Positions 1-64,000 of a DNA stretch of 64,000 nucleotides are shown piece after piece. Position numbers and translations under genes: made by a program. Numbering within the stretch: the stretch's first letter is position 1; every line of letters starts with the position of its first letter. The stretch is taken from assembly GCA_021296325.1 (NCBI GenBank), contig JAGWAR010000003.1:5796-69795 (forward strand), in the 5' to 3' direction. Below the pieces are notes generated by a model. That model saw nothing but the letters and a program-made list of their open reading frames with translations. It made no database searches and was not told the origin of the DNA. The DNA comes from Alphaproteobacteria bacterium. GTDB taxonomy: Bacteria; Pseudomonadota; Alphaproteobacteria; GCA-2746255.

Positions 1-539
1 CGTTTCGTAATGATGTTGATAACGGCGCCGATCGCGTCGGAGCCATAGAGCGTACCCTGGGGCCCGTGGAGGATTTCGATCCGCTCGACGTCGTGGACCG
101 GCACGCTGGCGAAGTTCATGCGCCCATCCGTCGTGCTGGGATCGTTCATCTCGATCCCGTCAAGCAGGATGAGGGTATGGTTTGCCCTTGAACCCCGGCT
201 GAAGATGGCCGTGTTCTTGCCGGGGCCGCCATTGCGGATGACACTCAGGCTCGGCACGGTTCGCAAGGCATCCCCGATCGAGCGGTATTGCCGGCGTTCG
301 ATGTCCTCCGCCGTGATGACGGTCATCGAGGATGCGATCTGCTCCTTCGGCGTTGCGATTCGCGTCGCGGTGACGACGACATCGGGAAGGACCGTGGGGG
401 CTTCCGATTCGGTGTCCTCCTCTTCCGCGGTTGCGGGAGCCGCCCCAACCGCCATTGCGACACATACGGCCCAGAGGGCGGCGCGCCCAAGCCAAGGACG
501 CGCTTTCGATTTTCTCGTGTTTTCCGGTAACATCGGCAT
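1..539 (-). CDS. TonB-dependent outer-membrane receptor, N-terminal part (gene continues beyond window start); likely BtuB-like given upstream cobalamin riboswitch
   Basis: Minus-strand translation from ATG at 539: MPMLPENTRKSKARPWLGRAALWAVCVAMAVGAAPATAEEEDTESEAPTVLPDVVVTATRIATPKEQIASSMTVITAEDIERRQ...TLYGSDAIGAVINIITK. It has a signal peptide, a TonB-box-like segment and plug-domain motifs. The ORF track only shows fragments because the gene runs off the window. Confidence 0.8.
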   Translation of the reverse strand, partial: MPMLPENTRKSKARPWLGRAALWAVCVAMAVGAAPATAEEEDTESEAPTVLPDVVVTATRIATPKEQIASSMTVITAEDIERRQYRSIGDALRTVPSLSVIRNGGPGKNTAIFSRGSRANHTLILLDGIEMNDPSTTDGRMNFASVPVHDVERIEILHGPQGTLYGSDAIGAVINIITK

Positions 540-864
540 TGCAGACTCCGTCTGTGTGAGTGGGTTTTCCCGTTCACGGGAGAGCCCGGCCCGGCAAGGT
601 GCCCGGGTTCTCCCGCCTTTTCGTTCGGTCGCGGCGAAGGTCGTTCGGCCGGAACCATCGACGATGGGTCTGCTGCCCCCGATGAGTCGTGGCAAAGCGA
701 GAGCGGCCCGCCGAATCCGGCGGTCTCTCTCAATCGAAAGATGTAAGGGTCGTGAAAAATACATTCGCACCGGATTCCCGTTGCCGACAACATCCTTCAA
801 ACGAAGCCATGTCACCGTCTACGGAAATCCGCACCCGTCGGGGTAACCCCGCCCAACGGCTGGT

Positions 865-1040
865 GACACTCGACGGTAGGTCTCCTGGCTTGCGGATATA
901 GGCTTTAGCGCGTCCTGCCTTCCCAGTTTCCCAGTGGCTTTTATGGACGCAGCCTCCGCTCACAGTTGCGGGGGCAGCCACGGCATTGGCCGGTTATGGC
1001 CTCACCGTGTTCCCTTGTTATCCCCGAAAACGGGGAACCG
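865..1040 (-). promoter_or_regulatory. Cobalamin (AdoCbl) riboswitch in the 5' leader of the TonB-dependent receptor
   Basis: Minus-strand reads AAGGGAACACGGTGAGGCC...CTGCCCCCGCAACTGTGAGCGG...AGCCACTGGGAA..GGGAAGGC...AGCCAGGAGACCTACC. These are the conserved GGGAA/GGUG, CUGCCCCCGCAACUGU, GCCACUG and B12-box (AGCCAGGAGACCUGCC-like) elements of RF00174. Confidence 0.7.
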
Positions 1041-1087
1041 TCGAAAAGGAGCTTAGCGAATTTCCCGGCACTTCTCAACCAAAGACA

Positions 1088-1115
1088 CGCCCCGTCCAGA
1101 ATGCCGGACGGGGCG
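1088..1115 (-). terminator. Putative rho-independent terminator downstream of the minus-strand lipoprotein gene
   Basis: Perfect inverted repeat CGCCCCGTCC-agaatgc-GGACGGGGCG immediately after the stop at 1163. It is followed on the minus strand by GUGUCUUUGGUUG. Confidence 0.4.
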
Positions 1116-1162
1116 CGCTGAATTTCGACTTTACGCTTTCTGGAAAGCGTAAAGGAAAATGC

Positions 1163-1732
1163 CTAAGCCGATAGCTCTTCGTATTGTTTTACGAATTCAC
1201 CAGCCAGCGAACGCAACACCAGCTTGATCTGGGTCAGGATTTTCTCGCCCTCGCCGTCCGTCGTCATCTTGGCGTAATTCGATCCGAAGGAACTTATCCA
1301 AGGTCCGGGCGATTCTTTGATATGAACGGAGATGATGTTTTTGGCACCGTCCGCCTCGACCATGACCGCCAAGGCAACGTCACAGATCGATTCGGCCATG
1401 AAAACACCGTAGGCGTGACATTTGCCGGAAAATTTCTGTAGTTGCATCGAGGTAATGGTCGCACCTTGCGGCATCGCGGCAAGCAAATGCCCAAGGAGAT
1501 AATCACCGATGGAAATCGTGTGGTATTTGTTCGAAAGGTTGTCGGACATGTATTCGAAGGTGGCATTGCCAAACGTGGAACGGTCCGCCATCGAGATCTT
1601 ATCCATCATCGGAGCGGCGCCCGGCACCTGCTGCGCCGTCGGTTGTGGAATGTTGACCTGGGTCGCCCGGCCGCAACCAACGAGAGCCGTGGCCAAAACG
1701 AGGACCGCCAAAAGTCTGCTGTAATTTTTCAT
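1163..1732 (-). CDS. Lipoprotein of unknown function (189 aa), lower GC than surroundings
   Basis: Signal peptide with lipobox LVGC (MKNYSRLLAVLVLATALVGCG). No recognisable catalytic motifs. GC is roughly 55% against about 64% locally. Confidence 0.55.
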   Translation of the reverse strand: MKNYSRLLAVLVLATALVGCGRATQVNIPQPTAQQVPGAAPMMDKISMADRSTFGNATFEYMSDNLSNKYHTISIGDYLLGHLLAAMPQGATITSMQLQKFSGKCHAYGVFMAESICDVALAVMVEADGAKNIISVHIKESPGPWISSFGSNYAKMTTDGEGEKILTQIKLVLRSLAGEFVKQYEELSA

Positions 1733-1889
1733 TTCCCCCCCGTGCGAATGCCGAATCGGGGTAAACGGCCCCGATCATCAAGCAGATTTGCCAGTCTAGC
1801 TGCGAATCGCGGCCAGGAGAACCCACCTTGTACCCGATCCGGGAGGACAAAACGCGCGTTCGGTGGCATATTTTTCTAAGGGTAGCCCG

Positions 1890-2099
1890 ATGACCGAAAC
1901 CGCATCCACCATCACCTGCCCGGAATGCGGGCACACAAAGACCGAGGCGATGCCGACGGAGGCTTGCGTCTATTTCTACGAATGCGGAACCTGCGGCGCG
2001 CTTCTGAAGCCAAGGAAGGGGGATTGTTGCGTCTTTTGTTCCTATGGGTCCGTCCCCTGCCCGCCCGTCCAGGAAGCCCGGGCCGGGCGGGAGACCTAG
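1890..2099 (+). CDS. GDCCVxC-domain small cysteine-rich protein (69 aa from ATG 1890; track ORF starts at an upstream GTG, 1863)
   Basis: MTETASTITCPECGH...CVYFYECGTCGALLKPRKGDCCVFCSYGSVPCP has ten Cys including the GDCCVFC signature of the GDCCVxC (seleno)protein family. An SD-like AAGGG lies 8 nt upstream of ATG 1890. Confidence 0.65.
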   Translation: MTETASTITCPECGHTKTEAMPTEACVYFYECGTCGALLKPRKGDCCVFCSYGSVPCPPVQEARAGRET

Positions 2100-2312
2100 G
2101 CGCCAAGGACGGCGAGCGCCGGTTTGGGGTGCCTTTAGCTCTTTCTTAAGGCGCATACGGTAGTAACTGCAGACGGAGAAGTGGGCCATTTGAAGGGGAC
2201 ACTCGACCGTGCATACGCCGATGAAAAGCGAGAAGGCATTCCTCTGCACGCCCGCGGCCAAGAGGCCGTCGGCGAGAAGGATGGGCTGCGCCCATCCTTC
2301 GGGGGGTGCCCG

Positions 2313-3632
2313 GTGACTCCCTACGAAATCCTGCAACTTCTTCGCAAGCATGAGAAATGGCTTGCCGGCAAGGCCGATGGCGAGCGCGCGGATCTGAGCC
2401 AGGCCGATCTGTCGGGCCTGGACCTTTCCAAGGCGGATCTGCGGAAGGCGCGCATGAATGGCGCCGTTCTCAAAAACTGCAACCTGACCGGCGCCAATCT
2501 GGAAGGCGCCAGCCTCTACGCGGCGAATCTGTCCGACTGCATCCTGAGAAAGGCGAACCTCACGAAGGCCGATTTACATGGCGTCGATCTCAAGAAAGCC
2601 GACTTGACCGAGGCCAATCTGGAAGGCGCCGACCTGCGGGAGGGCCGGATGTTCGACATGAGCTAGGGGGACGGCTGGAAAGCCGTCGGCAGCAACCTCG
2701 GGCAATCCGTCCTGAACGGCGCTATTTTGAAAAACGTCAACCTCACCCGCGCTAACATGAAAAAGGTGTCCGCCCTGGATGCCGACATGTCGGGCGCGAC
2801 GCTGGTGGGCGTCAAACTTCAGGAATCGGATCTGAAAGGCGCCAATCTAAGCAATTCAAACCTTGCAGGCGCCAATCTCGGGAATACGGACCTGTCCAAC
2901 TGCAATTTCGACGCGGCCAATCTCACCCGTGCCAACGTGGCAGGCGCAAACCTTGCCAACGCCAATCTGGAAACGGCGAACCTGATGGACGTGGAGATGG
3001 CGCTTTCCCATGTGAAGAACGCCAAGCTTCCGCGCACGCCCCCGAAGGGCAAGCGGCCGATCCAGGTTGTGCTGGAGGACCATTTGCGCTGGATCGAAAC
3101 CCGGGGCAAGGAAGGCGAACGGGCCAATTGCGACGGCTACGACCTTACCAATCTGGACCTTTCCGGCATCGACCTCAGCGGCGCCAGCATGAAAGGGGCC
3201 GACCTGTCTCGCGCCGATCTTCACGGCTGCACGTTCGAGCTTTCCGACCTGTCCCGCGCCACGCTTCAGAACACGAATCTGGAAGGCGTGAACATGGCCG
3301 GGACAAACCTGACGGAGGCCGACCTGACCGGCGCCAATTTTCATGGGGCGCGGCTTGTCTCGGTCGAGCTTCGCGACCAGGCGGGGCGCTCCACGGGACG
3401 AATGTGGCCCACCAATTTGAGCCGGGCGGCCCTGCTGGGCGCCTGCCTCGCGGAATCGGACCTGACGGGGGCCAACCTGCGCGGGGCCGATCTGCGCGGG
3501 GCCGATCTGCGCGGGGCCAACATGGCCGGGGCGGCCGTGGAAGGCGCCAATCTGGAGGGCGTGCAGTTCAAGGGCGTCATCGCCTTCGACGGCGTGATCG
3601 AGGACGTCGCAAAGCAAAAGCGGGCGGGTTAA
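2313..3632 (+). pseudogene. Pentapeptide-repeat protein paralogue 1 (PRP1), interrupted by an in-frame TAG at 2664-2666; otherwise a 439-codon frame
   Basis: Track ORFs 2181..2666 and 2727..3632 are in the same frame, separated only by one amber codon (..LREGRMFDMS*GDGWKAVGSNLGQS..). The start is placed at GTG 2313 by homology: (M)TPYEILQLLRKHEKWLAGK aligns with MSPKDIIRLLRKHERWLQGK (PRP2) and MSPHEIIRLLRKHEQWLQGK (PRP3). The body is A(D/N)LxG-type pentapeptide repeats. Confidence 0.7.
3477..3521 (+). repeat. Three tandem 15-bp units (ctgcgcggggccgat x2, ctgcgcggggccaac) inside PRP1 encoding (L)RGAD repeats
   Basis: Read directly: ..ctgcgcggggccgatctgcgcggggccgatctgcgcggggccaac.. translated GANLRGADLRGADLRGANMAG. 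Confidence 0.8.
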
Positions 3633-3643
3633 CCCTGATAGAC

Positions 3644-3660
3644 CCCGTCGGACGGCGCGT
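3644..3660 (+). terminator. Putative rho-independent terminator after PRP1
   Basis: CGGACG-gcg-CGTCCG hairpin followed by atttccataaaattttt (T-rich). Confidence 0.45.
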
Positions 3661-3920
3661 CCGATTTCCATAAAATTTTTCGAAAATTTGATTCCCTCTT
3701 GCCAGGGAACGGCGTCGATTGGCCGTTTCGCTGAACTATTTCGTTAAAGCAAAAAATTTTATCTAAATTCAAAACAAATTCTAACCAAATCCGAATCGAA
3801 AATTATTGAAAGCTTTATTCGATTTAAGGTTTCTTCTCGTTAAGTGAGAAGGAGTGGGCACGAGGCAAACACGGTTTCCTTTCTGTTAAGCGAATTAGGA
3901 AGATCGCTTTTTTCGAAGGT
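3661..3920 (+). promoter_or_regulatory. AT-rich (~40% GC) 260-bp spacer between PRP1 and PRP2: probable regulated promoter or curved-DNA region
   Basis: Strong compositional contrast with the 64% GC flanks. It contains A-tracts (aaagcaaaaaattttatctaaattcaaaacaaattctaacc), direct repeats ttcgaaaat / atcgaaaatt and tctcgttaagtga / tctgttaagcga. The only ORFs are short overlapping ones with no support. Confidence 0.4.
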
Positions 3921-3941
3921 ATGGAACCAAGTAGGTGTGAC

Positions 3942-5205
3942 ATGTCTCCAAAGGACATCATACGGCTGCTGCGAAAGCACGAAAGGTGGCTACAAGGCAA
4001 GGTCGGCGGCGTACAGGCCAACCTTTCGAACATGAACCTAACCGGGTTGGATTTTTCCTATTCCAACCTGAGTCAGGCCGAGCTTAACAGCACCAACCTC
4101 AAGCGCAGCAATTTGAACGGCGCCAACCTTTCGGGTGCGCATCTGCCGGCGGCCGACCTTTCGCTCGCCAATCTGATTCACGCGGACTTCACCGGCGCAC
4201 ACATGCAAGGCGTCAACCTGCACAAGGCCGTTCTCAAGCGCGCCAAGCTTGAGCTTGCGGATTTGCGGGAAGGCCGCGTTGCCGCCTGGAGCGAATCCGG
4301 CGACTGGAAAGCCATGTCCATCGCGGCCGATCTCAGCAACGCCGTCTTCGACGAGGGCGAACTGACCGATGCCAATTTGAGCGGCGCTGATATGCGCGGA
4401 AGTTCAGGCAAGGACGCCAACCTCTCCGGCACCATCCTTACCGGTGCAAAACTGGACAACGCCGATTGGAAAAAGGCGAACCTGACCCAGGCCAACCTTA
4501 CGGACGCAAGGCTTGTGGAAGCGAATTTCGCCGGCAGCAATTTCAACGCGGCGACCCTTGTCCGGGCCGACGTTCACGGAACCGATTTTTCGAACGCCAT
4601 CCTCGATACCGCCAATCTCGAGGATGCGCCGATCGAATTCGCAAAACTGCAAGGCGCAAAGCTTCCGGCGTCATTCAAGAAGCGGGCCAAGCCGCTGCAG
4701 AACGTCCTCAGGGATCATCAGCGCTGGATCGAAACCCGGGGAAGAACCGGCGAACGGGCCATGCTGGACGGCTATGATCTGAGCGGCCAGAACCTGTCCG
4801 GCATCGATATGAGCGGCGCCAGCCTCCGCGGGGCGGACCTTTCCGAGGAGGATCTAAGCACCGGCACCTTCGAATTAACAGACTATTCTTACGAATATGG
4901 AAGGCGCGCGGCTTGCCGGCGCCAATCTTCTGGAGGCCAATTTAAGCGGGGCAAACCTTCACAACGCCCAGCTGATTTCGATCGAGCTTCGGGATTCCAT
5001 CGGCAAGCGTACGGGACGGATGTGGCCGTCCAACCTTACGCGCGCAACGCTGATCAATACCCGGCTGGCAGGCGCCAATCTTACAGAAGCCAACCTGACC
5101 GATGCCAATATGCACGGCGCAGATCTTGACGGCGTGACTTTTGCCGGAGCGGGCATCCGCGTGGCTCCGGCAGAGCCGGAAGGCTACGGAAATTCGGCCT
5201 CGTGA
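3942..5205 (+). pseudogene. Pentapeptide-repeat protein paralogue 2 (PRP2), frameshifted near 4875-4895 by a ~17-nt deletion relative to PRP1 and PRP3
   Basis: N-terminus MSPKDIIRLLRKHERWLQGK from ATG 3942. In-frame translation degenerates into Arg/Gln-rich nonsense after ..FELTDYSYEY. The +1 frame (track ORF 4897..5205) resumes the paralogous sequence NMEGARLAGANL...VELRDSIGKRTGRMWPSNLTRATL. Nucleotide alignment with PRP1 and PRP3 shows 40 nt here where they have 57 nt. Confidence 0.65.
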
Positions 5206-5250
5206 ACACGAAACCCATGAACAACCATCAAGCCTACAATTAGGTGAAAC

Positions 5251-6546
5251 GTGTCCCCTCATGAAATCATACGGTTGCTTCGGAAGCACGAGCAGTGGCT
5301 GCAAGGCAAGCCCGAGGGTGCGCAGGCGGATTTTTCCAAGCTGGATCTTTCCGGCCTGGACCTTTCCAGCGCGAATTTGAGCCGGGCAAACCTGAATGGC
5401 GTGTCCCTGAAAAACTGCAACCTGACCGGCGCCAACCTTGAGAACGCCAATTTGTACGCGGCCGAATTTTCCTATTCGACGCTTGCGCATGCGAATCTCA
5501 AGGGCGCCGACCTGCATGGCGTAAATTTCTACAAGGCCGACCTTAGCGGAGCCAGCCTTGAAAAGGCCGATCTGCGGGAGGGCCGCCTCGCCGTCATGAC
5601 GGGCAAGGGCACCTGGCAGGTCGTCGGCAGCAACCTTGGCCGCTCGATCCTGGACGAGGCCACGCTTCGGGGCGCCAACCTGACGCGTACCGACATGAAG
5701 GCCTGCTCGGCAGTTGGAGCCGATTTTTCCGGGGCGACGATGGTCGGCGCGCGCATGAAAAACGCCAATTGCGAAGGCGCTAACCTGAACCATGCCAACC
5801 TTTCGGGCGCCAATCTTGGAAATGCCAATCTGAAAGGCTGCAATTTCAGTGGCGCCACGCTGGTCCAGACCCACGTGACGGGCGCCGATTTCTCAAACGC
5901 GAATCTTGAAACCGCCAATCTGGTGGACGTGCCGCTGACGCTTGCAAAAGTGACCAAGGCGCGCCTGCCGGCCACGCCGTCGGAGCGGAAAAAGACGATC
6001 GAGGCCATCCTCGAGAGCCACATGAAGTGGGTGAAAAGCCGGGGCAGCATGGGCGAACAGGCCATCCTGGACGGCTATGACCTGAGCTGGCTCAACCTCG
6101 CCGGCGTGGACTTGAGCGGCGCCAGCCTGAAAGGCGCCAATCTTTCGGAAACCGACCTGCATGGCGGGATTTTCGAACTGGCCGATTTTTCCGGGGCTGC
6201 CCTTCAGGGCACGAATCTGGAAGACGCCGTCCTGTCCGGCGCCAGCCTTTCGGAAGCGGACCTGAGCGGCGCCAATTTGCGCCGGGCTCATCTGCATCCG
6301 GTGGAATTGCGGGATCAAAACGGCATCTCGACCGGGCGCACCTGGCCCACCAACCTCTCGCGGGCGGCCCTTCTGGAAGCCAATTTGAGCGGCGCCGACC
6401 TCACATCGGCGAATCTGACCCATGCCGATTTACGCGGCGCGGACCTGCGCGATGCCAGTCTGAAGCAGGCGATCGTCGAAGGCGTGAACATGGAAGAAGC
6501 CTATTTCGGCGAAGATGGAAAGAGGGCCGCCGCCGCGGCGTCCTGA
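5251..6546 (+). CDS. Pentapeptide-repeat protein paralogue 3 (PRP3), 431 aa, apparently intact
   Basis: MSPHEIIRLLRKHEQWLQGKPEGAQADFS.. followed by three blocks of A(D/N)LxG pentapeptide repeats. Non-repeat segments ..IEAILESHMKWVKSRGSMGEQAILDGYDLS.. and ..VELRDQNGISTGRTWPTNLSRAALL.. are shared with PRP1 and PRP2. Confidence 0.8.
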   Translation: MSPHEIIRLLRKHEQWLQGKPEGAQADFSKLDLSGLDLSSANLSRANLNGVSLKNCNLTGANLENANLYAAEFSYSTLAHANLKGADLHGVNFYKADLSGASLEKADLREGRLAVMTGKGTWQVVGSNLGRSILDEATLRGANLTRTDMKACSAVGADFSGATMVGARMKNANCEGANLNHANLSGANLGNANLKGCNFSGATLVQTHVTGADFSNANLETANLVDVPLTLAKVTKARLPATPSERKKTIEAILESHMKWVKSRGSMGEQAILDGYDLSWLNLAGVDLSGASLKGANLSETDLHGGIFELADFSGAALQGTNLEDAVLSGASLSEADLSGANLRRAHLHPVELRDQNGISTGRTWPTNLSRAALLEANLSGADLTSANLTHADLRGADLRDASLKQAIVEGVNMEEAYFGEDGKRAAAAAS

Positions 6547-6571
6547 CCACCATCCCCCCTGTGCCCTGACC

Positions 6572-6596
6572 CGGCCGGCGAACACGGAACGCCGGC
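6572..6596 (+). terminator. Putative rho-independent terminator after PRP3
   Basis: GCCGGCG-aacacggaa-CGCCGGC hairpin followed by ttgtat. Confidence 0.4.
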
Positions 6597-6653
6597 TTGT
6601 ATCCCGGCGAAAAGCCGTTCACGCTTCGTGGATGCCTTTCCGGGAGAGCCTTC

Positions 6654-7400
6654 ATGCGCATAAGCCCCCTGCCCTGGCTTGAGCCGGTGATCGCCCACCG
6701 CGGCGCAAGCGGGGTGGCGCCGGAGAACACCCTGGCCGCGATCCGCCGGGCGGGCGAGCTTGGCGCCCGCTGGGTGGAGGTCGACCTTCGCCGGACCGCG
6801 TCGGGGCCTTTCGTGCTCATGCACGACGCCACCCTCGATCGCACGACGAACGGCACGGGCCTGGTTTCGGAAACGCCTTGCGAGGCGATCGCCGGGTTGG
6901 ACGCCGGCGGCTGGTTCGGGTCGGACTTCGCGGGCGAGCCGGTACCGACACTGAATGCCTTTATGGCGCTTTGCGGCGAGCTTGGGCTGGTAGCCAATAT
7001 CGAGATCAAGGCGGAAGCCGACGCGGACGCGGTTGGTTATGCCGCCGCCAAGGCCCTGCTTGAAGGCTGGCCGGGAACGCTGCCGCCGCCGCTGATCTCA
7101 AGCGATTCGCCCACCCTGTTGCGCGCCGTCGCGAAAATAGCGCCCGATTTTCCCCGTGGCCTCATCGTAACCCAGGTGCCAAGCGAAGCCGTGCTCAACG
7201 AACGCGCCTGGGGATGCGTTTCCGTGCACGCCAGCGATACGTTTCTTACGCGGGCCAAGACCGCGTTGCTGGTCGCCAGTGGCTACGCCGTGCTGGTGTA
7301 CACGGTCAACACGCCGGCGCGCGCCCGAACGCTTTTCGGCTGGGGGGTCGATGCCATCTTCACGGACCACCCGGAGCCGGCGCGCTGGCAGAACGGCTAG
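6654..7400 (+). CDS. Glycerophosphodiester phosphodiesterase (GDPD family)
   Basis: MRISPLPWLEPVIAHRGASGVAPENTLAAIRRAGELGARWVEVDLRRTASGPFVLMHDATLDRTTNG carries the HRG..ENT and E.D motifs of GDPD. RBS GGGAGAG precedes ATG 6654. Confidence 0.8.
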   Translation: MRISPLPWLEPVIAHRGASGVAPENTLAAIRRAGELGARWVEVDLRRTASGPFVLMHDATLDRTTNGTGLVSETPCEAIAGLDAGGWFGSDFAGEPVPTLNAFMALCGELGLVANIEIKAEADADAVGYAAAKALLEGWPGTLPPPLISSDSPTLLRAVAKIAPDFPRGLIVTQVPSEAVLNERAWGCVSVHASDTFLTRAKTALLVASGYAVLVYTVNTPARARTLFGWGVDAIFTDHPEPARWQNG

Positions 7401-7711
7401 CGGCCGGCTTCGAGCAAAAACCCGATGGCAAGCAGCGTCAACAACCGCCGCGTGCGGGCATCGATTTCCTTCTGTGTCCCATCCCCGGACGCCGCACCCG
7501 CATCCGACGTCTCTCGCCGCGCCCGCAAGGGTGGCCGCGTATCGGCGGGTGGCGCCATCGCGGTTAGAGCCGGCGGTTCGACGGCGGCTTCGCGTGCCAG
7601 CGTGAAACGGGGATGCTCCAGGGTTACCAGAGCGACACCGGTAAGCCCCAGCAAGAAGGCGCCGAGCGCATGGATGCCGATCTTCCGACCAGGAAATCGC
7701 ATCGTCATCAT
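7397..7711 (-). CDS. Possible small two-helix membrane protein (104 aa)
   Basis: Two hydrophobic segments (IHALGAFLLGLTGVALVTL; LLTLLAIGFLL). It is convergent with the GDPD gene, overlapping by 4 nt. There is no homology evidence. Confidence 0.3.
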   Translation of the reverse strand: MMTMRFPGRKIGIHALGAFLLGLTGVALVTLEHPRFTLAREAAVEPPALTAMAPPADTRPPLRARRETSDAGAASGDGTQKEIDARTRRLLTLLAIGFLLEAGR

Positions 7712-7884
7712 CTGCCTCCTTTGATTCCCGGAGTGCAGGGTAGCGCGACCGCCCTAAGGAAAAATTAAGTAATACATTGATTTTATTGATTATTATCGTC
7801 TTTTGCAGAAAAGATGCGCGACGTATTTAGCAGGTTTGCCGTGCAAATTCGCGGCGAATGCGCCGAAGCCAGCGTTTCCGCCCA

Positions 7885-9342
7885 TCACGCCCCCTGCCCG
7901 AATGGTCCGAACATGGATTCGGCAGGACCGGCCGTGACCGGCCGGCCGGAAAGGTGGCGGTTGATCCAGGCCGGCAGTTTCGGCGCCGGCATTGGATGGC
8001 CGATGCCATAGCCCTGGGCCAGATCGCAGCCAAGCTCGGTCAGAAAATCCCGGGCGGGCCCGGATTCGATTCCCTCGGCAACGACCGTGACCCCGAGTCG
8101 CTCGGCCAGGTAAATCAGGGACTGCACGATCGCCACGTCGCTCATGTTCGTCGTGATGTTGGCGATGAAGGACGGGTCGATCTTGATTTCGTGGATGGGC
8201 AGTTTTTTCAGATAGGCAAAGGAGGAGAACCCCGTCCCGAAATCGTCAACCGAGATCCGAATTCCCATGGAATGAAAGCGATTTAGAATCTCCAGAATGT
8301 GATCGAGGTTCAGCATTAACGCGCTTTCGGTGATTTCCAGCACGAGAAGTTCGGTCGAGATCTGCCAGTGCTCCAGCAGGCCGATCACCCGTTCGGGCAA
8401 TTCGAGATCGTGCAGGGCGCGCGGAGAAACGTTGATCGCGACCGGCAGGGATAGCCCCTGCCGGCTCCAGACGCCTACCTGTTCAAGCCCCATGCTGATC
8501 GTGGCCTCCGTCAGGGTCTTGATCACGGCGGTGCGTTCCGCGGCGGGAATGAAGTCGCCGGGAGGCACCAGCCCATGCACCGGGTGATGCCAGCGCACCA
8601 GCGCCTCGACACCGACCAGGTGGCCCGTCTTCAGGGAAATTTTCGGCTGGTATTCGAGCTTCAGCTGGTCCCGTTCGAGGGCTTCCCGCAGCTCGCTGGC
8701 ATAGAGGAAACGGCGGTGCATCTGGTCGTCGCGGGCTAGGTTGTACAGGGCATAGCCGCTGTTCAGGCGCTTGGCTTCGTACATCGCCTGATCGGCATGA
8801 CGGAACAGCGTCGAGGAATCGGCGCCATGCTCCGGAAAGAGCGCAATACCGATGCTGATGCCGACGTCGACGAAACTCCCATCCAGCGCGATCGGCACCT
8901 CCACCGTATGGGCGATCTTTTCGGCCAGGGCGAAGGTGCCCTCCAAGGACGCGGTGGTGGGCAGAATGGCCATGAACTCGTCCCCGCCGAGACGGGCAAG
9001 GGTGTCCGATTCACGGCACGTCCCGACCAGCCGCTCGGCCACCTTCTTCAACACCTCGTCGCCCGCATCGTGGCCCAGCGTATCGTTGATTTCCTTGAAC
9101 CGGTCGAGGTCCATCATAAGCACGGCAAGGCGGGTGTTGTTCCGCCGCGAAAGCGCGATGGCGCGGTCGAGGCGGTCATGAAACAACGCCCGGTTGGAAA
9201 GGCCCGTCAGGGGATCGTAAAGGCTTAGCTGTTCCAGCTCTTCCTGGGTGCGGACGAGTTCGTTGGTAAGCTCGGTGACGCTCCGGTAGGTTTCGTCAAG
9301 CTCGGTTTCCAGGGCGGCAATGGTGGCCCTGGCGGCACGCAA
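7885..9342 (-). CDS. GGDEF-EAL protein (diguanylate cyclase/phosphodiesterase) with only a coiled-coil N-terminus and no sensor domain
   Basis: The RLGGDEF motif and EAL domain (..LKLEYQPKISLKTGHLVGVEALVRW..) are present. The track start 9405 overlaps the upstream gene by 58 nt; a TTG at 9342 lies immediately after the upstream stop (9347-9349). Confidence 0.8.
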   Translation of the reverse strand: MRAARATIAALETELDETYRSVTELTNELVRTQEELEQLSLYDPLTGLSNRALFHDRLDRAIALSRRNNTRLAVLMMDLDRFKEINDTLGHDAGDEVLKKVAERLVGTCRESDTLARLGGDEFMAILPTTASLEGTFALAEKIAHTVEVPIALDGSFVDVGISIGIALFPEHGADSSTLFRHADQAMYEAKRLNSGYALYNLARDDQMHRRFLYASELREALERDQLKLEYQPKISLKTGHLVGVEALVRWHHPVHGLVPPGDFIPAAERTAVIKTLTEATISMGLEQVGVWSRQGLSLPVAINVSPRALHDLELPERVIGLLEHWQISTELLVLEITESALMLNLDHILEILNRFHSMGIRISVDDFGTGFSSFAYLKKLPIHEIKIDPSFIANITTNMSDVAIVQSLIYLAERLGVTVVAEGIESGPARDFLTELGCDLAQGYGIGHPMPAPKLPAWINRHLSGRPVTAGPAESMFGPFGQGA

Positions 9343-9346
9343 CGCG

Positions 9347-9769
9347 TCATTTCCATTTGACGATTTCAACCCGGGTCCCCTTGCCAATGGTGGAAGTGAT
9401 CGCAAAATCGTCCATCAGACGCTTGACGCCGGGCAGACCCTGTCCGGGATTGCCGCCTGCCGGTACGCCGTCCTCGACGGCGCGGCGGGTATCCGAAATG
9501 CCGGGCCCCTGATCGATAAAGACGCAGCGTATGCCGATGGCGCTGCCGTTTTCGGCCAGATGCATCTCCATCCGCCCACCACCACCATGCAGCAAGGTGT
9601 TGCGCGCCAGCTCGCTGACCGAGGTTGCGATACGGGTCTTGTCGAGGGCCGAGAAACGCAGCTCTTCGGCGTATTGCCGGGCCGCCCGCCGGGTGCGGAT
9701 GATGTCTTCTTCGGAAGCGATGTCATACGCGTTCATGATCGCTTGCTCTTGGCAGTGCGCGATTTTCAT
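9347..9769 (-). CDS. RsbW/SpoIIAB-like anti-sigma regulatory factor (GHKL Ser/Thr kinase), 140 aa
   Basis: ..ATSVSELARNTLLHGGGGRMEMHL...IRCVFIDQGPGI.. shows N-box/G-box-like HATPase_c motifs. Size is typical of partner-switch kinases. Confidence 0.65.
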   Translation of the reverse strand: MKIAHCQEQAIMNAYDIASEEDIIRTRRAARQYAEELRFSALDKTRIATSVSELARNTLLHGGGGRMEMHLAENGSAIGIRCVFIDQGPGISDTRRAVEDGVPAGGNPGQGLPGVKRLMDDFAITSTIGKGTRVEIVKWK

Positions 9770-9983
9770 CCGACATTTTTTCGTTGCGTTGCGTTGCCGC
9801 TAAACTCTCACGGGCAGTCTTAAGAAACGATAAAATGCGCGGCGTGCGCACAGCGCGACGTTACACACAACGGTATGTGAATCATGTCGCGCGCGTGCAC
9901 GGGATCGCGTGCATAAGTGTGAAGAAGAAAAATCCCGGACGAAACCATCCAGGGCCACGACCGGAACGATCGATTGCGGGAAG

Positions 9984-10059
9984 TGGCGACCCCAACGGGA
10001 TTCGAACCCGTGTTGCCACCTTGAAAGAGTGGAGTCCTAGGCCTCTAGACGATGGGGTC
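9984..10059 (-). tRNA. tRNA-Glu (anticodon UUC)
   Basis: Minus strand GACCCCATCGTCTAGAGGCCTAGGACTCCACTCTTTCAAGGTGGCAACACGGGTTCGAATCCCGTTGGGGTCGCCA. Cloverleaf with 7-bp acceptor, TTCGAAT T-loop, anticodon loop CUUUCAA, encoded CCA. Confidence 0.9.
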
Positions 10060-10135
10060 GAGCCAAAGGCGGGCCACCGTGTCTAAACCGGGAAGCCCTT
10101 AAAATCAAGCCTCTCCGGGCTTTCCGGCTGCCCCG

Positions 10136-11929
10136 TCAGGCGTCGGGCCGGGCCAGGGCCGCGTCCTCGATGAAGAGCTGGACGTCGTCCCTTCCCTGCC
10201 AGCGATCGGCCCGGAGATGGCCGGCCAGATGGAGCGACGTGCCGCCCTTGTCGAGCAGGGCGCGGCCGAGTTCCGTCTCGGCGCATCGAAAGGCGATCCC
10301 CTTCATCCGCCCGCCCCCTTCCGCGTCCGTGATCATGCAACGGACGTGATCTTCGCCGACGATCTCGGAAAAGGCGACGCGGGCATTGGCGAAGGCGAAG
10401 CGGGGCTCGGCATTGCCGGGGCCGAAGGGGCTCAGGCGTTCGAGCAGGCGCACGAATTCCACCGTCGCTGCCGCCGGCGTCAACGCGCCGTCAAAGCCGA
10501 GCGAGGGTACGAAGCCGGCCTCTTCCAGGGCGGCGCCGATCCGCGCATCGAGAAAGGCCCGCAAGCCCTCGATACCGTCCGCCTCCACCGTAAAGCCGGC
10601 CGCCATCGCATGGCCGCCGCCGGTGCGGGCAAGTCCCGCCTGGCGGGCCGCCAGCACGGCGCTGCCCAGATCGACGCCGGGCACGGACCGGCCCGAGCCG
10701 GTCGCCATGTTGCCGTTGAGGGCGGCGACGAAGGCTGGCCGGTTGTAGCGTTCGCGAAGCCGACTGGCGACGATGCCGACGACGCCCGGATGCCAACCCT
10801 GGCCACAGGCAAAGGCGATGGCGCGGTCTTCGCCGGCGCCGTCGATTTGCTGGATCGCCTTATCAAGGACGGCCGCCTCGATCTCTTTGCGCTCGGCGTT
10901 CAGGGCGTCGAGATGGGCGGCGAGTTCCCTTGCTTCAAGCGCATCCTCCGTCGCCAGCAATTTCGCACCAATACCCGCCTCGCCGACCCGGCCGCCGGCG
11001 TTCACCCGCGGCCCCAGCAGAAAGCCCAGATGGTAGGCGCCGGGCCGCGTCTCGAGACGGGCCACGTCCATCAGGGCGGCGATGCCGGGATTGCCGCGCT
11101 GGGCCACGAGTTTAAGTCCCTGGGCCACGAAGGCGCGGTTGAGCCCCGTCAATTGCGCCACGTCGCAGACCGTGCCCAATGCCACGAGATCGAGCCAGGC
11201 AAGCAGGTCCGGCTCGGGACGCGTTTCGTACCAGCCCGCCTGGCGGAGCGCGCGGTTCATCGCGATGACCAGAAGATAGGTGACGCCGACGGCCGCCAGC
11301 ATGCGGTGCGGGCTTTCCTCGTCGAGGCGATTCGGGTTGATGACGGCGTGGGCAATGGGAAGTTTTGGTTCGCCGATATGGTGATCGACGACGATGACGT
11401 CGAGGCCGGCCTCCGCCGCCGCCGCGAGTGGCGAAAAGGCGGTCGCCCCGCAATCGACGGTGATGACGACCGAGACGCCCTCGCCTTTCAGGCGCAGCAG
11501 CGCCGCAGCGTTCGGCCCATAGCCTTCCTTCAGGCGGTCCGGAATGTAGACGCGAAGCGGGACGCCTGCCGCCCGGAAGAAGCGTTCGAGCAGCGCCGCG
11601 GACGTGGCCCCATCGACGTCGTAATCGCCGAAGACGGCAACCCGCTCGCCCTCGCGGATGGCCCGCACGAGTCGGGCCGTGGCCCGATCCATGTCCTTCA
11701 GATGGGAAGGATTGGGGAGCAGGCGTTTCAGGGTCGGCTCGAAGAAACTTTCCGCCTCGTCGGGGTGGACGCCGCGGGCGGCCAGCACCCGGCCCATGAT
11801 TTCCGGCAGGTTCAGGCGCTGGGCGAGAGTCATGCCAAGCCGTGCATCGGCCAGCCGCGCCCGCCAGCGTTTCCCCAGAAGGGAACGTTCCACGTCCAGA
11901 AAACTGTCGCCCGAAGGGGGCTTCACCAT
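10136..11929 (-). CDS. recJ: Single-stranded-DNA-specific exonuclease RecJ
   Basis: 597 aa; DHH/DHHA1 motifs (VFGDYDVDGATSAALL, ..DHH..). Confidence 0.85.
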   Translation of the reverse strand: MVKPPSGDSFLDVERSLLGKRWRARLADARLGMTLAQRLNLPEIMGRVLAARGVHPDEAESFFEPTLKRLLPNPSHLKDMDRATARLVRAIREGERVAVFGDYDVDGATSAALLERFFRAAGVPLRVYIPDRLKEGYGPNAAALLRLKGEGVSVVITVDCGATAFSPLAAAAEAGLDVIVVDHHIGEPKLPIAHAVINPNRLDEESPHRMLAAVGVTYLLVIAMNRALRQAGWYETRPEPDLLAWLDLVALGTVCDVAQLTGLNRAFVAQGLKLVAQRGNPGIAALMDVARLETRPGAYHLGFLLGPRVNAGGRVGEAGIGAKLLATEDALEARELAAHLDALNAERKEIEAAVLDKAIQQIDGAGEDRAIAFACGQGWHPGVVGIVASRLRERYNRPAFVAALNGNMATGSGRSVPGVDLGSAVLAARQAGLARTGGGHAMAAGFTVEADGIEGLRAFLDARIGAALEEAGFVPSLGFDGALTPAAATVEFVRLLERLSPFGPGNAEPRFAFANARVAFSEIVGEDHVRCMITDAEGGGRMKGIAFRCAETELGRALLDKGGTSLHLAGHLRADRWQGRDDVQLFIEDAALARPDA

Positions 11930-11938
11930 CGCGCCAAC

Positions 11939-12928
11939 TTAGCGATCCGCCGGATTGAAACCGGTCTTGCGTGCAAAATTGTGACGCGCCTCGATCATGC
12001 GCACCGTGCCGGATTTCGAACGCATCACCGTCGAATAGGTGTAGGCACCGCCGGCAAAACGGCGCACGCCTTTAAGCATGGAGCCGTTCGTCACCCCGGT
12101 CGCCGCAAACATGACGTCGCCATTGGCCATTTCGCTCAGGCTGTATTTGCGGTTGAAGTCGGTGATGCCGCAATGCTTCGCCCGGCCGCGTTCGTCGTCG
12201 TTGCGGAACTGGAGGCGGCCCTGCATCTGGCCGCCGATGCAGCAAAGGGCGGCGGCGGCCAGCACGCCTTCCGGGGCGCCACCGATGCCCATGTAGATGT
12301 CCACCCCGCTGTCCGGCAGCGTGGTGGCGATGACGCCGCTGACGTCGCCGTCCGAGATCAGCATGATGCGCGCGCCCGCCTCGCGGATGCCGGCGATCAG
12401 TTCGTGATGGCGGGGCCGGTCGAGCACGCAGACGACGAGGTCGGAAACGTCCGAGCCTTTCGCCTTGGCCAGCGCCTTCAGATTTTCCGCAGGGCTCGCA
12501 TCGAGATCGACGATCCCCCCGGGCAGCCCCCGGCCGACGGCGATCTTGTCCATGTAGACGTCCGGGGCGTTCAGGAACCCGCCGTCCTCGGCCATGGCGA
12601 TCACGGCCAGCGCGTTCTGCCCGCCCTTGGCGGTGATCGTCGTGCCTTCGAGGGGGTCCAGCGCGATGTCGACCTTCGGCCCCTTGCCGAGGCCCACCTT
12701 CTCGCCGATATAGAGCATCGGGGCTTCGTCCCGCTCACCCTCGCCGATGACGACGGTGCCATCGATGGTCAGGCTGTTCAGGGCCGCGCGCATGGCATCA
12801 ACCGCCGCCTGGTCGGCTGCCTGCTCGTCGCCGCGGCCCATCAGGAGGGACGCGGAAAGGGCCGCCGCTTCCGTGACGCGCACCACTTCCAGCGCCAGGT
12901 TGCGCTCCATCGTTCCTTGCTTTGCCAT
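11939..12928 (-). CDS. glpX: Fructose-1,6-bisphosphatase class II (GlpX)
   Basis: 329 aa; MERNLALEVVRVTEAAALSA..GRGDEQAADQAAVDAMR.. is characteristic of GlpX. Confidence 0.85.
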   Translation of the reverse strand: MAKQGTMERNLALEVVRVTEAAALSASLLMGRGDEQAADQAAVDAMRAALNSLTIDGTVVIGEGERDEAPMLYIGEKVGLGKGPKVDIALDPLEGTTITAKGGQNALAVIAMAEDGGFLNAPDVYMDKIAVGRGLPGGIVDLDASPAENLKALAKAKGSDVSDLVVCVLDRPRHHELIAGIREAGARIMLISDGDVSGVIATTLPDSGVDIYMGIGGAPEGVLAAAALCCIGGQMQGRLQFRNDDERGRAKHCGITDFNRKYSLSEMANGDVMFAATGVTNGSMLKGVRRFAGGAYTYSTVMRSKSGTVRMIEARHNFARKTGFNPADR

Positions 12929-12949
12929 TCCCGCTCCCTGCTCTTACGA

Positions 12950-14254
12950 CTAGGTTCGGCCGCCTAGCGTTTCAATCCGAATCATTCTGGGCGATTCCAC
13001 GACCGTATCCAAGCGGTCGATTCGCTCAAGGGCGTGACGCATCGCCGACTCGCTGGTTTCATGGGTCGTGATGACGACCGGCACGGTGGAACCCGGCGAA
13101 CGCTGGCGCTGCAGCATCGATTCCATCGACACCTTTTCATCCCGGAGGATGGCTGCCACGTCCGCGATGACGCCGGGGCGATCGACCAGCATCAGGCGCA
13201 AGTAATAGGCGCCCCAGTGGCGATCCATCGGCGCCGAGAGAATCCTGGCGAGGTGCCGGGCCGGCACCGAAAAGGTCGGGAGCCGCGTCCCGCGGGCAAT
13301 GTCGACGAGATCGGCAACGATGGCCGAGGCCGTCGGGCCGGCGCCGGCGCCGCGTCCCTCGAACATGGCGCTTTCCACGAAGTCGCCGTCGGCGACGATC
13401 GCGTTATCGACGCCTTCGACATAGGCAATGGGCGCCGACAACGGCACCATGCACGGGTGCACGCGCTGTTCGAGTCCGTCTTCCGTCGGCCGCACCGTGC
13501 CCAGCAGCTTGATCCGGTAGCCAAGTTCCTCGGCGTAACCAATGTCGAGCGCGCTTACGTGACGAATGCCTTCCGTATAAACGCCGTCGAAATCGATCTC
13601 GCAACCGAAGGCGACGGCGGCCAGGATGGCAAGCTTGTGGGCCGTATCGACGCCATCGACGTCGAAGGAGGGATCGGCTTCGGCGTAGCCGAGCTTCTGG
13701 GCCTCCTCCAGGACGGCTTCGAATTCGCGCCCCGAACGGCGCATCTCGGTCAGGATGAAATTGCTGGTCCCGTTCAGAATTCCGTAGACGCGTTTCAGGT
13801 GATTGCCGGCCAGCCCTTCGCGCAACGCCTTGATGATCGGGATGCCGCCTGCCACTGCGGCTTCGTAAGCCAGCACAACGCCCCGTTCCTCCGCCATGCG
13901 GGCCAGCGGAATCCCGTGATGGGCCAGCATTGCCTTGTTCGCGGTGACGACGTGGCGGCCATGCTGGATGGCCGTGTCGCAAATTTCTTTCGCAACCCCG
14001 TCGGCACCACCGATCAGCTCGACGACGACATCGACTTCCGCTTCGGCCGCCATCTGGACCGGGTCATCGAACCACGGCACGTTCTGGAGGTTGATGCCCC
14101 GGTCGCGCTTGCGGTCGCGGGCCGATACGGCCGAAACGACGAGCGAGTGGCCGCACCGCTCGGTGAGCAGTTCACCGTGCTCCTGCAGAACGCGATAGGT
14201 GCCGGCACCGACCGTTCCCAGCCCGGCAATCGCCACTTTCAATTGCGTGTTCAA
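12950..14254 (-). CDS. hom: Homoserine dehydrogenase
   Basis: 434 aa; [13 protein letters not shown]-binding N-terminus, catalytic core and C-terminal ACT domain. Confidence 0.85.
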
Positions 14255-15474
14255 GATGCCGCTGCCCTTCCTTCCAGCTGCTCGAGCAATTTATCGGCAG
14301 AACCGATAAACGCCTTGATGTTCCGCACCGCCTGCCGGGTCCGATGCGCGTTTTCGACGACGGCGAGTCGCACGTGTCCCTCGCCATATTCACCGAAGCC
14401 AAGGCCCGGCGAGACGGCAACCTTCGCTTCCTGCAGCAGCAGCTTCGAGAAGGCGAGCGAACCCAGATGCGCGAAGGGCGCAGGCAACGGCGCCCAGACG
14501 AACATCGTCGCCGGCGGTGATGGCACGTTCCAGCCCGCCGCCTGCAGGCCATGCACGAGAATGTCGCGGCGTTCCCGGTAGATCTGGCGAATTTCCTCGA
14601 CGCAGTCCTGCGGGCCGTTCAGCGCCGCCACGGCGGCCACCTGAATCGGCGTAAAGGCCCCGTAATCCACATAGGACTTGATGCGCGCGAGCGCGCCGAT
14701 CAGCTTTGGGTTGCCGGTGGCAAAACCGATTCGCCAGCCCGGCATGTTGTAGGTCTTGCTGAGCGAGGTGAATTCGACCGCGATGTCCTTGGCGCCGGGC
14801 ACCTGCAGGATCGAGGGTGGCGGCCCGGATTCAAAATAGATCTCGGCATAGGCCAGGTCCGACAGAATATAGATCTGGTGCCGCCGGCAGAAATCGACGA
14901 CTTCGCCATAGAAATCGAGGTCGACGACCTGGGTCGTCGGGTTCGACGGGAAATTGAGCACCAGCGCGGTCGGCGGCGGCACGCTGTGGCGGAGTGCCCG
15001 CTCCAGCCCCTTCAGGAACTCGTTGATGTCGGGACCCAGGGGAATGTGCCGGATGGCCGCGCCCGCGATGATGAAGCCGTAGGGGTGGATCGGATAGCTT
15101 GGGTTCGGCACGAGCACGATGTCGCCCGGCGAGGTGATTGCCTGGGCAAGGTTGGCCAAGCCTTCCTTCGATCCGATCGTCACGATCGTTTCCGTTTCCG
15201 GATCGACCGAGACGTTGAATCGCCGGGCGTAATAGTTCGCCAGCGCCTTGCGCAGGCCGGGAATGCCCCGCGAGTTCGAATAGCGGTGGGTTTTCGGGTC
15301 CTGGACGGTTTCGACCAGCTTATCGACAATATGCTGCGGCGTCGGCCGGTCGGGATTCCCCATGCCGAAGTCGATAATGTCCTCGCCGGCCGCGCGTGCG
15401 CGGGCCTTCATTGCATTTACTTCAGCGAAGACGTAGGGCGGAAGCCGCCGAATCCGGTGGAATTCCTGTTCCAT
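14251..15474 (-). CDS. PLP-dependent aminotransferase class I/II, AlaC/YfdZ-like (alanine transaminase family)
   Basis: [56 protein letters not shown] closely follows the E. coli AlaC pattern. It overlaps the hom start by 4 nt. Confidence 0.8.
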
Positions 15475-15560
15475 GACTATTCAATACGTACCCTTCCATT
15501 CCGGCTCGTCCAAGGCATCCAACCTTTCGAGCGGCGGAATGGACGGTACGCAACCCAAAG

Positions 15561-16931
15561 TTAGTAATCGATATATATTTCGGTCCGCCGGTTACCGGCC
15601 TCGCCCGACGGCATCACCTCATAGTAAATCGGCTCGCTGTCCGATCTCGCGCCGACAAAAATCCGATCTCCGCTAATTCCCTGCCGCATCAATTCCTTTG
15701 CAACGCTGTTCGCACGGTCAACGGAGATGTTGAAATTCGCGAGCTGGTGCTCCGTGGGATCCAAATCCCGCGTTCGGCTGCTGGCATGACCGATGACTCG
15801 CAGCGACTTGCCGTTCTGGCGGAACATCCCGACAACGTCCTTCAGCAACGCCCGGTCTTTTTCGTCGAGCGAGCTGGACCCCACTCCGAAACCAACCGTC
15901 GCCACCCGGATGGACATGCCGGTGTCGTTCGGGCTGTACTCGGCAAGCGAACGCGGCGCGTCTGAATCCGCGTTGCTTTTCGTCATCAGCGCCTTCGGGG
16001 CCGGCAACGGCGTACTTACCGCCGGCATGGAACCGTTTTCAGGAACCTGCACGGACGGCAACCCACCGGCAACCGGCGCCGCTGCGGCCTGTGGCTGGAA
16101 GTTTGCCGGCAAGGTCGGCGCACCGGACTGCATGAAGTATTTCTGCATTGTCTGGTTCAGCTCCGGTGCCGCCGTTGGAAAATACGGCAGGGAAGGAACC
16201 ACGTCCGACGCAGGAATGTTCAACGGCGCCGCAACCATTGGTGACTGCGGAAGCGGCCGTGAGACCATGGGTGGCGGCGACGGCACGATCGACCGCGGCT
16301 GGCGCAGCGCAACGGGCGGGGCCGGACGCGCTTCGGCCGTCAGCACGGGCGGTGGCGGTGGTGCCGTGACGCGCATCGCCGCTTCCGGCGAATCGATTCG
16401 CTCCGAAACGCCCTTGGGAACGGAAGTCGCGCTCGAAAGCTCGCCAGCCATCATCACCGGTGAGCGCGGCGCGGCCTTCGGCGGCGGCGCTTCGGCCAGC
16501 TTTCTCATTTGCCGCCCCGACTGTATGGCAAGGGCGGTATCCGCCTCTGACTGGAACCGGATGGTTTCGTCCGAGTATTTGGCATGGGCACGGTCGGCCA
16601 CCAAGCCTTCCGAAATTTCGGCGGCGCTTTCCGGATCGTAGGCCGGCGGCCTGGCCGGTACGTCGCTCAAATTCGGAAAGGATTCATCGGCGGCGGCCAC
16701 TCGCTCGCGCTCGAGCGTCGGCTCCAGCGCGCTGGGCGGGGCCTCGGCATAGGCCTCGTCGTCGCTTAGCCAGCTGTCGACCCCTTTGTACCACTCGACC
16801 GGGTTCACCTCGTCCGGCACCTGGCTGCATCCAGCCAGGGTGAAAAGGGAAGCTGCCAGCGCAAGGCCCAGCGTGTTAAAATACGCCGGATGCGCAGAAC
16901 GAAGCTTGTCAGTCATTAACCGTTTACCCAT
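15561..16931 (-). CDS. OmpA-family lipoprotein with long Pro/Ala-rich linker
   Basis: Lipobox LAGC near the N-terminus and a low-complexity P/A-rich middle. C-terminal OmpA-like domain (..RVIGHASSRT..NFNISVDRANSVAKELMRQGISGDRIFVGARSDSEPIY..). Confidence 0.75.
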   Translation of the reverse strand: MGKRLMTDKLRSAHPAYFNTLGLALAASLFTLAGCSQVPDEVNPVEWYKGVDSWLSDDEAYAEAPPSALEPTLERERVAAADESFPNLSDVPARPPAYDPESAAEISEGLVADRAHAKYSDETIRFQSEADTALAIQSGRQMRKLAEAPPPKAAPRSPVMMAGELSSATSVPKGVSERIDSPEAAMRVTAPPPPPVLTAEARPAPPVALRQPRSIVPSPPPMVSRPLPQSPMVAAPLNIPASDVVPSLPYFPTAAPELNQTMQKYFMQSGAPTLPANFQPQAAAAPVAGGLPSVQVPENGSMPAVSTPLPAPKALMTKSNADSDAPRSLAEYSPNDTGMSIRVATVGFGVGSSSLDEKDRALLKDVVGMFRQNGKSLRVIGHASSRTRDLDPTEHQLANFNISVDRANSVAKELMRQGISGDRIFVGARSDSEPIYYEVMPSGEAGNRRTEIYIDY

Positions 16932-17045
16932 GGCAGGGAGCGCCCTCCTCGACGAAACGGCCCTGGATCAAGACTTTGACTCCCGCACCATATGGAAGCG
17001 CCCGCCGGTTGGCCCAGTGCCGGACAAATCATAAGGGAATCCCCA

Positions 17046-18842
17046 ATGAACGATCAACTGAACTCCACCCCTGAAAGTCAGGATTTCGGCCAGTTTACGA
17101 AGAATTTGACCCAGATCGCCGAAAAGAGCCAGCGGATCGTACAGGATTTCCTCTCAAAACAGGCCGAACAGAGCGACGGCGCGATGGGCATGCCCACGAA
17201 CGTCGGCACCGCTTTTCTGGAAATGACAAAAGAGATGATGGCGAACCCGGTGAAGGTGTTCGAGGCCCAGATGGAACTTTGGCAGGGCTATCTCGAGCTT
17301 TGGCAGCACGCCACCAACCGCGCCATGGGGATTGAAGCGGCACCGGTTATCGAGCCGGAAGATTCGGATCGCCGCTTTGAGCATCCCGAATGGGACAACA
17401 ACCCGATGTTTGCCTACATCAAGCAATCCTACCTGCTGACGTCGCGCTGGATGCAGTCCCTGCCCTCGAAGGCGGAGAATCTGGATCCGGACGATGCTCG
17501 CAAGGTCGATTTTTACACACGGCAGTTCGTCAACGCGATCGCGCCGAGCAATTTTGTGTTGACCAACCCGGAAGTATTGCAGGCGACGATTGAAAGTCGC
17601 GGCGAAAACCTCGTTCGCGGTTTGCAGAATCTGCTGGAGGACCTGGAAAGCGGAAAAGGCCACCTGCAAATCCTTCAGACGGACCCGGACGCCTTCAAGC
17701 TTGGCAAGAACATCGCCTCAACGCCCGGCAAGGTCGTCTATCAGAGCGATCTGATGCAGCTCATTCAATACGAGCCAACGACAAAGCAGGTGTACAAGCG
17801 GCCCCTTCTGATCATCCCACCGTGGATCAACAAGTATTACATCCTGGATTTGCGTGAAAAGAATTCCTTCGTCCGTTGGGCGCTTGAAAAGGGCCACACG
17901 GTTTTCATGATCTCGTGGGTAAACCCGGACGAAAGATACGCCGACAAGAGTTTCGAGGATTACATGTACGAAGGCCCGCTGGCGGCGCTCGACGCGATCG
18001 AGAAAGCAACCGGCGAGAAGCAGGCCAACGTGGTCGGCTATTGCATTGGCGGAACGCTGCTTGCCTCCACCCTTGCCTATCTTGCCGCAAACAACGACCG
18101 TCGCGTGCACAGTGCAACGTTTCTTACGACGATGGTCGATTTCGAGGAGCCGGGAGAGCTTGCCGTCTTCATCGACGAGGAACAACTCGCCGAGCTTGAA
18201 GAAAAAATGGACAACCGGGGTTACCTGGAAGGCCGTGAAATGGCCACGACCTTCAACATGATGCGCGAGAACGACCTGATCTGGTCTTTCGTCGTCAACA
18301 ACTACCTGCTTGGCAAGGACCCCTTCCCGTTCGACCTGCTTTTCTGGAACTCCGATTCAACGCGCATGCCGGCCAAGATGCACAGCTTCTACCTGCGGCA
18401 CATGTACCTGGAAAACCGGCTTTCCAAGCCGAAGGGAATTACACTCGGCAGCACCCCGATCGATTTGCGCAAGGTCAAGGTGCCGACCTATCTTCTGGCC
18501 TGCCGCGAAGACCACATCGCGCCCTGGAAATCCGTCTATGCAGCCACCCAGCTATATGGCGGGACGAACCGCTTCGTGCTTTCCGCCTCCGGCCACGTGG
18601 CAGGCGTCGTCAATCCGCCCGCGAAGAACAAGTACGGTTTCTGGACATCGGACACCAATCCGGGCACGCCCGAGGCCTGGCTTGCCGGTGCCGAGCAGAA
18701 AGAAGGCTCGTGGTGGCAGGACTGGGCGAAATGGATCGCCGGCCAGGGCGGCAGCAAGGTCGAAGCGCGCCTGCCCGGCAAGGGCGGCCTCAAGCCGATC
18801 GAGGCGGCGCCCGGTTCTTACGTGAAAGTGAGCTCGAGCTGA
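17046..18842 (+). CDS. phaC: Class I poly(3-hydroxyalkanoate) synthase PhaC
   Basis: 598 aa from ATG 17046 (RBS AAGGGA). Lipase-box GYCIGG and conserved ..FVVNNYLLGKDPFPFDLLFWNSDSTRMP.. are present. Confidence 0.85.
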   Translation: MNDQLNSTPESQDFGQFTKNLTQIAEKSQRIVQDFLSKQAEQSDGAMGMPTNVGTAFLEMTKEMMANPVKVFEAQMELWQGYLELWQHATNRAMGIEAAPVIEPEDSDRRFEHPEWDNNPMFAYIKQSYLLTSRWMQSLPSKAENLDPDDARKVDFYTRQFVNAIAPSNFVLTNPEVLQATIESRGENLVRGLQNLLEDLESGKGHLQILQTDPDAFKLGKNIASTPGKVVYQSDLMQLIQYEPTTKQVYKRPLLIIPPWINKYYILDLREKNSFVRWALEKGHTVFMISWVNPDERYADKSFEDYMYEGPLAALDAIEKATGEKQANVVGYCIGGTLLASTLAYLAANNDRRVHSATFLTTMVDFEEPGELAVFIDEEQLAELEEKMDNRGYLEGREMATTFNMMRENDLIWSFVVNNYLLGKDPFPFDLLFWNSDSTRMPAKMHSFYLRHMYLENRLSKPKGITLGSTPIDLRKVKVPTYLLACREDHIAPWKSVYAATQLYGGTNRFVLSASGHVAGVVNPPAKNKYGFWTSDTNPGTPEAWLAGAEQKEGSWWQDWAKWIAGQGGSKVEARLPGKGGLKPIEAAPGSYVKVSSS

Positions 18843-19370
18843 TTATTCTTTAAGCGCCGCCAGGTATTCCGCGCCCAGTTTCGCGTAATGGGCGTTCGTG
18901 TCGGGCAGAAAATCCGCCTCTTCCCTGGTCAGCTTGCGAACACAGCGCGCCGGATAGCCGGCCCATAGCTCGCCCGCCTTCACCCGCTTGCCCATTGTGA
19001 CCAAGGCACCGGCCGCCACCATTGCACCGCTTTCGACGACGACGCCATCCATCAGCTTCGCCCCCATGCCGATGAAGCTGCCGTCCTCCAGCGTGCAGGC
19101 GTGCAGCAGGGCCATATGCCCGATGGTGACGCCGGAGCCGATATAGGTGCCAAGGCCGTTCCGCGTTACGTGGATGACCGTATTGTCCTGGACGTTCGTC
19201 CTTTCACCGATGCGGATTTCGTTCACGTCGCCGCGAATCACGACACCGAACCAGATGCTGGAACGCGCCCCGATCTCGACATCGCCCACGACCGTCGCCG
19301 TGGGCGCGATGAAGGCATCCCCGGCAATCTTCGGCATGCGGTTTTTATAGGGCAGCATGAGTCCGGTCAT
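18843..19370 (-). CDS. Gamma-carbonic-anhydrase-family / hexapeptide-repeat protein
   Basis: Left-handed beta-helix hexapeptide repeats (IGARSSIWFGVVIRGDVNEIRIGERTNVQDNTVIH..). Confidence 0.75.
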   Translation of the reverse strand: MTGLMLPYKNRMPKIAGDAFIAPTATVVGDVEIGARSSIWFGVVIRGDVNEIRIGERTNVQDNTVIHVTRNGLGTYIGSGVTIGHMALLHACTLEDGSFIGMGAKLMDGVVVESGAMVAAGALVTMGKRVKAGELWAGYPARCVRKLTREEADFLPDTNAHYAKLGAEYLAALKE

Positions 19371-19391
19371 GGCCGATCGTTCCAGGCAGCG

Positions 19392-20465
19392 CTATGGGAA
19401 AAGGGGTTCCTGCTCGAGGCCAGTCGCTTCCGGAACACCCGAAACCAGATTGAAATTCTGCACGGCCTGGCCGGAAGCGCCCTTGACCAGATTGTCGAGG
19501 GCCGAGATCAGGATAGCCCGGTCCGGCCGGCGATCCGGGAAAACCCCGATCAAGCAGACATTGGACCCCCGCACGTGGTGCGTGGCGGGTGTCGTTCCGT
19601 CCGGAACCACCCGCACGAAACGCTCGTCCTTGTAGCGCGCTTGCAGCGCCGCCCGCAGATCGTCGGCGTCCGCGTTCGGGCCCAGCCGCACATAGACGGT
19701 CGAAAGGATGCCCCGGTTCATCGGCACGAGATGCGGCGTAAAGGAGACCGTCACCCGCTTTCCCGCCGCCCGGCTCAGGCCCTGCTCGATTTCGGGTACG
19801 TGCCGGTGCCGGCCGACCCCGTAGGCATGGATACCTTCCGCCACCTCGGCAAACAGGCTTTCCTCCTTGAGCGAGCGACCGGCGCCGGTGACACCGGATT
19901 TCGAATCGATGACGATATCGTCGGCCTCGACCAGACCCGCCTCCAGCAGCGGCATCAGGGGCAGCAGGGCCGACGTGGGATAGCAGCCCGGGCACGCAAT
20001 GAGCCTGGCGTTCGGGATGGCCTCGCGAGCAAGCTCGGTAAGCCCGTAGACGGCTTCCTTCTGCAGCGACTTGGCCCGGTGGGGATGCCCGTACCATTCC
20101 GCATAGGTTTCGGGATCCGCCAGCCGGAAGTCGGCGGAGAGGTCGAGAATTTTCAAATGCCCCGGCAACGCCGCCACCGTTTCCTGGGTCTCGCCATGGG
20201 GCAGACAGCAGAAAACGGTATCGATGCCGGAAAAGTCGACGTCCTCAACCCGCACCATGCGCGGCAGGCCGAGGCCGTCCAGATGCGGAAAGACGGTTGC
20301 GACCGACTCGCCGGCCCGGCGGTCGGCCGTCAAGGCAGCCAGCGTTGCGTTTGGATGCCGGACGAGGATGCGAAGCAGTTCGGCGCCCGTATAACCACTG
20401 GCGCCGAGAACGGCGATCCGCATTGCCTCTGCTTTTTTGCTCATGGCCTTCACTCCGGTTGCCAT
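19392..20465 (-). CDS. argC: N-acetyl-gamma-glutamyl-phosphate reductase
   Basis: RIAVLGASGYTGAELLRIL.. and the catalytic GCYPTSALL motif. The true start may be an internal Met (MSKK.. or MRIAVLG..). Confidence 0.85.
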   Translation of the reverse strand: MATGVKAMSKKAEAMRIAVLGASGYTGAELLRILVRHPNATLAALTADRRAGESVATVFPHLDGLGLPRMVRVEDVDFSGIDTVFCCLPHGETQETVAALPGHLKILDLSADFRLADPETYAEWYGHPHRAKSLQKEAVYGLTELAREAIPNARLIACPGCYPTSALLPLMPLLEAGLVEADDIVIDSKSGVTGAGRSLKEESLFAEVAEGIHAYGVGRHRHVPEIEQGLSRAAGKRVTVSFTPHLVPMNRGILSTVYVRLGPNADADDLRAALQARYKDERFVRVVPDGTTPATHHVRGSNVCLIGVFPDRRPDRAILISALDNLVKGASGQAVQNFNLVSGVPEATGLEQEPLFP

Positions 20466-20533
20466 AGGTTATAGCAGAAGATGTCCCTGGAGACCGCTTC
20501 CGCCTTTCCCGAGAGGCAACATAACGAGTCTGC

Positions 20534-20770
20534 CTATTTCCGGTTTTCCCTGATGTACCAGCCTATGAAAACCGGCACCGCAAGGGCCGCCAGAAAGACG
20601 CAGACCACAAGCGGAAGCACCCAAGGAATAAGCGGGGGGCAAACAATCTTTCCCATCGTCCACAAACAGAGCAAATCGTAGATGTAGCTGATCCTGGCCA
20701 GGGAATAGATGCCGAGAATCAAAATACCTATCCCCAGCAGGAAAAGCAGAATCTTGGAAGGATTGCTCAT
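20534..20770 (-). CDS. Possible small two-TM membrane protein (78 aa) in a local low-GC patch
   Basis: MSNPSKILLFLLGIGILILGIYSLARISYIYDLLCLWTMGKIVCPPLIPWVLPLVVCVFLAALAVPVFIGWYIRENRK. Two clear hydrophobic helices. The region 20470-20800 is about 50% GC against about 64% around it. Confidence 0.4.
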   Translation of the reverse strand: MSNPSKILLFLLGIGILILGIYSLARISYIYDLLCLWTMGKIVCPPLIPWVLPLVVCVFLAALAVPVFIGWYIRENRK

Positions 20771-20845
20771 GCTCTGAATTACGTTCGTTGCCGAGTCAGG
20801 TTTCCGTCTTCCTTACCAGCAAACCGCACCGCCAGTTAAAGCAAA

Positions 20846-20865
20846 GGGCGCCCCATGAGGCGCCC
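20846..20865 (-). terminator. Rho-independent terminator of the rplM-rpsI operon
   Basis: GGGCGCC-ccatga-GGCGCCC hairpin 27 nt after the rpsI stop, followed on the minus strand by UUUGCUUU. Confidence 0.55.
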
Positions 20866-20891
20866 CTGCAAGAAAAAGGTTCCTCTGGAAA

Positions 20892-21398
20892 TTAGCGCTT
20901 CGAGAACTGGAAGCTGCGGCGGGCTTTGCGTCTGCCGTACTTTTTGCGTTCAACCGTCCGGCTGTCGCGGGTCAGGTAGCCGCCCTTTTTCAGCACGCCT
21001 CTGAGTTCGGGCTCGAAACGGGTCAGTGCCCGGCTGATACCGTGGCGAACCGCGCCCGCCTGCCCGGAAAGCCCGCCACCTTTTACCGTGCAGGCGATGT
21101 CGTACTGGTCCACACGGTTGGCGGTGACGAAGGGCTGATGCACGATCATGCGCAGCACCGGACGGGCGAAATAGGTCTCGAGTTCCTTGCCGTTGACTTC
21201 GATCTTGCCGGAACCGGGCTTGATCCAGACCCGGGCAACGGCGTCCTTGCGCTTGCCCGTTGCATAGGCCCTGCCCTGGGCGTCCAGCTTCTGCTCATAT
21301 ACGGGCGCGGCGACGACGGCGTCCGGCGGCGTCGCCGCGGACTCGTCCGAGCCTGCCAGTTCGGCCAGATTTTCCAGGGTCTTTTTTTCGTCCGCCAT
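20892..21398 (-). CDS. rpsI: 30S ribosomal protein S9
   Basis: C-terminal ..[19 protein letters not shown]...[17 protein letters not shown]. Extended Ala/Asp-rich N-terminus as in alphaproteobacteria. Confidence 0.9.
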
Positions 21399-21406
21399 CC
21401 TACGCC

Positions 21407-21868
21407 TTAAGCTCGCTTGTTCTTCGGATTCATCGATGCCACGTCGAGCGCTTCCGGCTTTTGCGCCTCATGAGGATGGGCGCTGCCAGCGTACACGTAG
21501 AGCTTTTTCATCTGCGCGCGTCCAAGCGGCCCTTTCGGGATCATCCGCTGGACCGCCTTCTGGATGACCTGCTCGGGCCGGCCGCCCGAAAGCCGCTCCG
21601 CGAAGCTTTGGTCCTTGATGCCGCCCGGATAGCCCGTGTGCCAGTAGAATTTCCCGTTCTCAAGCTTGCGGCCGGTCAGCCTTACCTTCTCGGCATTGAT
21701 CACGACGATGTTGTCGCCGCAATCGACGTGCGGGGTGTATTGCGGCTTGTGCTTGCCCCGAAGCCGCATGGCCAGCACGCTGGCGAGACGGCCGAGGACG
21801 ACGCCCTCGGCATCCACCACGTACCACTTCTTCGTCACGTCGGTTGCTTTTGCCGAATAGGTTTTCAT
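21407..21868 (-). CDS. rplM: 50S ribosomal protein L13
   Basis: [30 protein letters not shown].. Start placed at the conserved MKTY (track ORF begins 5 codons upstream). Confidence 0.9.
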
Positions 21869-22068
21869 GGCTTCGCTTTGCATGCCGCCGACCGGGAATC
21901 CTTTGCCTGAAATCTGGCGGCGGAGTATGCCACGGAAATCCTTACTGTCAACGAAATTTCCTTATATATGAGAGAGATAGTACTGCGGTAATATAGGGTT
22001 CAGGCCCCCGGAACGACCTTGTGCCGGGCCTTCGGTTCGATTATTTCTGTGGCCGGGGAGATTTTTCC

Positions 22069-22470
22069 ATGCGCCGTGGCGGTTTTTTCAAGCTTGGCAG
22101 GACCCTGGCCCTGGCCGCCATGGCCTGGCTTGTCGTCCTGAGCACGGTCCACGTGACTTTGGTGCCAGGCTTTGCCAAGGCGGCCGAGGCGGAAGGCCTG
22201 GCTCTTGCGCTTCAGGAAATCTGCTCCGCCACCGGCCTTCGAAAAAGCAACGACACGCCCTCACCTTCGCCGGCGAAGACAGTTCTGTCGCCCTGCACGC
22301 TTTGCTACGCGCTTGGCCATCTGCCGCTTGGTCTCGCAGGATCCGGCCCGGAAGCAACCTTGCCCTTGGCAAGCGCCGCGCTGCCGACGGCCCGCCTGCA
22401 CCAACGCCCGGCGAACGCCCTGCTTGTCGGTCGACCACCATCCCGCGCGCCGCCTTCTTTGCACGCCTGA
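22069..22470 (+). CDS. Small exported Cys-containing protein (DUF2946-like, uncertain), 133 aa
   Basis: Signal/TM segment LALAAMAWLVVLSTV and a CTLCY motif. Pro/Ala-rich tail. ATG 22069 follows an AT-rich promoter-like stretch (ttatatatgagagagatagtactgcggtaatata). Confidence 0.4.
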   Translation: MRRGGFFKLGRTLALAAMAWLVVLSTVHVTLVPGFAKAAEAEGLALALQEICSATGLRKSNDTPSPSPAKTVLSPCTLCYALGHLPLGLAGSGPEATLPLASAALPTARLHQRPANALLVGRPPSRAPPSLHA

Positions 22471-22542
22471 TCCACGAAAAATTTGGAATCCATTCCGGCC
22501 ACGCCCCGATTGGGCGGCGGCCGTCACAGGAGTTGCAGAGCA

Positions 22543-23604
22543 ATGAGAAGAGCTGCCCTAATCCGGACAGGTGGCCTTGCCCTCGGGCTGATGGCCGGCC
22601 TTGTCACCCATGCCCAGGCCGACACGGCGGCCGCCGTCGAAGCGACGCTGGGCCATAACGGCCTCAACCTTGCCATCAACCAGCGTCCGGACGGGCACGC
22701 GCCCATCTCGGTCATGGGCGATCACCGTCACGGCGAAGGCGAAGTCATGCTTTCCTACCGCTTTATGCACATGAAGATGGAAGGCAACCGGGACGGAACC
22801 GACGACCTTTCGACCCAACAGGTGCTGGCCAATTTTGCCGTCGCGCCGTTACGCATGACGATGGACATGCACATGTTCGGCCTCATGTACGGCGTTAACG
22901 ATGCGATGACGGCCATGGTCATGCTGCCCTATGTCGAAAAATCGATGGACCACGTCACCGGCATGGGCGCGTTCTTCACGACTGAGTCGAAGGGCTTTGG
23001 CGACGTTCGGCTGACCGGCATGGTCCGGCTTTACGAGACCGACCGCCATCGCCTGCACCTGAACGCGGGTGTGAGTCTGCCGACCGGTTCGATCAAGGAA
23101 AAGGACGACACCCCGGCAATGGCAAACGCCCAGCTGCCCTACCCGATGCAAATCGGCTCCGGCACCTACGACCTGCTGCCCGGGCTGATCTACAACGGTT
23201 ATTCGGAAACCTATTCCTGGGGCGCCCAGGTGAGCGGCACCATCCGGCTCGACGAGAACAGCCGGGATTACAGCCTGGGCGACCGGGTCCGGTTTTCGGC
23301 CTGGGGGCAACGCCCCCTCGCCGGCTGGCTGAGCGTGTCCGTGGGTGTCGACTTTCAGGCCTGGGGCGACATCGACGGGGCGGATGCGGCCCTGAACCCC
23401 ATGATGGTGCAGACGGCCGACCCCACCCGCCAGAGCGGCAACCGGACGGATATCACCTTCGGCCTGAACACGATCGTGCGCGAAGGTACGCTGGCTGGAA
23501 ACCGTCTCGCCCTTGAATTCGCGGTGCCGGTCCATCAGGACCTCGATGGACCGCAACTCGAAACCGATTGGACGATCACCTTCGGCTGGCAGCTTGCCTT
23601 CTGA
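22543..23604 (+). CDS. Outer-membrane beta-barrel protein with Met/His-rich N-terminal region (CopB / MetA-pathway transporter-like)
   Basis: RBS ACAGGAG then MRRAALIRTGGLALGLMAGLVTHAQA signal. His/Met motifs (GDHRHGEGEVM, FMHMKMEG, MTMDMHMFGLMYG, KSMDHVTGMG). Alternating amphipathic strands and terminal ..GWQLAF typical of OM barrels. Confidence 0.6.
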   Translation: MRRAALIRTGGLALGLMAGLVTHAQADTAAAVEATLGHNGLNLAINQRPDGHAPISVMGDHRHGEGEVMLSYRFMHMKMEGNRDGTDDLSTQQVLANFAVAPLRMTMDMHMFGLMYGVNDAMTAMVMLPYVEKSMDHVTGMGAFFTTESKGFGDVRLTGMVRLYETDRHRLHLNAGVSLPTGSIKEKDDTPAMANAQLPYPMQIGSGTYDLLPGLIYNGYSETYSWGAQVSGTIRLDENSRDYSLGDRVRFSAWGQRPLAGWLSVSVGVDFQAWGDIDGADAALNPMMVQTADPTRQSGNRTDITFGLNTIVREGTLAGNRLALEFAVPVHQDLDGPQLETDWTITFGWQLAF

Positions 23605-23627
23605 AGAAATTCGGGGCGGGGATCGGC

Positions 23628-23984
23628 CTAGCCGGTCCCCGTTTCCTTCGCAATCCAGTCGAGAAAATCCGGATTGCCCGCCGTCAACGGCCAAGCGACG
23701 ACGCAGGGACAGGTGTAGCTGTGCATTTCCTTCACCCGCCGGATGACGGCGTCGACCTGCGAGCCCTGGGTTTTGGCAATCAGCACCGCTTCGCCTTCGT
23801 CCTTCACTTCCCCTTCCCACCGGTAAAAAGACCGCACCGGCGCGATCACGTTGGCGCAGGCGACCAGCCTTTCCTCGACGAGGGTACGCGCCAGTCCCGC
23901 CGCCTCTTCCGTTGAAGCGGCGGTGATGTAAAGGAAGTGGGGCTTCGCCCCAGCGGCGCTTTCCGCGGCCATTTCATCCCCCAT
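23628..23984 (-). CDS. cutA: Divalent-cation tolerance protein CutA
   Basis: ..HFLYITAASTEEAAGLARTLVEERLVACANVIAPVRSFYRWEGEV..VIRRVKEMHSYTCPCVVAWPL is a CutA1-fold signature. Confidence 0.8.
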   Translation of the reverse strand: MGDEMAAESAAGAKPHFLYITAASTEEAAGLARTLVEERLVACANVIAPVRSFYRWEGEVKDEGEAVLIAKTQGSQVDAVIRRVKEMHSYTCPCVVAWPLTAGNPDFLDWIAKETGTG

Positions 23985-24162
23985 GGTGACACCGGCAATC
24001 TATCCCAGGCCCCGCCACCGGTCACCTTCTCCGCCGGGGCCGGAATGCCAGCCACTGTACCAATTTCCCAAGCTGGGCTATATGAAGGGGCCATTTGCCG
24101 GGGCTTCGGCCCCGAAACGGGTGATTTTGCGCATGCGCGACACGCGACGCGACGAACGGGTA

Positions 24163-25170
24163 ATGAAGATCCTCTTCGTGACATCGACGAGGATCGGCGA
24201 CACCGTCATGACGATGGGGCTATTGTCCCACTTGGCCGAGCAATACCCGAACGCCTCCTTCACGGTTGCCTGCGGGCCACTGTCCGTCCCGCTGTTCCGG
24301 GCATTCCCCAATCTGGAGCAGGTCATCCCCGTCTGGAAACGGCCCTATGATCTTCACTGGATCGAACTGTGGATGCAGTGCGTCACCCGCCATTGGGACC
24401 TGGTTGTGGACATGCGCTCGTCCTTCCTGAGCTGGTGCCTGCCGGCCAGCCAGCGGCGCGTCTACCGGAACCGCCACCGCAGCGAGACGCTGCACAAGGT
24501 CGAGCAGCACGGCCGGGTCCTCGGCCTTCAGAAAACGCCGAATCCGAAAATCTGGACGACCGCGGAAGACCGCGAGCGGGCGAACGAGCTGGTCCCCCAG
24601 GGCAAGCCGGTGCTGGCCTTCGGGCCAACGACAAGCTGGGAGGGCAAGCAGTGGCCGATCCCGCGTTACGTCGAACTCATGCAGCGGCTGATCGCCCCGG
24701 CCGGTATTCTTCCCGGCGCGCGGGTCGCCATTTTCGGCACCACCAAGGAGCGGAGGGTGCTGCAGCCCATGATCGACGCCATTCCGCCGGGGGATTTCAT
24801 CGACATCATCGGCAAGGGCGACCTGCTGACGGCGGCGGCCTGTCTCAAGCGCTGTAATTTCTTTATCGCCAACGATACCGGGCTAATGCATCTGGCGGCG
24901 GCGGTGGGCGTGCCGACGCTTGGGCTTTTTGGGCCAAGCCTCAAGGAAAATTACGCCCCCTGGGGAACCTGCACCGGGGTCGCCGAGACGACCATCCCTG
25001 CGAGGGAACTGATCCGCCAGATCGGCCAGACGAGCGGCACCCTGATGGGCAGCCTGACAGTGGATGCGACCGTGGCGGCAGCCCGTGAGCTGTGGGAACG
25101 CTGCGCGTGCCACCAGCTCATGGATTCACCGCACAAGCCGACCTCCCCCCTGCGCGTCGTCGAAAACTAG
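24163..25170 (+). CDS. Glycosyltransferase family 9 (LPS heptosyltransferase-like)
   Basis: MKILFVTSTRIGDTVMTMGLLSHL.. N-terminus and C-terminal ..NDTGLMHLAAAVGVPTLGLFGPS.. match GT9. ATG 24163 is chosen over the upstream in-frame extension. Confidence 0.75.
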   Translation: MKILFVTSTRIGDTVMTMGLLSHLAEQYPNASFTVACGPLSVPLFRAFPNLEQVIPVWKRPYDLHWIELWMQCVTRHWDLVVDMRSSFLSWCLPASQRRVYRNRHRSETLHKVEQHGRVLGLQKTPNPKIWTTAEDRERANELVPQGKPVLAFGPTTSWEGKQWPIPRYVELMQRLIAPAGILPGARVAIFGTTKERRVLQPMIDAIPPGDFIDIIGKGDLLTAAACLKRCNFFIANDTGLMHLAAAVGVPTLGLFGPSLKENYAPWGTCTGVAETTIPARELIRQIGQTSGTLMGSLTVDATVAAARELWERCACHQLMDSPHKPTSPLRVVEN

Positions 25171-25171
25171 G

Positions 25172-25417
25172 CTAGGCCTCTTCCGCGGCAAGTTCGTGAT
25201 AGAGCCGCTCACCCGCCGGCGTGGCAACGAGAACGGCGCCCGGCCCCTTGTCCCACCCCCGTTCCGAAATGAGCCCTTCCGATTCGAGCTCGGTCAGGAT
25301 GTGAGGCGCATCGAACTGCCGGTTCAGCATGACGGCGGTAATCCCGCGCACCGGTTTCGGCATCGTGCACAAGGCTTCAAGAATACGGAAATGGGTAGTG
25401 TTACGCTGAATCTGCAT
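25172..25417 (-). CDS. Hypothetical small protein (81 aa), possibly winged-helix-like
   Basis: ORF only. Predicted helical N-terminal half (HFRILEALCTMPKPVRGITAVMLNRQFDAPHILTELESEGLI). No confident family. Confidence 0.35.
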   Translation of the reverse strand: MQIQRNTTHFRILEALCTMPKPVRGITAVMLNRQFDAPHILTELESEGLISERGWDKGPGAVLVATPAGERLYHELAAEEA

Positions 25418-25446
25418 ACGCTCCGTCCGGCCCTGAAGAAGGAAGG

Positions 25447-25989
25447 CTAGCGCCCTTCGGATGGCCGTTCCGGTGGGACTGCCGGACGAAGCCGCTCCAG
25501 TTCAAGGCGCTTACGGAAGCATTGTACGAGAGCGTAAAAGGAAAGAAGACCAAAAAGTACGAGGGCCGCGAAGAGAATTTCCCGCTTCCACGCCGCCGCC
25601 AGTTCAAATACGCCCGGCGCCAAGCCGAAGAGCCAGACCGCGGCGGCGGCCGTGCCAAGAAGCCCGATGGCGAGCAGCCCCTGGTAGCGGCGCATGGTCG
25701 TGCCCCAGCGCAGGCGCTCGGGTACGCCGAGCACGACGTGGGTAAGCTCGGAACGGTTGCGGTGGCGCTTGCCCTCGTCCGGCCACGGCTCCACCGTCTT
25801 GTCCCACCAGACGATGGGAATATTGGCATCGCGCAACTGCATGCGCAGCGTGAGTTCGGAGTGGGATTCGATCGCGCTTGTCAGGAGGGCGAGGCGCCGG
25901 TTCAGGTGCAGAATGCGACAGGTGAGCAATACCAACGCGACTGCGCCGAGTGCAGCCAACATCGCAACCCAAAGCGGAATGGAATCCAT
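25447..25989 (-). CDS. Hypothetical membrane protein (180 aa, ~3 TM segments)
   Basis: Hydrophobic segments at the N-terminus, around residue 104-126 and 138-158. Co-directional with the 81-aa ORF. No family assigned. Confidence 0.4.
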   Translation of the reverse strand: MDSIPLWVAMLAALGAVALVLLTCRILHLNRRLALLTSAIESHSELTLRMQLRDANIPIVWWDKTVEPWPDEGKRHRNRSELTHVVLGVPERLRWGTTMRRYQGLLAIGLLGTAAAAVWLFGLAPGVFELAAAWKREILFAALVLFGLLSFYALVQCFRKRLELERLRPAVPPERPSEGR

Positions 25990-26177
25990 CGCTCTTCTTT
26001 CAGAAACCGGCCTGTTTCACGGGGTCTTCGCATCAAAGATTACCCAGAGCTTTATGGAAAAGAAAGCGTTGCGAACATGCCGGCGCACCTGAATTCGGGT
26101 GTTAACCATACATTCCGGCACGAAACCGTCAGATCGGAAAAACGGGCTTGGCCGGCCCGCCAAGCCCCGTCGGAAAA

Positions 26178-26254
26178 TGGTCGGAGCGGCGGGATTTGAA
26201 CCCACGACCCCCACACCCCCAGTGTGATGCGCTACCAGGCTGCGCTACGCTCCG
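26178..26254 (-). tRNA. tRNA-Pro (anticodon probably GGG)
   Basis: Minus strand CGGAGCGTAGCGCAGCCTGGTAGCGCATCACACTGGGGGTGTGGGGGTCGTGGGTTCAAATCCCGCCGCTCCGACCA. 7-bp acceptor CGGAGCG/CGCTCCG, T-loop TTCAAAT, anticodon loop CUGGGGG, encoded CCA. Confidence 0.8.
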
Positions 26255-26315
26255 TCCATCAGAAATCGCCGCGCACTATAGGGACGTGCCCGGATCTTCG
26301 CAACGGATGGGACGC

Positions 26316-27062
26316 CTAGCTCCCGAGTTTCCGTAGCGTATTCCGCAATTCTTCGAGTTCGCCGAGGACGGCACGAAGTTCCTCGCGTTGCATCGAATTG
26401 GCCCCCGCACGAACGGTCGGCGGCGCGATGTCGCCGGAACGTTTTGCATCTTTCGGGCCGCCATTACGCAACAGTTTCTGCACGCCCATGATCGTATAGC
26501 CCTCCTCGTAAAGGAGGGAACGAATGCGGCGCAGCAGTTCGATGTCTTCCGGTCGATAGTAGCGCCGGCCGCCGCCGCGCTTCAGCGGACTGACCTGTGA
26601 ATACTTGCCTTCCCAGAAACGAAGGACGTGTTGAGGAACGTTCAGTTCGGAAGCAACTTCACTGATCGTGCGGAATGCCGATGCCGACTTGCTGCCTCGA
26701 CGCAAGGGCATAGGATTCAGCGATTCAACCATGAAAACGCCCCTCGAACCTAAACGCTGGAGCCCGGAAAGAGCCTTATTTATCCGATTCTTAAGGACCT
26801 GCGAGGCCCGGAAGACGAGGACCCGGCGCGGCAGAATCGGCACCTCTTCGCCGGTCTTCGGATTGCGCCCGATGCGCTGGCCTTTCTGGCGAACGGAAAA
26901 ACTTCCGAAGGATGAAACTTTGACGGCCTCACCCCGGACAAGCGCGTCCGAAACCAATTTCAATACCGATTCGACAAGTTCCGCCGACTCGTTCCGAGAA
27001 AGACCGATTTCCTGATACACCGCTTCCGTTAAGTGCGCGCGCGTAACTGTGCTTTCGCTCAT
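26316..27062 (-). CDS. ihfA: Integration host factor alpha fused in-frame to a MerR-family HTH regulator (248 aa single frame, no intervening stop)
   Basis: N-terminal 100 aa is IHF-alpha (..[34 protein letters not shown]). It continues without a stop into ..[44 protein letters not shown].. (MerR HTH) and a C-terminal helical region. The junction was translated codon by codon with no TAA/TAG/TGA. Confidence 0.7.
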
Positions 27063-27152
27063 GAGCCGGTTCCCTGATTTCGCCGGAAACCCTACCCCGG
27101 ACGAAAAAGTCAGTCAACACGGCCGGGCGGGATTTTATAGGAAATTCACGGC

Positions 27153-28127
27153 CTACCAGCGAATCAGCGCCGCACCCCACGTGAATCCGCCACCCATCGC
27201 TTCGAGCAATAAAAGATGTCCGGGTTGGATTCGTCCATCTTCGGCGGCTTCCGCCAGCGCAAGCGGAATGGACGCCGCCGAGGTGTTCGCGTGTTTCTCG
27301 ACCGTGACGACGACCCGTTCGATCGGCAGATCGAGTTTCTTGGCCGTGCTGGTGAGGATGCGTTTGTTCGCCTGATGGGGAACGATCCAGTCGATGTCAT
27401 CGGGCTTCAGTCCGTTTGCGCCAAGCGCTTCGTGCACGACGTCGGCAAGGTTGACGACAGCGTGGCGAAAGACCTCGCGCCCGGACATGCGGAGGTGACC
27501 GACCGTCTGGGTAGCCGAAGGCCCCCCATCCACGTAAAGGAGGTCCCGGTAGCGGCCGTCGGAATGGAGGTGGGTCGAAATTATGCCCGGTTTTTCAGGG
27601 CCTGGCGCACCTTCCCCGGCCTGCAGCACGACGGCGCCGGCGCCATCACCAAACAGGACGCAGGTCCGCCGGTCCGACCAGTCCAGGATCCGCGAGAAGG
27701 TCTCGGCCCCGATGACCAGCGCCGCCTTCGCCTGGCCAGCCCGAATGAAATTATCGGCAGTGGCCAATGCAAAAATGAAACCGGAGCACACGGCCTGCAC
27801 ATCGAAGGCGGCGCCCCATGTCATGCCGAGACGTTCCTGCACCTGGGTCGCCGTCGAGGGAAAGGTAAAATCCGGCGTTGCCGTCGCCAGCACGATCAGG
27901 TCGATGTCCTTGATGTCCACACCGGCGTTGCGAAGCGCCGCCGTTGCCGCATGGGTGGCGAGATCGGCGGTGGTTTCGCCCTCAGCCGCGATGTGACGGT
28001 GTTCGATGCCGGTGCGCGCGACAATCCACTCGTCCGAGGTGTCGAGGGTCTTGGCCAGGTCCGAATTGGTGAGCACGCGTTCGGGGAGATAGGCCCCGCA
28101 CCCCATGATTCGTGAATGCCGGGTCAT
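27153..28127 (-). CDS. fabH: 3-oxoacyl-ACP synthase III
   Basis: 324 aa; catalytic Cys in ..[12 protein letters not shown].., conserved HQAN and C-terminal [13 protein letters not shown]. Confidence 0.9.
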
Positions 28128-29176
28128 GCGGGAGCCGCCGCTTTCGGCCGTGACATGTTGCCGGCGTCCAGGCTTCCGAAGTCACGGATGATCTTGTCGT
28201 TGAACCCGAAGGTCACCATGTCGATGGCGACCCCGATGGCGTTGGCGAAGCCCAAGGCGTCCGTGCCCCCGTGCGACTTCACCACGACACCGTTCAGGCC
28301 CAGCATCATGGCGCCGTTGTAGCGCCGGGGGTCGACCCGCTGGCGCACCTTGCGCAGGGTGGGCCGGGCCAGAAGGTAGCTAAGCCGCGAAAGCAGCGAG
28401 CTGCGGAAGGCCTCCGCCAGCACCTGCGTATAGAATTTCGAGACCCCTTCGGTAGCCTTGAGGGCCACGTTCCCCGTGAAGCCATCCGTCACGGCCACGT
28501 CCACCGCCCCCTCGAGGATGTCGTTCCCTTCGATGAAACCACAGAATTTTATCGGCAGGCCGCCTTCTCTCAGAATCGACGCCGCTTCGCGCAGGTCTTC
28601 GTGGCCCTTGAGTTCTTCCTCGCCGACGTTGAGCAGGCCGACAACGGGTTCCGGCAACCCAAGCACCGTCTTGGCAAATATGTTTCCCATGACGGCAAAC
28701 TGAACGAGGTGGCTGGCGTTGCATTCGAGGTTCGCTCCGAGGTCCAGCATGACGACGTCGCCCCGCATGCTGGGAAGGAAGGTCGCGATGGCCGGCCGGT
28801 CGATTCCGGTAAGGGTCTTGAGAACGAATTTCGCCATGGCCATCAGCGCGCCGGTATTGCCGGCCGAGACGATCCCCGCCGCCTCGCCTTCCTGGACGGC
28901 GTTGATAGCAAGGCGCATGCTGGATTGGCGAGCGTTACGTAACGCCATGGACGGTTTCATGTCGTTCGTCACGACCTCGCTGGTGTGACGAATCTCGGTA
29001 TGTTCGAGAAGCTGCGGATCCTTGGCGACAAGCGGGCGTAGCTGCTTTTCGTCGCCAAACAGGATGAAACGGACGTTCGGGGAACGCTGGCGAACCAGGC
29101 TGGCGCCTTCGACGACGATGCCCGGAGCGCGATCTCCACCCATCGCGTCAAGCGCGATCGTCAGTGCCGTATCCAC
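28124..29176 (-). CDS. plsX: Phosphate acyltransferase PlsX
   Basis: 350 aa; ..[12 protein letters not shown].. N-terminus. It overlaps the fabH start by 4 nt. Confidence 0.9.
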
Positions 29177-29209
29177 GCACCTACCCCCCCGGCCGACCCG
29201 ACAAGGAGG

Positions 29210-29395
29210 TCAGACCGACTCCTGGCTTTCCACGACGTCACGGCCCCGATACTGGCCGCATGCTGGACAAACGTGATGCGGGCGTTTCAGTTCGCCGCAA
29301 TTCGGGCATTCCGCATAGCCCTCTGGCTTCAGGGCCTGATGCGCGCGCCGCATACCCCTTCGCGATTGCGATATCTTTTTCTTGGGAACCGCCAT
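29210..29395 (-). CDS. rpmF: 50S ribosomal protein L32
   Basis: [19 protein letters not shown]...[25 protein letters not shown]. Confidence 0.9.
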
Positions 29396-29465
29396 TTTCG
29401 GTCCTTTCCTAACCCGGGCGTCTAATTAAACAAAAACGGGCCGTCGGGCAAGGTGTCGATAGGCC

Positions 29466-30014
29466 TTATTTCCCACTCTTGAGGGTAACCAGCTTGCGAA
29501 AAGGCGAATTTACCGCATCTTCGCCGGGCGCTTCCGGCGGCGCCTGACGGAAGACCGCTCCCGGCACGCGCGGATAGGGATCAAGCGCCAGAGCAAGCTG
29601 TTCAGCCACCACCTCGCCAAGATCGAGCGTTTTGCCAATCAGGGGCTCCGGCGGGTCTTCCTCATCGATCGTAATATAGACGGCCCCCTGATCCGCCTCG
29701 CCGGGCACCTCGGAGGAAAAACGAAGCGCGAAAGGCGCGTCGATGGCAGCGGCGACATCGGCCAGGGTGACGACGCAAACCTGCACGACGTCGGCCAGGA
29801 GGCGCCCATCCAGACGCAGCAGCCCCTTCTGGTCCGGCGTCAGCCGAAGCGTCGCCTGAAGACGGTCGAGGCACTTCAGATCGAACCGCCGGGCAAGGGC
29901 GGCGCGTTCCGAAGCGTCCGCCTCGATCGCAAACGCCGCCCCCTCCTCGGCCAGGCCTTCCGTCGAGACGGGCCGCGAGAACTCGATCCGGGCTGGCGTC
30001 GGCGTCGGTGTCAT
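29466..30014 (-). CDS. YceD/DUF177 family protein (large-subunit rRNA accumulation protein)
   Basis: 182 aa, acidic. Conserved position upstream of rpmF-plsX-fabH. Confidence 0.65.
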   Translation of the reverse strand: MTPTPTPARIEFSRPVSTEGLAEEGAAFAIEADASERAALARRFDLKCLDRLQATLRLTPDQKGLLRLDGRLLADVVQVCVVTLADVAAAIDAPFALRFSSEVPGEADQGAVYITIDEEDPPEPLIGKTLDLGEVVAEQLALALDPYPRVPGAVFRQAPPEAPGEDAVNSPFRKLVTLKSGK

Positions 30015-30571
30015 GAGGCCATTTCCTTCCGGTCTTCCCCGGCGCCGGGCGGCGGCCCGAAGGAAACCGTCCCCGACGCAATCGCCGTGGCGTCCTGTGC
30101 CTCCAGGGCAAGGGCTTCCCGGCGCAGATAGGCCGCCATGCGTTCGAGCCTGGCCGGACCGGCCTCGACCGTTCCGTATAAATTGCGCGCCAGCGCCGCC
30201 TCGAGGGCGCCGGCCTCGCCGGCAAGCCCTGTCTCATAGGCCGCCACGCGGCCATAGAAGGCGCTGACCATCTGCTTGACCCGCTTGCCGACGGAGAGGT
30301 CCCCCACCCCGATTTCGCGAAGATTTTCGTCCATGTCCATGAACATCGTGTCGAACAATGCCTGCGCCAGCGCTCCGGCATCCAGTTTCTTCAAGCGGTG
30401 AAGGACCAGAAAGGCGTGAAGGGCCACCATTTCGAAGCGTCCGTCGAGCGTATCCGGCACGCCACAAGCGGTATAGAACTCCGCCCGGCGGGCCTGCGCC
30501 ACGATTTGCGCATAAAGGGTGCGCGCCGGTTCATCCGCGACACCCGAATTCATCACCCTCGTAAAACGCAT
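30011..30571 (-). CDS. Ubiquinol-cytochrome c chaperone (Cbp3-like) family protein
   Basis: ..DGRFEMVALHAFLVLHRLKKL...LFDTMFMDMDENLREIGVGDLSVGKRVKQMVSAFYGR.. matches the Ubiq_cyt_C_chap pattern. Confidence 0.65.
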   Translation of the reverse strand: MRFTRVMNSGVADEPARTLYAQIVAQARRAEFYTACGVPDTLDGRFEMVALHAFLVLHRLKKLDAGALAQALFDTMFMDMDENLREIGVGDLSVGKRVKQMVSAFYGRVAAYETGLAGEAGALEAALARNLYGTVEAGPARLERMAAYLRREALALEAQDATAIASGTVSFGPPPGAGEDRKEMAS

Positions 30572-30722
30572 CCTGCACCCTCTTGAAAAGGATCAACGAG
30601 GCCGGGCCAAACGATTGACATTGTGAGGCTTCCGATGCTTTTCTCGGGCAATCGTGGTCGGTCTGGGATCGGCTCAATTATGCGGGATTGATCCAAGTCC
30701 TGCCAACAGCGAAATAGACGGA

Positions 30723-31166
30723 ATGAATCGCAACACACTCCGGCTTTGCGGAATTCTTGGCGCGCTGCTCATCGCATGGAGCGTGACCGCCTGCGCGTCG
30801 CGCATCTCCACGCGTGGAAACGTCCCGGATGCCGATGCGCTTTCCGAGATTCGGCTTGGCGTCCAGACCCGCGAGGACATCGCGGAACTGATCGGCAATC
30901 CTTCAACCGTCACGACGTTCGGCGACTACACCTGGTATTACATCAGCGAAACGGTCGAAATGTCGGCGTTGGGCGATCTTGAAGTGCTCGACCGGAAGAT
31001 CATCGCCATCGATTTCGATACCAGGGGGCTGGTTCAGAATGTCCGCCAATACGATTTGCGGTCCGGCCGGGTCGTCAAGATGGTGGAGCGCAAGACGCCG
31101 ACCCCCGGCAAGGAACCGTCGGCGAACGAGTCCATTCTCGGCGGCATCGGCACCCTTTCCGAGTAA
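30723..31166 (+). CDS. bamE: Outer-membrane protein assembly factor BamE (SmpA/OmlA)
   Basis: Lipoprotein signal ..LIAWSVTACASR, then ..GNVPDADALSEIRLGVQTREDIAELIGNPSTVTTFGDYTWYYISE.. Confidence 0.8.
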   Translation: MNRNTLRLCGILGALLIAWSVTACASRISTRGNVPDADALSEIRLGVQTREDIAELIGNPSTVTTFGDYTWYYISETVEMSALGDLEVLDRKIIAIDFDTRGLVQNVRQYDLRSGRVVKMVERKTPTPGKEPSANESILGGIGTLSE

Positions 31167-31232
31167 CGGTTTATCCTAAAAAAAAGCCCCGGAGGTTTCG
31201 CTCCGGGGCTTTTGCATTGAAAAAGGATTGCC

Positions 31233-33312
<2,080 letters not shown>

Positions 33313-33471
33313 CGTTTTCCCCTTGGGTCGTCGTTCTGGGCCGGGCCGATCGGCGCGGCGGAAACACTGCGGGTAGCCAAAAATCGCGCGGAAAATGACA
33401 GAATCAGAGGACCGGTGCAACCCACCTGTCTGCCCTTGACCTTAACCGGGCGAACCCCCACCATGTTCTCA

Positions 33472-35504
<2,033 letters not shown>

Positions 35505-35515
35505 GGTTTGGACTT

Positions 35516-35968
35516 CTATAGAATTTTTCGCTCGAGCGTGTTCTCGATCAGGATGGAATCGACCATTCCATCGCCAAGCAGGCTGTTGCTGATCCGCAAG
35601 AGCTTTTCCTTGAGCTTTATGATTTCCTTGATGCCGTCCGGATCGCGCCGCCGAGACATATGCTTGTGAAGCTCGCGCAGGATGGCGTCCTTCACGCGCG
35701 GCATGACTTTTTCGATTTCTGCCTTTTTTTCATTCCCTGTCACTTCGAGCGAAACCGCAAGGGCCATGTGCCGTGTCACTTGGTTGCCGCGAATTACCGG
35801 CACGATGAAGTTGCCGACCTGGACGAAATAAGTTTTGGGTGGGGCCGGCTCGGTTTCGACGGACGCCTTTTCCTCGGCGGCGGCGACCGGAAACACACCG
35901 GCTGCGAAAAGAACCAGCGCCAACCCAATGACGGCCAAGCCTGTTGCGATGGCCCGAATACACTTCAT
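35516..35968 (-). CDS. FliL-family (flagellar basal-body-associated) protein, orphan
   Basis: N-terminal TM helix, then ..YFVQVGNFIVPVIRGNQVTRHMALAVSLEV...VMPRVKDAILRELH.. typical of the FliL fold. No other flagellar genes nearby. Confidence 0.6.
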   Translation of the reverse strand: MKCIRAIATGLAVIGLALVLFAAGVFPVAAAEEKASVETEPAPPKTYFVQVGNFIVPVIRGNQVTRHMALAVSLEVTGNEKKAEIEKVMPRVKDAILRELHKHMSRRRDPDGIKEIIKLKEKLLRISNSLLGDGMVDSILIENTLERKIL

Positions 35969-36064
35969 CCTGCGTTCCGCTTTTTCCCGTTCAAGCGCAT
36001 GAACGGAAGGAAGCGTACGTGCATTTGGTAAATTTTCGTTAAACCCCCGGCCGGCGGAGCCGCT

Positions 36065-37054
36065 TTAGAAGTGGCGGTAGCCTTGGCGTCCAAGAGAAAT
36101 TGGAGCGCCTTGCGGGTCGAGAAGCTGGACACCCGCGCCTTTCCCGGTGTCGCCGATGCGGGTCACTCGCAGGCCGTGACGGCCGGCCAGCGACTGGATC
36201 TGTGTTTCCTTCGCCGCGTCCGCCGTAAAGAGAAGTTCGTAATCGTCCCCGCCCGCAAGGATGGTGGCGAGCAGGTCGCGGTCCCCGCCAAGGGCCGCCT
36301 CGGCCGCCTCGGAAAGCGGCACGCGGGCGGCTTCCACCGTGGCGCGGCACCCGGATTGTTCGGCCAGATGGCCAAGGTCGGCCACGAGGCCGTCCGAAAC
36401 GTCGATCGCGGCGGATGCCAGCCCGACCAATCCCTCGCCGAACCCGGTGCGCGGTTCCGGCAGGCGGTAGCGCCCGACGAGATGCGCGCGGGCCGCCTCG
36501 GCAAGGCCGGCGCACCCGCCGTTCAGCACGGCAAGTCCCAGTGCCCCGTCGCCGATTGTGCCGGTGACATAGACGGCATCGCCCTTCCCGGCGCCGGAGC
36601 GGGCGAGCGCCTTGCCCGAAGGCACCTGGCCTAGGGCCGTCAGACTCAACGTCGTCGGGCCAGAGGTCGCCACCGTGTCGCCGCCGGCAAGCGTGATGTC
36701 ATAGGTTTTCTGATCTTCGGCCAGGCCACTTGTGAAATCCGCCACCCAGGCTTCTTCTGTTTTTTCCGACAACGCCAGGGTCAGGAAATAAAGGTGCGGC
36801 CTTGCCCCCATCGCCGCCAGGTCGGAAAGGCTGACGCGCAAAAGTTTTTTGCCAATGGACGCGGGCGGGTCGTCACCAAGGAAGTGAACGCCTTCCACCA
36901 GGGCGTCCACCGTCGCCACGCTGTCGAAACCGGATGCGGGGGGAATGACCGCCGCATCGTCACCAAGCCCACGCGCGCCTTCGAAGCCTTCCGCCAGGGG
37001 CGCAAGGTAACGGGCGATGAGTTCGAATTCACTCGGAAGACGCCGGCGGTTCAT
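36065..37054 (-). CDS. thiL: Thiamine-monophosphate kinase
   Basis: ..EFELIARYLAPLA..GDDAAVI.. and ..GGDDYELLFT... Start set at MNRRRLPSEFELI. Confidence 0.85.
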   Translation of the reverse strand: MNRRRLPSEFELIARYLAPLAEGFEGARGLGDDAAVIPPASGFDSVATVDALVEGVHFLGDDPPASIGKKLLRVSLSDLAAMGARPHLYFLTLALSEKTEEAWVADFTSGLAEDQKTYDITLAGGDTVATSGPTTLSLTALGQVPSGKALARSGAGKGDAVYVTGTIGDGALGLAVLNGGCAGLAEAARAHLVGRYRLPEPRTGFGEGLVGLASAAIDVSDGLVADLGHLAEQSGCRATVEAARVPLSEAAEAALGGDRDLLATILAGGDDYELLFTADAAKETQIQSLAGRHGLRVTRIGDTGKGAGVQLLDPQGAPISLGRQGYRHF

Positions 37055-37571
37055 GATCTGCCTTCTGCATTTCCGGTGCGCGAAGCTCATGGGCAAGCCG
37101 GTCGAGAACCCCGTTCACGAAGCCGGGCTCGCTTCCCTCGAAGAAGGCGTGGGTAAGATCCACATATTCGTTGATGACGACCTTGGCCGGAACGTCCATG
37201 CCCGCCATGAGTTCGAAGGTAGCGGATCGTAGGATCGCCCGTAAAACCGAGCCCAGCCTTTCCATGCTCCAGTCCTTGGCGAGAACGGTGGCGATCCTGG
37301 CGTCGAGTTCCTGCCGCCGCGCCTCGACACCACTGACGATGGCCTCGAATTTCTTGAAGTCGGTTTTCGCCGGCGATTCCTCCAACACGCCTCCCTGGCG
37401 ATGGGCGCGAAATTCACTCAACACCGTTTCCGCCGCCGTGTCCGTAAACTCGATCTGATAGAGCGCCTGAACAGCCGCCAAGCGGGCGGCACTTCGCCGC
37501 ATGGCGCGATGCTCGGCGCCCTCGGGTGCCGCCTCGTCTTCCTTGCCGGTCCCCTGGATGGAAGACGTCAT
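37029..37571 (-). CDS. nusB: Transcription antitermination factor NusB
   Basis: ..RRSAARLAAVQALYQIEF..KDWSMERLGSVLRAILRSATFEL.. Start placed at MTSSIQ.. where the ATG overlaps the ribH stop; the track ORF's further N-terminal extension is spurious. Confidence 0.8.
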   Translation of the reverse strand: MTSSIQGTGKEDEAAPEGAEHRAMRRSAARLAAVQALYQIEFTDTAAETVLSEFRAHRQGGVLEESPAKTDFKKFEAIVSGVEARRQELDARIATVLAKDWSMERLGSVLRAILRSATFELMAGMDVPAKVVINEYVDLTHAFFEGSEPGFVNGVLDRLAHELRAPEMQKADHEPPASSE

Positions 37572-38035
37572 CGCGGGTAAAGACGGAAGTGTCGCTTGAC
37601 CTCGATCATGCGAAGGCAGGCGCGAGCGGCATCCGCTCCCTTGTTCTTTTTGTCCGTCGCGGCGCGTTTCCACGCCTGATCCAGATTCTCCACGGTGAGA
37701 ATCCCGTAACCCAGCGCCAGGGAATATTCCCTGGCCAGGGCCTGAAGCGCGCGGGCGCTTTCCCGGCAGACGTAATCGTAATGCGAAGTTTCGCCCCGAA
37801 TAACGCAACCAAGCGCAAGGTAGCCGTCGAAGCGTTTCTCGCCGGCATAGAATTCGCGCGAACGCAACGCCATGCTGATCGCCGTCGGAATCTCGAACGC
37901 GCCGGGAACGGGAATGCGCTCGTGCGTTGCGCCCGCCGCCTCCAGAACCGCGACGGCGCCGCGCACGAGTTCGTCCGCAACGTCCTCGTAAAAACGGGCC
38001 TCAGCAATCATGATGTGAAGCGGTTCGTCGCCCAT
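37568..38035 (-). CDS. ribH: 6,7-dimethyl-8-ribityllumazine synthase
   Basis: ..IAEARFYEDVADELVRGAVAVLEAAGATHERIPVPGAFEIPTA.. Confidence 0.9.
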   Translation of the reverse strand: MGDEPLHIMIAEARFYEDVADELVRGAVAVLEAAGATHERIPVPGAFEIPTAISMALRSREFYAGEKRFDGYLALGCVIRGETSHYDYVCRESARALQALAREYSLALGYGILTVENLDQAWKRAATDKKNKGADAARACLRMIEVKRHFRLYPR

Positions 38036-38037
38036 CC

Positions 38038-39186
38038 TCAGCCTGCCTCGTCATCCGACGGTATCGGTTCCTGTCCAACGACGCGAAGACCGTACCCATC
38101 GAGACCGATGATCGTATGTTGGGTATTCGAAAGCAGAACCATATCCCGAACGCCGAGGTCGAGCAAAATTTGCGCTCCGATTCCGTAGTCACGGAGCTCT
38201 CCCGGCGCTTTTGTGGCCTTTGGTTTCGATGCCTTGCCTTCGGCTTTTTCCTGACGCGCCTTGACGCGCAGGGAAAGGTTCGAGGGCGTTGCCTCGCGGA
38301 TAAGGACGGCAATGCCGCGTTCGCGCGAGCCAATCAGGCGAAGGGCTGCCTGGAATTCACCGCCCCGGCCTTCGCTGTTTTCACCGAGGATATCGGTAAA
38401 AACGTTGAGCGCGTGCATGCGAACCGGCACCGGCCCCGGTTTCGACGGATCCCCCTTGACCAGGGCGACGTGCTCGACGCCGCTCACCCGGTTTTGATAG
38501 ACAATCATCCGGAATTTTCCGCCATGGCGGCTTACGATTTCCGTCTCCGCCGCACGTTCGACGAGGACTTCGTTGCGGCGGCGGTAGGCGATGAGGTCGG
38601 CGATCGTGCCAATCTTGAGGTCGTGGGCCTCGGCAAAGGCCATGAGATCGGGCAAGCGCGCCATCGTGCCGTCGTCGTTCATGATTTCGCAGATGACGCC
38701 GGACGGGTTGAGGCCGGCGAGCCTGGCAATGTCGATGGCCGCTTCCGTGTGGCCGGCGCGAGTCAACACGCCGCCTTCCCGGCCCACGAGCGGAAACACA
38801 TGCCCCGGTGAAACGATGTCGTGGGCGTCTTTCGAAGGATCGATGGCGACGGCAATCGTGCGCGCCCGGTCGGCCGCCGAAATGCCGGTCGTGACGCCCT
38901 CGCGCGCCTCGATGGAAACGGTAAAGGCGGTCTGCAGACGGGACTGGTTGTGACTGCCCATCAGGGAGAGGTTGAGCGTGCGCACCCGTTCCGACGCGAG
39001 CGCCAGACAGACCAAACCGCGGCCGTGCTTTGCCATGAAGTTGACGGTTTCCGGCGTCGCCTTTTCGGCGGCGATGATGAGATCCCCTTCGTTTTCCCGG
39101 TCTTCGTCATCGACGAGAATGAACATGCGACCCTTGCGGGCCTCATCGATGATTTCTTCGATTGAGGAAAGCGCGAAGCGCGACAC
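38038..39186 (-). CDS. ribBA: Bifunctional 3,4-dihydroxy-2-butanone-4-phosphate synthase / GTP cyclohydrolase II
   Basis: ..VDDEDRENEGDLIIAAE.. (DHBP synthase) and the C-terminal GTP cyclohydrolase II half. Confidence 0.9.
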   Translation of the reverse strand: MSRFALSSIEEIIDEARKGRMFILVDDEDRENEGDLIIAAEKATPETVNFMAKHGRGLVCLALASERVRTLNLSLMGSHNQSRLQTAFTVSIEAREGVTTGISAADRARTIAVAIDPSKDAHDIVSPGHVFPLVGREGGVLTRAGHTEAAIDIARLAGLNPSGVICEIMNDDGTMARLPDLMAFAEAHDLKIGTIADLIAYRRRNEVLVERAAETEIVSRHGGKFRMIVYQNRVSGVEHVALVKGDPSKPGPVPVRMHALNVFTDILGENSEGRGGEFQAALRLIGSRERGIAVLIREATPSNLSLRVKARQEKAEGKASKPKATKAPGELRDYGIGAQILLDLGVRDMVLLSNTQHTIIGLDGYGLRVVGQEPIPSDDEAG

Positions 39187-39189
39187 GGT

Positions 39190-39777
39190 CTATTCCTTCT
39201 CCATAAGGCGGGCGAGGTAGCGTGCAAGCAGGTCCACTTCTACGTTTACCCGCGTGCCTTCCTTCGCGTGGCCGAACGTCGTCATCTGGCGGGTATGCGG
39301 AATGATGTTGACGCCGAAGGCAGCACCTTCGGCCTCGTTCACCGTCAACGAAACCCCGTCCAGCGTAACCGAGCCCTTCGGCGCCAGGAAAGACCCCAAG
39401 GCGGCCGGTCCCCGGAACCGGAGCCGGAGGCTTTCCCCTTCCGGTTCCACTTTTTCCACGACGGCGATGCCGTCGACATGGCCGCTGACCAGATGGCCGC
39501 CAAGCTCATCGCCAAGGCACAAGGCGCGCTCCAGATTGACGGCGGTGCCTTTCTTCCAATCGCCAAGCGTTGTACGCGCCAGGGTCTCGGCCGAGGCCTG
39601 TACCGCGAACCAGTCCTTGTCCTTGTCGATCACGCTCAGGCAAACGCCGGCGCAGGCGATCGACGCTCCGATGGCGAGGCCGGAGAGGTCGAGCCCGGTT
39701 TCGATCTCGATCCGGGTGTCGCCGCCCGGTGCGATGGCGCGAACGCGCCCGATATCCGCAATGATGCCTGTGAACAT
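39190..39777 (-). CDS. ribE: Riboflavin synthase
   Basis: MFTGIIADIGRV.. with internal duplication (..GASIACAGVCLSV.. / ..GSVTLDGVSLTV..). Start at MFTGII; upstream in-frame extension ignored. Confidence 0.85.
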   Translation of the reverse strand: MFTGIIADIGRVRAIAPGGDTRIEIETGLDLSGLAIGASIACAGVCLSVIDKDKDWFAVQASAETLARTTLGDWKKGTAVNLERALCLGDELGGHLVSGHVDGIAVVEKVEPEGESLRLRFRGPAALGSFLAPKGSVTLDGVSLTVNEAEGAAFGVNIIPHTRQMTTFGHAKEGTRVNVEVDLLARYLARLMEKE

Positions 39778-39784
39778 ACCGGTC

Positions 39785-40900
39785 CTATTGCCGACGGACG
39801 TAGATTTCGAGCTGATCTCCGCCGACGGTCCGTGTTTCCCGTCGTACAAAGGTGGGCATATCGGCCAGACGGTCAACTCCAAAGGCCGTCGCCGCCGGTA
39901 TGCCGTCGCCGCCCATGACGGCAGGTGCGCGGAACCAGGCGATGCGGTCGATCAACCCGTGGGCAAAGAGGGCGGCGGCAAGATGGCCGCCCCCTTCCAG
40001 CAGCACCCGCGTCAGGCCGCGCCGGCCAAATTCCTGCATCATTTCCCCGATATCCGGATAGCCGTTCTTGTCGGGTGGCATTCCCAGCACCTCGACCCCG
40101 CAATCCTCGAACGCATGCAAGCGTTCGCCGTCCACGTCTTCCCGGGCAACCACCCAGGTTGGAATCTGGCCCGCCGTCGCCACCAGCTTGCTGGTAAGCG
40201 GCAGGCGCAGGCGGGAATCGACGACAATGCGCACCGGCTTGCGACTCTCGAACCCGTCAAGCCGGCAGGTCAACATCGGATTGTCGACACCGACCGTTCC
40301 GGCGCCGACCAGGATCGCGTCATGGGTGGCCCGAAAGTAGTGGGACAGCTGACGCGCCCGCTCGCCGGTGATCCATTCGCTTTCGCCTTCGCGGGTGGCG
40401 ATGCGGCCATCCAAGGTCGTCGCCGTCTTCAGGGTGACCAGCGGGCGGCCTTCGCGAATGCGCAGGAAAAACCCGGCATTGAGGTCGGCCGCCGCTTCGG
40501 CGGCAACGCCGAGGCCTAGCTTGACCCCGGCCCCGGCCAGCCGCGCGATGCCCTTGCCGGCGACGCGCGGGTCGGGGTCTTCAACGGCGACGACAGCCCG
40601 GCCGATGCCCGCTTCAATGAGGGCGTCCACGCAGGGCGGCGTCTTGCCTTCATGGGCGCACGGCTCGAGCGAAAGATAAGCCGTCGCCCCCCGCGCCGCC
40701 TCGCCCGCACGGGCGAGCGCTTCCGTCTCGGCGTGGGGACGGCCACCGGGCTGCGTCCAGCCGCGGCCTACGACCCGGCCCGCGCGGACCAGGACGCAAC
40801 CCACGGCGGGATTCGGCGCGACGTCGCCCAAGGCCCGCCGGGCCAAGCCCAACGCGGCCTGCATGTGATGAAGGTCGTGATCGTTATTCGTCGTCGGCAC
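39785..40900 (-). CDS. ribD: Bifunctional diaminohydroxyphosphoribosylaminopyrimidine deaminase / 5-amino-6-(5-phosphoribosylamino)uracil reductase
   Basis: Deaminase motif ..[18 protein letters not shown].. plus the reductase domain. Confidence 0.85.
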
Positions 40901-41342
40901 TCAGCCGCCCCACGAATTCCTCGAAGTCCTTGGCTTCGTGAAAATTCCGGTACACGGAAGCAAACCGCACATAGGCCACCTGGTCGAGGTTGGAAAGTGC
41001 GTCCATCACCATTTCGCCGATCACCTCGGAGGAAATTTCGCTTTCACCCGAACTTTCCAGCCGCCGGACGATGCCATTGATGAGCCGTTCGACCTGTTCC
41101 TGCTCGACCGGACGCTTGCGGACCGCAATCTGGATGGAACGCGTCAATTTGTCCCGATCGAAGGGGGCGCGCCGCCCGCTCTTCTTAAGGACGGTCAATT
41201 CCCGCAACTGCACGCGTTCAAACGTCGTAAAGCGCGAACCACAGGCGGTGCACAGGCGCCGCCGGCGAATGGCCGAATTGTCCTCGGTCGGACGCGAGTC
41301 CTTGACCTGGGTGTCCTCATTGAAACAAAACGGGCAACGCAT
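40884..41342 (-). CDS. nrdR: Transcriptional repressor NrdR
   Basis: [18 protein letters not shown] zinc ribbon plus ATP-cone. Confidence 0.9.
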
Positions 41343-41387
41343 GTGTTATCTCCCCATTGCCGGCGCTTCGGCACCGGCGCGTGGCGT

Positions 41388-42695
<1,308 letters not shown>

Positions 42696-42713
42696 CCAGA
42701 CCGGCCTTTCTTC

Positions 42714-43154
42714 TCATCGTGCGGAGAGTTTTTGAACCCGGCGCGCGTGCCGGCCGCCTTCGAAGGGCGTTTCCAAAAACGTTTTCAAACATGCTTTGGC
42801 GGCATCCACCTCGATCAGCCGCGCGCCAAGGGCCAGCACGTTGGCGTCGTTGTGCTGGCGGGCAAGACGGGCCCACTCGGCGTCGTGACAGGGGGCTGCG
42901 CGCAGTTCGGGGTGGCGATTGGCCGCCATGCTGATGCCAAGCCCGCTGCCACAGACCAGCACGCCGCGTTCGACGTCTCCCCGCTGGAAGGCCTGGGCAA
43001 CCGCATCGGCGAAATCCGGGTAATCCACCGATTCCGTGCCGTCCGTTCCCAGATCCAGAACCTCGAATCCCATTTTCTGCAATTCCTCCTTCAGGATTGC
43101 CTTCAAATCGAACCCCGCGTGATCCGAGGCAATTGCAATTGGCTTCGCTGACAT
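42714..43154 (-). CDS. rpiB: Ribose-5-phosphate isomerase B
   Basis: MSAKPIAIASDHAGFDLKAILKEEL.. Start at MSAKP; the track ORF extends 20 codons further. Confidence 0.85.
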   Translation of the reverse strand: MSAKPIAIASDHAGFDLKAILKEELQKMGFEVLDLGTDGTESVDYPDFADAVAQAFQRGDVERGVLVCGSGLGISMAANRHPELRAAPCHDAEWARLARQHNDANVLALGARLIEVDAAKACLKTFLETPFEGGRHARRVQKLSAR

Positions 43155-43456
43155 TGTCGGACGGGCAGCACTTGGGTGGAAAGCGCAAAAAACTACCATA
43201 TGTCGCATGGCCATGCCAGCCCACCCCCGGCCAGGCGGACGCGGAAACGGAGCCGCCCGGACGGGCGGCGGGACCGAATGGACAATGAAGGCCAGTGGAA
43301 ATCGGGGCGTGCGGCGCGCCTGAAAGAAAACAGACGCCTATTTTATTGATTTTGCTGTGAGAAATACCACGTTTTACTTTGATTTCATTGACAGCCAAAT
43401 ATTGCCATGCAACATATAGTCAAATACTCCGTTTCCAATAAACATTGCGCAAGTAC

Positions 43457-43903
43457 ATGAGCGACGACGCCGTCGAGAAAACGTCCCGTACGGAACTGCT
43501 TCGGATGGCCACCGAGATCGTGTCGGCCTATGTCGGCTGCAACAATCTCGACGCCGGGCGAATCCCCGAAGTCATCCAGCTGGTCTATGGTTCGCTCGAC
43601 TCGCTGAGCGCCGGCGGCGGCGGGCCGGAGACATCGCCGCCGCGGCCCATGGTTTCAATCCGCAAGTCGGTGACGCCGGATTACATCATCTGCCTGGAAG
43701 ACGGCAAAAAGCTGAAAATGCTGAAGCGCCACCTGCGCACGACCTACGGGCTTACGCCGGAGGAATATCGGGCCAAGTGGGGCCTGCGGGCGCATTACAC
43801 GATGGTGTCGCCGAACTACCCCGCCCAGCGTTCGGATTTTGCCAAGAAGATCGGGCTGGGCAAGCATGGCAACGCGAAGCGCGACCGCAAGGCGCGTAAA
43901 TAG
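43457..43903 (+). CDS. mucR: MucR/Ros-family zinc-finger transcriptional regulator
   Basis: ..ICLEDGKKLKMLKRHLRTTYGLTPEEYRAKWGL.. carries the Ros/MucR C2H2-like signature. ATG 43457 preferred over TTG 43445. Confidence 0.85.
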   Translation: MSDDAVEKTSRTELLRMATEIVSAYVGCNNLDAGRIPEVIQLVYGSLDSLSAGGGGPETSPPRPMVSIRKSVTPDYIICLEDGKKLKMLKRHLRTTYGLTPEEYRAKWGLRAHYTMVSPNYPAQRSDFAKKIGLGKHGNAKRDRKARK

Positions 43904-43939
43904 CCCCTCGCCCCTCCGCCATTTCCCTTCGTAAGATTT

Positions 43940-45490
43940 TTACTTCGTCGGCGCGATCTCGCCCGTCTTCACCCGCGTCCAATAGGAACGCAGATCCGCG
44001 CGCAACTTGCCGGCCAGCAGGTAAAGCCCGATCGCGTTCGGGAAGGTCATGGCGAAGATCATCGCGTCCGAAAAAGCGATGATCGATCCAAGCCCCATGG
44101 CTGAACCAACAACCGTGAAGCAAAGGAACATGATCTTGAACGTATGATCGGCCACCCGCGTTTTACCGAAAAGATAGGTCCAGCATTTGAGGCCGTAATA
44201 GGACCAGGTGATGATCGTCGAAAAAGCAAAGAGCATGACGGCCAACGCCAGAACGTAGGGAAACCAGTCGATCGTTCGCGCAAAGGCTGCCGACGTCATC
44301 AACACGCCGCCAAGCGCATTGCCGTCCAGGTAAATCTCTTTTTCGAGATAGACTCCCGACAGCACGATCACGAGCGCCGTCATCGTGCAGATGATGATCG
44401 TGTCGACGAAGGGCTCGAGCAGCGAAACGAAGCCCACGGAGACCGGTTCCGATGTCTGCACGGAGGCGTACGCGATGGGAGCCGAGCCAACGCCCGCTTC
44501 GTTCGAGAAAGTCGCCCGCTGCACGCCCATCATGAGAACGCCGATCAGGCCGCCGAATCCCGCTTCCGGCGTGAACGCGCCGTGCACGATGGTCGTGACG
44601 GCGGCCGGCACCAGATCGGCGTTCATGATGACGATGACGAGACCGGCCAGCATATAGACGCTTCCCATGAAGGGAACGACCCGCGCCGTAACGCCGGCGA
44701 TGCTTTTGATGCCGCCGAGAATGACGAGACCGACGACAATGGCCAGGATCAGGCCGAACAGCCAGCCCTGGTTATAGAAGAAACTGTGTTCGCCGCCGGT
44801 GGCGTTGACGAATTGCTGATAGGCCTGGTTCGCCTGGAACATGTTGCCGGCCCCGATCGCCCCTCCGATGCACATCATTGCGAAGAAGGCGGCAAGCCCG
44901 CGCCCCAGCCGGCCCAAACCCAGCTCGGCAAGGCCACGGGAAAGGTAGAACATCGGCCCGCCCGAAACGGTTCCGTCCTCGTGCAGGACCCGGTATTTCA
45001 CGCCAAGCGTGCATTCCGCGAATTTCGAGGCCATGCCGAAAAACCCGGCGGCGATCATCCAGACCGTCGCTCCCGGCCCGCCAAGCGCGATCGCCACCGC
45101 GACGCCGGCGATGTTGCCAAGCCCCACGGTGCCGGACAGAGCCGCCGTCAGCGCGCGGAAGTGGGAAACTTCGCCGGGTTGCGAGGGATCCCGGTACTTG
45201 CCGCGGACGATCGCGATCGCGTGCGCAAATCCCCAGATATTGATGAAGCGGAAGTAAAGCGTGAAAGAAATCGCAACGATGATCAGCCAGACCACGATGA
45301 GCTTGACTTCCGATTCGCCGAAAGGAACGGCATAAAAAATCGCATTGGAAACGGCGTTGGTCAGCGGAGAAAGCGCCGCATTGATCCTTGCATCGAAGTT
45401 TTCCGGCATTTGCTGGGCAAGCGCTGCCAACGCGACCAGCGCCGCCAGCAGCCAGAGAAGCCATTTTTTCTGGAAGATACCGGTCTTCAT
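43940..45490 (-). CDS. Sodium:alanine (AGCS-family) symporter
   Basis: 516 aa, multi-TM. ..[31 protein letters not shown].. is characteristic of the alanine/glycine:cation symporter family. Confidence 0.8.
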
Positions 45491-45525
45491 GCGATCCGTT
45501 CCTTCGGCACGCCCCTGGATCGACG

Positions 45526-45735
45526 CTAGGACTTTCGAAGGCCCTTTTTGTTCAAAACGTAGACGAGTTTCTGCACGGCCGTCCGGGTCAACGTTTCCTC
45601 GGTGTCATGGGGTGAACCGACAATCGTTATCTCCGTTAACGTCACCGGGTCCATCGCCCTCACCTTGACGGCGTTGCCGACCCGCTGAATTTCGATCAGG
45701 ACTTCCCCTTCGCCCGTGTCGAAATTTTGCGTCAT
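45526..45735 (-). CDS. Hypothetical small protein (69 aa)
   Basis: [72 protein letters not shown] 45735 fits better than the upstream in-frame extension. No family recognised. Confidence 0.4.
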
Positions 45736-45874
45736 GGCTGGCCTTCTACCATACTCGGGCCCGAGGTGACACGCCCGTGCGCGGATCCCGGCACCCCCGG
45801 GAAAACGAAATTGCATTGCACCATAGGGCATTTATGCTGGTCCCGCTCATCACCCCGCACGTTCGAGGTCCCGA

Positions 45875-46792
45875 GTGACGGAAAAAGCCGAAGGTCTTGG
45901 CGAGCTTGCGCAAGATATCGACAATTTCTTGTTTCGCTTCGCTTTTCACGACCTGCAGAAGGTAGCCGCGCTTCAGAAAGAGGCGCTGGAAAAATGGGTG
46001 CCGGTCTGTGAGTCGCTGAAGGGGCATGCGGACAAGCTGGTGGACATCGATCTCGGGCGCGCTTTCGTCGCGCTTGAAAAGGCGATGCAGGCCTTCGGGA
46101 AGTCCGACATTCGCCAGTTCGAGGACGCCGTGCGCGTGAAACTTGCCGTGGATGCGGCGAACGTCCTGCTCAAGCAAGTGATCTTCGCCCGTGAATACGA
46201 GGGCGAGGTCTTCGAGGAGGGCGACGAGGCGTTCTACCTGCCGCCGGACGAGGCCCGGAACAACGCCCTGCTGGTCGTCCTCCACGGCGCCTTCATGAAG
46301 GGCCGCCATTTCATCTGGAAGTGGGTGTTTCCGGCGGCGCGCAGAAAACTGGCCGTCTATGCGCCTGCCTCGCACGGGGTTACCTGGTCGGCAGTCGATT
46401 TCGAATGGGTCGAATCGATGATCGGGAAGCTGGCTGAAAATTACGGGCTGGCGAAAGGGGAAACCATGCTGGCGGGGCTTTCGGATGGTGCCGTCGCCGG
46501 TTTCGAGCTTTGCTGCAGAAAGCGCACCCCTTTCCGGAAGGCCGCCTTCCTTTCCGGCACCCGCCCCTTCAACGTCGCCATGATGCCGAAACTGCCGCTT
46601 TACATCGTCCATGGGACGGCGGATCCGATCTTTCCCATCGCGCACGCGCAAAAAACCGTGGAAAGCCTGCGCGCCCAGGTGGGCGACGTTACCTATCGGG
46701 AACTGGCCGACGCACCACATAGCTTCCCCTATCCGGAAGTCGAGGCGTTGATGGACTGGCTGGTGGAAGCGCGTCCGCGCAGGAAACGCTAG
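45875..46792 (+). CDS. Alpha/beta-hydrolase (esterase/phospholipase-like) with ~120-aa N-terminal helical extension
   Basis: The C-terminal half has ..LLVVLHGA.., nucleophile elbow GLSDG, and ..YIVHGTADPIF...H.. (Ser-Asp-His triad arrangement). The N-terminal part is helical and unassigned. Confidence 0.6.
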   Translation: MTEKAEGLGELAQDIDNFLFRFAFHDLQKVAALQKEALEKWVPVCESLKGHADKLVDIDLGRAFVALEKAMQAFGKSDIRQFEDAVRVKLAVDAANVLLKQVIFAREYEGEVFEEGDEAFYLPPDEARNNALLVVLHGAFMKGRHFIWKWVFPAARRKLAVYAPASHGVTWSAVDFEWVESMIGKLAENYGLAKGETMLAGLSDGAVAGFELCCRKRTPFRKAAFLSGTRPFNVAMMPKLPLYIVHGTADPIFPIAHAQKTVESLRAQVGDVTYRELADAPHSFPYPEVEALMDWLVEARPRRKR

Positions 46793-47289
46793 GACGCTTC
46801 GTCGAGGGAAACGTCGGCGGTAAAGCGAAGCGCGTCGGTCCAGAAACGTTCGAGCCGCTTCAGGGTTTTGTTCGTCGCCTGCAAATCCTCAAGCGTCAGA
46901 TAGCCCTTGCCGAGGGCCTCGACGTGCTTGCCGAAGATCGTCTGCAGAATCCCGCAAAGCTTGAGCCCCTTGTCCGAGCAGCGTACCCGGACGGAACGCC
47001 GGTCATGGGTGGAGCGCTCTTGAACGAGGTAACCGTTTTCGACCAGCTTCTTGAGGTTGTACGAAACGTTCGAGCCAAGGTAGAAACCCCGGATCGTGAG
47101 CTCACCCACGGTCAGCTCTTCCTCGGCAACGTTGAACAGGATCAGGCTCTGGACGTTGTTGATGTCCGTAATGCCGAGGCGGTCCAGTTCGTTCTTCACC
47201 ACGTCAAGGAATCGACGGTGAAGCCGTTCGATCATCGAAAAGATTTGCAGATATTCCGACTGCACGACGTTCCTCTCCATTCCATACAA
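46789..47289 (-). CDS. MarR-family winged-helix transcriptional regulator
   Basis: ..LILFNVAEEELTVGELTIRGFYLGSNVSYNLKKLVENGYLVQERSTHDRRSVRVRCSDKG.. is a MarR wHTH pattern. Confidence 0.7.
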   Translation of the reverse strand: MYGMERNVVQSEYLQIFSMIERLHRRFLDVVKNELDRLGITDINNVQSLILFNVAEEELTVGELTIRGFYLGSNVSYNLKKLVENGYLVQERSTHDRRSVRVRCSDKGLKLCGILQTIFGKHVEALGKGYLTLEDLQATNKTLKRLERFWTDALRFTADVSLDEAS

Positions 47290-47391
47290 GCGGGCGCCGC
47301 ACAGCTAACGCGGCCCTAACACTCTGCCGCGTAAAGGTTAACTTTCCATTTAAGAATACGGGAAAAAAATGTATCTAATACGTTGAATAGT

Positions 47392-50300
47392 CTACATATT
47401 TCTGCGGTACCGGCCGCCAACCTCGAACAGGGCCTGGCTGATCTGGCCAAGGGAGCAGCAGCGCACCGCGTCCATCAGCACCGCGAAAACGTTCGCATCC
47501 TCGAGCGCCGCCGCCTTGAGGCGGGCAAGTATCGGCAGGGCTTCTTTGCGATGCCGCGTCTGGAAGTCGCGCAACCGGCGGATCTGGTCTTCCTTTTCGT
47601 CTTCCGTCGAGCGCTGTAGGGCCGGCGTCGGCAGGGGGCCCTGGGCCTCCGGGTTGAGGAAGGTGTTGACGCCGACGATCGGCAGGGTGCCGTCGTGCTT
47701 GCGCATTTCGTAGAGAAGGGATTCGTCCTGGATCTTGCCGCGCTGGTAGCCGGTTTCCATCGCCCCCAACACGCCGCCGCGTTCGGAGATTCTCTCGAAC
47801 TCCTGCAGCACGGCTTCCTCGACCAGATCCGTCAGTTCCTCGAAGAAGAAGGCGCCCTGATTCGGATTTTCGTTCTTTGCGTTCCCCCACTCCCGATTGA
47901 TGATCATCTGAATGGCCATCGCGCGGCGAACCGATTCGGCCGTGGGCGTGGTGAACGCCTCGTCATAGGCGTTCGTATGCAGGCTATTGCAGTTGTCGTA
48001 GATGGCGATCAGCGCCTGCAGGGTCGTCCGGATGTCGTTGAAGGTCATTTCCTTGGCGTGCAGGGAACGGCCGGACGTCTGGACATGGTATTTCAGTTTC
48101 TGGCTGCGTTCGTTGGCGCCATATTTGAACTTCATTGCCGCCGCCCAGATGCGCCGCGCCACCCTTCCCAGGACGGAATATTCCGGGTCCATCCCGTTCG
48201 AGAAGAAGAAGGAAAGGTTCGGCGCAAAATCGTCGATGTCCATGCCGCGGGCGAGATAGGCCTCGACGAAGGTGAACCCGTTGGCAAGGGTGAAGGCGAG
48301 CTGGGTAATCGGATTGGCGCCGGCCTCGGCGATATGATAGCCGGAGATCGAGACGGAATAGAAATTCGCCACCTTGTGCTCGATGAAATATTCCTGGATG
48401 TCCGCCATCATCTTGAGCGCAAATTCCGTCGAGAAGATGCAGGTGTTCTGCCCCTGATCCTCTTTCAGGATATCGGCCTGCACGGTGCCGCGAACGACGG
48501 CAAGGGCCTCAGCGCGGATTTGCGCCGCTTCCTCATTGTTCGGCTCTCGCCCTTCGCCGGCACGGAACGCTTTCAGCTTCTGGTCGATTGCGGTGTTCAG
48601 GAACATAGCGAGGATGGCGGGCGCCGGCCCGTTGATCGTCATCGAGACGGAGGTCTTCGGGTCGCACAGATCGAACCCGTCGTAGAGCACCTTCATGTCG
48701 TCGAGCGTGGCAATCGAAACACCGGAATTGCCGACCTTGCCGTAGATGTCGGGGCGTTCGTCGGGATCGGCGCCGTAAAGGGTGACCGAATCGAAAGCCG
48801 TCGACAGGCGCTTGGCCGGTGAATCTTTCGAGAGGTACTTAAACCGTTCGTTCGTGCGGAAGGGCCCTCCCTCGCCCGCGAACATCCGCGTCGGGTCTTC
48901 GTCCATCCGCTTGAAAGCAAAAACGCCGGCGGTGTAGGGAAAACGGCCGGGCAGGTTCTCCTTACCCAGCCAGCGCAGCAATTCGCCGTGGTCTTCGAAT
49001 TTGGGCAGGGCAACGCGCGGGATCCTCGAGCCGGAAAGCGAAGTCGTGTAAGGGGTCGTCTCGATTTCCCGGTCGCGGACCCTCTCGACGAAGGTCTCGC
49101 CGCCGTAAGACTCCTTCACGCGCGGCCAATCCTCGAGAAGGGCGCGGAAGGCGGGTTCCATGGCTTTTTCCCGGTCGCGGATGAGCAAATCGATCCCGCC
49201 CGCCTGCTGCTCGCCCGCCTCGGCCAGCAGGCGTTTCGCCGCGGACAGCTGCTGCGCCTCGCGGGCAAGGGCGGCCTGGGATTCCACCTTCGCCAGGTAG
49301 CTGCGCACGCATTCCGAAATTTCCGAAAGGTAGTGCTGGCGCGACGGCGGCACGATGCTGGCGCCCGGCTTCGTCGCCTTGTCCGCCATCGGAGGAAGCT
49401 GCGTTGCCCAGGCCCCGAGCTTGCGGGCGTTGAAAAAATCGAGGCAGCCCTCGTAAAGGGCGGTGACGCCCTCGTCGTTGAATTGCGAGGCGATCGTACC
49501 ATAGACCGGCATTTCCTCTGGCGCTGCAGTGAAAGCCTGCTGGGAACGCTGCACCTGCTTGCGGACGTCGCGTAGCGCGTCCATCGCGCCCTTGCGGTCA
49601 AACTTGTTGATGGCGACGATATCGGCAAGATCGAGCATGTCGATCTTTTCGAGCTGGCTGGCCGCGCCATATTCCGGCGTCATCACGTAGAGCGAGACAT
49701 CGGCATGATCGACGATGGCGGCATTCCCCTGCCCGATGCCCGAGGTTTCCACGATCACGAGACCAAACCCGGCCACCTTGCAGGCCGCGATCATGTCGTC
49801 GAGGCCTTCCGGTACTTCCGCACCCGAGCTGCGCGTCGCCAGCGAGCGCATGTAGACCTTCTCCGTAATCGCATTCATGCGAATCCGGTCGCCCAGCAGG
49901 GCGCCACCCGTTTTCCGCTTCGACGGATCGATGGCGAGAATGGCGATGGCAAGGCCGGGATCGTCCATGTGGAAGCGACGGACGATCTCGTCCACCAGCG
50001 AGGATTTCCCCGCCCCGCCGGTGCCGGTGACGCCAAGCACCGGCGTCGTCGCATGGGTGGCGGCAAGGGTGCGCAGCTCCTTTTGAAGATTTTTTTTGAC
50101 GACGCCGCCTTCGATGCCGGTGACGAGACGCGCAAGGTCCCGCCAGTTTGCTTTCCGGACTCCTTCCAGGCCGTTGGGCAGATGCGCGCATAAATCCGCA
50201 TCCGATTTCTCGATCATGTCGTTGATGATGCCCTGAAGGCCGAGCTGTCTTCCGTCCTCGGGCGAATAGATAGCCGCGACGCCGTAATCGACGAGTTCGG

Positions 50301-50724
50301 CGATCTCTTCGGCGACGATGACGCCGCCCCCGCCGCCGAATACCTTGATGTGCTCGCCGCCGCGCTGGCGCAGCAGGTCGACCATGTATTTGAAAAATTC
50401 CATGTGGCCGCCCTGGTAGGAGCTGATCGCAATGGCGTGCGCATCCTCCTGCAAGGCGGCGGTGACGATCTCTTCGACCGAGCGGTTATGGCCAAGATGA
50501 ATGACCTCGACGCCCGAGGCCTGAAGAATGCGGCGCATGACGTTGATCGCCGCGTCGTGGCCATCGAAAAGGCTGGTCGCGGTGACGAAGCGGACCTGAT
50601 GGCGCGCCTTGTAGGGCCCGATCAGGCCTTCGCCGGCCGATCCGCCGGCGTCCGGTATGGTAGGCTGTCGGGTCCTGCTGGTCTTCGCGCGCGGCATGGG
50701 TTTCTCCGAGGCCCCGTTTCTCAA
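47392..50724 (-). CDS. icmF: Fused isobutyryl-CoA mutase IcmF (B12-binding domain - MeaB-like GTPase - mutase domain)
   Basis: 1110 aa. N-terminal B12-binding domain (..[17 protein letters not shown]..), central P-loop GTPase [16 protein letters not shown], and a large C-terminal acyl-CoA mutase domain. Confidence 0.8.
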
Positions 50725-50825
50725 GGGAAATCCGATTGCGTGAGCGAAACGCTTGTTTCCAACGTCCGCAGCCGATTATACCAACCAACGGATATATAAC
50801 GATATTGTCTTATATCGAACGCTGA

Positions 50826-51860
<1,035 letters not shown>

Positions 51861-51889
51861 ACTCTTCCAACCGAACAGGAGGCAAGAGG

Positions 51890-53038
51890 ATGGCCGTTTC
51901 GGGACCGCTTCGCGGCCTTACCGTTGTCGATCTGACGCGGGTGCTGGCCGGTCCCTATTGCACGATGATGCTGGCCGAGCTTGGCGCCCGGATCCTCAAG
52001 GTCGAGCCGCCAGACGGCGACGACGCGCGGCGGTTCGGCCCCTTCCTTGGCAAGACCTCCGTCTATTTCGCCTCACTCAACCGCGGCAAGGAAAGCATCG
52101 CGCTTGACCTTAAGAAAGAAGAAGAGAAGGAAATTTTCCTTGCGCTGCTGGACCAGGCCGACGTGCTGGTCGAGAATTACCGGGCCGGCACGATGGAGCG
52201 GTTGGGCCTTGGCTGGGAGACGTTGCACGAACGCTTTCCCCGGCTGATCTACGCCGCCACCAGCGGCTTCGGGCACAGCGGCCCCTACGCCCACCGCCCC
52301 GCCTACGACATGGTCGCCCAGGCCATGGGCGGGATCATGAGCCTGACCGGCCAGCCGGGCGGGCCGCCGACACGGGTCGGAAGCTCAATCGGCGACATCG
52401 CGGCCGGCCTGTTCACGACGATCGGCATCGAGGCCGCCCTGCTGCATCGCGAGCAAACCGGCGAAGGCATGAAGGTCGACGTCGCCATGCTGGATTCCCA
52501 GGTGGCGATCCTGGAAAACGCCATCGGCCGCTACGTAGCGACGCAGGAAGTGCCGGGGCCGCTGGGCGCACATCATCCTTCGATTGCGCCGTTTGGCGCT
52601 TTCCGGGCCGCCGACGACCATCTGATCGTCGCCTGCGCGAACGAGGCCACCTTTGGAAGACTGTGCGAAGCGCTTGAACGCCCCGAACTTGCAACCGACG
52701 CGCGCTTCAAGGACAACATCGCGCGGGTTAAAAACGTCGAAGCCCTGAAAGAAGAAATCGAATCGGTGCTGGACGGCCGGACGAAGGACGAATGGCTCCG
52801 CCTGCTTGAGAATGCGGACGTACCCTGCAGCCCCATCAACAACGTCGAGGACGTGCTGAACGATCCACAGGTGCTGGCCCGCAACATGGTGATTGAGATC
52901 GCAAATCCGGATGCCGGTTCCTTCCGCGCCGCCGGCAATCCAATCAAGCTTTCCGCCTATCCGGAAAGCCCGACGCGGGCGGCAGCGCCCGAACTCGACG
53001 CGGACCGCGCGCGGATTGTGCGCAAGGACGGCGATTAA
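51890..53038 (+). CDS. CoA-transferase family III (CaiB/BaiF-like)
   Basis: MAVSGPLRGLTVVDLTRVLAGPYCTMMLAELGARILKVEPPDGDD.. RBS ACAGGAGG before ATG 51890. Confidence 0.8.
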   Translation: MAVSGPLRGLTVVDLTRVLAGPYCTMMLAELGARILKVEPPDGDDARRFGPFLGKTSVYFASLNRGKESIALDLKKEEEKEIFLALLDQADVLVENYRAGTMERLGLGWETLHERFPRLIYAATSGFGHSGPYAHRPAYDMVAQAMGGIMSLTGQPGGPPTRVGSSIGDIAAGLFTTIGIEAALLHREQTGEGMKVDVAMLDSQVAILENAIGRYVATQEVPGPLGAHHPSIAPFGAFRAADDHLIVACANEATFGRLCEALERPELATDARFKDNIARVKNVEALKEEIESVLDGRTKDEWLRLLENADVPCSPINNVEDVLNDPQVLARNMVIEIANPDAGSFRAAGNPIKLSAYPESPTRAAAPELDADRARIVRKDGD

Positions 53039-53087
53039 GGGCTCCCCTTGTCGAAAGGCCATGATCGCGGTAATGCTATGAGATAAG

Positions 53088-53855
53088 GTGGCCAAGTCAG
53101 GATCGATGGACAAGAACCCGCACGCCTTCCGTTCCGAAACCCCGCTGCCGCGCCGGCGGTCTTTTGTCTTCCGTACGCCACCGATGACCTGCCCCTATCT
53201 CGATGGGCAGATGGAAAGCCGCATCGCGGTGGACCTTACGGGACCGGACGCCAGCGATCGTTACGACTACCTCTCCCAGACCGGATTTCGCCGCACCGGG
53301 CGGTTCGCTTACCGGCCGAATTGCCCGGACTGCTCGGCCTGCGTGTCCGTACGGGTCCTGGCAAAAGACTTCCAGGCGACCCGGAGCCACCGGCGTATCC
53401 AGGCCCTGAACACCGACCTTCAGGTGTCGGAGCAATCCACCATCGCCACGCCCGAGCAATTCTGGCTGTTTCGCCACTACCAGCTTGCCCGTCACCAGAA
53501 CGGCGACATGGCATCGATGGATTTCTCCGACTACCGCGCCATCGTCGAGGAAGGCCTGCCGGAAACCCGGCTGATCGAATTTCGCCGGCCAAACGGCCAG
53601 TTGGCCCTTGTCGGGTTGATCGACTGGCTCCGCGATGGCCCTTCGGCCGTCTACAGTTTCTTCGAACCCGGAGAAACCCGCCGCAGCTTGGGAAGCTTTC
53701 TGATTCTCTGGCTGATCGAGCAGGCGCGCCGGCGCGAACTTCCGCATGTCTATCTCGGCTACTGGATTGCCGAGTGCCGGAAGATGACCTACAAGACCCG
53801 CTTCCAGCCGCTTGAGGGATATGGCCGGGATGGCTGGTACGCACTCGACCTATAA
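53088..53855 (+). CDS. bpt: Arginyl/aspartyl-glutamyl-tRNA--protein transferase (Bpt/ATE family)
   Basis: ..FRTPPMTCPYLDGQMESRIAV.. and the C-terminal ATE_C pattern (..YLGYWIAECRKMTYKTRFQPLE..). Confidence 0.75.
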   Translation: MAKSGSMDKNPHAFRSETPLPRRRSFVFRTPPMTCPYLDGQMESRIAVDLTGPDASDRYDYLSQTGFRRTGRFAYRPNCPDCSACVSVRVLAKDFQATRSHRRIQALNTDLQVSEQSTIATPEQFWLFRHYQLARHQNGDMASMDFSDYRAIVEEGLPETRLIEFRRPNGQLALVGLIDWLRDGPSAVYSFFEPGETRRSLGSFLILWLIEQARRRELPHVYLGYWIAECRKMTYKTRFQPLEGYGRDGWYALDL

Positions 53856-53888
53856 CGAACGGCAGGGAAAGACAGACCTTGGAAAAAC

Positions 53889-55028
53889 ATGAAGCGCCGT
53901 GACTTCCTGACTGGAGCCGGCGTGGGCCTCGCCGTTGGCGCGGCCGGCGCCTATGCCCTTGGCGGCGGCAAGCCCGCCGACGGACCGGGTGCGGATAGCG
54001 GACCGGCCGCGGGCCGCAAACGGGAAAGCCGTCAATGGAAGATGGTGACGTCCTGGCCGAAGAACATGCCTGGCCTTGGCGTTGGCGCCGAACGTTGCGC
54101 GGAACGCATCACGCGCCTGAGCGAAGGCGAGTTGACGGTCAAGGTCTTCGCGGCCGGCGAACTGGTGCCGGCGTTCGAATGCTTCGACTCGGTATCGCAA
54201 GGTGTCGCGGAACTGGCCCATACCGCCCCCTATTACTGGCAGGGAAAATCGAAGGCGGCGAATTTCTTTGCGTCGGTCCCCTTCGGGCTGACGGCGGCGG
54301 AACAGACGGGCTGGATCCGCTATGGCGGCGGGCAGGAACTCTGGGACGAGCTTTATGCAAAATTCAATCTAAAGGGGTTCATCGCCGGCAATTCGGGAAC
54401 GCAGATGGGCGGCTGGTTCAATCGCAAGATCCGTTCGATTCAGGACTTCAAGGGATTGAAAATGCGGATGCCTGGCCTTGGCGCGGAAGTCTTGCGCCGG
54501 GTGGGCGCGGCCGCCGTCAACATTTCCGGGACTGAACTTTTCGCCGCCCTTCAGACCGGCGCCATCGACGCGACGGAATGGATCGGCCCCTGGAACGACG
54601 TCGCTTTCGGGTTTCACAAGATCTCAAAATACTATTACGGCCCCGGATTCCACGAGCCCGGCACGACGTTGGAGCTGATGGTCAATCTCGAAAAGTACAA
54701 CGCGCTTCCGCAGCATCTGAAAGACATCATCGCCGCCGCCTGCCAGATGGAAAACGACGAGATGGTTGCGGAATACGCCGTACGCAACGCCATGGCCATG
54801 AAGACACTCAAGGAGGAGCACCAAGTCGAGGTCGAGCATTTCCCGGACGACGTCGTGAAGGCGCTTTGGAAAGCGGCGCAGGAAGTGCTTGCCGAGCTTG
54901 AGGGAGTCGACGACATCACCGGAAGGACCTATCGGTCCTTTACCAATTTCCGCAAATACGCCATGCAGTACGGGCCTTACGGAGAAGCGGGCTATCTGAG
55001 GATGCGGGAGCTGGGCGCCGCAGGTTAG
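53889..55028 (+). CDS. TRAP-transporter substrate-binding protein (DctP family), Tat signal; orphan (no adjacent permease genes)
   Basis: MKRRDFLTGAGVGLAVGAAGAYA twin-arginine signal, followed by a DctP-like domain. Confidence 0.75.
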   Translation: MKRRDFLTGAGVGLAVGAAGAYALGGGKPADGPGADSGPAAGRKRESRQWKMVTSWPKNMPGLGVGAERCAERITRLSEGELTVKVFAAGELVPAFECFDSVSQGVAELAHTAPYYWQGKSKAANFFASVPFGLTAAEQTGWIRYGGGQELWDELYAKFNLKGFIAGNSGTQMGGWFNRKIRSIQDFKGLKMRMPGLGAEVLRRVGAAAVNISGTELFAALQTGAIDATEWIGPWNDVAFGFHKISKYYYGPGFHEPGTTLELMVNLEKYNALPQHLKDIIAAACQMENDEMVAEYAVRNAMAMKTLKEEHQVEVEHFPDDVVKALWKAAQEVLAELEGVDDITGRTYRSFTNFRKYAMQYGPYGEAGYLRMRELGAAG

Positions 55029-55039
55029 CGGTTTCGTTT

Positions 55040-57262
55040 CTATTCAAACCGATTCGATTTCGCAAAGCCCTTCGGCACGATGCGGCCCGCGCCGCCGCGC
55101 TTGCCGATCCAGTCCTCGATTTCCGTTTCGGTGCGCGTGCGATCGCCGCTTCGCCAGCTCAAGCCTTCTTCCAGGGCGAAGGTCCTAGCATCCGAAAGCT
55201 CACCCTTCTGGTAGCGCTGGAGAATGTTGCCGCGTCCCCGTCCCATCTCGGGCAGGTCGTCCAGGGGAAAGATCAGCAATTTCCGGTTGGTGCCGACGAC
55301 GGCGACGTGATCGCCCCCGACGACGGCGCTGACGCGCGCGCTTGCGCCTTCGGCCAGGTTCAGCACCTGCTTGCCGGCGCGGGTCTGGGCGACGACGCTG
55401 CTTTCTTCAACGATGAAACCGCGCCCATCGGAGGAAACGACCAGGAGTTTCCGCCCTGGCTGGTGCACGAGAAGGGCCACGATGTCGTCCTCGTTGCCGA
55501 GATCGACCAGCAGGCGTACGGGTTCCCCATGGCCCCGGCCCCGCGGCAGCCGATCGGCAGCAAGCGTGTAGAAACGGCCGTTCGAAGCAAACAGCAATAG
55601 CTTTGACGTCGTTTCGGCGTGCACCTCGAATTTTGGGCGATCTCCTTCCTTGTACTTCACCCCGTTCTCACCCTCGAGATGGCCCTTCACGGCGCGGATC
55701 CATCCCTTCTCCGAGCAAAGCACGGTGATCGGCTCCTTCTCGATCATCGTCTCGAAGGTGAGATCGACGTCCTCGGGCGCCGTCTCGAACGTCGTCCGGC
55801 GGGCACCGAGGGGAGTCTTCTTCGAAAAGCGCTTGCGGATTTCCGCAATTTCGTCGGCAATCATTTTCCAACGCTTGTTCTTGTCCTTCAACAGGCCCTT
55901 CAGGGTGCGTTGCTCTTTCGTGAGAAGGTCGCATTCTTCCTGGATGCGTTTTTCCTCGAGCTTGCGAAGGGCACGCAGGCGCATGTTGAGGACGGCTTCC
56001 GCCTGAAGATCACTTAGCTTGAACGTCTTCATGAGGACGGGCTTCGGCTCGTCCTCCTTGCGGATGATGCGGATGACCTTGTCGAGATTTAGATAGACGA
56101 TGAGATAGCCTTTCAGAATCTCAAGGCGTTCCTCGATCTTGGCGAGACGAAATTTCGACCGTCGGCTAAGCACCTCGTGCCGATGATCGAGAAAGGCCTG
56201 CAGAATCTCCCGAAGGCTCATGACGCGCGGCACGCCCGCCGCCGTCAGCACGTTCAGGTTTAGCCCGATGCGCACTTCAAAGTCCGTCTGCCGGAAAAGC
56301 GACTCCATAAGCAGGGCCGGATCGACGTTGCGGTTGCGGGGTTCCAGGACGAGGCGAATGTTTTCCGTCGATTCGTCGTGGATGTCCTCGAGCATCGGCA
56401 ATTTCTTCGCCTGGAGGAGATCGGCGACTTTCTGGATGAGGCGCGCCTTCGGCACCTGATAGGGGATTTCCGTCACCACGACCTGATAGGTGCCGCGGCC
56501 CAGATCCTCGACTTGCCAGCGGGCACGCAGACGTACGCTGCCTCGACCGGTGCGATAGGCCTCAAGCAGATTGGCGGGTTCCTCGACGATGACACCCCCC
56601 GAAGGAAAATCGGGGCCCGGCATGAGTTCCAGCAGTTTCGGAATCGTCGCCTTGGGAAAACGGATCAGGTGCAGCAGCGCGGCGGCAATTTCGTCGCCAT
56701 TGTGGGGCGGAATGTTCGTCGCCATGCCGACGGCGATGCCGGCCGCCCCGTTTGCCAGAAGATTCGGGAAATTCGCCGGCAGCACGAGCGGCTCGACCGC
56801 CTCGCCGTCATAGGTCGTGCGAAAATCGACGGCATCCTCGTCGATCCCTTCGAGAAGAAGGCTTGCGACTTCCGTAAGCTTTGCCTCCGTGTAGCGCATG
56901 GCGGCGGCGTTATCGCCGTCCACGTTCCCGAAATTGCCCTGACCGTCGACGAGCGGATAACGCACGGCGAAGGATTGGGCGAGACGCACCAGCGTATCGT
57001 AAACGGCGGTGTCGCCATGGGGGTGGTACTTGCCGATGACGTCGCCGACGACGCGGGCGCATTTCTTGTAGCCGGCCTTGGGATCGAGGTGCAGCTCGCG
57101 CATCGCATAGAGGAGCCGCCGGTGGACAGGCTTCAGCCCGTCCCGCACGTCCGGCAGCGAGCGCGCCGTGATGGTGGACAGGGCATAGGCCAGATAGCGT
57201 TCGCCGAGGGCCTCGGCAAAGCCAACGTCGCGGATTTCAGGGGCGCCGGCGGTTTTTCGCAT
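55040..57262 (-). CDS. parC: DNA topoisomerase IV subunit A
   Basis: 740 aa; GyrA/ParC N-terminal breakage-reunion domain with the active-site Tyr region. Length and short C-terminal domain fit ParC better than GyrA. Confidence 0.8.
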
Positions 57263-57282
57263 TGCCGCCTTTGTACACTAGG

Positions 57283-58005
57283 TCATGTGGTCTTTTCCAG
57301 CATACACCCCATAAATCGTGTCCGGGCGGGCGGTTCGCCCTCCTTTCGGGAAGCGAAGATGTGGCGGTCCAGGAAGTGGCCGGTGAGCCGGAGCCCGTCC
57401 CGGATGGCCGCCGTGTCCCAGGCGGCGTCCCGAATCAGGAAGGCCGGCAAGGGCAACAGGCGGTCGGCATAGGGTGCGCCCGCCCCGGCCGAAACGGCGC
57501 GACCGGTTCTCGGCGAGACGTATAGAAGGTCCGTTTCGCTGCCCGTCGCCGCGCAGGCGGCAAGATCCAGCCCGTAACCGAGTTCGGCCAGCAACAGCAA
57601 TTCCCAACGCACATAGGCGGAAGGCCAGTTCGATGCGTCAAGGACGGCGAGAAAACCCAGAAAGCCCCGATAGGCGGCGGCGTGGGGTTCGCGTTCCGGA
57701 AGCGAGGCGTTGGCGACCGCGCAAGCCGAGGTCAGGGCGGCCAGACGCAGGGCATCGTCAAGGGCGGTGCCGGCGAAGCTGCGGACAAGCTCGCAGGTAA
57801 AGCTGCCGAGGTGTTCGCTCAAGCGCGCCCGCCAGCGCGCCCGCACCAGGTTTCCCGGCTGGTAGATGCCGCGCACGCGCCGGCCGTTGCCGCCATGCAC
57901 GATGCCCAGATGCCGGCCGTGTTCGTGCGTGAAAAGCGTCACGATGGTGTCGTTCTCGCCATGCTTGCGCAGACCGAGCACGATGCCATCATCCGTCCAG
58001 TCCAT
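57283..58005 (-). CDS. recO: DNA repair protein RecO
   Basis: MDWTDDGIVLGLRKHGENDTIVTLFT.. is the RecO N-terminal OB-fold pattern. Confidence 0.8.
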   Translation of the reverse strand: MDWTDDGIVLGLRKHGENDTIVTLFTHEHGRHLGIVHGGNGRRVRGIYQPGNLVRARWRARLSEHLGSFTCELVRSFAGTALDDALRLAALTSACAVANASLPEREPHAAAYRGFLGFLAVLDASNWPSAYVRWELLLLAELGYGLDLAACAATGSETDLLYVSPRTGRAVSAGAGAPYADRLLPLPAFLIRDAAWDTAAIRDGLRLTGHFLDRHIFASRKEGEPPARTRFMGCMLEKTT

Positions 58006-58007
58006 GA

Positions 58008-58913
58008 TCAGGCCCGGTAGTCGAGGCCAAGGTCGCGGTAGTGTTCCGGATTCTCGAGCCAGTCCTTCCGCACCTTGACGTGAAGAAAGAGATGAACGCG
58101 CGTGCCGAAAAGGCCTTCCAGCTCATGCCGCGCCGCCGAACCGATGTCCTTGATGCGGCTACCGCCCTCGCCCAGCACGATGGCCTTCTGGCTGGCGCGC
58201 TGGACCAGGATAATCTGTTCGATCCGGATGTCTCCGCCTTCGCGTTCCTTGAAACTTTCCGTCGTCACGGCAAGGGCATAGGGAAGTTCCTGACGAAGTT
58301 GGAGAAACAGTTTCTCGCGGGTGATTTCGGCCGCCAGCAGGCGTGCGGGAAGATCGGAAATCTGGTCTTCCGGAAACAGCCAGGGCCCCGCCGGCGCCAA
58401 CTGGGCGAGATGGCCGAGCAAATCCTCAACCCCGTCCCCGTCCAGCGCCGAGATCATGAAGGTTTTCGCAAAAAGGCCGCTGTCGTTGAGCGTCGCTGAA
58501 AGGCCGAGAAGTTTTTCCCGTTTGATGCGGTCGATTTTGTTGATGGCCAGAACGGCGCTTCGCCCGGCGCTTTTCAAGCCTTCGAGAATGCGTCTCGTCT
58601 CTTTCGAGATGCCCTGTTCGGCATCCACCAGAAGAAGAATCGCATCGGCATCGGCCGCCCCGCTCCAGGCGGCTGCCACCATGGCGCGGTCGAGCCGCCG
58701 CTTCGGTTCAAAGATGCCGGGCGTGTCCACGAAGACGAGCTGGGAGGCTCCTTCGATGCGGATGCCCCGGACCAGGCTACGCGTCGTCTGAACCTTTGGG
58801 GTCACGATCGTGACCTTGGTACCGACGAAGCGGTTGATCAGCGTCGATTTGCCAACGTTCGGCGCGCCGAGGACGGCGATGAAGGCAAAGGACCGCTCCG
58901 TCTCATTCGTCAT
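58008..58913 (-). CDS. era: GTPase Era
   Basis: ..FIAVLGAPNVGKSTLINRFVG.. G1 motif, DTPG, and C-terminal KH domain. Start at MTNETERS. Confidence 0.9.
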   Translation of the reverse strand: MTNETERSFAFIAVLGAPNVGKSTLINRFVGTKVTIVTPKVQTTRSLVRGIRIEGASQLVFVDTPGIFEPKRRLDRAMVAAAWSGAADADAILLLVDAEQGISKETRRILEGLKSAGRSAVLAINKIDRIKREKLLGLSATLNDSGLFAKTFMISALDGDGVEDLLGHLAQLAPAGPWLFPEDQISDLPARLLAAEITREKLFLQLRQELPYALAVTTESFKEREGGDIRIEQIILVQRASQKAIVLGEGGSRIKDIGSAARHELEGLFGTRVHLFLHVKVRKDWLENPEHYRDLGLDYRA

Positions 58914-59586
58914 GCCCGGCCTCTTCGATCCTGAGCAGCATGGCGGCGGCGGCTTCCGTCTCGGCGGCACGTTTCGTGGGCCCGCTGGCGCTCAAGGATG
59001 GAAAGCCCTCGATGGCGACCTCGACGGTGAAGGTCGGCCGATGGTCCGGCCCCGTCCGTTCGACGGTCTGATAGGCCGGCAGCGCCAATCCGCGGGCTTG
59101 CGCCCATTCCTGCAGGCGGGTCTTTGAATCCTGGGGCGGGGCGGTCATGTCCCCGATTACGGCCTGCCAGTTCCGTTCGATGAACCGCCGGGCCGCCGGC
59201 AGACCCCCGTCCAGATAGATGGCGGCGATGACGGCCTCGAGCGAGTCGGCCAGGCGCGAGGGGTGGTCACGCTCCTCGCCTTCCAGAAGGTTGAGGTGAG
59301 CCGCAAGGCCGATCTTGTCGGCGATGTCGATCAGCGTCTCCCGGCGGACCAAGGCCGTATGACGCTTGGCGAGCGCGCCTTCCGGCTCGGCGGGAAAGCG
59401 GCGCAACAGCCAATCGGCGATGACCAGACCCAGCACCCGGTCGCCCAGGAATTCAAGCCGTTCGTAATCCGGGCCGGCCGTATCGCCGCCCGGATGGGTG
59501 AGCGCCTCTTCCAGCAATGCCGGGTCGGCAAAGGCGTGATCGAGCGTCTTCATCAGACCGGTCAGCGAAGCAACGGCCTCCGTCAT
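58903..59586 (-). CDS. rnc: Ribonuclease III
   Basis: ..ERLEFLGDRVLGLVIADWL.. RNase III signature and dsRBD. The ATG overlaps the lepB stop (TGATG). Confidence 0.9.
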   Translation of the reverse strand: MTEAVASLTGLMKTLDHAFADPALLEEALTHPGGDTAGPDYERLEFLGDRVLGLVIADWLLRRFPAEPEGALAKRHTALVRRETLIDIADKIGLAAHLNLLEGEERDHPSRLADSLEAVIAAIYLDGGLPAARRFIERNWQAVIGDMTAPPQDSKTRLQEWAQARGLALPAYQTVERTGPDHRPTFTVEVAIEGFPSLSASGPTKRAAETEAAAAMLLRIEEAGHDE

Positions 59587-60341
59587 CACTGAACCGCTTG
59601 GAAAAAACGGCGAAAGCGAATCGCCACCGGCCATTTCCAGACTTCCCAGATTCGCGTGCCGCCATTGACCGAAAAGAACAGAACTTCCGCACGGCCGACG
59701 AGGTTGTCCTTCGGAATGAATCCGACACCGTGCTTGGCGCGGCTGTCGAGGGAATTGTCCCGGTTATCGCCCATCGCAAAATAATGATGGGGGGGGACTT
59801 TGTAGACCGGTGTGTTGTCGAGCTGTCCTTCGTCCGACGCCTCGATGATCCGATGGCGGCGCCCGTTCGGAAGCGTTTCGATATATTGCTGAATCGATCT
59901 CGGTGACCTATGGGAATTCTGCATCGTGAAATCCTCAATGGATTCGCGCTGCACGATTTCGCCGTTGATGTAGAGCCGGCCCTCCTTCATCTGAATTTCG
60001 TCACCCGGAAGGCCGATGATCCGCTTGATGTAATCCGTGCGATTGTCGGAGGGCAACTTGAAGACAGCGACGTCTCCGCGTTCCGGAATCGTGTAGAAAA
60101 TCCGATCCGCAATCAACGGCAAGCCGAACGGCAGGGAATAACGGCTGTAGCCATAGGAATATTTTGAAACAAACAGGTAATCGCCGACCAGAAGCGTCGG
60201 CACCATCGAGCTGGATGGAATGTTAAAGGGCTCGTAAGCAACCGTGCGCGCAACAAGCGCGATCAGAATAGCGTAAATGATGGTGCGGACCGTATCCCAC
60301 AATCCTCCCCTGCTTCTCGCATACATATATTGTCTCGGCAT
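59586..60341 (-). CDS. lepB: Signal peptidase I
   Basis: ..SSSMVPTLLVGDYLFVSK.. (catalytic Ser box) and ..GDNRDNSLDSR.. Confidence 0.9.
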   Translation of the reverse strand: MPRQYMYARSRGGLWDTVRTIIYAILIALVARTVAYEPFNIPSSSMVPTLLVGDYLFVSKYSYGYSRYSLPFGLPLIADRIFYTIPERGDVAVFKLPSDNRTDYIKRIIGLPGDEIQMKEGRLYINGEIVQRESIEDFTMQNSHRSPRSIQQYIETLPNGRRHRIIEASDEGQLDNTPVYKVPPHHYFAMGDNRDNSLDSRAKHGVGFIPKDNLVGRAEVLFFSVNGGTRIWEVWKWPVAIRFRRFFQAVQ

Positions 60342-60361
60342 CTGGTCCGCCTGAAAGTCGT

Positions 60362-60769
60362 TTAGTTTTTCGCTGCAACGGCATGGATGATGACGCTGGC
60401 CTGGGCGTAAGGGTACTCGTCACTCAAGGAGACTTCCACTCTGGCCGACATGCCTGGCGGCGTGATTTCCACCATGCGCTGGGCCGCACCACCGGTAAGC
60501 TCGATCGTTGGCTTGCCGGAGACGTCGTTCACGACCCCCATGTCACGCCAGAAGACGCCTTTGCGCAGACCCGTGCCAAGCGCCTTCGAACAGGCCTCCT
60601 TGGCGGCAAAGCGTTTTGCGTAGGTGGCGGCCAGCGTCAGGGGCCGGTGGGCTGCCTTTTCGCGTTCGACCTGCGTAAAGAGGCGATTGGTGAAACGATC
60701 GCCGAATCGTTCGAGGGTATGCTCGACCCGGCGGATATCGATCAGATCACTTCCAAAGCCGATGATCAT
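60362..60769 (-). CDS. acpS: Holo-[acyl-carrier-protein] synthase
   Basis: [28 protein letters not shown].. is 135 aa. The track ORF is artificially extended upstream through pdxJ. Confidence 0.85.
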
Positions 60770-61533
60770 GCGGAGCCTCGCTGCGTTGTTTTTTGCAAAG
60801 GGCCGTTCCGGGCATCGTCCATCAGGGCCCGCATGGTTTGAACGCTTGCCCCCAGACCGACGAATACGCCCTCGCCCACCAGAAAATGGCCGATGTTCAA
60901 TTCGCAAACTTCCGGAATGGCGGCGACGGGCGCCACCGTATCGAAGGAAAGACCGTGGCCGGCATGACATTCGAGGCCAAGACCGACGGCGCGTTCCGCC
61001 GCCTCGACCAGACGGTGCAGTTCTTCCGTGCGGGCCTCGCCCTCGGCGTTGCAATAACGTCCAGTGTGCAATTCGACCGCGAAGGCACCAAGGGCACGTG
61101 CCGCTTCGACTTGCGCGCGTTCCGGATCGATAAAAATGGCCACCTCGATTCCGATGGCCATCATCGCCTCGACGTAAGGGGCCAGGTGATGCTTTTCGGC
61201 TACCGCATCGAGGCCGCCTTCCGTCGTCAATTCCTGGCGCTTCTCCGGGACCAGGCAAACCGCGTGCGGCCGGTTGGCAAGGGTCACTTCCAGCATTTCG
61301 GGCGTCGCCGCCATTTCAAGGTTGAGCGGCAAGACCCCTTCCCGGGCAAGCGCCACGATGTCGGCGTCCTGGATGTGGCGGCGATCTTCGCGAAGATGGG
61401 CCGTGATGCTGTCGGCGCCGGCCTTGGCGGCGATGGCGGCTGCCCGCAGGGGATCCGGATGCCGGCCACCGCGGGCGTTTCGCAAGGTCGCCACGTGATC
61501 GATGTTGATGCCGAGGCGCAGCCGTTCAGTCAT
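60766..61533 (-). CDS. pdxJ: Pyridoxine 5'-phosphate synthase
   Basis: [32 protein letters not shown].. ATG at 61533. Confidence 0.9.
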
Positions 61534-62107
61534 CGGATTGGGTTTCCTTCCCGGCGGCGGTACGCATCGCACGACGCACCTTGCCTTCCTCGCGCCGGCG
61601 GTGACGATGGTGCTGATAGCCTGTGACGACGGCCTTGATCGGCCAGTAGAAAGCGCACCATGCAACAAGTGCCGTCGGAATGCCACCTACCGTCATCGGC
61701 CAGAGCAGCCAATCCGGATGATCAAAAATCATCTGGAGCGAAAGGTGTTCCGGGGCGTCCTTGTGGGGACCAAGCTGCAGAATCCAGTTGCCGAATTCGT
61801 AGATCCAGACCCAGATGAGCGGAAAGGTCCACGGATTGCCGATAGCGGTGCCGATGGCCGAGGCAAGCAGGTTGCCGCCGATCAGCCAGGCAATCAAGGC
61901 GGCGGACGCAAAGTGAAATCCCATAAAAGGCGTAAAGGAAATTGCCGCTCCGCACGCGAAGCCCGCCGCAATGCTGTAGGGGGGCGCGGGCAGCCGGCCA
62001 ACCCGGTGAAAAATGTAGCGCGACGCGCGACGCCAGCCGGACCGCGGCCAGACCACGTTGCGCAAGAAGAGGATGGGATGCGGTTTTTTTCGGCGTTTGA
62101 AGAGCAT
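61526..62107 (-). CDS. DUF2062-family membrane protein
   Basis: 193 aa, 3-4 TM. ..AAGFACGAAISFTPFMGFHFASAALIAWLIGGN.. matches DUF2062. Confidence 0.6.
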   Translation of the reverse strand: MLFKRRKKPHPILFLRNVVWPRSGWRRASRYIFHRVGRLPAPPYSIAAGFACGAAISFTPFMGFHFASAALIAWLIGGNLLASAIGTAIGNPWTFPLIWVWIYEFGNWILQLGPHKDAPEHLSLQMIFDHPDWLLWPMTVGGIPTALVAWCAFYWPIKAVVTGYQHHRHRRREEGKVRRAMRTAAGKETQSDD

Positions 62108-62169
62108 CGTATACCGTTAACGCCTATACAGACCTTGAAGAAAACGGATCAACCTGTCGTTTCCTTTGA

Positions 62170-64000
62170 TTAGCCACGTGCTCGCTCGACCGAATTGATT
62201 ACCGGGGACGCGCGAAGGGCGGCAATGATACTGGTCAGATGTTTTGCGTCCTGTACGTCGATGTCAATCACCAGTTCGAAGAAGTCCGTCGCGCGATTGG
62301 TGATCCGCAAATTGTTGATGTTGGCATCGTTGTTCGCGATCACGGTCGACAGATTGCCAAGCGTGCCCGGTTCGTTCAAGACGACCAGCCGCACCCTGCC
62401 AACGTGGCCCGCCGTCTCCTCGGCCCCCTCGTCCCAGGAAACGTCCAGCCAGCTGTTCTTTAACTCGTTGAAAGACGGCAGAATTTCACAATCGATCGTA
62501 TGGATGGTGACCCCCTTTCCCTTCGTCACGATGCCGACGATCCGGTCACCGGGAAGCGGGCTACAACAACCGGCGTAATGTACCGCCATCCCGGGGATGA
62601 GGCCACGGATCGGGATGGGGTTTTCGGGCGCCTTCTTTTTGCGTTTCCGCCGGCTGATCGAAATGACGCCCCCGGTGCGGAACCGGGACGTCTTGCCTGG
62701 AAAAACCGCCTTGAAAATTTCTTCGGCCGTGTAGCGACCTTCCCCAATTGCGGCGTAAAGGTCGTCAGTCGTCTCGCAATGAAAGCTCTTGCAGACGTCT
62801 TCCAGGATTTTTTCGCTAAGCTCGCCCCCCTCGTTTTGAACCGTGCGCTCAAGAATGGCCTTGCCCAGCTGGATATACTGGCCCCGCTGCTTCAGGCGCA
62901 CGAAGCGGCGTATGCACATGCGCGCCTTGCCGGTGACGATGAAGCGTTCCCACGTCGGCGAGGGCGTTTGCGCCTTCGACGTAATGATTTCGACCTGGTC
63001 GCCGTTGTGAAGCTGGCTTTGCAGCGGCAGCATGCGCCCGTTTACCTTCGCGCCGACGCAGGTGTTGCCGATTTCCGAATGGACGGCATAGGCAAAATCA
63101 ACCGGCGTGGCGCCGCGGGGCAGCGCAATCAGGTCGCCCTTCGGCGTAAAGCAGAACACCTGGTCCTGGAACATCCCGAGCTTCGTCTCTTCAAGGAATT
63201 CCGCCGGGTCGGAGGCGTTTTCCAGCAATTCGAGCAGTTCACGCAACCAGCGATACTGGCGGCCATCCATCGCACTGGCCGGCTGGTCCTTGTACTGCCA
63301 ATGGGCGGCGACGCCGCGCTCGGCAATGTCCTGCATGCTGCGGGTGCGAATCTGTATTTCGACCCGCTGCCGCTCGGGTCCGATAACGTCAGTGTGCAGC
63401 GAGCGGTAGCCGTTCGGTTTGGGCGTACTGATATAGTCCTTGAAACGACCCGGCACCATCCGGTAGCGCCGGTGCAGGATGCCAAGGGCGCGATAGCATT
63501 CCTCGATGTTCGCGACGACAACGCGGAACGCCATCACATCCGATAATTGTTCGAAGCTGATGTTCTTGCGCTCCATCTTCTGCCAGATGGAGTAGCATTT
63601 CTTTTCGCGCCCCGAGACGGCGGCCTGGACGCCGCCCTCTTTCAGGGTTTCGGAAAGCTCCTGAAGGATGATAGGAATCTTCGCCCCACCCTCCTGACGC
63701 AGATAGCTAAGCCGGGCCAGCACGGAGTTTCTGGCATCCGCGTTCAATTCCGCAAAGGCCAGATCCTCCAGCTCGGCCTTCATTTCCTGAAGGCCGATTC
63801 GATTGGCCAGCGGCGCGTAGATATCCATCGTTTCCCGCGCGATACGCCGGCGTTTTTCCGGGTCCTGGATGTAGTGAAGCGTGCGCATGTTGTGCAGGCG
63901 GTCGGCAAGCTTCACAAGCAGAACACGAATGTCATCCGACATTGCCAGCACGAGCTTGCGAAAGTTTTCCGCCTGCTGCGTGCGGGTGGATTGCAGCTCG
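62170..64000 (-). CDS. Bifunctional (p)ppGpp synthetase/hydrolase RelA/SpoT, C-terminal ~600 aa (gene continues beyond window end)
   Basis: Synthetase-domain, TGS and ACT regions present. The ORF runs off the right edge. Confidence 0.85.
   Translation of the reverse strand, partial: ELQSTRTQQAENFRKLVLAMSDDIRVLLVKLADRLHNMRTLHYIQDPEKRRRIARETMDIYAPLANRIGLQEMKAELEDLAFAELNADARNSVLARLSYLRQEGGAKIPIILQELSETLKEGGVQAAVSGREKKCYSIWQKMERKNISFEQLSDVMAFRVVVANIEECYRALGILHRRYRMVPGRFKDYISTPKPNGYRSLHTDVIGPERQRVEIQIRTRSMQDIAERGVAAHWQYKDQPASAMDGRQYRWLRELLELLENASDPAEFLEETKLGMFQDQVFCFTPKGDLIALPRGATPVDFAYAVHSEIGNTCVGAKVNGRMLPLQSQLHNGDQVEIITSKAQTPSPTWERFIVTGKARMCIRRFVRLKQRGQYIQLGKAILERTVQNEGGELSEKILEDVCKSFHCETTDDLYAAIGEGRYTAEEIFKAVFPGKTSRFRTGGVISISRRKRKKKAPENPIPIRGLIPGMAVHYAGCCSPLPGDRIVGIVTKGKGVTIHTIDCEILPSFNELKNSWLDVSWDEGAEETAGHVGRVRLVVLNEPGTLGNLSTVIANNDANINNLRITNRATDFFELVIDIDVQDAKHLTSIIAALRASPVINSVERARG

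Follow-up and report, generated by a model that had tools for sequence, protein, structure and literature searches.

Two adjacent same-strand genes in the analysed DNA (the window, a stretch of 64,000 nucleotides from an alphaproteobacterium) are proposed to form a self-contained copper module, in which a leader peptide of the CruR type would set in cis the expression of an outer-membrane copper channel lined with methionine and histidine, with copper acting as the repressor. The probability of this reading is put at about 0.55. Direct support exists for the leader's family membership and motifs, for how the barrel folds and is conserved, and for the repeated occurrence of the two genes together; that the ligand is copper, that the methionine ladder faces the lumen, how the signal is relayed and which polarity applies are inferred. 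No paper describing the pairing was found in the literature searched. A search of article text, as distinct from figures and some supplementary tables, likewise returned no paper linking Phenol_MetA_deg, PF13557 or COG4313 to copper or DUF2946.

Organization of the locus

The features are located in the window as follows.

21884..22068, + strand: intergenic region between the leader ORF and the divergent rplM-rpsI operon, common to both
22069..22470, + strand: cruR/cutF-like leader ORF of 133 aa, DUF2946 (PF11162 match); proposed copper-sensing translation-arrest peptide
22069..22185, + strand: putative export signal or N-terminal membrane anchor, residues 1-39, read from the translation as MRRGGFFKLGR, the hydrophobic LALAAMAWLVVLSTV, then AKA
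22294..22305, + strand: CTLC (CXXC) codons, residues 76-79; proposed copper-binding motif
22444..22455, + strand: RAPP (residues 126-129), with 4 residues between it and the stop codon; putative arrest motif by likeness to CruR
22471..22542, + strand: 72-nt spacer with a GC-rich hairpin (~22496-22523) and the AGGAG of the barrel gene (22528-22532); candidate expression platform
22543..23604, + strand: outer-membrane 12-stranded beta-barrel of 353 aa, Met/His-rich family with the COG4313 fold; proposed copper channel
22684..22743, + strand: N-terminal segment RPDGHAPISVMGDHRHGEGE (residues 48-67), conserved, directly ahead of strand 1
22744..22959, + strand: strands 1-3, residues 68-139, methionine ladder, from conservation
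23615..23643, + strand: GC-rich hairpin followed by UUUCCUU, terminator-like, directly 3' of the barrel stop codon
23628..23984, - strand: cutA, convergent with the barrel gene (PF03091 match, 2.7e-35)

The leader is the first gene of the same-strand unit, with the divergent rplM before it and the barrel 72 nt downstream. A preliminary description of this DNA had named the 133-aa ORF with its CTLC motif, the 72-nt gap followed by a 353-aa barrel ORF, and a convergent cutA directly downstream, and all of these are present. It had also stated that copA and multicopper oxidase genes are absent, which agrees with the ORFs listed for 19-27 kb, the range covered. Its idea of a copper-handling module survives in part: the copper link is supported, but the logic differs, the leader being a probable regulator, and cutA falls outside the module. 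No RNA family of Rfam was found in or near the locus.

As a module partner, cutA was rejected. Apart from the window, it adjoins the barrel in just five syntenic loci (L001-L003, L087 and L089), which come from at most four close relatives; the 82 other loci compared (L004-L086 minus L005) lack it at this position. It is a neighbour through lineage synteny only. The hairpin at 23615..23643 folds at -28.9 kcal/mol (z -2.94; 1 of 200 shuffles folds as well) and looks like a terminator common to the convergent cutA, which would close the two-gene unit. The ten genes found downstream of leader-barrel pairs are mutually unrelated; together with the terminator-like hairpin after the barrel, this defines the unit as two genes.

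The module promoter must lie within 21884..22068. An AT-rich stretch had been taken for it, which the scan of that stretch does not support: no match to the sigma-70 consensus was obtained on the + strand, and the sole good upstream match lies on the minus strand (TTGACA-16-CATACT, 21951..21924), facing rplM. At 21934-21961 there is a GGAAAT-N16-ATTTCC repeat, which overlaps the -35 box of this minus-strand match. A CueR box had been suggested as a possible element of the promoter; no CueR-type dyad (CCTTCC-N7-GGAAGG, up to 3 mismatches) occurs in 21884-22068. The leader ATG at 22069 is preceded by GGAG 8-11 nt on its 5' side.

Leader peptide

The leader matches PF11162 (DUF2946) with 34.7 bits against a cut-off of 23.7, and profile positions 1-117 of 117 are covered. 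NCBI annotates an identical 133-aa protein, which also carries PF11162. NCBIfam gave no match for the leader or the barrel. In the translation, a basic N-region is followed by a 15-residue hydrophobic stretch.

CruR and CutF of the DUF2946 family/superfamily are nascent-chain copper sensors; they halt the ribosome and regulate the gene that follows (PMC9426467, PMC9973294). In CruR, the CXXC motif (C90/C93) is needed for copper control; RAPP occupies positions 139-142 of 145, with a spacing of 45 residues and 3 residues after it, and the family conserves the spacing within 1-2 residues (PMC9426467). In the present leader, the spacing from CTLC to RAPP is 46 residues. Arrest of CruR at RAPP has been demonstrated in vitro, the P site then being occupied by the first of the two Pro codons, and RAPP is otherwise strongly avoided in proteomes (PMC12992588). 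Among 12 leaders located upstream of barrel homologues, C76, R126, P128 and P129 are invariant and the alanine is nearly so. Most likely, the leader is a cis-acting copper-sensing regulator of the CruR/DUF2946 type that stalls the ribosome; it is probably not a copper carrier.

Outer-membrane barrel

The barrel protein has a signal-peptide-like N-terminus and the C-terminus ...WQLAF. Its best structural matches are 12-stranded barrels, and the fold is that of COG4313. As in the COG4313/Phenol_MetA_deg channels, the predicted barrel has an N-terminal segment ahead of strand 1, and the conserved D154 and P180-T181-G182 also resemble these channels. The Phenol_MetA_deg profile proposed earlier as a check (PF13557) scores 20.8 bits, below the cut-off of 22; on the other side, the fold agrees and many barrel homologues carry a precomputed PF13557 match. 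The preliminary description had regarded a hydrocarbon or phenol uptake family with no metal link as speaking against its proposal. The fold is indeed that of phenol/hydrophobic uptake, but the metal link persists through the leader and the invariant Met/His residues.

Searching solved structures with the family profile gave chance matches alone (all E>1). The profile retrieves only ~4,000 clusters, and therefore the family is a distinct clade. The barrel is a member of an undescribed family with the COG4313 fold. Membership in CopB/PcoB, for which a PF05275 search had been advised, was ruled out: the profile has no match to the barrel at E<=1, and PcoB is only a distant structural match of low similarity, not the closest relative. 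With 353 aa and 12-stranded matches, the protein also differs from OprC and CrtA, which are defined by 22 strands and a plug (~700 aa).

The protein contains 22 Met and 11 His, and 14 of the Met are located within residues 61-150. Eleven Met and four His are invariant in 25 homologues from at least eight phyla. In 151 representatives with no more than 50% identity to each other, these residues are 68-99% conserved; the Met positions reach 73-99%, and H137 is His in 68% and Met in a further 12%. On this sequence evidence, the Met/His enrichment is not a product of chance. In the N-terminal segment, P54, M58, H61 and H63 are invariant, and R48, D50, H52, A53 and I55 are nearly so. The equivalent segment of COG4313 channels fills the lumen (Pput2725, PMC4493636), and by analogy a plug-like lumen position may be assigned to the segment here.

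The ladder comprises M69, M75, M77, M79, M105, M107, M109, M111, M115, M125, M127, M135 and H137. All of them are found on the alternate-residue face of strands 1-3, the mean entropy of which is 0.16, 0.49 and 0.37 bits, compared with 1.49, 1.10 and 1.80 bits for the opposite face. Conservation patterns of this kind, as opposed to coordinates, suggest that the ladder faces the lumen. The Met/His motifs had been likened to the tail of CopB/PcoB; instead they belong to the segment before strand 1 and to the predicted beta-strands 1-3.

Recurrence of the pair and its neighbours

In 10 of 80 genomes, an ORF with a strict version of the leader motifs (CxxC...R[AGS]PP) terminates immediately before the barrel gene. 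A looser leader (Cys...PP/PxP) occupies this position in 25 of 76 species-representative loci, whereas 0.027 per locus, or ~2 in total, would be expected by chance. Leader-like ORFs are ~12-fold enriched at this position in distant phyla. Leader-barrel loci were found in Alpha- and Gammaproteobacteria, Nitrospirales, Thermodesulfobacteriota, Anaerolineae, Spirochaetia, Gemmatimonadota, Myxococcota and others. Two additional leaders score high enough to pass as DUF2946.

The neighbours were surveyed at the first 25 barrel loci, with 100 flanking ORFs, the remaining loci (~196 ORFs) being outside this census. Two-component systems, GSTs and others were present among the 100 ORFs, with no recurrent copper family. 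One barrel homologue adjoins an OEP gene and a multicopper oxidase gene. Catabolic genes were absent beside the barrel in the window and the surveyed loci, as were metallophore-biosynthesis genes in the surveyed neighbourhoods. About two thirds of the barrel homologues have no such leader; this and the lack of a recurrent copper neighbour in the 25 loci count against the main reading.

Spacer RNA

The spacer hairpin has a folding energy of -24.2 kcal/mol (z -2.1). It is kept in four syntenic relatives, with both-sided (compensatory) changes at 4 pairs. In the minimum free energy fold, the codons after RAPP pair with the ribosome-binding site and AUG of the barrel gene. The same duplex at this locus gives z +0.49 against shuffles and is equalled by 58% of other same-locus windows; the window fold is not significant (z -0.63). 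An RNA switch between the post-RAPP codons and the barrel ribosome-binding site failed the shuffle and same-locus decoy controls at this locus and also in close relatives, because of which it is not claimed here. Only a pooled trend is reported: over 16 loci, the 3' end of the leader pairs better with the translation-initiation region of the barrel gene that follows it than with non-cognate regions (permutation p 0.00035), and the pooled pairing has a Stouffer z of -4.4 against shuffles.

Comparison with known systems

In the CruR (Bp2923)-CrtA/BfrG-Bp2921 operon of Bordetella pertussis, the next same-strand gene also encodes an outer-membrane copper-related protein (PMC9426467, PMC12914433). 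The cargo there is a 22-stranded TonB-dependent transporter, while here it is a 353-aa 12-stranded TonB-independent barrel, and the PepSY_TM partner is missing. The CruR spacer has 162 nt with a Rho-dependent terminator, and the spacer described here has 72 nt with a hairpin, a difference that counts against the main reading.

The CutF-CutO system of Rhodobacter capsulatus shares with the present locus a nascent-chain sensor that is exported (predicted here) and has a C-terminal Pro motif (PMC8456105, PMC9973294, bioRxiv 2025.02.05.636593). A short structured spacer before the regulated gene and the alphaproteobacterial host are further similarities. Unlike the leader with its CXXC and RAPP, CutF carries C69XXXC73 and GPPPRL, and its cargo is the periplasmic multicopper oxidase CutO. 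Copper induces stalling and expression in CutF, whereas the polarity of the leader here is assigned by analogy alone.

The channels of COG4313/Phenol_MetA_deg (Pput2725, PDB 4RL8; SphA, TcpY) are likewise 12-stranded, with a conserved N-terminal segment before strand 1 and the D and P-T-G residues (PMC4493636). The barrel differs from them in having only 12% identity, a sub-threshold PF13557 score, ~60 more residues and an invariant Met/His set not reported for COG4313. In place of a catabolic context, it has a putative copper-sensing leader. For those COG4313 channels that have been characterised, hydrophobic molecules are the presumed cargo (PMC4493636), which counts against the main reading.

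PcoB/CopB (PDB 7PGE; PF05275) are also small, Met/His-rich outer-membrane barrels linked to copper, a link that is proposed here. The Met/His-rich part of PcoB is reported as a disordered N-terminal region (PMC12509749). The Met/His residues of the present protein are located in barrel strands, PF05275 does not match, and no pcoA/copA oxidase gene is adjacent. OprC/NosA represent a TonB-dependent outer-membrane route for ionic copper. OprC, whose binding site employs Met, His and Cys, is an energised transporter of 22 strands and has a plug domain, unlike the small passive-type barrel considered here. SecM-secA and other RAPP/RAGP arrest peptides similarly combine a C-terminal RAPP-type motif with a small exported protein and cis control of the downstream gene, as proposed here (PMC12992588). 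The signal proposed for the leader is copper acting through the Cys pair and not, as in SecM, the activity of the export machinery.

Proposed mechanism and alternatives

In the proposed mechanism, the CXXC motif of the leader would sense periplasmic copper during translation and export. This would alter the duration of ribosome arrest on the C-terminal RAPP, and the length of the arrest would set barrel expression in cis. Two candidate relays could pass the stalling on to the barrel gene: the stalled ribosome may open the structured 72-nt spacer with the ribosome-binding site, or it may protect against Rho-dependent termination. The product would be a TonB-independent 12-stranded channel, one wall of which (strands 1-3) is lined, together with the N-terminal segment, by invariant Met/His. 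The barrel most likely serves as a conduit for Cu(I)/Cu(II) through the outer membrane. On the analogy with CruR (the same Pfam family, with CXXC and RAPP equally spaced), the arrest should be lifted by copper, which would silence the channel gene, although CutF of the same superfamily works in the opposite way. The barrel would then be a copper-acquisition channel induced by copper scarcity.

The opposite polarity is unlikely. Copper would prolong stalling as in CutF, and its excess would induce the barrel as a defence channel through which periplasmic Cu(I) leaves or equilibrates, as in PcoB/CopB. CutF, of a DUF2946-like superfamily, induces cutO with copper by melting a stem-loop over the ribosome-binding site, and the spacer here is short and structured, unlike the long Rho-dependent one of CruR. 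The Met/His richness of the barrel recalls CopB/PcoB, and the one homologue beside OEP and multicopper oxidase genes has neighbours typical of detoxification; in the window, no copA, multicopper oxidase or cus genes adjoin the barrel, which also lacks a CopB Pfam match and shows low structural similarity to PcoB. The leader itself points to CruR, since it combines CXXC and RAPP at a CruR-like spacing where CutF has CXXXC and GPPP, and it passes the Pfam threshold of DUF2946, the CXXC family of CruR.

It is rather improbable that the barrel imports an organic or hydrophobic ligand, perhaps a copper-chelating metabolite (chalkophore/metallophore), and that the leader merely ties its expression to copper status. 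The fold and D154/P180-T181-G182 resemble channels for which hydrophobic substrates and lateral exit were proposed, and DUF2946 leaders also head MbnPH-type operons. The surveyed neighbourhoods are free of catabolic and metallophore-biosynthesis genes, however, and the invariant Met/His, typical ligands of soft metals, separate the family from generic COG4313, as does the distinct clade of ~4,000 clusters. Still less probable is a module in which copper is replaced, as signal and as cargo, by another thiophilic or borderline metal (Ag, Hg, Zn, Ni or Co). Some CutF-like leaders preceding HupE/UreJ or czc genes are thought not to be copper-specific, but these have His-only motifs or no Pro motif, and a Cys pair with RAPP and a Met-dominated cargo favour Cu(I)/Ag(I). 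A fortuitous adjacency of an ordinary small exported protein and an independently regulated barrel is very improbable: the many homologues without a leader and the non-significant RNA pairing signal at this locus would fit it, whereas the enrichment of leaders in distant phyla, the matching position and spacing of RAPP and the avoidance of this motif in proteomes speak against it.

A wider proposal is tentative, at somewhat less than even odds. The barrel may be the founding example of a so far unrecognised class of small TonB-independent outer-membrane copper channels that spans phyla and has the COG4313 fold, a methionine ladder and a His/Met N-terminal segment. In a third of the lineages, periplasmic copper would control their synthesis during translation, acting through Cys...Pro-Pro arrest peptides; among these is a second type of leader, CxCxC...PDxPxPI, which occurs in Myxococcota and delta-type lineages.

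Implications

The entry of ionic copper across the Gram-negative outer membrane is still poorly understood; the routes given in the literature are general porins and a small number of TonB-dependent transporters (PMC12914433). If the main reading is true, a dedicated and widespread methionine-lined channel would be a third copper route through this membrane. Being small, the barrel would also be a tractable model of Cu(I) selectivity in a beta-barrel. Through the pairing, the known cargo of CruR/CutF arrest peptides would gain a new class of protein and would reach beyond Proteobacteria into other phyla, and the leader may serve as an independent functional clue for ~1,600 clusters annotated only as 'transporter' or hypothetical.

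Organization of the locus

The region under study contains three genes:

22069-22470, plus strand, leader ORF (133 aa, DUF2946)
22543-23604, plus strand, barrel ORF (353 aa)
23628-23984, convergent, cutA (PF03091, 2.7e-35)

The coordinates of the preliminary description were confirmed. The small protein has a basic and hydrophobic N-terminus and carries CTLC at residues 76-79. It is separated by a 72-nt spacer, with AGGAG 10 nt ahead of the ATG, from a barrel protein with a signal-peptide-like start and the end ...WQLAF. The NCBI entries for the two proteins, from an alphaproteobacterial MAG, read 'hypothetical protein' and 'transporter'. The convergent cutA had also been counted as part of the module. 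Its position holds; its membership was rejected, as it is missing in 82 of 82 other loci. Apart from the window, cutA adjoins the barrel in just five loci, all of close relatives (L001-L003, L087, L089), which have the whole argC-rpsI-rplM ... cutA-heptosyltransferase synteny in common with the window. The genes 3' of the leader and barrel pairs (CBS, GST, DAO, PhoX, a kinase) share no relationship, and a strong terminator-like hairpin directly follows the barrel stop in the window; the unit therefore consists of two genes.

The AT-rich stretch proposed as a promoter lies within a region common to the module and the divergent rplM operon, the sole consensus match there is on the minus strand, and no CueR-like box is present upstream. 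Just before the cruR-like start, the presumed 5' leader has a small hairpin and then a T-rich run (CGGGCCTTCGGTTCG ATTATTTCTG, 22023-22048, plus strand). This may be a chance occurrence, with 5 terminator-like matches observed in the region versus 2.1 +/- 1.5 expected.

Further features were found elsewhere in the window:

858-1057, minus strand, cobalamin riboswitch (118 bits)
9984-10059, minus strand, tRNA-Glu(UUC)
26178-26254, minus strand, tRNA-Pro(GGG)
33469-33576, plus strand, TPP riboswitch (55.4 bits, barely over the gathering score)

At 26316-27062 (minus strand) ihfA runs in frame into the MerR-family gene behind it, so that a single ORF of 248 aa results; the syntenic L001 has two separate genes here, with a stop after ...KALSGG. 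The read-through may reflect a genuine fusion or an error of sequencing or assembly. The MerR part is free of Cys and is thus not a CueR-type metal sensor.

The leader protein

The leader matches Pfam DUF2946 over the full profile (34.7 bits, threshold 23.7). The function of this domain is no longer unknown. CruR (Bp2923), the DUF2946 member of Bordetella pertussis, is an upstream ORF whose nascent product senses copper via CXXC; sensing alters translation arrest at the C-terminal RAPP, and the arrest governs the gene that follows, which encodes an outer-membrane copper transporter (PMC9426467). Later in vitro work demonstrated arrest at RAPP, the first Pro codon occupying the P site (PMC12992588). 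The leader shares both motifs, with RAPP at 126-129. The 46 residues between them and the 4 after RAPP compare with 45 and 3 in CruR, in a family whose spacing is constant within 1-2 residues (PMC9426467). C52 is the semi-conserved upstream Cys. On every sequence criterion tested the leader belongs to the CruR class, with a putative copper response. The CruR-related CutF of Rhodobacter capsulatus has CXXXC ... GPPPRL instead of CXXC ... RAPP; in that system, periplasmic copper causes stalling, which unfolds a stem-loop covering the cutO ribosome-binding site.

The barrel and its proposed methionine lining

The barrel had been likened to CopB/PcoB, and no such model matches it. Its resemblance to Phenol_MetA_deg (PF13557) reaches 20.8 bits, slightly below the cut-off of 22. 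An NCBIfam search gave no match, and no solved structure is sequence-related to it. The AlphaFold2 model built from 25 diverse homologues (pLDDT 78, pTM 0.77) has a strand pattern that reads as 12 strands. A word-indexed search found 3,460 related proteins at E<=0.001 among 8,000 candidates scored. With the family profile, 1,587 clusters (50% identity) are recovered at E<=1e-30, rising to no more than 4,034 at E<=1e-3; judged by sequence, the family is tight and distinct. Its members come from Alpha-, Gamma- and Deltaproteobacteria, Cyanobacteria, Planctomycetota, Verrucomicrobiota, Gemmatimonadota, Nitrospirota and others. The cyanobacterial proteins (e.g., L008, L010, L019, L022, L026, L028) have 430-480 aa, a poorly conserved N-terminal extension of ~100-130 residues and no upstream leader.

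The barrel contains 22 Met and 11 His, with 14 Met inside residues 61-150. Sixty-four columns do not vary among 25 diverse members; they include M58, M69, M77, M79, M105, M109, M111, M115, M127, M135 and M202 as well as H61, H63, H110 and H137. These Met/His positions are 68-99% conserved in 151 representatives, residue 137 being His or Met. In strands 1-3 Met occupies one alternating face (mean entropy 0.16, 0.49 and 0.37 bits), and the opposite face is variable and hydrophobic (1.49, 1.10 and 1.80 bits). Since the conserved face of an outer-membrane barrel is normally the lumen, we infer a methionine ladder along one barrel wall. The conserved segment RPDGHAPISVMGDHRH lies directly N-terminal to strand 1; at the equivalent position, COG4313 channels have their N-terminus folded inside the lumen (PMC4493636).

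Recurrence of the pair

In 80 species-representative genomes with a barrel homologue, a strict leader (CxxC-N35-55-R[AGS]PP, same strand, ending just upstream of the barrel) was found in 10. A looser definition required a Cys motif 28-62 residues before PP/PxP, the latter inside the last 14 residues, and an ORF end <=650 nt upstream of the barrel. It identified a leader in 25 of the 76 loci whose upstream sequence was long enough; applied to other parts of the loci, the test gives an expectation of 0.027 per locus, ~2 in total. Coincidental adjacency of leader and barrel is accordingly very improbable. Leaders occur in Alphaproteobacteria, other Pseudomonadota, Nitrospirales, Thermodesulfobacteriota, Anaerolineae, Spirochaetia and Gemmatimonadota. 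Two further leaders attain the DUF2946 threshold, two score weakly and the remainder are too divergent for Pfam, as is likewise reported for leaders in the CutF literature. The literature search returned no text connecting the barrel family with DUF2946 or copper.

Delta-type and Myxococcota leaders carry another Cys/Pro signature, CxCxC ... PDxPxPI. In seven such loci (L041, L048, L054, L057, L071, L072, L076) the upstream ORF stops 150-400 nt short of the barrel match (~5001), and CxCxC (e.g., CPCGC, CMCGC, CPCDC) stands ~40-50 residues ahead of a C-terminal PDxPxPI/V, replacing CXXC...RAPP. These ORFs may form a second arrest-leader class for the same cargo. In several gammaproteobacterial loci the place of the leader is taken by a divergent pair, histidine kinase plus response regulator, which would be an alternative regulatory solution. 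Nine leaderless gammaproteobacterial loci (L006, L020, L025, L033, L045, L060, L069, L079, L085) show two divergent minus-strand ORFs of ~420 and ~180 aa upstream of the barrel, at ~2.9-4.9 kb. The L006 annotations name a PilS-like 6TM histidine kinase and an HTH_8-domain response regulator; in the others the assignment follows from like ORF sizes and positions. In L004 (5291-10373) a homologue with 58% identity is flanked by a di-haem cytochrome c gene and by an OEP outer-membrane factor and a three-domain multicopper oxidase, the only clear copper-enzyme neighbourhood among those seen.

Possible relay from stalling to barrel expression

In the minimum-free-energy fold of the window, the post-RAPP codons pair with the barrel Shine-Dalgarno sequence and AUG; these codons are exactly what a ribosome would cover if it arrested while Pro128 occupied the P site. 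Over 16 loci, cognate duplexes of leader tail and initiation region are stronger than non-cognate ones (-14.6 vs -11.7 kcal/mol; permutation p 0.00035) and than dinucleotide shuffles (Stouffer z -4.4), the pooled signal coming mainly from four loci (L064, L073, L049, L021). The window's own duplex is unremarkable (z +0.49 vs shuffles, equalled by 58% of same-locus decoy windows). Conserved instead is a GC-rich spacer hairpin at ~22496-22523 (-24.2 kcal/mol, z -2.1), kept in the window and three syntenic relatives with both-sided changes at four pairs; several alternative pairings take in the Shine-Dalgarno sequence. The relay could therefore work by unmasking the ribosome-binding site, as in CutF or SecM, by the Rho-dependent termination known from CruR, or by the two together.

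Proposed function

The favoured reading, with a probability of roughly 0.55, sees a CruR-type sensor as the gate on a Met-lined outer-membrane channel that conducts copper. The leader would sense copper and control expression of the barrel gene. By homology with CruR, copper would lift the arrest and the channel would be repressed, so that it would serve copper acquisition under scarcity. The main rival is a CutF-like device of opposite polarity, in which the barrel would act in defence or efflux. This arrangement, considered unlikely, draws support from the short, structured spacer and from the OEP and multicopper oxidase genes beside one homologue. An organic or metallophore substrate fits the COG4313 precedent and is less probable again, and a soft metal other than copper is slightly more doubtful still.

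The regulatory device is already known from papers of 2022-2025, and the leader is a further instance of it. For the cargo, a small barrel that is TonB-independent, has the COG4313 fold and carries an invariant Met/His lining, no earlier description seems to exist. If its role is confirmed, the barrel would add a new class of copper passage across the outer membrane.

Follow-up and report, generated by a model that had tools for sequence, protein, structure and literature searches.

A 248-codon reading frame joining ihfA to a putative zapT gene in an alphaproteobacterial metagenome-assembled genome, probably through private loss of the ihfA stop codon

The ihfA-zapT gene pair and a single reading frame

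In Caulobacter crescentus, the MerR-family gene zapT (CCNA_01434) forms an operon with ihfA, the two genes are co-transcribed, and both products bind DNA (Ozaki et al., 2020, mBio, PMC7188993). ZapT binds to the replication-terminus region and links the terminus to the Z-ring via ZauP and ZapA, and ZapT homologues in other proteobacteria have been defined as the MerR-family gene flanking ihfA (PMC7188993). The binding of ZapT to ZauP occurs through its C-terminal domain, and ZapT tagged at its N-terminus (sfTq2-ZapT) was seen together with ZauP, as colocalised signals, in about 66% of Caulobacter cells (Ozaki et al., 2021, PMC7858052). A combination of an HU/IHF fold and a winged helix in one polypeptide is found in the HU-HIG family (PF18291), in which an HU domain is fused to a wHTH, Ig or glycine-rich motif. 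The literature search retrieved no described IHF-MerR fusion protein and nothing relevant on the ihfA/MerR/fabH/plsX context.

The locus described here lies in a window of 64,000 nucleotides, i.e., the whole stretch of DNA that was analysed, from contig JAGWAR010000003.1 of the alphaproteobacterial metagenome-assembled genome (MAG) GCA_021296325.1. The minus-strand interval 26316..27062 contains exactly one open reading frame (ORF), which starts with ATG and encodes 248 aa; from the ORF list, Pfam, NCBIfam and an AlphaFold2 model it is composed of an IHF-alpha part, a former spacer and a MerR-family/ZapT-like part. The junction codons in the raw sequence are AAG GCT CTT TCC GGG CTC CAG CGT TTA GGT TCG AGG GGC GTT TTC ATG GTT GAA, and re-reading of the codons revealed no in-frame stop between the ihfA part and the MerR part. 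The single 248-aa frame with a stop-free junction, which the first-pass annotation had proposed, is thus borne out by the ORF list and by the raw codons. A stop-free run over six spacer codons is unsurprising by chance, with an estimated probability of about 0.75 for random sequence. As read from the sequence, the sole oddity of the ORF is the sense codon at position 104, where every relative has a stop.

Both Pfam domains are near their full profile lengths, and the earlier reading of a complete IHF-alpha fold and a MerR helix-turn-helix (HTH) in one frame holds. Bac_DNA_binding (PF00216) covers residues 7-95 (profile positions 2-90 of 90, E 4e-25), and MerR_1 (PF13411) covers residues 132-200 (profile positions 2-68 of 69, E 4e-21). 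The assignment to IHF-alpha is based on the full-length match to PF00216 and on scores above the curated cut-offs for the NCBIfam ihfA equivalogs NF001401 / TIGR00987 (139.8 vs. 111 and 131.7 vs. 120.25 bits, respectively), but the protein does not have the stand-alone form of about 100 aa ending soon after helix 3, as the ORF runs to 248 aa. The second module has the N-terminal winged HTH and the possible dimerisation helix following it that characterise the MerR family (PF13411 and AlphaFold2 model). Membership in HU-HIG (PF18291) was considered and rejected, the score of 22.7 bits being below the cut-off of 26.2 and the match being confined to the HU fold. HU-HIG is a distinct and conserved family; the ORF in the window represents an IHF-alpha equivalog that stop loss has connected with the adjacent gene.

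The downstream MerR-family gene, putatively zapT, comprises codons 111-248 and the stop codon (26316..26732, minus strand). A 138-aa protein (P0001, NCBI MCE2509884.1) encoded on a contig of 84.7 kb, is 100% identical over its 138 aa to the C-terminus of the ORF, and it is the only product of this locus deposited at NCBI for the source MAG, begun at the internal ATG, which shows that the long ORF was not adopted in the annotation. The gene is situated directly downstream of ihfA on the same strand, and a consensus scan found no terminator-like hairpin between the ihfA and MerR halves. It thereby agrees with the published definition of ZapT homologues by synteny (PMC7188993), and on these grounds of sequence and gene order it is better described as a ZapT homologue than as a generic MerR regulator. 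Of the earlier label "MerR-family regulator", the family stands (PF13411), but a ZapT homologue is to be preferred over a regulator of the metal- or drug-type (PMC7188993). The nearest solved structures, the DNA-binding domains of CarH and LitR-type MerR proteins (E 1e-7), represent a generic match.

As in Caulobacter, ihfA and the MerR-family gene are direct neighbours with the same orientation, ihfA being the upstream one, and, like ZapT, the protein is predicted to consist of an N-terminal winged-helix domain and a C-terminal helix. It has 138 aa, vs. about 141 aa for Caulobacter ZapT, as implied by a G113-G141 C-terminal construct (PMC7858052). In contrast to the Caulobacter pair, the pair in the window lacks a separating stop, and its ZapT-like role is putative. 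Pfam matches to ZapA or ZauP (DUF4164) were absent from the 20 ORFs scanned in the window, which is only a fraction of the genome.

The stop codon in relatives and fused frames elsewhere

The 18 nearest loci were retrieved by three routes, namely, via MerR proteins (L001-L012), via a DNA pattern (L096) and via IHF-alpha proteins (L097-L101). The first group represents five lineages with MerR proteins that are 73-87% identical to that of the window, L096 does not differ from the L001 lineage in the part that was compared, and the nucleotide identity of L097-L101 to the window is about 85%, with amino acid identities within the range of the first group. The nearest relative is at a dS of about 0.45. 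In all 18 loci, ihfA has 103 codons and a stop at codon 104, and it is followed by an 18-nt spacer and a MerR gene of 138 codons in the same frame. The window resembles these loci (e.g., GCA_040220975.1) in gene order, gene lengths, the 18-nt spacer and frame, but differs from all of them at codon 104 (26751..26753, minus strand), the position of the ihfA stop, which is TTA (Leu) in the window vs. TAG or TAA in the relatives.

TAG is found in 15 of the 18 loci (L001-4, L008-12, L096-101; e.g., CGT TAG GGT TCG in L001), and TAA in L005-L007 (CGC TAA GGT TCG). The window has CGT TTA GGT TCG, and its codon 104 is one A>T change away from the TAA state of the L005-L007 type, with the middle base, window position 26752, being the single difference from TAA. 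An origin from the TAG GGT lineages via two indels (+T, -G) was also considered and rejected as less parsimonious than one substitution from TAA GGT (L005-L007). Among the Leu codons in the long ORFs of the window, TTA is used least, accounting for 17 of 13,872 codons (1.2 per 1000), or 1.3% of the Leu codons counted. In a genome with 62% G+C, this rarity fits better with a young codon derived from a stop than with a sense codon under long selection.

The former intergenic spacer, which was delimited by comparison with the relatives, now forms codons 105-110 (GSRGVF; 26733..26750, minus strand). Together with the stop codon it is 43-67% identical to the relatives, 7-12 of the 21 positions being different. 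Codon 104 thus changed within a stretch of 21 nt that has accumulated many ordinary substitutions. A second in-frame stop inside the spacer is present in three of the five lineages of L001-L012, and the window is without any. The spacer length is exactly 18 nt throughout the clade, with a freely diverging spacer sequence.

The pattern extends beyond the nearest relatives. The 80 more distant species representatives (L013-L092) were collected with tblastn, which favours single long alignments, and the set, which contains neither the source genome nor its closest relatives, is therefore biased toward same-frame pairs and shows a shared frame to be common without giving a frequency estimate; among the matches listed, ihfA and the MerR gene are in frame in all 80, and a stop separates them in 80 of 80. 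In a database of 5.8 billion clusters, the IHF-alpha proteins nearest to that of the window (17 distinct ones, 90-97% identity) have a length of 103 aa, apart from one of 101 aa, and in a search with the IHF part alone the best match (97% identity) was itself a protein of 103 aa. The relatives and the species representatives confirm the statement of the first-pass annotation that ihfA and a MerR-family gene downstream of it form a conserved pair in Alphaproteobacteria. The same annotation left the choice between a genuine fusion, to be given up if all close relatives had a stop at this position, and the destruction of the ihfA stop, be it by a point mutation or by a sequencing error. An evolved gene fusion would be present in orthologous loci, but the fused state occurs in none of the 18 nearest loci and in none of the 80 species representatives listed. 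The stop at codon 104 in 18 of 18 nearest loci thus speaks against the former option, and its presence in all relatives supports the latter. It is the shared frame of the two genes that makes the pair prone to an apparent fusion upon any change of the stop codon.

Neither the exact 248-aa protein nor a near-identical one was found in a collection of about 15 billion protein sequences, and the homology search with the full ORF yielded no match above 69% identity across both halves. No conspecific sequence was retrieved by the exact protein look-up, the full-ORF search, the IHF-only search or a DNA pattern search on JGI metagenome contigs. The last was anchored and allowed any codon 104 and any spacer, and it returned one contig (L096), which has TAG.

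The ihfA gene proper comprises codons 1-103 (26754..27062, minus strand), the full length of IHF-alpha in the relatives. The encoded protein is 91-95% identical to the 103-aa IHF-alpha proteins of L001-L012, the dN/dS of this half is 0.04-0.08 against every relative, and G2S is the sole private change at columns that are invariant in the relatives. The MerR-family protein has 138 aa in all relatives, and the dN/dS of the MerR half is 0.14-0.20. By these codon comparisons, both halves are under strong purifying selection and neither is decaying. Such constraint on each half is to be expected whether or not the genes are fused. The protein collection contained no IHF-alpha with 100% identity and no IHF-alpha product from the source MAG.

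ORFs with both domains do occur elsewhere. Among the best 120 matches to the full ORF, 70 have both domains, and in 24 of the 70 both are complete. They are 47-69% identical to the window ORF, nearly all of them occur as singletons, with one member and one contig each, and most stem from ENA metagenome assemblies. Frameshift-scrambled stretches are visible in many of them (e.g., P0002, P0005, P0040, P0048, P0070, P0073). Like the window ORF, sporadic fused ORFs such as P0003, P0015, P0029 and P0074 have the two domains in the same order, with 13-64 residues between them; unlike the window ORF, they belong to other lineages, none of which is a close relative, and many are frameshift-scrambled. 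The lineage of P0003, P0007 and P0036 was weighed as a possible clade with a conserved fusion. In the P0003/P0007 lineage the fused state is found in two independent assemblies (L093, L094), vs. a third member, L095, which is indel-scrambled and which, after correction of the frame, has a stop 2 nt before the MerR ATG. Taken together, the sequence comparison shows that apparent IHF-MerR fusions arise repeatedly via error or mutation, as the genes are adjacent and often in frame, and it does not show a conserved architecture.

Two further observations concern the quality of public sequences. L098 has, after the MerR gene, an unbroken gene for a hypothetical protein of 181 aa (about 2609-3154), which is split or truncated in L097, L099 and L101. 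The latter are sister long-read contigs whose IHF-alpha is identical or nearly so, and, as judged from the sequences, the broken gene points to indel errors in the ENA assemblies concerned. P0044, an IHF-MerR composite of 274 aa with part of the MerR N-terminus missing, is listed in a set of eukaryotic proteomes (eukprot), and it is probably a bacterial contamination of that set.

Origin and product of the read-through frame

From the sequence comparisons, the locus is probably an ordinary alphaproteobacterial ihfA-zapT operon, except that one substitution, confined to this genome, has removed the ihfA stop. The starting state would have been two genes in the same frame, 21 nt apart including the stop, and one base change at window position 26752 would have converted codon 104 from TAA to TTA. 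A ribosome starting at the ihfA ATG would then translate what used to be the spacer, six codons in all, and go on to the end of the downstream gene. The resulting protein of 248 aa would comprise the body of IHF-alpha, about 22 residues of flexible linker, the winged-helix domain and a C-terminal helix. We infer that the stop loss is a genuine mutation of recent evolutionary date, that it has not been selected but is close to neutral or slightly deleterious, and that both products are translated. Against a real stop loss it may be said that base 26752 has been read in one genome only and that the searches for conspecifics gave no match.

An error of consensus or base calling, or the call of a minor allele in a MAG of mixed strains, would mean that the true codon 104 is TAA and that two normal genes are present. 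Such an artefact is rather unlikely, although it is the alternative to be taken most seriously. The observed codon is one base away from the TAA GGT TCG of L005-L007, the sequence comes from a MAG, none of the relatives shares the fused state, many of the public fused ORFs are singletons with visible frameshift scars, and neighbouring genes are split in long-read assemblies of relatives (L097 and L099 vs. L098). However, the base quality of the window looks sound, as it has a coding density of 88%, long intact ORFs of up to 1110 aa and not a single N, which argues against an error-ridden assembly. In addition, the change is a substitution and not a homopolymer indel, and the spacer around codon 104 holds many evidently real substitutions. 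Consensus substitution errors are in general far rarer than the real divergence of about 11-14% from the nearest relatives, and, in view of usual assembly error rates, we judge a real substitution to be likelier than a consensus error.

In the AlphaFold2 model of the 248-aa ORF, which is based on an alignment of 36 sequences, two modules are predicted with confidence. The IHF-alpha module has helices at residues 8-19 and 23-42, a beta arm and a helix at 88-105; the MerR module folds as a winged helix (133-200), which is followed by a long C-terminal helix (223-247) with a pLDDT above 84. Residues 105-126 (26685..26750, minus strand) have pLDDT values below 50 and are predicted to be disordered, and the model thus predicts a flexible tether of about 22 residues between the folded modules. 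A fixed orientation of the domains relative to one another is not predicted (pTM = 0.42).

The internal start of the downstream gene has been kept. A Shine-Dalgarno-like GAGGGG, read from the sequence at 26740..26745 (minus strand), precedes the internal ATG by 7 nt, and most relatives have GGAG at the equivalent place. The retention of the motif and the ATG suggests that independent initiation has been retained as well, and the free 138-aa protein is probably still made. A free IHF-alpha of 103 aa, in turn, could not be made from the window sequence. IHF-alpha is an important nucleoid protein, and a genome without free IHF-alpha would be unusual a priori; a tblastn search of the 64-kb window revealed no second copy of an IHF/HU or MerR gene.

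A functional fusion favoured by selection, in which IHF-alpha is tethered to a ZapT-like dimer, for example coupling DNA bending to terminus organisation, appears very improbable. In its favour are the completeness of both domains and the purifying selection on each, the long predicted linker, which would make the arrangement sterically feasible, the sporadic occurrence of complete two-domain ORFs elsewhere (24 of 70, including the independently fused L093 and L094), and the co-transcription of the two genes, the products of which are both DNA-binding (PMC7188993). However, conservation of the fusion is zero among the 18 nearest loci and the 80 species representatives listed, the joining codon is the rarest Leu codon and one step from a stop, the internal Shine-Dalgarno-like motif and ATG are kept as in the unfused relatives, and the constraint on each half would be the same without a fusion. 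Nothing here suggests any selection for the fusion. An early pseudogenisation of ihfA, with the stop loss as the first lesion of a gene being lost, would be consistent with the lack of a deposited IHF-alpha for the MAG, as if annotators had treated ihfA as disrupted, but it is least credible of all, as the IHF-alpha dN/dS is 0.04-0.08, the start is intact, a frameshift is absent, just one substitution is private, and the Pfam and NCBIfam models are matched over their full length with scores that exceed the cut-offs.

The most far-reaching reading, which is very unlikely on these same data, is that the read-through is real and expressed and that all IHF-alpha is made as a chimera of 27 kDa attached to a ZapT-like dimer. 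If this were true, a DNA-bending nucleoid protein would be physically coupled to the linker between terminus and division ring, which would represent a natural experiment in the rewiring of chromosome organisation, and perhaps one of several independent fusions of this gene pair that occur sporadically in metagenomes. If the frame is real and expressed, the organism would be without free IHF-alpha, a modest curiosity regarding the tolerance of IHF-alpha for C-terminal cargo. The importance of the locus is mostly practical and concerns annotation, including the relabelling of the downstream gene as a ZapT homologue. One base change is sufficient to turn a same-frame pair 21 nt apart into an apparent two-domain "fusion protein", and composite ORFs in MAGs should be compared with relatives before they are read as a domain architecture.

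By analogy, the fusion is plausibly tolerated, as tailed IHF-alpha proteins exist in other Alphaproteobacteria and as sfTq2-ZapT, which is extended at its N-terminus, colocalised with ZauP (PMC7858052). The tailed proteins (P0094, P0101, P0105, P0106, P0112, P0119) are IHF-alpha proteins of 136-154 aa that are 72-84% identical to the IHF part of the window ORF, and their C-terminal tails of 35-50 residues, following a conserved ...LKNRIN, are of low complexity and either acidic or rich in Gly/Ala/Pro. To our knowledge, low-complexity C-terminal tails have not been described for alphaproteobacterial IHF-alpha.

Genomic neighbourhood

The gene order on the minus strand is plsX-fabH-ihfA-merR-tRNA-Pro(GGG). 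The gene plsX (28124..29176, minus strand) was identified by Pfam FA_synthesis and fabH (27153..28127, minus strand) by Pfam ACP_syn_III. The order plsX-fabH-ihfA-merR, with products of 350, 324, 103 and 138 aa, is shared by the relative loci that reach far enough upstream. The tRNA-Pro(GGG) gene predicted by ARAGORN (26178..26254, minus strand) is immediately downstream of the ORF. Consensus scans of the minus strand revealed a promoter-like site (TTGCGA, 17 nt, TATAGT; 26275-26303), which begins 13 nt past the ORF stop, and a GC-rich terminator-like hairpin of 9 bp after the tRNA gene (26144-26167). The ihfA-zapT transcript may run on into the tRNA-Pro gene.

Just beyond tRNA-Pro, an ORF of 180 aa without a Pfam match is present (25447..25989, minus strand), and L005 and L006 contain a gene of the same length at the equivalent position. 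From this positional agreement, its product looks like a conserved hypothetical protein of the clade. The Ros/MucR family is typical of Alphaproteobacteria, and, in keeping with the alphaproteobacterial origin of the window, a zinc-finger regulator of this family is encoded on the opposite strand of the window (43445..43903, plus strand; PF05443, E 5e-45).
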